This document shows positions 1 to 34,753 of a stretch of DNA of 34,753 bases, one piece after another. Positions within the stretch are counted from its first letter, which is position 1; each line of letters opens with the position of its first letter. The notes beneath the pieces were generated by a model. That model was not told where the DNA came from. It did not search any database and saw nothing but the letters and a program-made list of their open reading frames with translations. The position numbers were made by a program, and so were the translations under genes. The stretch is from Pristiophorus japonicus (Eukaryota), in contig NW_027251890.1 in the NCBI RefSeq assembly GCF_044704955.1, forward strand, positions 1 to 34,753, written 5' to 3'.

Positions 1-23
1 GCACCATGTGTGGCTCAGCTGTA

Positions 24-112
24 TGGGACGGGTGGACAAGGGGGGGTGGGGGGTGGACAAGGGGGGGATGGGGGTGGACAAGGGGGTGTGGGGCGGTGGA
101 CAAGGGGGGGGC
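24..112 (+). repeat. G-rich short tandem repeat (GGGGTGGACAAGGGGGG-type units)
   Basis: ggtggacaagggggg recurs 4 times, separated by G runs. Confidence 0.8.
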
Positions 113-124
113 GAGGGAGGAGAA

Positions 125-1413
125 AGGTCAAGAGAGCCATAGTTATAGAGGATTCTATAGTCAGGGGAGCAGACAGGTGTTTCTGTGGCCATAGTGATGA
201 GTCTAGGATGGTATGATGCCTCCCTGGTGCGAGAGACAAAGATATCACAGAGCGGCTGCAATCCATTCTGAAGGGGGAGGGTGCACTGCCAGACATGTCA
301 GACTGCCAATGACATGGGTAGAAAGAGGGACAGGAATTGCAACTCAATGTTCCTGGTTACAGGGCTTTCAGATGAGATAGAATGAGGCATAGTGACATTA
401 TTGGTTAAAGAAACAATTATAGCTGTGAGAATGCATGCCATGTTTGACAAATCTTCAACTGATGCTATATGGGTTGCAATAAGGAATAAAATAGGGACAA
501 TCACATTGCAGCGAGTGTACTATCGACCCGCAAACAGTCCGAGGGTGATAGGAAAGCACATTTGCAGGATCATTTAACACAAGTGCAAAAACAATAGGGC
601 AGTAATAGTGGGGGATTTCATTTAGCCCAACATGAGCTGGGATTCAATCAGTGTAAAAGGTACAGGCGGCCCAGAATTCCTAAACTGTATTCAGGAGAAG
701 GTTTTTAGCCAGTTCGCCAGCCTAACAAGAGTGTGGGGGATCAGTTCTGAATTGAGTGTTCGGGAATGAAGCTGGGAAGGTGGAAGGAGTATCAGTGGGA
801 GAGCATTGTTGTGGTAGTGATCATAATTCAGTTAGTTTTAGGATAGTTATGGATAAGGACAAAGATAAAACTGGAGTAAAGGTTCTAAATTGGGGGAAGA
901 CCAATTTTACTGTGTTGAAAAGTGATTCAGCCAAAGTGGACTGGAAACAGCTACTTGAGCTACAGTGGGAGGCATTCAAGAGGGAGAAACAAGGGGTTCA
1001 GAGTAAACATGTTCCCACAAAGAAAATGGAAGAACTGCCAAATTTAAAAGCCCCTGGATGACTAGGGGCATAAAGGGGAAGATAAGGCAAAAAGGGAAGC
1101 TTAGATCAGATATCGAGAGCTCAATACTTCAGAAAGCCGAGAAGAGGATAGAAAGTGTAGGGGTGACATCACAAACACAATTAGGAAAGCAAAGAGAGAG
1201 CATGAAAATATACTGGTGAGTAGAATTAAAGAAAACACACATATATTTTCTCAGTTGATAAAGAGCAAGAGGATAAGTAAGGAAAGAGTAGGGCGGAGGA
1301 TGGGGGTAAGGTACTTAATGAATCATTTGCCTCTATCTTCACAAAAGAGGGGGACCATGCAGATGTTGACGATAAGGAGGAAGAGAGTGAAATATTGGAT
1401 GGGATAAACATAG
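125..1413 (+). mobile_element. Degenerate CR1 LINE: ORF1 esterase fragment followed by ORF2 endonuclease/linker fragments
   Basis: RAIVIEDSIVRGADRCFCG..RMV*CLPGA (CR1 ORF1 SGNH-esterase-like); VYYRP, GEHCCGSDHNSVSF and KVLNWGKTNF (APE endonuclease); many stops and deletions. Confidence 0.85.
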
Positions 1414-1800
1414 TGAACGCCAATGTCTCCAATGCTTCATTGCAGAATGTGCAGGCTCTCTCCCTGGGGCGTGGATCTGCCATGAGTACAGCTGCTTCTG
1501 TCCTCTGGCTCCTTGTCCTTGTCCTGCTCCTTGCTGAGGCAACTGCACAGCCAGCAATGCTGAGAATGAGCTTCTGCAGCATCAGTCAGCCTCCCCTTTA
1601 AGAACTGGAACCAGCCGGTGAAAATGATGACTTGCAATTAAACTGCACGTGATATTGGTCCACCTTTTGAGTGTAATGCCAATGAGCTTGGTCTTAAAGA
1701 CTTGAATTAGTGCTCCAATCATTTCTTTGAGTGGTCAGAATGAATTTTGCGTACAGTCTAAAGCATTAGCACCTGGCGCTAATTCTCCAACTTTTCAAAT
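1414..1800 (-). mobile_element. PIF/Harbinger-derived fragment: start of the Myb/SANT-like ORF plus upstream sequence
   Basis: ATG at 1483 gives MADPRPRERACTFCNEALETL, resembling the 'RERAPRFSDxALExL' start of Harbinger Myb/SANT-like proteins; truncated against the CR1. Confidence 0.55.
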
Positions 1801-1849
1801 GATACCGGCCATTCCTGGATATAAATAATTTCTTCCCATTGTCTTTGTT

Positions 1850-2646
1850 CCCACCACAAAATCCATTCCCTAGCCACCAATTCCATCCCTCTCCCTTGCA
1901 ACTGACTGAGCTGAACCCGAAAATTTGCAACTTTGGTGTCATAGTTGACACGTGATGAGCTTCTGAACACGTGCCATCACTAAGACCGCCTATTTGCACC
2001 TCTATAACATCTCCCGTCTCCACCCCTGCCTCAACACATCCCCAGCTGAAACCCCCATCCATGCTTTTGTTACCTCTCGACTTGACTATTCCTGTGCTCT
2101 CCTGGCCGGCTTCCCACATTCTACTCGACGTAAACCTGAGGTCATCCAAAGGGCTACTGCCCGTATTCTAATTCTCTCAAAATGCCGTTCACCCACCGCC
2201 CCTGTACTCGCTGACCTACATTGGATACTTGCCTGGATTTTAAAATTCTCATCCTGATATTCAAATCCCTCCATAGCTTTGGCCCTCCCTATCTCTGTAA
2301 TATCCTCTAGCCCTACAATCCTCGTAGATAACTGCGCTTCTCCAATTCTGGCCTCTTGTGCACCTCCCATTATAAGGGCTCCACTACTGGTTGCTGTGCC
2401 TTAAGATGCGGAGGCCTAAGCTCTGGAAATCCCGCTCTGTACCTCTCCGCCTGGCTCCGACTCTTTCCTCCTTTCAGACTCTCGTTAACACCTACCTCCT
2501 TGACTAAGTATTTGGCCATCGGCCCTAATATCTCCTTATGTGGCTCAGTGTCAAATGGTGTTTGATAATGCTCTTGTGAAGAAGCGCCTTGTGGTGTTTT
2601 CCTGCTTTAAATGTGCTATATATAGGTACATTTTTGTTGTTGTTGT
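1850..2646 (+). mobile_element. L2 LINE 3' fragment
   Basis: HLYNISRLHPCL..AETPIHAFVTSRLDYSCALLAG and APVLADLHW motifs; L2-type 3' end (gcgccttg...gtgctatata) with (TTG)n tail. Confidence 0.85.
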
Positions 2647-2659
2647 ATTTATGATACGA

Positions 2660-2775
2660 GTATAAGAAATAGGAGCAGGAGAATGTTATTCAACCGATCG
2701 AGCCTGCTCTGCCACTCAATAAGATCATGGCTGATCTTCTACCTCAATTCCACCTTCCCACACAATTCCCGTAAT
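2660..2775 (-). mobile_element. CR1 3'UTR remnant
   Basis: ataagaaataggagcagga...tcgagcctgctctgccactcaataagatcatggctgatct is the reverse complement of CR1 3' ends seen elsewhere in the window. Confidence 0.75.
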
Positions 2776-2784
2776 GTCTTGTGA

Positions 2785-3105
2785 TAGAGACAGTGCCTGG
2801 AGTTGCCCTGAATTTCTGAAATGATTGGTACCCCTTTATACACTGAGGCACTCTCATAAACTCCTGTTAACACTGATACAGTCCAAGGACTCCCTGACTG
2901 TCTACTGTCCTCGGCATCCCTTTATACGCTGACTCACTGTCTCTGAGAGCCTAAATAGTGACCTCATTTGGGGATGTCCTAAATGAATACTGTCCTTGAC
3001 ACCCCTTTAAACATTGTACCAATCTCACAAAATCCTTTAATACTGACACAATCTGGGGACTACCTGAATGATACAATACTTGGTGCCCTTTTTACATATT
3101 GACCA
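2785..3105. repeat. Highly degenerate ~85-bp tandem repeat (~4 units)
   Basis: Anchor ccc(c)ttta(t/a)ac.(c/t)tg recurs at ~2831, 2918, 3002 and 3086. Confidence 0.5.
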
Positions 3106-3247
3106 ATGCAAATAATGAAAGTATTGGAGACCGCATTTTGTACATTCCAAATACTACTGCCCTATCATGTTTGCCCGCTGACTTATTCCAGTTGCCAGCC
3201 CTCATAAAGTTAAAGGACTTCCTGGCCATTTGCTTGGAGCACTGTTA

Positions 3248-3841
3248 GAATCATAAGAACATAAGATAAGGACAATAGGAATAGCAGCAGGAGTAGGCCA
3301 TACAGCCCCTTGAGCCTGCTCCACTGGTCTATAAGATCATGGCTGAAGTTGGACCTTAACTCCACCTTCCCGCACTATCTATTTTGAGGCTGGAGAGCTC
3401 TTGTTCGGCTGGTGCGGACACGATGGGCCGAAATGGCCTCCTTACATGCTGTAAATTTCTATGAATCTATGATCTCCATATCCCTTGATTCCCCTCGAGT
3501 CCAAAAATTTAGCAATCTCAACCTTGAATATACTCAACGACTGAGCATCCATAGACCTCTCGGGAGAAAATTGCAAAGTTTTACATCCCTCTGACTGAAG
3601 AAATTTCTGTTCCTCTCAGTCTTAAAGGGCCTGCCCCTTATCCTGAGACTATGCCTCCTAATTCTAGACTCTCCAGCCAGGGAAATAACCTCTCAGCATC
3701 GACATTGTCAATCCCTCTCAGAATCTGAAGTGTTTCAATGAGATCAGCTCACATTGTTCTCAAGCTCAGAGAGTATAGTCCCAATCTACTCAATCTCTCC
3801 TCACGTGACAACCCACTCATCCCAGGAATTTATCTCCTGAT
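3248..3841 (-). mobile_element. CR1 LINE 3' fragment, with a small plus-strand CR1 3'UTR nested at ~3380-3472
   Basis: aagaacataag tail, stem-loop UTR, reverse complement of the ORF2 C-terminal region. Confidence 0.8.
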
Positions 3842-3852
3842 TCTCATCAATC

Positions 3853-5833
3853 TGATGATGCAAAGCTTGCTGGGAATGTAAGTTGTGAGGAGGATGTAAA
3901 GAGACTACCAGGGGATATAGACAGACTAAGTGAACAGGCAAGACATGGCAGAAGGAATATAAAGTGGAGAAATGTGAAGTTATCCACTTTGGTAGGAAAA
4001 ATAGAAAAGCAGAGTATGTTTTAAATGGTGAGATTGGGAAATGTTGGTGTTTCGAGGGATGTGGCTGTCCTTGTACAACAATCACTGAAAGTTAATATAC
4101 AGGGACAGCAAGTAATTAAGAAAGCACATGGTATGTTGGCCTTTATTACAAGAGAATTTGAGTTTAAGAGTAAAGAAGTCTTACTACAATTATACAGGGC
4201 CCTGGTGAGACGGCACCAGGGGTATTGTGTACAGTTTTGTTCTCCTTACCTAAGGAAGGATATACTTGCCATTGAGGGAGTGCAACAAAGGTTCACCAGA
4301 CTGATTCCTGGAATGAGGAGATTGTCCTATGAGGAGAGATTGAGTAGACTAGGCTTATATTCTCCAGAGTTTGAAAGAATGAGAGGAGATCTCATTGGAA
4401 CATACAAAATTCTGACAAGACTTGACAGGGTAGATGCAGGGAGGATGTTCCCTCTGGCTGAGGAGTCTAGAACCAAGGGTCACTGTCTCAGAATAAGGGG
4501 TTGGCCATTTAGGACTGAGATGAGGAGAAACTTCTTCACTCAGAGGGTGGTGAATCTCTGGAATTCTCTACCCAGAGGGCTGTGGAGGCTCAGTCTTTGA
4601 GTATATTCAGGACAGGATGGTGACAAATTTGTTAGGACAGCTGAATTTGAGAAGGATACTCTATAATCCCTCATGGTTGACAGAGTCGAAGGCCTTTGTG
4701 AAGTCAAAGAAGTCCATGTACAGAGGTTGATGCTGCTCCCTGCATCTCACTTGAAATTGATGTGTGTTGAAGACCATGTCTGTTGTGTCCCTTAGTGGGC
4801 ACAATCCACATTGTGACTCTGGAAGGAGCTCTTCAGCCATTGGGAGGAGACGATTGAGGAGGATTCTTGCGATAATCTTTGCAGTGGCAGACAGCAGGGA
4901 AACTCCTCTGTAATTACCGCAATCGGATTTGTCCCCTTTCTTGAAGATGATTACGATCATGGCGTCTCTGAGATCCCCAGGCATGCTCTCCTCCTTCCAG
5001 ATAAGAGAGATAAGGTCATGGATTTGCGTCAAGAGTACTTCTCCGCCATGCTTTAGTACTTCGGCGAGGATTCCATCTGCTCCTGAGGCCTTGTTATTCT
5101 TCAGTTGTCGGACGGCCTTTTTATCCTCATGCCGGGCTGGTATTGTGCTGAGGTGGTGGCGGGCAGCTTGCTGTGGGATGGAGTCAAGGACATTCACATC
5201 AAAGACAGATCCTTGATTGAGGAGATCCTTGAAGTGCTCCTTCCAGCGGGCACTGACTGCATCTCTGACCTTGATGAGCACTCCTCCATTCTTAGCTCTC
5301 AGTGGGGTAGGACCTCAGTGCTTGGGCCATAGGTGGTCTTGATGTTCTAAAAAATCCACGCACGTCGTGGTTGTCGTGTAGTTGCTGGACCTCCTGCGCT
5401 TTTTCCACCCACCATCTGTTCTTTACGAGTTTGCTTTTGGACTTCGGCCTTCAGTTGTCTATAGATCTGCTTTCTTTCTCTCGAGTTGTGGTGTTGTTTC
5501 CAATTCAAGAATGCCTTGCGTTTATTAGCTCCTGGATCTCCTGGTCCTTCTCATCGAACCAGACTTGATGTTTCCTGGTCGAGTAACCAAGAGTTTCTTC
5601 ACAGCTGCTAATTATTGTGCGCTTGAGGTCAGACCAGACTGCCTAGGAAGAAGGATATTCAAGACGGAGATCGAAAGATTTTTGGATATTAAGGGAATCA
5701 AGGGATACGGGGACAATGCAGGAAAGTGGAGTTGATGTAGAAGATGTGCCATGATCTCATTGAATGGTGGAGCAGGCTCAAGGGGCCGAATGGCCTACTC
5801 CTGCTCCAATTCATTTGTTCTTATGTTCTTATG
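3853..5833 (+). mobile_element. CR1 LINE 3' portion (RT C-terminus and 3'UTR), interrupted by an RTE insertion at 4614-5654
   Basis: ORF 4025-4600 LLQLYRALVR..YCVQF..RRNFFTQRVVNLWNSLP; CR1 resumes at 5655 and ends in a ttcttatgttcttatg tail. Confidence 0.9.
4614..5654 (-). mobile_element. RTE-clade LINE internal fragment (linker plus RT N-terminal half)
   Basis: RWKEHF..LLN, KASGADGI.AE, FKKGDKSDCGNYRGVSLLS, LPESQCG, FFDFTKAFDSV.HEGL*SILLKFSCPNKFVTIL; flanked by atattca(g/a)gac direct repeats. Confidence 0.9.
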
Positions 5834-5883
5834 AACCATTGTTGCAGCTCCTGCACAGCGAGCTTCTGGGTCCAATAGCAATG

Positions 5884-5985
5884 GTGCCTCAGAGCCAGGG
5901 TGCCCCAGAGCCAGGATGCCCCAGAGCCAGGGTGCCCCAGAGCCAGGGTGCCGCAGAGCCAGGGTGCCTCACAGTCAGGGTGCCC
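5884..5985 (+). repeat. 16-bp tandem repeat GTGCCCCAGAGCCAGG (~6 copies)
   Basis: Read directly. Confidence 0.9.
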
Positions 5986-6218
5986 TTGCTGGGGGTTTGG
6001 AGGAGTCGGCCTCCAGCACGGCGCATGTCTCCCAGCACACCTTGCAGCCCATCCTTGGCAGCTTGCAAAGCATGGTGGGCTTGCAGAGAGAGGGTGGGGA
6101 CCCAGAGCTCATGCCACGTGTCACGGGGGAGGGAGCAGCAGCTATTGCAGCACAGGCCGGAGCAACGCAATGGCTTACGACTGTAATGGGCTCAGTGCTT
6201 GGTGGCATACAGACTGGG

Positions 6219-6344
6219 TCTGCTCTCGTGCACGCTCAGTCCGATCTCGTGCACGCTCGGTCCGATCTCGTGCACGCTCGGTCTGCCCTCGTGCATGCTC
6301 GGTCTGCTCCTGTGCACGCTCGGTCTGTTCCCGTGCACGCTCAG
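6219..6344 (+). repeat. 21-bp in-frame tandem repeat (6 copies; S[AD]LVHA[RQ])
   Basis: tc(t/c)g(c/a)tctcgtgcacgctc(a/g)g units. Confidence 0.9.
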
Positions 6345-6717
6345 ATCGATGCCATGCAAGCGCTGACTGCTGCCATCGTTTCTGGGTTCCCCGCAGTTCA
6401 ACAGAGAGGTCACGGTGCCGAAGCAGGCCAGCAATTTGTGCTCGATGAGATTGGTCCAGATGCTGAGGCACTGCCCCGGGGGAGTGGCAGTGGGTCGGTA
6501 GAAATGGAAGGTGTTGCCCTCTCTCAGGATATCAGCATTCCGTCTCCCACCACTGCCACTTCACCATTGCAGTTGGCGCTGTCTGCACCCCAGCCGTCCG
6601 AGACTGCTGCTGCCCAGGCTGAGGTGGTGCAGTCTGCAGCCGGGCCTTCCAGGCCCAGAACTGGTCCAGGGCGTGCTGCTAGGCCATGTACAGTCTCTGT
6701 ATGGCAGACTGAGCAGC

Positions 6718-6913
6718 AGGTGGGGGACATACAATTATTGTCCCCGGGGGGTGGGGGGGGAAGACATACCATTATTGTCCCCGGGAGGGGACATACCATT
6801 ATTGTCCCCAGGTGGCGGGGGCGGAACTGGGAACATAAACATTATTGTTCCTGGCGAGGGTGGTGGGAACATACCTTTATTGTCCCTGGGGGTGGAGAGG
6901 GAGAGGTGAGGGA
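6718..6913 (+). repeat. G-rich minisatellite (GGTGAGGAACATACCATTATTGTCCCC-Gn), left part
   Basis: cataccattattgtcccc core repeated; the same array continues after the Gypsy element at 17352. Confidence 0.85.
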
Positions 6914-7125
6914 TGTTATGTATGTAACCCGAGGTAACCTGTATCACACCGGCACCAGAGGGCGTACCTGTTGGAGTCCCAAGGGCTCCCAGCATCCCTT
7001 GGGAGCACTGTATATAAGCAGGCCTCCCATGCTGTACCAGCACTTGGAGTTTGAATAAAGGAGCTAAGGTCACACTTACTCACGTCTACAATACTCAGTT
7101 ACATTACTTTATCATGAGCTTAACA
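6914..7125 (+). repeat. 5' LTR of Gypsy-1
   Basis: tgttat...taaca, TATATAA, AATAAA, followed by PBS. Confidence 0.95.
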
Positions 7126-7158
7126 CCTGGTGACGAGATAATGAACAATCACATGAAA

Positions 7159-7751
7159 ATGCAGAGAATTGTTGGTATCCTGGAGAAATTCTCAGAAGGG
7201 GACGATTGGGAGATCTTCGTGGAGTGAATCGACCAATACTTCATGGCCAACAAGCTGGAAGGGGACGAGAACGCGGCCAAACGAAGGGCGATCCTCCTCA
7301 CCGTCTGTGGGGCAACAGCCTATGGCCTCATGAAGAATCTTTTAGCTCCGGTGAAAGCAACAACCAAATCAAACGAAGAACTGTGTACGCTGGTCCGGGA
7401 GCACCTAAATCCAAAGGAAAGTGTTCTGATGGCAAGGTATTGATTTTACTCGTGTCAACGGTTTGAAGGCCAGGAAGTGGCGAGCTATGTCGCCGAACTA
7501 AGGCGCCTTGCAGGACATTGCAAATGCGATGGATTCCTTGAGCAAATGCTAAGAGACTTCTTTGTGCTTAGCATTGGCCATGATGTTATCCTTCGCAAAC
7601 TATTGACTGTTAAATCAATGAACCTGAGCAAAGCCATAACGATAGCCCAGGCATTTATGACCACCCGCGATAACACCAAAACAAATTTCATGGCACAAAG
7701 AGGTTTCGGCAAGTACTGTACACAAATTTATGTCATTTTCAGGTAGGAATG
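7159..7751 (+). pseudogene. Gypsy-1 gag, 5' part (stops and frameshift); continues at ~10567-10750 with degenerate CCHC knuckles
   Basis: MQRIVGILEKFSEGDDWE.., RAILLTVCG..Y.LMKNLLAP, YVAELRRLA.HC, LRDFFV; CWRCGG and GHLQRMC after the CR1. Confidence 0.85.
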
Positions 7752-10566
7752 TGATGTGATTGGGATTACGGAGACGTGGCTCCAGGATGAGCAGGGCTGG
7801 GAACTCAACATCCAGGGGTATTCAACATTCAGGAAGGATAGAATAAAAGGAAAAGGAGGTGGGGTAGCATTGCTGGTTAAGGAGGAGATTAAGGCAATAG
7901 TTAGGAAGGACATTAGCTTGGATGATGTGGAATGTATATGGGTAGAGCTGCAGAACACCAAAGGGCAAAAAACGTTAGTGGGAGTTGTGTACAGACCTCC
8001 AAACAGTAGTAGTGATGTTGGGGAGGGCATCAAACAGGAAATTAGGGGTGCGTGCAATAAAGGTGCAGCAGTTATAATGGGTGACTTTAATATGCACATA
8101 GATTGGGCTAACCAAACTGGAAGCAATACGGTGGAGGAGGATTTTCTGGAGTGCATAAGGGATGGTTTTTTAGACCAATATGTCGAGGAACCAACTAGGG
8201 GGGAGGCCATCTTAGACTGGGTGTTATGTAATGAGAAAGGATTAATTAGCAATCTCGTTGTGCGAGGCCCCTTGGGGAAGAGTGACCATAATATGGTGGA
8301 ATTCTGCATTAGGATGGAGAATGAAACAGTTAATTCAGAGACCATGGTCCAGAACTTAAAGAAGGCTAACTTTGAAGGTATGAGGCGTGAATTGGCTGAG
8401 ATGGATTGGCGAATGATACTTAAGGGGTTGACTGTGGATGGGCAATGGCAGACATTTAGAGACCGCATGGATGAACTACAACAATTGTACATTCCTGTCT
8501 GGCATAGAAATAAAAAAGGGAAGGTGGCTCAACCGTGGCTATCAAGGGAAATCAGGGATAGTATTAAAGCCAAGGAAGTGGCATACAAATTGGCCAGAAA
8601 TAGCAGCGAACCTGGGGACTGGGAGAAATTTAGAACTCAGCAGAGGAGGACAAAGGGTTTGATGAGGGCAGGGAAAATGGAGTATGAGAAGAAGCTTGCA
8701 GGGAACATTAAGACGGATTGCAAAAGTTTCTATAGATTTGTAAAGAGAAAAAGGTTAGTAAAGACAAATGTAGGTCCCCTGCAGTCAGAATCAGGGGAAG
8801 TCATAACGGGGAACAAAGAAATGGCGGACCAATTGAACAAGTACTTTGGTTCGGTATTCACGAAGGAGGACACGAACAACCTTCCGGTTATAAAAGGGGT
8901 CGGGGGGTCTAGTAAGGAGGAGGAACTGAGGGAAATCCTTATTAGTCGGGAAATTGTGTTGGGGAAATTGATGGGATTGAAGGCCGATAAATCCCCAGGG
9001 CCTGATGGACTGCATCCCAGAGTACTTAAGGAGGTGGCCTTGGAAATAGTGGATGCGTTGACAGTCATTTTCCAACATTCCATTGACTCTGGATCAGTTC
9101 CTATGGAGTGGAGGGTAGCCAATGTAACCCCACTTTTTAAAAAAGGAGGGAGAGAGAAAACAGGGAATTATAGACCGGTCAGCCTGACATCGGTAGTGGG
9201 TAAAATGATGGAATCAATTATTAAGGATGTCATAGCAGTGCATTTGGAAAGAGGTGACATGATAGGTCCAAGTCAGCATGGATTTGTGAAAGGGAAATCA
9301 TGCTTGACAAATCTTCTGGAATTTTTTGAGGATGTTTCCAGTAAAGTGGATAAGGGAGAACCAGTTGATGTGGTATATTTGGACTTTCAGAAGGCGTTCG
9401 ACAAGGTCCCACACAAGAGATTGATGTGCAAAGTTAGAGCACATGGGATTGGGGGTAGTGTACTGACATGGATTGAGAACTGGTTGTCAGACAGGAAGCA
9501 AAGAGTAGGAGTAAATGGGTACTTTTCAGAATGGCAGGCAGTGACTAGTGGTTCTGTGCTGGGGCCCCAGCTGTTTACACTGTACATTAATGATTTAGAT
9601 GAGGGGATTAAATGTAGTATCTCCAAATTTGCGGATGACACTAAGTTGGGTGGCAGTGTGAGCTGCGAGGAGGATGCTGTGAGGCTGCAGAGCGACTTGG
9701 ATAGGTTAGGTGAGTGGGCAAATGCATGGCAGATGAAGTATAATGTGGATAAATGTGAGGTTATCCACTTTGGTGGTAAAAACAGAGAGACAGACTATTA
9801 TCTGAATGGTGACAGATTAGGAAAAGGGGAGGTGCAAAGAGACCTGGGTGTCATGGTACATCAGTCATTGAAGGTTGGCATGCAGGTGCAGCAGGCGGTT
9901 AAGAAAGCAAATGGCATGTTGGCCTTCATAGCAAGGGGATTTGAGTACAGGGGCAGGGAGGTGTTGCTACAGTTGTACAGGGCATTGGTGAGGCCACACC
10001 TGGAGTATTGTGTACAGTTTTGGTCTCCTAACCTGAGGAAGGACATTCTTGCTATTGAGGGAGTGCAGCGAAGGTTCACCAGACTGATTCCCGGGATGGC
10101 GGGACTGACCTATCAAGAAAGACTGGATCAACTGGGCTTGTATTCACTGGAGTTCAGAAGAATGAGAGGGGACCTCATAGAAACATATAAAATTCTGACG
10201 GGGTTAGACAGGTTAGATGCAGGAAGAATGTTCCCAATGTTGGGGAAGTCCAGAACCAGGGGTCACAGTCTAAGGATAAGGGGTAAGCCATTTAGGACCG
10301 AGATGCGGAGGAACTTCTTCACCCAGAGAGTGGAGAACCTGTGGAATTCTCTACCACAGAAAGTTGTTGAGGCCAATTCACTAAATATATTCAAAAAGGA
10401 GTTAGATGAGGTCCTTACTGCTAGGGGGATCAAGGGGTATGGCGAGAAAGCAGGAATGGGGTACTGAAGTTGAATGTTCAGCCATGAACTCATTGAATGG
10501 CGGTGCAGGCTAGAAGGGCCGAATGGCCTACTCCTGCACCTATTTTCTATGTTTCTATGTTTCTAT
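7752..10566 (+). mobile_element. Young 5'-truncated CR1 LINE inserted in Gypsy-1 gag
   Basis: 903-aa ORF2, 3'UTR stem-loop and (TTTCTATG)n tail ending ~10566, where gag resumes. Confidence 0.97.
7756..10467 (+). CDS. CR1 ORF2 (APE endonuclease-reverse transcriptase): open frame, N-terminally truncated and lacking VPQG
   Basis: ITETWL, VYRPP, MGDFN, SDHN; GNYRPVSL, YLDFQKAFDKV, KFADD; reads VTSG^SVLGP where the sister copy reads TSGVPQGSVL. Confidence 0.85.
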   Translation: MIGITETWLQDEQGWELNIQGYSTFRKDRIKGKGGGVALLVKEEIKAIVRKDISLDDVECIWVELQNTKGQKTLVGVVYRPPNSSSDVGEGIKQEIRGACNKGAAVIMGDFNMHIDWANQTGSNTVEEDFLECIRDGFLDQYVEEPTRGEAILDWVLCNEKGLISNLVVRGPLGKSDHNMVEFCIRMENETVNSETMVQNLKKANFEGMRRELAEMDWRMILKGLTVDGQWQTFRDRMDELQQLYIPVWHRNKKGKVAQPWLSREIRDSIKAKEVAYKLARNSSEPGDWEKFRTQQRRTKGLMRAGKMEYEKKLAGNIKTDCKSFYRFVKRKRLVKTNVGPLQSESGEVITGNKEMADQLNKYFGSVFTKEDTNNLPVIKGVGGSSKEEELREILISREIVLGKLMGLKADKSPGPDGLHPRVLKEVALEIVDALTVIFQHSIDSGSVPMEWRVANVTPLFKKGGREKTGNYRPVSLTSVVGKMMESIIKDVIAVHLERGDMIGPSQHGFVKGKSCLTNLLEFFEDVSSKVDKGEPVDVVYLDFQKAFDKVPHKRLMCKVRAHGIGGSVLTWIENWLSDRKQRVGVNGYFSEWQAVTSGSVLGPQLFTLYINDLDEGIKCSISKFADDTKLGGSVSCEEDAVRLQSDLDRLGEWANAWQMKYNVDKCEVIHFGGKNRETDYYLNGDRLGKGEVQRDLGVMVHQSLKVGMQVQQAVKKANGMLAFIARGFEYRGREVLLQLYRALVRPHLEYCVQFWSPNLRKDILAIEGVQRRFTRLIPGMAGLTYQERLDQLGLYSLEFRRMRGDLIETYKILTGLDRLDAGRMFPMLGKSRTRGHSLRIRGKPFRTEMRRNFFTQRVENLWNSLPQKVVEANSLNIFKKELDEVLTARGIKGYGEKAGMGY

Positions 10567-10797
10567 ATGGCAGAACGTACACGCCTGCAGCTGCATGACC
10601 TCAGATGACCCAGAGTCTGCCATCAAATGTTAATGTGAGGCAGTTAACACCTTGTTGGCGCTGCGGAGGTGATCGAGTCCATCAATGCCGCTTCAAACAC
10701 TGTGTGCAAAGTCTATAGAACAATGGGACACCTCCAGCGAATGTGCAGATGAGCTGCAAACCCTGCAAACCACCACGTTGCTTGGGAGGATCGATCC

Positions 10798-12300
10798 ATG
10801 GCAGATCAGGCTGAACTAGAGACTCGAACCGAGGAGGCAGAAGTGTATGGGGTACACACCTTCACCACGAAATGTCCATCGAACATGCGAAAAGTTGAAC
10901 CGGATGGAATTCCAGTATCCATGGAACTGGACATGGGTGTGAGTCAGTCCATCATGAGCAAAAAGGCCTTCGACAGGCTGTGGTGCAACAAGGCACACAG
11001 GTCCAAGCTTAGCCCCATTCATACCAAGATAAGAATTTACACTAAAGAGCTGATCCCTGTTATTGGCAGCGCAGCAGTAAAAGTCTTCGATGATGGAGCA
11101 GTGCACGAACTTCCACTGTGGATTGTACCAGGAGATGGCCCCACACTGTTTGGCAGAAGCTGGCTGGGAAAAATCCTTTGGAACTGGGACGACATCCGAG
11201 CGCTTTCGTCCGTCACCGACGCTTCATGTGCCCAGGTTCTGAGCAAGTTCCCGTTGTTGTTTGAGCGAGGCATTGGAAGTTTCTTGGGGGCGAAGGTGCA
11301 GATCCACTTGGTTCCTGGTACACGACCCATCCACCACAAGGCACGTGCGGTGCCATACATGATGCGAGAGAAAGTGGAAATTGAGCTGGACAGGCTGCAG
11401 TGAGAAGGCATCATCGCGCCGGTGGAGTTCAACGAGTGGGCCAGTCCGATTGTTCCGGTTCTCAAAGGCGATGGCACGGTCAGAATTTGTGGGGACTATA
11501 AAGTAACAATTAACCATTTTTTGCTGCAGGACCAGTACCCGCTACCCAAGGCAGACGACCTATTTGCGACCCTGGCTGGAGGAAAGACGTTCACAAAGTT
11601 GGACCTGAACTTGGCCTACAGGAGCTGGCGGAATCTTTGAAAGGCCTCACCTGCACAAAGGTCTATTCATCTACAATAGATGCCCGTTTGGGAATCGATC
11701 ATCTGCGGCAATTTTTCAAAGGAACACGGAGAGCCTGCTAAAGTCAGTTCCGCGCACCATGGTTTTCCAGGACGACATACTGGTCACAGGTCGGAATACC
11801 ATTGAACTCTTGAAGAACCTGGAAGAGTTTCTAAGTCGGCTAGATTGCGCGGGACTCAGGTTGAAATGCTTGAAGTGTGTTTTCCTGGTGCCAGTGGTCA
11901 AGTTATTGGGGAGAAACATAGAAACATAGAAACATAGAAAATAGGTGCAGGAGTAGGCCATTCGGCCCCTCGAGCCCGCACCACCATTCAATGAATTCAT
12001 GGCTGAACATGCAACTTCAGTACCCCATTCCTGCGTTCTCGCCATACCCCTTGATCCCTCTAGTAGTAAGGACTACATCTAAGAATCGCGGCAGACGGCA
12101 TCAGACGGAGGGCATCAAGAATGCGCCGAGACCACAGAACGTGACGGAGCAGCGGACGTTCCTGGGACTCCTCAACTATTTGGGTAATTTCCTCCTACCC
12201 AGGTTAAGCACCTTGCTATATGTGCTGCTACGCAAGGGAGATGACTGAGTATGGGGGAAATCACAAGAGGCTGCGTTTGAGAAAGCCAGAAATCTGTTAT
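10798..12300 (+). pseudogene. Gypsy-1 pol: protease and reverse transcriptase (disrupted)
   Basis: MELDMG (degenerate DTG), LFGRSWL, WASPIVPVLK.DG.VRICGDYK, FTKLDL, VFQDDILV, FLGLLNY. Confidence 0.9.
11912..12081 (-). mobile_element. Short CR1 3'-end insertion (same subfamily as 7752-10566)
   Basis: (AGAAACAT)n tail and UTR; Gypsy RT (ggggagaa|...aagaatcgcggcagacggc) resumes after it. Confidence 0.93.
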
Positions 12301-15262
12301 AGAAACATAGAAAATAGGTGCAGGAGTTGGCCATTCGGCCCTTCAAGCCTGCACTACCATTCAATGAGTTCATGGCTGAACATGCAACTTCAATACCCCA
12401 TTCCTGCTTTTTCGCCATACCCCTTGATCCCCCGAATAGTAAGGACTACATCTAACTCCTTTTTGAATATATTTAGTGAATTGGCCTCAACAACTTTCTG
12501 TGGTAGAGAATTCCACAGGTTCACCACTCTCTGGGTGAAGAAGTTTCTCCTCATCTCGGTTCCAAATGGCTTATCCCTTATCCTTAGACTGTGACCCCTG
12601 GTTCTGGACTTCCCCAACATTGGGAACATTCTTCCTGCATCTAACCTGTCTAAACCCGTCAGAACTTGAAACGTTTCTATGAGATCCCCGCTCATTCTTC
12701 TGAACTCCAGTGAATACAAGCCCAGTTGATCCAGTCTTTCTTGTTATATCAGTCCCACCATCCTGGGAATCAGTCTGGTGAACCTTCGCTGCACTCCCTC
12801 AATAGCAAGAATGTCCTTCCTCAAGTTAGGAGACCAAAATTGTACACAATACTCCAGGTGTGGCCTCACCAAGGCCCTGTACAATTGTAGTAACACCTCC
12901 CTGCCCCTGTACTCAAATCCCCTCGCTATGAAGGCCAACATGCCATTTGCTTTCTTAACCGCCTGCTGTACCTGCATGCCAACCTTCAATGACTGATGTA
13001 CCATGACACCCAGGTCTCGTTGCACCTCCCCTTTTCCTAATCTGTCACCATACAGATAATAGTCTGTCTCTCTGTTTTTCCCACCAAAGTGGATAACCTC
13101 ACATTTATCCACACTATTTTCATCCGACATGCATTTGCCCACTCACCTAACCTATCCAACTCACTCTGCAGCCTCATAGCATCCTCCTCGCAGCTCACAC
13201 TGCCACCCAACTTAGTGTCATCCGCAAATTTGGAGATACTACATTTAATCCCCTCGTCTAAATCATTAATGTACAATGTAAACAGCTGGGGCACCAGCAC
13301 AGAACCTTGCGGTACCCCACTAGTCAGTGTCTGCCATTCTGAAAAGTACCCATTTACTCCTACTCTTTGCTTCCTGTCTGACAACCAGTTCTCAATCCAT
13401 GTCAGCACACTACCCCCAATACCATTTGCTTTAACTTTGCACATTAATCTCTTGTGTAGGACCTTGTCGAAAGCTGCTGAAAGTCCAAATACACCACATC
13501 AACTGGTTCTCCCTTGTCCACTCTACTGGAAACATCCTCAAAAAATTCCAGAAGATTTGTCAAGCATGACTTCCTATTCAAAAATCCATGCTGACTTGGA
13601 CCTATCATGTCACCTCTTTCCAAATGCGCTGCTATGACATCCTTAATAATTGATTCCATCATTTTACCCACTACCCATGTCAGGCTGACCGGTCTATAAT
13701 TCCCTGTTTTCTCTCTCCCTCCTTTTTTAAAAAGTGGGGTTACATTGGCTATCCTCCACTTCATAGGAACTGATCCAGAGTCTATAGAATGTTGGAAAAT
13801 GACTGTCAATGCATCCGCTATTTACAAGGTCACCTCCTTAAGTACTCTGGGATGCAATCCGTCAGGTCCTGGGGATTTATCGGCCTTCAATCCCATCAAT
13901 TTCCCCAACACAATTTCCCGACTAATAAGGATTTACCTTAGTTCCTCCTTCTTACTAGACCCTCTGACCCCTTTTATATCCGGAAGGTTGTTTGTGTCCT
14001 CCTTAGTGAATACTGAACCAAAATACTTGTTCAATTGGTCTGTCATTTCTTTGTTCCCAGTTATGACTTCCCCTGATTCTGACTGCAGGGGACCTACATT
14101 TGTCTTTACTAACCTTTTTCTCTTTACATATCTATAGAAGCTTTTGCAGTCCGCCTTAATGTTCCCTGCAAGCTTCCTCTCGTACTCTATTTTCCCTGCC
14201 CTTATCAAATCCTTTGTCCTCCTCTGCTGAGTTCTAAATTTCTCTCAGTCCCTGGGTTCGCTGCTATTTCTGGCCAATTTGTATGCCACTTCCTTGGCTT
14301 TAATACTATCCCTGATTTCCCTTGATAGCCACGGTTGAGCCACCTTCCCTTTTTTATTTTTACGCCAGACAATTGTTGTTGTTCATCCATGCGGTCTCTA
14401 AATGTCTGCCATTGCCCATCCACTGTCAACCCCTTAAGTATCATTCGCCAATCTATCCTAGCCAATTCACGCCTCATGCCTTCAAAGTTACCCTTCTTTA
14501 AGTTCTGGACCATGGTCTCTGAATTAACTGTTTCATTCTCCATCCTAATGTAGAATTCCACCATATTATGGTCACTCTTCCCCAAGGGACCTCACACAAT
14601 GAGATTGCTAATTAATTCTCTCTCATTACACAACACCCAGTCTAAGATGGCCTCCCCCCTCGTTGGTTCCTCGACATATTGATCTAGAAATCCATCCTTT
14701 ATGCACTCCAGGAAATCCTCCTCCACCGTATTGCTTCCAGTTTGGTTAGCCCAATCTATGTGCATATTAAAGTCACCCATGATAACTGCTGCACCTTTAT
14801 TGCATGCACCCCTAATTTCCTGTTTGATGCCCTCCCCAACATCACTACTACTGTTTGGAGGTCTGTACACAACTCCCCCTAACGTTTTTTGCCCTTGGTG
14901 TTCTGCAGCTCTACCCATATAGATTCCACATCATCCATGCTAATGTCCTTCCTAACTATTGCATTAATCTCCTCTTTAGCCAGCAATGCTACTCCACCTC
15001 CTTTTCCTTTTATTCTATATTTCCTGAATGTTGAACCCTTGGATGTTGAGTTCCCAGCCCTGATCATCCTGGAGCCACGTCTCTGTAATCCCAATCACAT
15101 CATATCTATTAACATCTATTTGCACAGTTAATTCATCCACCTTATTACGGATATTCTTTGCATTAAGACACAAAGCCTTCAGGTTTGTTTTTTTAACACC
15201 CTTTGTCCTTTTAGAATTATGATGTAGTGTGGCCCTTTTTGTTTCTTGCCTTTGTTTACTCG
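12301..15262 (-). mobile_element. CR1 LINE, whole ORF2 region, frameshifted
   Basis: Near-identical reverse complement of 7752-10566, extending further 5' (LKALCLNAKNIRNK); gttat TSD at 12296-12300 and 15263-15267. Confidence 0.97.
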
Positions 15263-17101
15263 GTTATGTTCCAACAAATTGCTTGTTCTCTATTACCTCT
15301 GTAAACGTTTAGTGCTAGCTTGCGATTCATCTTCGTACGGGGTCGGGTGTGTGTTACAACAAGTAAACGAATCGGGTAAAATGCAACCGGTCCCCTATGC
15401 GTCCAGGAGTTTGTCCAAGGCCGAAAGCATGATTGAAAAAGAAACTCTGGCATGCGATTACCGGGTGGAAAAAATGCACCAGTATCTGTTTGGTCTCAAG
15501 TTTGAGTTAAAAACTGACCATAAGCCACTCATTTCGCTATTCTAAGAGAGCAAAGGGATTAATACCAATGTCTCTGCCCGCAATCAAAGATGGGCGCTCA
15601 CGCTGTCTGCATATAACTATGTAATCTGCCACAGACCAGGCACAGAGAACTGCGCTGATGCTCTCAGTCAGCTACCATTGCCCACCACCGGGGTGGAAAT
15701 GGCACAGCCTGCAGACTTGCTCTTGGTGAAAGATGCATTTGAAAGCGAAATGTCACCCGTTACGGCCCGCCAGATCAGGACCTGGACCAGCCAGGATCCT
15801 TTACTGTCCCTTGTAAAAAACTGTGTGCTCCATGGGAGCTGGTCCAGCGTCCCAGTGGAGATGCATGAAGAGATCAAGCTGTTCCAGTGGCGCAAAGATG
15901 AAATGTCCATACAGGTGGACTGTCTTTTGTGGGGCAATCACATGGTTTTGCCTAAGAAAGGCAGAGAAACATTCTTAGGCGACCTACATATTACCCATCC
16001 AGGAATAGTAATGATGAAAGCTATAGCCAGATCCCATCTGTGGTGGCCCGGCATCGACTCTGATTTGGAGTCATGTGTGCGCCAATGCAACACTTGCTCT
16101 CAACTGAGCAATGCACCTAGAGAGTCACCGCTAAGTTTGTGGTCATGGCTCTCCAAACCGTGGTCTCGGATCTACGTTGACTTTGCGGGCCCATTTCTCG
16201 GCAAAAAGTTTTGGTTGCTGTGAATGCTTATTCAAAATGGATTGAGTGTGTAATAATGTCTGTAAGCATGTCCACTGCCACCATCGAAAGCCTATGAGCC
16301 ATGTTCACCATGCATGGTCTGCCTGATGTCCTTGTCAGTGACAATGGGCCATGCTTCACCAGTGCTGAATTCAAGGAATTCATGACCTGCAATGGAATCA
16401 AGCACGTCACATCTGCCCCGTTCAAGCCCGCATCCAATGGCCAGGCAGAACGGGCAGTTCAGACCATCAAGCAAAACTTGAAACGTGTGTTGGAAGGCTC
16501 CCTGCAAACCCACCTGTCCCGAGTCCTGCTCAGCTACCACACCACATTCCACTCGCTCACTGGGGTTCCCCCAGCTGAGCTGCTCATGAAAAGGGCGCTC
16601 AAAACAAGGCTCACTCTTGTCCACCCTGATCTCCATGATCACATCGAGAGCTGTCGACATCAACAAAGCATGTACCATGATCGCGTAAACTTGTCACGTG
16701 ATATTGAGGTTAATGACCATGTATTTGTACTCAACTATGGACTTGGTCCCAAATGGCTTGCTGGCACCATCATCGCCAAAGAAGGGAGTAGGGTGTTTCA
16801 GGTCAAACTGGCTAATGGACTAACTTGCAGAAAGCATTTGGACCAAGCCAAACTGCGATTCACAAACAGCCATGAGCAACCCGAAGAGGACACCACCAAC
16901 TTCGACCCTCCAACACACACGCACAAGTGGCAACAGACATCACAGTCGACCACGAAGCTGAACTCACCATCCTCAGCAACCCGGCAAGGCCAGCTGCAGA
17001 GCAGCCCAGCGAAGAACCAACCAACTCACCCATACCTACATTTGTACCGAGACGATCGACAAGGGAGCGAAAAGCCCCAGATCGTCGCACCCTGTAAATA
17101 A
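15263..17101 (+). pseudogene. Gypsy-1 pol: RNase H and integrase (disrupted)
   Basis: LACDSSSYGVG, TDHKPL, HPG..MK..ARSH.WWP..C..C, VDFAGP, VSDNGP, SNGQAERAVQTIK. Confidence 0.92.
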
Positions 17102-17129
17102 GTGTACAATTGACTTTGGGAGGGAGTGA

Positions 17130-17351
17130 TGTTATGTAGGTAACCCTTGGCAACCTGTATCACACCACCACCAGAGGGCCTACCGGTTGGAGTCCCAAGC
17201 GATACCAGCATCCCTTGATCCCTTGGGAGCACTGTATATAAGCAGGCCTCCCACGCTGTACCGACAATCTGGAGTTTGAATAAAGGAGCTAAGGTTGCAC
17301 TTACTCATTGTCTACAGTACTCAGTTACATCACTTTATTATGAGCAGAACA
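17130..17351 (+). repeat. 3' LTR of Gypsy-1
   Basis: Direct repeat of 6914-7125 with roughly 20-25 substitutions counted by eye and an 8-bp duplication. Confidence 0.95.
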
Positions 17352-17899
17352 AGGAACATACCATTATTGTCCCAAGGGGGGAGAGGGAGAGGTGACGAAC
17401 ATACCATCATTGTCCCCCGTGTGGCGGAGGTGAGGAACATAATTATTGTCCCCGGGGGGGAGGGGTGGGGGGAGAGGTTGAGGTGGGGAACACACCATTA
17501 TTTCACCATCCGGGGAGAGGGAGAGATGAAGATCATACCATTACTGTCCCTGGTGGGGTAGAGGGAGTGGTGAGGAACATACCATTATTGTCCCCAGGGG
17601 GTGAAAGGAGGCGGAGCGGTGAGGAACATAACATTATCGTTCCCGGGGGTGGTGGGGAGAGGAAGGAGAGGTGAGGAACAAACCATTATTTTCCCCAGGG
17701 GGAATGGGGAGAGGAGATGGAGATGTGCGGAACCTACCATTATTGTCCCTGGGTGTGGGAGAAGTGAGGAACATACCAATTATTGTCACCATTGAGGGAG
17801 AGGTGAGGAACATACCATTATTTTTCCCGGGTGTGGGGGGTGGAGGAGAGGAAAAGTACAGGTGAGGAACATAGCATTATTGTCCCCGAGGTGAGGAAT
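17352..17899 (+). repeat. G-rich minisatellite, right part (about 11 units)
   Basis: aggtgaggaacataccattattgtcccc + G/A-rich spacer. Confidence 0.9.
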
Positions 17900-18972
17900 T
17901 GTAGCACCAGCTTTCTGGCCATTTCTATCAACAATACTTTAAATCCTTAAAGAAAGAACTGTACTGTTTGGCGAGCTTGTGGGGGTGGCACTGAGGTGCA
18001 TTCATATACAACCGGACATTTCACACTGACAGGCTGGGTGGCAGGGAACCCAGGCCCATTGATGTCATCACCATCTAAAGTGATTCCTGGGAACAATACC
18101 CCGAGAGGTAACTCAGAGACACTGTGCCCTCACATTATTAAAGCACAGTCACCACTCAGTCCCAACCCAAACTGGTGCAAGGCAGGAAATGGCCGGCCCA
18201 TTGTCTTCCAGGAGATAAGCCGGTTAAGCAAGATCGGTTTGTGATCGAAACCCATTACCTGCTAATGGGGGCCATCAACTCAGGAAACGACAGACATCCA
18301 GTAATCGGCACCCATTGTCTCTCCAGATGCAAGGCCTGGGAGCGGGAAAACAAAACATCATTTTTCACAAAGATTTCAAAGGCTACGAGCCAGTCCAGGC
18401 CACGGTGGGAGGGAGTCCAGACAGATCACCGGAGTCAATCCATCGGTCAGTAATGGCGGGAGGAAAGGTGATAGGTTTTGGGGATATAAGGAGCCGCTTT
18501 GCAACAAGCTCCAGCTCAGGAGCAAGAAAGCTCCGGAAAAAGCCCAGTGAAAATCCCAGGAAAAAGCCCAGGAGCGAGACGGTCAGGAAGAAGCTGCAAG
18601 CAAGACAACGGGCAATCAGGGTGAGCATATTGCCTACGCCTACACATCCACAAGAACACTTAGCTGTGTGAGGGGGTGATTGTAAGTCCCAACCAAACCC
18701 AAGGGGTTTAGTGCTGGGGGGGTCCTGTGTTAGTTTATTTCACGGGAGGGTCCTTTTATTAAATCGTGGTAACTTAGCATGGCAGGGCTTATTGGACAAG
18801 CCAGGGTTGTACTGTTTAGCACTGTTTATGAGTGGTGTGGTTAATCTTGTTAAATACAATACGATTGAGCCTGAAAAATGTGTGTCCGAATCTGATCTGT
18901 CCATATAATCCCTATTGTCCAGAACTTGTAGTAGGAGGTGCGTTTTCGGTATGCGCAAGAAAACCACTTACA
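17900..18972 (+). mobile_element. Putative ~1.07-kb solo LTR (unassigned family)
   Basis: Starts TGTAG and ends TTACA exactly at the boundaries of two repeat arrays; GATATAAG at ~18483; no recognisable protein; no TSD. Confidence 0.5.
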
Positions 18973-18973
18973 A

Positions 18974-19290
18974 GCACCCCCTCAGTACTGCCCCTCCGAT
19001 AGCGCAGCGCTCCCTCAGTAGTGACCCTCCGACAGTCCGGCACTCCCTCAGTATTGACCCTCTGACAGTGCGGCACTCCCTCAGTACTACCCCTCCGACA
19101 GTTCAGTACTCCCTCAGTACCTACCCTCCGACAATGCAGCACTCCCTCAGTACTGCCCCTCTGACAGTGCAGCATTCCCTCAGTACTATACCTCTGACAA
19201 TGCTGCACTCAATCAGTCCTGCCCATCTGACAGTGTGGCACTCCCTCAGTACTGCCCCTCTGACAGTGCAGCACTCCCTCAGGACTGCAC
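18974..19290. repeat. 33-bp minisatellite GCACTCCCTCAGTACTGCCCCTC(C/T)GACAGTGCA (~9.5 copies) within a Deu-domain SINE
   Basis: Units read directly; followed by a SINE head in reverse (ctctggagtggggcttgaacccac, B-box-like) to ~19347. Confidence 0.9.
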
Positions 19291-19425
19291 AGTAGTGTAT
19301 GTCTTTATTTTGCACTCAGTTCTCTGGAGTGGGGCTTGAACCCACGATACAACATTGCATCACTGGATGCCACACAGTCTGAGCTGTGAGTCATATCCCG
19401 ACCTCAGTTGGAACAGCTAACTCAG

Positions 19426-19540
19426 AACAAACAACAACAGCAACTTTTATACAGCACCTTTAACACAGTAAAACTCCCCGAGCGCTTCACAGGAGCGTTA
19501 TAGAATAAAGATTGACAGCGAGCCATGTAGGGAGACATTG
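19426..19540 (-). mobile_element. L2 3' tail remnant (another L2-like piece at ~20040-20160)
   Basis: aacaacaac..tatacagcacctttaac..gcgcttcacagg is the reverse complement of the L2 3' end at ~2520-2646. Confidence 0.7.
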
Positions 19541-20474
19541 AAAATTGCAGCTCAGTCAAATTGTGAGGGAAATTGGCAGTGCTGTCTTCATACCAAAAGG
19601 GGGCGATGTTGATTCTGAAAAGACCAAATTTTTGGACAATTTCTGTGTCACTCAATTGATTGGTTTGTAAAACCCGTTTGTACCAAACCTCCAGTCAGGT
19701 TTGCAGAATCATTTCCAGTTCCCCATGTGTCATTTGATGGTGGATCTCAGCGTGTATCTCCTCATCCGCTCGTGAGGCGGTGTCTCAGACCGATTGGTGG
19801 GTCAGCAGCCACTCCGCACTGCAGTGAGCATTGGCAGGTCATTCCACTGTGGGAGGCCTCACCACGGAGCTTGGTGCACGGGGTACATCCACACAGAGAC
19901 GCTCTGCCGCCAGGTCCAGCAGCAACAACCTGCATTGCTCTCGCAACTGGAACATTAGAACAACATCCCGAAGCAGCTGACAGAGTCGTAATCTGGTCAA
20001 AGTGCTGCTGAGCCAAAGGGGGAGGGGCTGGGAGGGTGATCAAAACCCTCAGTCACAGATTGGGTTTGAAGGGAGGTCTTAAAAGCGGAGAGGGGTGGAG
20101 TGGCAGAGAGGTTTAGGGAGCAGGGAGTTAGGGCCCAGGCAGCTGAAGGCACGGCCCCCAATGGAGGGGGAAGGGAAGGGGGGATGGATAAGAAGCCTGA
20201 GCCAGATACAGCGGCCCCTGAACACAACAACAACTTGCATTTATATACAGGAAGGAGTGTGAAATATTAGATGAAATACATAGTGAGAGAGGAAGGATTA
20301 AGGGGGTTAACAGCTTTGAAAGTGGATAAATCCCGAGGCCCAGATGAAAAGTATCCCAGGCTGTTAAGAGAAACAAAAGAGGAAGTAGCGGAGGCTCTGG
20401 CCCTCATTTCCCAATCCTCTCTGGCTACAGGTGTGGTGCCAGAGGACTGGTGGACTGCTCATGTTGTAAATTTG

Positions 20475-22283
20475 TGTTATGTGTATAACTCTGTCATACT
20501 TGCCACTAGAGGGCGCGAGTGTTGGAGTCCTCATGGTCACCTGCACACACATGCAGGGCCAGTATAAAAGGTTGGCTGCCATATTGTTCAGGCACTCTGG
20601 AGTTGTAATAAAGAAGACTATGGTCACACTAAATTTAGCTCACAGTACTCAGCCTTGTGGAGTTCTTCTATACACAACAGTTGGCGAAGAGTAACAGAAT
20701 ACGAATCTTCACGCAACCATGGCTGCTGTTGGAATATTAGAGAGATTCGTAGAGGGTGATGATTGGGATGCCTTCGTCGTAAGTCTCGACCGTACTTCGT
20801 GGCAAACGAGCTGGAAGGTGACACTAACGCAGCCAAGTGCTGGGCGGTTCTCCTCGCCGTCTGTGGGCCTGAAATATACGGCCTCATGAAGAATGTGCTC
20901 GCACTGACAAAACCAACGGAGAAGTAATATGCAGAGTTGTGCACATGTGGTTTTGTCATAAAAAGGCAGGAAAACGTTTATACGTGACCTACACAGTACC
21001 CACCCAGGCATTGTCATGATGAAAGCAATTGCCAGCTCGCATGTTTGGTGGTCCAGCATTGATTGGACTTGGAGTCATGCGTGCACCAATGCAACACTTG
21101 CTCGCAACTGGGCAGTGCACCAAGGGAGGCTCCACTGAGTCTGTGGTCATGGCCCTCCAAACCGTGGTCCAGGATCCAAGTAAATTTTGCTGGCCCCTTT
21201 CTAGGAAAGATAATTTTAGTAGTTGTGGATGCTTACTCCAAATGGATTGAATGCGTAATCACTTCATCCAGCACGCCCACAGCCACCATTGAAAGCCTCC
21301 AGGCCAAGTTCGCCACCCATGGCTTGCCCGACATCTTTGTCAGCGGCAATGGACTGTGTTTCACCAGCTCGGAATTCAACGAGTTTATGAGCCGGAATGG
21401 CATCAAGCATGTCAGGTCTGCTCCGTTTAAGCCCACGTCTAACGGTCAAGCGGAGCGGGCAGTCCAAACAATCAAGCGGAGCATGAAATGCGTGACGGAT
21501 GGTTCCCTGCAGAACCGCTTGTCTCGCATTCTGCACAGTTACCGGACACGACCCCACTCGCTCACCGGGGTTCCTCTGGTAGAATTGTTAATGAAGAGAG
21601 CCCTCAAAACCAGGCTCTCCCTTGTCCACCCGAATCTTAATGTTCAAGTGGAAACCCAGCGACACAGGCAGAACATGTACCACGATCGTGCCACTGTTTC
21701 ACGTGACATTGATGTTAACGACCCTGTGTTTGTCCTGAATTACCGTCACGGTCCCAAGTGGGTTGCTGGCACTGTTTTGGCCAAGGAAGTGAATAGGGTG
21801 TTTATAATCAAACTGGTAAATGGCCAAACGTGCAGAAAGCATTTAGATCAGACCAAATTGTGATTTACTGACAACCAGGAACGACTTGATGAGGACATCA
21901 CCATCGACGATCCACCAACACACACCCCACCAGCAATAGAACTCGCTGTCAATCACGAGGATGAATCCACTGTTCCTGACAGTCCGGTCAGACCAGCCGT
22001 GGTGCAGTGTGGCAATGGTCCGGCCAACTCACACACACCAGGGTTTGAACTTAGACGATCAACCAGGGAGCGAAGGGCTCCGGATTGCCTCAACTTGGAA
22101 ATAATATGTACTGAAGACTTGGGGGGGTGGAGTGATGTTATGTATGTAACTATGTAATACTTGTCACCAGAGGGGGCGACTGCCATGTTGCTTAGGCACT
22201 CTGGAGTTGTAATAAAGAAGACTAAGGTTAAAATAAGTTTAGCTCACAGTACTCAGCCTCGTGGAGCTCCTCTATACACAACA
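20475..22283 (+). mobile_element. Internally deleted Gypsy (LTR - gag 5' - integrase - LTR), 1.8 kb
   Basis: LTRs 20475-20679 and 22136-22283; PBS TGGCGAAGAG 20682-20691; PPT gggggggtggagtga; TSD atttg/ctttg; gag fused to the integrase region at ~20945. Confidence 0.93.
21063..21863 (+). pseudogene. Gypsy-2 integrase core ORF (266 aa), catalytic Asp residues mutated
   Basis: IQVNFAGP (D to N) and VSGNGL (D to G) versus VDFAGP/VSDNGP in Gypsy-1; SNGQAERAVQ retained. Confidence 0.85.
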
Positions 22284-22744
22284 CTTTGTTTAAAAAGGGA
22301 GAAAGGGATAGACCAAATAATTACAGGCCAGTCAGCCTAAACTCGGTGCTGGGAAAGTTATTGTAAACAATTCTGAGGGACAGGATAAATCTTCATTTAT
22401 AAAGACACGGGTTAATCAAGGACAGTCAGCATGGACTTAAGGGAAGGTCGTGTCTGACTAACTTAATTGAATTCATTAAGGAAGTAATGAGGAGGGTCGA
22501 TGAGGGCAGTGCATTTGAAGTAGTTTGTATGGATTTTAGCAAGACTTTTGATAAGGTCCCACATTGCAGACTGCTCACGAAAGTAAAAGCCCATGGGATC
22601 CAGGGCAAAGTTGCAAGTTGGATCCAAATTTGGTTCAGAGGCAGGAAGCAAAGGGTAATGGTTGATGGGTGTTTTTGTGACTGGAAGGCTGTTTCCAGTG
22701 GGGTTCCGCAGGGCTCAGTAAAAGGTCCCTTGCTTTTTGTGGTA

Positions 22745-23045
22745 CAGGCAACTCTCAATTATCTGGGTCCCTCGGGGATTGGGCTATGCCAGGTAAATGA
22801 TTCCTCCGTTAGAGCGATTGACCTTATAAAGTTAAAACCCGATGTCTTCCCGGACGGAAAGGACTCCGAACGCACTGGCCCGATGCTTTCACGGGCTGAA
22901 AGGACTCCGAACACACTGGCCCGATGCTTTCACGGGCTGAAAGGACTCTGAATGCATCGGCCCGATGCTTTCCCGGGCCGAAATTTGAAATCCCGTTGTA
23001 ATGGTTTCCCATTGGATGCATGTGCGGATTATCAAGAGTTGCCTG
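22745..23045. mobile_element. Tc1/mariner-superfamily (pogo/Tigger-like) MITE, 301 bp
   Basis: TIRs CAGGCAACTCTCAATTATC / GATTATCAAGAGTTGCCTG; TA duplication at 22743-22744 and 23046-23047; internal 41-bp repeat x3.5 (22838-22982). Confidence 0.9.
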
Positions 23046-23349
23046 TATATATAAATGATTTAGACTTGAATGTAGGGGGCACGATGAAAAAGTTTACAGA
23101 TGACACTAAAATCAGCCGTGTGGCTGATAATGAAGAAGAAAGCTGTAGACTGCAGGAAGATATCAATGAAATGGTCAGGTGCGCAGAATAGTGGCAAATG
23201 GAATTTAATCCAGAGAAGTGTGAGGTAATGCATTTGGGGAGGGCTAACAAGGCAAGGCAATACACATTAAATGGTGGGACACTGAGAGGTGTAGAGGAAC
23301 AAAGGGACCTTTGTTTGCATGTCCACAGATCCCTGAAGGTAGCAGGCCA

Positions 23350-23500
23350 GGTAGATGGGTTTTTATGACAATCCGGCAGTTCCATGGTCACCATTACTGA
23401 CACTTGCTTTTTATTCGAGATTTATTTAATTAACTGAATTTAAATTCCCCAGCTGCCGTGGTGGGATTTGAACTCGTGTCTCTGAATCATTGGTCCAGGC
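23350..23500 (-). mobile_element. tRNA-derived SINE 5' portion (family not assigned)
   Basis: Minus strand GAGTTCAAATCCCACCACGGCAGCTGG (B-box) followed by an AT-rich body ending AAAAACCCATCT. Confidence 0.7.
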
Positions 23501-23667
23501 CATAGTTGTCCACAGCTCTTTCAAAGAGCCAGCACAGGATTGATGGTCCAAATGGCCTCCCTCTGTGCTGGGAGATGCTGTGATTAAGGAGCGGGGCTCC
23601 AGCTAGTGTAGGCAATGTGGGTTCAAGGGTTGAAAGCAGGAGTTTGGGTGGAGCCCATATAGATGTA

Positions 23668-23683
23668 CCACAAGGGGGCGCTA
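23668..23683 (+). promoter_or_regulatory. Consensus CTCF-binding motif
   Basis: CCACAAGGGGGCGCTA matches CCASYAGRKGGCRS almost perfectly; lies in a ~200-bp island between CR1 fragments. Confidence 0.6.
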
Positions 23684-23789
23684 CAGCATCGATTGATCCA
23701 ATTATTGGCAGCGGGGAAACCGGGGAAGAAAATAGCTTCAATAAAATGTATGCTGCGACTTTTAAAGTGGTCAACACCACCAGCACGAT

Positions 23790-24573
23790 CATAGAATCAC
23801 AGAAAATTACAGCACAGAAGGAGGCCATATCGGCCCATCGTGTCTGTGCCGGCCAACAAAGAGCTACCCAGCCTAATCCCACTTTCCAGCTCTGGATCAT
23901 AGCCCTGTGGGTTACGGCACTGTAAGGGCACATCCAAGTACTTTTTAAATGTGGTGAGGATTTCTGCCTCTACCACCCTTTCAGGCAGTGAGTTCCAGAC
24001 CCCCACCACCCTCTGGGTGAAGAATTGTTTCCTCATCTCCCCTCTAAACCTTCCACCAATTACTTTAAATCTATGCCCCCTGGTTATTGACCCCTCTGCT
24101 AAGGGAAATGGGTCCATTCTATCCACTCTATCTAGGCCCCTCATCATTTTATACACCTCAATAACGTCTCCCCTCAGCCTCCTCTGTTCCAAGGAAAACA
24201 GCCCCAGCAGATCCAATCTTTCCTCATAGCTAAAATTCTCCAGTCCCGGCAACATCTTCGTGAATCTCCTCTGTACCCTCTCTCGTGCAATCACATCTTT
24301 CCTGTAATGTGGTGACCAGAACTGCACACAGTACTCTAGCTGTGGCCGAACTAGTGTTTTGTAAAGTTCAAGCATAACCTCCCTGCTCTTGTATTCTATG
24401 CCTCAGCTAATAAAGGCAATTATTCCGTATGCCTTTTTAACCACCTTATCGACCTGGCCTGCTACCTTCAGCAATCTGTGGACATGCACTCCAAGGTCCC
24501 TCCATTCCTCCACCCCTCTCATTACCCTCCCATTTATTGTGTATTCCCTTGCTTTGCTGCCCCTCCCCAAATG
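23790..24573 (-). mobile_element. CR1 LINE 3' fragment
   Basis: ORF 23797-24375 LELYKTLVRPQLEYCVQFWSP..FFTQRVVGVWNSLP; 3'UTR and tail. Confidence 0.92.
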
Positions 24574-24876
24574 AATTCGAACAAGGCTGCAGTTAGAGCA
24601 GCCTTTCCACCCGCTGAAATGCACTCACTGAGTCTGACTCATGGCATCGATCAGCTGGACATTGATCTGGAAACACCAGCCCCCTGGTGAGGGAATCAAG
24701 GCTCCGATGCGACTGATAAAAGTCAAGATGAGGTTGCGGAGAGGTACACAGCTGCTGCTGGACACAATGAACAGGAGGAGGCCATTCAGCCCCTCGAGCC
24801 TGTTCCCCCATTCAATCAGATCATGGCTCATCTGTATCTGAACTCCATCTACCCGCCTTGGTTCCACAAGTTCCAA

Positions 24877-25280
24877 GGCCTATACTCTCTCGAGTTTAGA
24901 AGAATGAGAGGGGATCTCATTAAAACATACACAATTCTGACAGGGCTTGACAGGGTAGATGCAGGGAGGATGTTTCCTCTGGCTGGGGAGTCTAGAACCA
25001 GGGGTCACAGTCTCAGAATAAGGGTTCGGCCAGTTAGGTCTGAGATGTGGAGAAATCTCTTCACTCAGAGGGTGGTGAATCTCTGGAATTCTCTCCCCCA
25101 GAGGGCTGTGGAGGCTCAGTCTTTGACTATATTCAAGACGGAGATCGATAGATTTTTTAATATTAAGGGAATCGAGGGATATGGGGACAGTGCAGGAAAG
25201 TGGAGTTGAGGTAGAAGATCAGCCATGATCTCATTGAATGGTGGAGCAGGCTCGAGAGGCTGAATGGCATCCTCCTGATC
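24877..25280 (+). mobile_element. CR1 LINE 3' fragment, back-to-back with a minus-strand CR1 UTR at ~24765-24868
   Basis: GLYSLEFRRMRGDLI..GKWS* plus UTR. Confidence 0.9.
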
Positions 25281-25282
25281 AT

Positions 25283-25531
25283 TGTTAATATGTCCTTACT
25301 GTACAGTATAAATGCACATGAGGCCCATACTTGAGAGAAAGTCAGTCTGTGACCAGTAACTTTTATTAGCCAGCACTGAAGTGATGAAGGTAGGTGGAGC
25401 TTCCACTTTTATACCTGAAAGTCCAGGTTAGGAGTGTCTCCCACAATTCACCACCTAGTGATCAATGTTCTCATGGTGTACAACTTAGGTCAGTTTATTC
25501 ATGGGTTACAATGACAGTTGAATACATGACA
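25283..25531 (-). mobile_element. Solo LTR of the Gypsy-3 family
   Basis: Aligns end-to-end with 31458-31692; TG..CA ends; minus-strand TATAAAAG and AATAAA; no PBS, PPT or TSD. Confidence 0.92.
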
Positions 25532-26431
25532 ATGGGCAGGAAAGCAAATTGTGAGGACACAAAATCTGCAAAAGGATTTAGACAGGCTAAGTGCGTGGGC
25601 AAAAATTTGGCAGATGGAGTATAATGTGGGAAGATGTGAGGTTATCTACTTTGGCAGAAATAATAGAAAAATAAATTAGAAGTTAAATTGAGAAAGATTG
25701 CAAAGTGCTGTATTACAGTTGGAACTGGGGGTCCTTGCGCATGAAACACAAAAGTTTAGTATGCAAGTACAACAAGTGATCAGGAAGGCAAATGGAATGT
25801 TGGCTTTTATTGCAAGGGGGATACAGTATAAAAGCAGGGAAGACCTGCTACAACTGTACAGGGTATTGCTGAGACCACACCGAGAGTACTGTGTACAATT
25901 TTGGTCTCCGTATTTAATGAAGGATGTACTTGAATTGGAGGTTGTTCAGAGAACGTTCATGAGGTCGATTTCGGAGCTGAGGAGGTTGACTTATGAAGAT
26001 AGTTTGAGCAGGTTGGGCTGATACACATTGGAGTTCAGAAGAATGAGAGATGGTCGTATCACAACATATAAGATTATGAGGGTGCTCTACAAGGTGGATG
26101 CAGAGAGGATACTTCCACTCATAGGGGAAACTAAAACTAGGGGACATAGTCTCAGAATTCGGGGCCGCCCATTTAAAATTGAGTTGAGGAGGAGTTTCTT
26201 CTCTCAGAGCGTTGTAAATCTGTGGAATTCTCTGTCCCAGAGAGCTGTGGAGGCTGGGTCATTGGATATATTTAAGGCAGCGATAGATAGATTATTGAGC
26301 GATAAGGAAGTGAAAGATTCTGGGGAACGGGTGGGGAAGTGGAGATGATCAGATAATCCATTATCTTAGTGAATGGCGGAGCAGGCGCGAGGGAGCAAAT
26401 GGTCTAGTCCTGCTCCTATTTCTTATGTTCT
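25532..26431 (+). mobile_element. CR1 LINE 3' fragment
   Basis: QVQQVIRKANGMLAFIARG, EYCVQFWSP, VVNLWNSL; ttcttatgttct tail. Confidence 0.92.
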
Positions 26432-26905
26432 GAACACACACCAACAGAGAGTGCTGGGTCACAGTCACTCACACACATAAACACACACACACTACACCCC
26501 GACAGGCGGTGCTGGGTAAGACACACTAACACTCAGGGACAAGTACAGGGTGATACACTGACTGCTCCTCTCCCGAAGCTGAGGCCTCACTCGGTGCAGT
26601 TTTGTGCTGCTGCCACGAGCCACACGTTAAGGAGAGAGAATGCAACGTTGTGACTGTGGCCTCCTGCCCCCAGATTGCCCCCAGCAGTCAGCACACAGTG
26701 CACAGTGCGATCCCACCATCAGGAGCTGCCCCAACACCCCCAGTGTGCAGAGTGAGAGCCAACCCTCAGACTGGGAGGGTTTAATCCCAGCAGCTTTTAG
26801 AGTCTCTGTGTTTAATCTTGTGCACTCCAGGGGTTCGAGGTCAAATTGATCGTTTCAAAATGATTGATAATTGGCTTTGAATCAAATCTCCTGCTGATGT
26901 GCCAT

Positions 26906-26979
26906 TGATTGACAGCTCACCCAGCCAATCAGGACAGACACTTACTGAAATGCAGCTGAGGGGGAGGTGGGACATTTCC
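26906..26979. promoter_or_regulatory. Candidate 3' enhancer motif cluster (PBX-MEIS/PREP decamer, CCAAT, E-box, kB-like site)
   Basis: TGATTGACAG 26906-26915, CCAAT 26925-26929, CAGCTG 26953-26958, GGGACATTTCC 26969-26979. Confidence 0.4.
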
Positions 26980-27111
26980 AAAGCAGTCGCCAGACACAGA
27001 CTGAATATTCTTCACGTTTATTGCCTTTTACAGATTCACATTTATAGAAACAAGACTTGAATAAACAGCCCAGCGAGAGCGAGTTGGAGACATTCACAGG
27101 GAGAATGCAGC

Positions 27112-27117
27112 TTTATT
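27112..27117 (-). terminator. Polyadenylation signal AATAAA of the Ig light-chain transcript (second one at 27017-27022)
   Basis: First AATAAA on the minus strand after the C stop codon, followed by pyrimidine/GT-rich sequence. Confidence 0.7.
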
Positions 27118-27312
27118 AAAATAGTTGTGGGGATTTTCTCCACACCGTGAGAATCCTGTCCCTTCAAACGGGGACAAAACCTTGATTTGTAACAGCAGGG
27201 TGAGCAGGGAGGGGGTCTGCTTACTGAAGCGGCACTTCGCAGTTTAACATTAGTTTTACTCTACTGACAGTCTTCAGCATCTTCGAGAGGTTTGACTTGG
27301 CAGCACGAGTCA

Positions 27313-27580
27313 ACACTGTCCCATCAAACCCTCCCAGGGCAGGTACAGCACGGGTTAGATACAGAGTAAAGCTCCCTCTACACTGTCCCATCAAACACTC
27401 TCAGGTCAGGTACAGCACGGATTAGATACAGAGTAAAGCTCCCTCTACACTGTCCCATCAAACACTCTCAGGTCAGGTACAGCACGGCTTAGATACAGAG
27501 TAAAGCTCCCTCTACACTGTCCCATCAAACACTCCCAGGTTAGGTACAGCACGGGTTAGATACAGAGTAAAGCTCCCTCG
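27313..27580. repeat. 67-bp tandem repeat x4 in the predicted IgL 3'UTR
   Basis: acactgtcccatcaaac...gtaaagctccctct starts at 27313, 27380, 27447 and 27514. Confidence 0.95.
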
Positions 27581-27748
27581 ATACTGCCCCAATAACGTGC
27601 CTTACTCCCTGACCCTCAGATGCTTTCCCTGACCCAGTCCCGAGAAGGAAGAGAGTAGAAATGCAGTGCTGACAATGACCTTTGCCCTCCCGGCTCACCC
27701 CCTGTTCTATTTAAAGTTGCGTCTCCCCCGCGGACTGTCGCTGACACG

Positions 27749-28077
27749 CTACGCACATTCTGCTCTCCTGACTCCCTTGCTGAGGGGAGAGGAGAGGCTC
27801 TCGTGGGTGAGGCTGCAGGAGAAGCTGGCGTTGGACTCCCAGTCGGAGCCAGAGAGGGTCAGCAGGCTGCTGACACTGTAGGTGTTGTCCGAAGCTCGCA
27901 GGTAGTCGCTGGTCTGGACCCCGGCCGAAATGGTCGCCCCGTCCTTCTTCCACTCCACCTCCACCGCATCGGGGTAGAAGTGATCGGCGAGGCACACCAG
28001 GGTGGCAGTGCCCTTGGTCGTGACCTCCTCCGGGGAGGGGGGCAGCAGGGTCAGCGTGGGTGGGGTCTTCCCTCGGC
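27749..28077 (-). CDS. Immunoglobulin light-chain constant exon, elasmobranch type I (NS5 / sigma-cart)-like
   Basis: Polypyrimidine-CAG acceptor at 28078-28079, phase 1. Translation: (S)RGKTPPTLTLLPPSPEEVTTKGTATLVCLADHFYPDAVEVEWKKDGATISAGVQTSDYLRASDNTYSVSSLLTLSGSDWESNASFSCSLTHESLSSPLSKGVRRAECA*. Both C1-set Cys, FYP, Trp and the penultimate inter-chain Cys are intact. Isotype from recalled similarity. Confidence 0.95.
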
Positions 28078-28319
28078 CTGAAAGGGAGGAGAAGGATGTT
28101 TAATAGGTGTATATTAGTATGTGTGTGTGTGTGTGTGTGTCACTGTGGTGTTTCCGTGTGTTTTCATCTGATAACGGAGAGCTGGGTGAATGAACTCCTG
28201 GCTGGTGATTAACCATTAGAGGCGAGCAACACTAATTCTTAATCTTCTTTGCCTAGCTTGATAAGTTGCATCTAAATATAAATGCATTTGATGTTAAGGT
28301 GATTTAAAAAAAAAGATAG

Positions 28320-28650
28320 TCTTGCATTTATATTACGCCTTTCACAACCACCGGACATCTCAAAGCGCTTTACAGCCAATGAAGGACTTTTGGAGTGTCG
28401 TCACTGTTGTAATGTGTGAAACACGGCAGCCAATCTGTGCACAGCAAGCTCCCACAAACAGCGATGTGATAACGACATGATAATCTGTTCTTTTGTCACG
28501 TTGGTTGAGGGAGAAATATTGACCAGGACACCGGGGAGAACTCCCCTGCTCATCTTCAAAATAGTGGCATGGGATCTTTTATATCCACCTGAGAGGGCAA
28601 ACAGGGCCTTGGTTTAACGTCTGATCTGAAAGACGGCACCTCCGACAGTC
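28320..28650 (-). mobile_element. Deu-domain SINE (SacSINE1/AmnSINE-like) in the J-C intron
   Basis: gggatcttttatatccacctgagagggc..ggtttaacgtctgatctgaaagacggcacctccgacagt Deu core; L2-like tail. Confidence 0.8.
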
Positions 28651-28975
28651 CGGGGCTGGGAAGTCTAGAACAAGGAGTCACAGTCTCAGGATACGCGATA
28701 GGAAATTTACAAATGAGATGAGGAGAAATGTTTTCACTCAGAGGGTGGTGAACCTGTGGAATTCTCTGCCACAGAAGGCTGTGGAGGCCAAGTCACTGAA
28801 TATATTTAAGAGGCAGATAGATAGATTTCTAGAAACAAAAAGCATCAAGGGGTATGGGGAAAAAATGGGAATATGGTGTTGAGATAGAGGATCAGCCATG
28901 ATTATATTGAATGGCGGTGCAGACTCGAAGGGCCGAATGGCCTACTACTGCTCCTATTTTCTATGTTTCTATGTT
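28651..28975 (+). mobile_element. CR1 3' fragment in the J-C intron
   Basis: gagatgaggagaaatgttttcactcagagggtggtgaacctgtggaattc, UTR and tttctatg tail. Confidence 0.9.
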
Positions 28976-29529
28976 TAAGCGATGTAGGTCGAGGGATAAA
29001 TATCGGCCTGAACTCGAACCACAGAAACAGCAACTGAGAGTCTCCCCACAACCCTGGAGCACTGCAGCTGCCGGATTGCGAGCTCTGCTGCCCCTGTTTG
29101 CGATCAGAAGTTGGACAGGAGGTGAGCGGGGACTGGACAGATCAGAGTTGGAGCTGGGGGAGGCGGGACCTCGGGAGTGTCAGTGTGCTGAGGCTGAGCT
29201 CAGTTATATCAGAGACTGTGACAGGAGCACAGACTGCCCCCAGCGAGCTCACTCACTCACACCCACACTCTGCCCGTGTCTCACACACCGTGTCTGTCAC
29301 ACTGAGACAGGCAGGAGGCTCGGGAGTGATTTCCGGGGATGGTGCAGGGATGGGACCGCAGTGTGCCAACGTCCAGATCTCCTCCACACGGTGGGTAACA
29401 GTTCGTTACTTATACTTTGCTGGGTGAAGGGGGAGTGTGGGTAAAGGAATACAGCCGGGCTCCCTGTCATACACAGCACTCTTCAATTAACCCTTTCATT
29501 CACCGCAGCTCCCCACCATATTATATAAC

Positions 29530-29960
29530 CCATACAGAGGCACTGGAGAGGGTGCAGAGAGGGTTTACAAGGATGGGACCAGAAATGTGCGGGTGTACAT
29601 GTCAGGAAAGGGTGAACAGGCTGGGGCTCTTTTCTTTTGAGGCTGAGGGGTGACCTGATAGAGGTCTTTAACATTAGGAAAGGTTTTGATAGAGTGGATA
29701 CAGAGAGTGTGTTTCCACTTGTGGGGAAGAGCAGAACTAGAGACTATCAATATAAGATAGTCAGCAAGAAATCCAATCGGGAATTCAGGAGAAAATTCTT
29801 TACCCAGCGAGTGGTGAGAATGTGGAACTCGCTACCACAGGGAGTGATTGAAGTGAATAGTATCGATGTATTTAAGGGGAGGCTAGACAGGGATATGAGG
29901 GAGAAGGGAATAGAGGGTTATGCTGATAGATTTAGATGAGAAAAGACGGGAGGCTCGAGT
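29530..29960 (+). mobile_element. CR1 3' fragment in the J-C intron
   Basis: EALERVQRGFTRM; RLRGDLIEVF..FFTQRVVRMWNSLP. Confidence 0.9.
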
Positions 29961-30060
29961 GTAATCATATGTAAACTAAAACCTTCTCATATTCATCATT
30001 TGTGTCTGAGAAAGATTCAGTATTTAAAGTGTTAATAACAGAGCATTGGGGTTTACTTAC

Positions 30061-30095
30061 TCAGTCTGAGCTTGGTTCCTTTACCGAATGTGAGC
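30061..30095 (-). CDS. Immunoglobulin light-chain J segment (germline, unrearranged)
   Basis: G CTC ACA TTC GGT AAA GGA ACC AAG CTC AGA CTG A|GTAAGT = LTFGKGTKLRL(S); FGxGT motif; phase-1 donor splices in frame to the C exon. Confidence 0.96.
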
Positions 30096-30134
30096 CACAG
30101 TGACAGCTTCCAGTGCAGTGGCTGTACAATATCC
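30096..30134 (+). promoter_or_regulatory. Recombination signal sequence of J, 23-bp spacer
   Basis: CACAGTG (30096-30102), 23 nt, ACAATATCC (30126-30134; 7/9 match to ACAAAAACC). Confidence 0.95.
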
Positions 30135-30149
30135 TCCATCCCTGGCTCA

Positions 30150-30412
30150 CTCAGTCTCTCTCCCCCGCTCTCTGTCTGTCTGTGTGTGTGTGTGTGTGTG
30201 TGTCTGTGTGTGGGTTTCTTTCTCAGCGTCTCACTGTCTCCCTCACTTTATCTCTCTTTCTCACTCTCTCATTTTGCTTCTCTCTGACTGCCTCTCGCAC
30301 TCTTTCCCCCTCACTTTTTCTCCCTCTCCCTCTCCCCCTCTCTCGCTCTCCCTCTCCCTTCCTCCCTCCTTCACTCACTCCCCCTCCCTCACTCACTCCC
30401 TCCCTCTCTCTC
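30150..30412. repeat. (TG)n plus CT-rich polypyrimidine low-complexity tract
   Basis: Read directly. Confidence 0.9.
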
Positions 30413-30671
30413 TGTTTCCGAGTTGCCTGTGGCAGTACCCAGGAGAGTTGGGGACAAATCTCCCAGCTGCCCTTCCCGCCCCATCAGGCGGTAACCCTGG
30501 GGCCACGGAATTGCTGGAGAATGAAAGTCCCCGTCACACAGGGCTCACCTCTTTGTGCCCCTTGAACAACGGGCTCCGTCTGCAAGCGAGATATTTGTGT
30601 TGCTGACACAGGCCTTCCTCGTAGATCATTATAAAATAATGAGTTTCAGGGGCTTTAGAAACCTGTTTCCT

Positions 30672-31090
30672 CAGTCTGTGACCCGTGTGTACGTGGAGTG
30701 TGAGAGGATGCAGCCCCTCTTCCACTATTTGAAGGGGCTGCTGCTCGATTTTTGGCTCCACTTCAGTCCCACGCTCCTGGGCCTGGTCACCCGGTGCGGG
30801 GGGAGCGGGCAAGTCGGAGGGCCTCCCCGTGGGCCTGCTCCTGGGCCTGGTCACCCCGTGTGGGGGGAGCGGGCAGGTCAGAGGGCCTCCCCATGGGCCT
30901 GCTACTGGGCCTGGCCAAGGTGACCATCCACAGGTCCCAGTTGTCCCAGTTAGACGGGGCCCATGGAGTGGACACACTGCCTGCCTGCCTCCCTTCGGCG
31001 GTGTAGACCACACCCGGGTGGCCCTGGGGACGGAGCCCAGATTAGGCCTGAGGCCTTCTGCGACGGGTGGGCACCACAGGGCCTGGAGTG
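30672..31090 (+). mobile_element. Tx1/L1-like LINE ORF2 C-terminal fragment with a 64-bp internal tandem duplication
   Basis: SVTRVYVECERMQPLFHYLKGLLLDFWLHFSPTLL..GLLLGLAKVTIHRS resembles the post-zinc-knuckle region of Tx1 elements; duplicated units start at 30781 and 30845. Confidence 0.7.
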
Positions 31091-31457
31091 TGGGGTGGGC
31101 AGGGAAAGAACATGACGATTTCACTTGTTCACTTTCCTTTCATGTTTATGCTTTGGGTTTTATAAGTTGTGGCCCTCTCAATAGTGGGGGGTTTGTGAGA
31201 TTATTTGGATTGAGGACACAGGGACCACCCAGTGTCTCCGTGCTGTCTGAATGTACAGAGTAGAGCTGTGAGATTCTCAGTGATGAAGACACAGCCCCAA
31301 CTCCTCTCTGACCCACTCCATCCTTTCCCAATTCACTGCAACTTCCAGCTGAATATTCCTGCCATCACTCCCATCGAGCCGAATGTCAGTCATGTGTAAA
31401 ACCTTACAGGACGTGGGGCTGTGTGTCCATTATTATATATTATATATAACTGTGGGG

Positions 31458-31692
31458 TGTGATAGGTCCTTACTATACAGTATAAATGCATATGAGGCCC
31501 ATGCTTGAGCGAAGGTCAGTCTGTGACCTGTCCTTTATTCCTTAGCACTCAAGTGATGAAGGTGGGTGGAGCTTCCCCTTTTATACCTGAAGGTCCAGGT
31601 TAGGAGTGTCTCCCCCTCGTGGTCATTGTTCTCACAGTGTACAACTTAGGTCAGATTATACATGGGTTACAATGCTGGTTGAATACATGACA
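31458..31692 (-). repeat. 3' LTR of Gypsy-3
   Basis: TG..CA ends; adjacent PPT (plus strand tcacctcccccctc, 31693-31706); homologous to 25283-25531. Confidence 0.93.
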
Positions 31693-34600
31693 TCACCTCC
31701 CCCCTCAAAGTCTTATTGGGATCACAGGTTGAGTCTCTCTGATGGTTTATGCTCTCTTGTAGAGCGCCTGAGTTGGGGCTCCGGTTGTTGGGCGCTGGCC
31801 TGAGTGTTTGCTTTTTGCGGTGCCTCAGGCCTATCCAGACGGCCCACAGTGATTGGGCTCTCCAACCTTTGGTTCCGGTGTTCGGTCACCTGTGGTGGAG
31901 TGAACTCTACATCGTGTTCTTCCTCTGCTTCTGCGATGGGGTTGCTGAGCCTCCTTTTTGTTTGATCCACGTGTTTGCGGCAGATTTGTCCATTGGTAAG
32001 TTTAACTACCAGAATCCTATTTCCCTCTTTGGCAATCACAGTGCCTGCGAGCCATTTGGGCCCTGCAGCGTAGTTGAGGACAAAAACAGGATCATTTACA
32101 TCAATACATCATGCCCTCGCATTCCTGTCATGGTACTCATATTGTGGCTAGCGCCTGCTCTGGACAATTTCTTTCATGGTCGGGTGTATAAAGGATAGTC
32201 GGGTTTTGAGCATCCTTTTCATTAGCAGCTCTGCGGGTGGAACCCCTGTGAGCGAGTGTGGTCGGGATCTATAGGCCAACAGGGGGCGTGATAAGCGCCT
32301 TTGTAGGGAGCCCCCTTGGATTCTAAGCGTCCCCTGTTTGATTATCTGCACTGCTCGTTCTGCCTGGCCGTTTGAGGCAGGCTTGAACGGTGCCATTTTA
32401 ACATGGTTAATTCCATTGCCTGCCATTTAGTCCTGGAATTCAGTGCTTGTGAAGCACGCGCCATTGTCGCTGACCAAGACGTCCGGTAGACCCGTGGGCG
32501 GCGAACATTGCCCGTAGACTTTCTAACGTGGTAGAGGATGTGCTTGAATTTAAAATGTCACACTCGATCCATTTGGAGCAGGCGTCTACTACAACCAAAA
32601 ACATTTTCCCCATGAAAGGACCTGCGTAGTCCACATGGATGCGTGACCAAGGCTTGGCGGGCCATGACCAAGGACTAAGGGGGGCTTCACTGGGCGCATT
32701 GCCCAGCTGGGCACATGTGTTGCACCTGCGAACACAAAGTTCCAGATCTGCGTCTATCCCTGGCCACCAAACGTGTGACCTGGCAATTGCCTTCATCATG
32801 ACAATGCCCGGGTGCTCATTGTGGAGTTCTCTGATGAACACCTCTCTGCACATCTGGGGCATGACTACTGCGGTTTCCCCACAGTAGGCAATCAGTCTGA
32901 ATCGAGAGTTCATCCCTGCGCTTGTGAAATGGTTTAAATTTCTCAGGGCATGCCCTGTACGTGGCTGCCCAGTCCCCATTCAGGACACATTTCTTGACTA
33001 GAGACAATAGCGGGTCTCTGTTTGTCCAGACTTTAATCTGATGGGCTGTCATGGGTGAGCCTTCACTTCCGAAAGCTTCAACAGCTATGACCATCTCAAC
33101 AGCATGCTCAGTAGCCCCCTCAGTGGTGGCTTGTGGGAGCCTGCTGAGTGTATCGGCGCAGTTTTCAGTACCCGGTCTGTGTCGAATTGTATAGTCATAG
33201 GCGGCTAACGTGAGTGCCCACCTCTGTATGCGGGCCGATGCGTTTGCATTTATGGCCTTGTTGTCGGCCAAAAGGGAGGTTCAGGGTTTGTGATCTGTCT
33301 CCAGCTCAAATTTCCTGCCAAACAGGTATTGGTGCATTTTCTTTACCGCATATACACATGCGAGCGCCTCTTTTTCTCCCATCCCGTAACCCCTTTCTGC
33401 CTGGGACAGACTCCTCGAGGCATAAGCTCCTGGCTATAACTGACCCTTGACATTGACATGCTGCAACACACAACCGACAACATAGGACGATGCATTGCAC
33501 GATAACCCAAGTTTCTTACATGGGTCGTATAGTGTTAACAGAGTGTTGGAGCATAACAAATTGCATGCTCTATTAAAAGCCCTTTCCTGGCTGTCCCCCC
33601 AAACCCATTCACGACCTTTGCGTAGGAGCACGTGTAGCGGCTCTAGCAGCATGCTCAATTTCGGAAGAATGTTACCAAAATAGTTCAGGAGCCCCAGGAA
33701 CGAACGCAGCTCCGTCATGTTACGGGATCTGGGTGCTCTCTGGATCGCTTCAGTCTTGGATGCAGTAGGGCTGATCCCGTCTGCTGCTACCCTCATCCAA
33801 AGGAATTCTACCTGTGGAGCTAGGAAGATGCACTTCGCCTTTTTCAGTCACAGCCTACCCGGTGCAGTCTGTGTAGCACCTCCTCCAGGTTGTGGAGTTG
33901 TTCTTCAGTATCGTAACCCGTGATGAGGATGTCGTCCTGAAAAACCACCGTCCCTGGAATCGACTTGAGGAGGCTTTCCATATTTCATTGGAACATCGCG
34001 GCGGCCGAGCGAATCCCGAACGGACATCTGTTGTACTCAAACAACCCCTTGTGTGTCGTGATGGTGGTCAGCTTCTTTGACTCACTCGCCAGCTCCAGAC
34101 TGTAAGCTGAGGTCAGGTCCAATTTTGAAAAAAGTTTGCCACCGGATAACGTCGCAAAGAGGTCCTCCGCTCTCGGTAGCAGGTACTGGTCTTGGAGTGA
34201 CACCCGATTAATGGTGGCCTTGTAATCACCACATATCCTGACCGACCCATTCGCCTTGAGCACTGGCATGATTGGGCTTGCCCAGTCACTGAATTCGACT
34301 GGAGAGATGATGCCTTCCCTCAGCAGGCGGTCCAATTTGCCTTCTATCTTTTCCCGCATCACTTACGGCACCGCTCTAGCCTTGTGGTTTACTGGCCTGG
34401 CATCCGGGTTTATGTGAATCACTACCTTGGCCCCCATGAAAGTGCTGATGCCGGGTTGAAATAATGAGTCAAATTTGTCCAGGATCTGTGAGCATGATAC
34501 TCGCTCCACAGAGGAAATTGCATTGACATCGCCCCATTTCCAGGACATGACAGCAAGCCAACTCCTCCCCAGTAGTGCGGGACCGTCCCCTGGGACAATC

Positions 34601-34753
34601 CAGAGTGGCAACCTGTTCTCCGAATCTTTGTGGGTCACACAACCGTGGCGCTGCCTAGCACCGGAATGATGTGCTTTATGTAAGTCCGTAGCTGTGCGTC
34701 AATCGGTGATAATTTTGGCCTCCTGGCCTTGGACGCCCACAACTTTTCGAACT
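31458..34753 (-). mobile_element. Degenerate Gypsy (Mag-like) element: PR-RT-RNaseH-IN-3'LTR, running off the window end
   Basis: LLGRSWL, WASPIMPVLK..VRICGDYK, FLGLLNYF, RIQRWAL, HPG..WWPG..C..C, HVDYAGP, SNGQAERAVQ; multiple frameshifts. Confidence 0.95.

Follow-up and report, generated by a model that had tools for sequence, protein, structure and literature searches.

The immunoglobulin (Ig) light-chain J-C unit of Pristiophorus japonicus described here is almost certainly part of an ordinary shark V-J-C cluster that carries a 4.1-kb Ty3/Gypsy retrotransposon in its V-J spacer, with the V segment missing for the sole reason that this contig, probably a second-haplotype copy, ends inside the retrotransposon. 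The window, which is the whole stretch of DNA that was analysed, comprises the entire contig C1278 (positions 1-34753; 34,753 bp). The J segment, its 23-RSS, both splice sites and the C exon, all described as intact in an earlier note on this DNA, were confirmed on the minus strand. The C exon (28077-27749) has an open frame preceded by an AG acceptor, ends with RAECA followed by a TAG stop and is recognized as a Pfam C1-set domain (E = 1.4e-24); at the amino acid level, 12 further full-length C exons of this genome are 100% identical to it. A J-C intron of about 1.98 kb (28078..30060, minus strand) separates it from the J segment LTFGKGTKLRLS (30095-30061, minus strand), whose GT donor lies at 30060. 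The adjacent 23-RSS (30096..30134, minus strand) is composed of a consensus heptamer (30096-30102), a 23-bp spacer and a nonamer (30126-30134) with two mismatches, the same as in the paralogues.

The contig holds no more than 4.6 kb of sequence upstream of J. The part proximal to J (30135..31459) contains a microsatellite, a 64-bp tandem repeat and one unit of a 60-bp spacer repeat. Previously read as a microsatellite with short unique patches, it is in fact the usual V-J spacer and shares 80-93% identity with that of paralogous clusters, and for this reason a misassembly, which had been considered at 30135-31458, was ruled out. The right copy of a target-site duplication (31455-31459) adjoins the 3′ LTR of the Ty3/Gypsy element (31460..31692, minus strand, 233 bp). 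Beyond it lies the broken pol region (31693..34753, minus strand), with pieces of reverse transcriptase (RT) and integrase interrupted by stops and frameshifts, and the contig end cuts the element within this region. The statement that no V is present between 30135 and the window end was confirmed by tblastn, blastn and inspection of motifs and recombination signals, with neither a V motif nor a convincing 12-RSS upstream of J in the window. Across the whole window, tblastn with the V of this family gave a single match of 30 aa (E = 0.2) and blastn with the leader-V-RSS sequence gave 0 matches; neither strand of the window contains a V in any other place, an inverted one downstream of C being among the arrangements considered. 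The lack of CACTGTG on the plus strand, on which the earlier reading had partly relied, is incapable of detecting the V signal of this family, because its heptamer is CACTGTG on the coding strand and so reads CACAGTG on the plus strand of the window.

The segment missing from the window is found on C8. Contig C1278 corresponds to C8:146,770,943-146,805,694 reversed, with 99.971% identity end to end (34,755 columns, 5 mismatches and 2 gap openings, both gaps being in microsatellites). This whole-window alignment used L004, the C8 stretch with the C exon match, together with neighbouring stretches; L004 itself is 99.93% identical to the window over the 7 kb compared. For comparison among clusters, 19 of the best C matches were taken, each with about 9.6 kb upstream. 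The C8 copy contains a single leader-V with a 12-RSS, all on the same strand as J-C: the leader MISPIQLIWPLAFCVA (ATG at L004 1456, GT donor at 1505), the V exon with an open frame (L004 1692-1990) and the 12-RSS starting at L004 1991 (CACTGTG-12-ACAAAAACC). Beyond the point at which C1278 ends, C8 continues with 826 bp of the element and then some 100 bp of spacer, after which come the 12-RSS, the V exon and the leader. The 12-RSS of V and the 23-RSS of J are 12/23-compatible and face each other, and the C8 copy has the composition of an elasmobranch Ig light-chain V-J-C cluster with its V lying outside the window's contig. It is not an orphan J-C, that is, one with no V in its own upstream flank, as V ends 954 bp past the contig end. 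The upstream end of C1278 falls within the pol region of the element, 954 bases short of V, and this is why V is absent from the window. V is seen directly on the C8 copy and is inferred from it for C1278. Among the explanations proposed earlier, displacement of V by several kilobases through insertion of a transposable element is borne out on the C8 copy, where a single V lies just beyond the Gypsy element, the very finding named beforehand as reducing the case to such displacement. At this locus, the idea of a J-C without V that serves V genes farther away finds no support, the V-less reading of the unit being refuted by the C8 copy. The apparent anomaly thus reduces to the end of a contig plus a retrotransposon insertion of a common kind, in an array where dozens of clusters are nearly identical.

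The relation of C1278 to C8 is relevant to this interpretation. The contig is collinear with C8 up to both ends, no junction being peculiar to it, and the spacing patterns of C8 recur in further unplaced contigs (C53, C113 and C1231), which indicates that redundant contigs are common at the light-chain locus. On these grounds C1278 most likely represents the C8 stretch a second time, as a redundant contig from the other haplotype, although the 5 mismatches and 2 gaps would fit an allele and a very young duplicate equally. An assembly-wide pattern search for a separately assembled continuation contig found the 5′ junction of the Gypsy element once in the genome, on C8, and its 3′ junction three times. 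The other reading is that the C8 cluster underwent a very recent segmental duplication and that C1278 is the resulting separate copy, which has lost V and is a true V-less J-C. Such a loss would be in keeping with an array full of recent duplicates, in which partial units are common, and an older sister at C8:145.88 Mb with the same Gypsy junction did lose its V. That sister, however, is about 6% diverged, with a visible breakpoint and a frameshifted C, whereas C1278 displays no novel junction; being collinear with C8 to both ends, it would have had to lose V by a deletion starting exactly at or past the contig end. A V-less duplicate is consequently very improbable, and nothing was found in support of the earlier suggestion of a recent partial duplicate, the contig following C8 to its last base. 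A second-haplotype copy of a cluster with its own V is therefore the preferred reading.

The window's unit belongs to a large array of clusters on C8. Searches paired genome-wide gave 69 family matches for V, 61 for J and 98 for C, partial units being common in the array; these counts are lower bounds, with at least one diverged J (L047) missed by the J search. The 98 places with high-identity C matches include 76 on C8, nearly all at 143.4-148.8 Mb, and 54 V and 46 J matches were located on C8 as well. A same-strand V lies 1,296-1,975 bp upstream (median 1,505) of 53 of the 61 J matches, and four J matches are germline-joined; the remaining ones are the C8 twin, 5,623 bp from its V, the window's own J and two without their own V. 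Conversely, nine of the C8 V matches lack a neighbouring J (after removal of one with a diverged J), and several of them keep an intact 12-RSS. The expectation that V should lie a few hundred base pairs from J holds for the nurse shark, in which distances of about 390 bp for NS5-2 (from PCR products of 880 vs 490 bp; PMC2435157) and about 500 bp for NS4 (PMC2193156) can be derived from the published data, but not for this genome, in which the normal distance, 1.3-2.0 kb, amounts to three to five times those of the nurse shark. Nor is long V-J spacing of the kind found in the C8 copy the norm here, as comparison of the paralogous clusters gives 1.3-2.0 kb as usual, and the 5.6 kb is due to the Gypsy element.

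On the C8 copy, the element occupies L004 2118-6237 (minus strand in window orientation; 4,120 bp). Its LTRs of 234 and 233 bp, the 5′ one being seen on the C8 copy, are 95.3% identical, and the flanking CAGCC and CACCC form a 5-bp target duplication with one mismatch. TG...CA LTRs, the target-site duplication and RT placed before integrase are as in Ty3/Gypsy LTR retrotransposons; it differs from them in its broken coding region, whose longest open stretch is 179 codons. The element inserted some 100 bp beyond the V signal, into a tandem repeat with a 60-bp unit; this repeat follows the signal in all clusters read and varies in copy number. From RSS to RSS the C8 copy measures 5,611 bp; subtraction of the element leaves 1,486 bp, which falls within the 1,367-1,948 bp of nine other unjoined clusters measured alike. 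The 5.6-kb distance results from the presence of the 4.1-kb element in the spacer, and insertion into the tandem repeat past the V signal lengthened the V-J distance from about 1.5 to 5.6 kb. Because the V 12-RSS and the J 23-RSS face each other on one strand, RAG would be expected from the rules of V(D)J recombination to join V to J by deletion, the spacer and the Gypsy element being removed together, as in other clusters.

A cluster that keeps its V may nevertheless be functionally dead, or its J-C may be used by another V, if the Gypsy element silences the locus or blocks V-J joining and orphan V segments join instead. Several features point in this direction. The V of the C8 copy is the only one of the 17 family V exons compared to have Y-H-C in place of Y-Y-C, and it has an extra cysteine in CDR3; VNWY is also private to it. 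The J-C intron of 1.98 kb belongs to the shortest class (the median is 8.7 kb among 60), because its middle part of about 6 kb, common to L009, L010, L012 and L041-42, is gone; a 320-bp repeat fragment occupies its place. The Y-H-C motif, the extra cysteine and the shortened intron suggest that the cluster may be decaying or may be rearranged less often. The J-less V segments on C8 with intact 12-RSS would also provide potential partners. On the other hand, the leader, the splice sites, the V frame, the promoter-proximal sequence and both RSS are intact, and the coding region of the Gypsy element is broken. Moreover, joining in sharks has been reported as almost solely intra-cluster (PMC4279169), and interlocus joining was reported for 1 of 58 clones (PMC2435157). 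The functional loss of the cluster or the use of its J-C by foreign V segments is therefore rather unlikely. Transcript data do not bear on this question. Contigs of the runs X8, X9, X1 and X2 display splicing of leader to V and a single V-J joint, but this joint involves the V of a paralogue, differing from the V of the C8 copy by 13 letters and 3 gaps. No transcript of the C8-copy V was seen, and the four of nine runs that were compared with L004 gave contigs of paralogue-derived V only, which is uninformative on the use of the C8-copy V. With its lengthened spacer, the Gypsy copy offers a natural test of whether a 4-kb V-J insertion lowers the use of a shark cluster.

The unit is probably a sigma-2 (NS5, type I) light chain. 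This assignment is based on motifs of the C sequence, which we take to be those of NS5/type I and not of NS4, and on the location elsewhere in the genome of two separate families whose C exons are 40-48% identical to that of the window. One of them comprises germline-joined genes at C8:177-179 Mb, presumably lambda, and the other split long-CDR2 genes on C18, presumably sigma. The window's family is thereby set apart from lambda, whose genes are all germline-joined, and from sigma, which has a long CDR2; kappa was not located, so that the elimination is incomplete. Among named proteins, shark light chains come closest: UniRef entries bearing the label Pristiophorus japonicus reach 98-100% identity, a chain from Squalus acanthias 92%, and chains of horn, basking, bamboo and nurse sharks 76-85%, with C at 77-83% for those of nurse, horn and basking sharks. 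The labels of the closest proteins read kappa, lambda-like or are unnamed, one kappa label stemming from a direct submission. A motif and accession search found no labelled NS5 sequence for comparison, and a PDB search returned mammalian and unrelated Ig chains only. Mislabelling of sigma-2 as kappa-like is a known fault of genome annotation, with the gar as an example (PMC5985310).

The general plan agrees with what is outlined for elasmobranch light chains, which are organized in V-J-C clusters, some copies being split and others germline-joined (PMC5192425, PMC4279169, PMC2435157), and the reviews describe rearrangement as almost only intra-cluster (PMC5192425, PMC4279169, PMC5985310). Sigma-2 clusters (sigma-cart, NS5, type I) likewise contain a single V, a single J and a single C with 12/23 signals, as split and joined copies. 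The large copy number resembles that of skate type I, for which at least 89 clusters are reported (PMC2192082); the skate clusters, however, are all germline-joined, compared with the 4 of 61 J matches in this genome. In the nurse shark only four NS5 loci are reported, in contrast to the large array found here, and the V-J distance of NS5-2 is far below both the usual 1.3-2.0 kb and the 5.6 kb of the Gypsy copy (PMC2435157). Elasmobranch kappa (NS4, type III) is similar in having many split V-J-C clusters and few germline-joined ones (PMC2193156), and several labels of the closest proteins read kappa, but in the nurse shark its V-J distance is shorter than that found here.

Two truly V-less J-C units exist on C8, outside the locus of the window. 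The sister at C8:145.88 Mb, 94% identical to the window's unit, has the Gypsy 3′ junction and the short intron in common with it; no V is present in the 37 kb read upstream of its J, and judging by its frameshifted C and altered J motif it is a pseudogene. The second unit (C8:159,556,840-159,564,832) keeps an intact 23-RSS, J and C, and has lost the leader, V and V signal through a deletion of about 0.8 kb. An orphan V without its own J or C, intact, marked by SVSGYLAW and with a 12-RSS, lies on the opposite strand 36.5 kb upstream (C8:159,520,008-159,520,292), and this pair is 10.7 Mb from any other cluster. The opposite orientation of V at this distance would allow inversional joining. Two runs compared with this orphan V gave contigs of paralogue-derived V only and are uninformative on its use. 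A literature search of limited scope, which is no proof of absence, turned up nothing specific about this array or about shark light chains joined across clusters. Inversional inter-cluster joining is described for teleost light-chain clusters, in zebrafish (PMC3014032); it resembles the idea of a V-less J-C served by a distant V, and its geometry is present at C8:159.52-159.57 Mb. It is not relevant to the unit of the window, whose own V is oriented for joining by deletion. The V-less J-C idea could thus hold at C8:159.556 Mb, not in the window, and the 159.5 Mb pair is the better candidate for cross-cluster joining. That inversion joins segments of different clusters at this shark light-chain locus in B cells, through this pair or through orphan V segments and the Gypsy-displaced J-C, is unlikely. 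If true, it would take the locus from a cluster plan in the direction of a translocon, as in teleosts, and, if proven, it would weaken the rule of almost exclusively intra-cluster rearrangement of shark Ig genes.

On sequence C8 of the assembly (GCF_044704955.1), an isolated V and J-C pair (C8:159,520,008-159,564,832; L037-L042) is located 10.7 Mb off the main array of light-chain clusters. The orphan V is situated on the minus strand and is intact, with its 12-RSS, and the J-C, which is also intact, lies on the plus strand 36.5 kb away and has had its own leader-V-RSS deleted. This geometry would allow the inversional joining of the orphan V to the J-C.

The similarity of orphan V segments to the normal spacer ends at a 60-bp tandem repeat, which is placed directly beyond the V signal in the C8 copy of the window's unit (L004:2020-2117) and in its paralogues, and whose copy number differs among clusters. 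The Gypsy insertion of L004 sits within this repeat. A sister of the window's unit (C8:145,880,300-145,884,962; L035) is truly V-less. It shares with the window's unit both the 3' junction of the Gypsy and the shortness of the intron; in the sister, other repeat sequence stands in place of the Gypsy 5' part, the C is frameshifted and the J motif is altered.

The main array (C8:143.36-148.82 Mb) is dense and contains clusters in both orientations. Matches on C8 were more numerous for C (76) than for V (54) and J (46), and the array includes numerous C exons that stand alone. About nine V have no J; behind several of these V lie one and the same C-rich minisatellite and, 15-21 kb off, an inverted C. 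Two germline-joined V-J genes, L043 (C8:148,180,059-148,180,381) and L044 (C8:146,963,981-146,964,303), are joined out of frame; L043 is devoid of the first V cysteine, and no same-strand C was found within 270 kb of L044.

Two further light-chain families (L053-L056) were observed, one of germline-joined genes at C8:177.7-179.5 Mb, presumably lambda-like, and one at C18:47.48-47.71 Mb, which we take to be sigma-like and whose genes are split, carry 12/23 signals and have a long CDR2. In the window itself, a 2.8-kb repeat is present in two inverted copies (7749-10558 and 12299-15105; 94% identical), and more copies occur in the adjoining C8 stretches.
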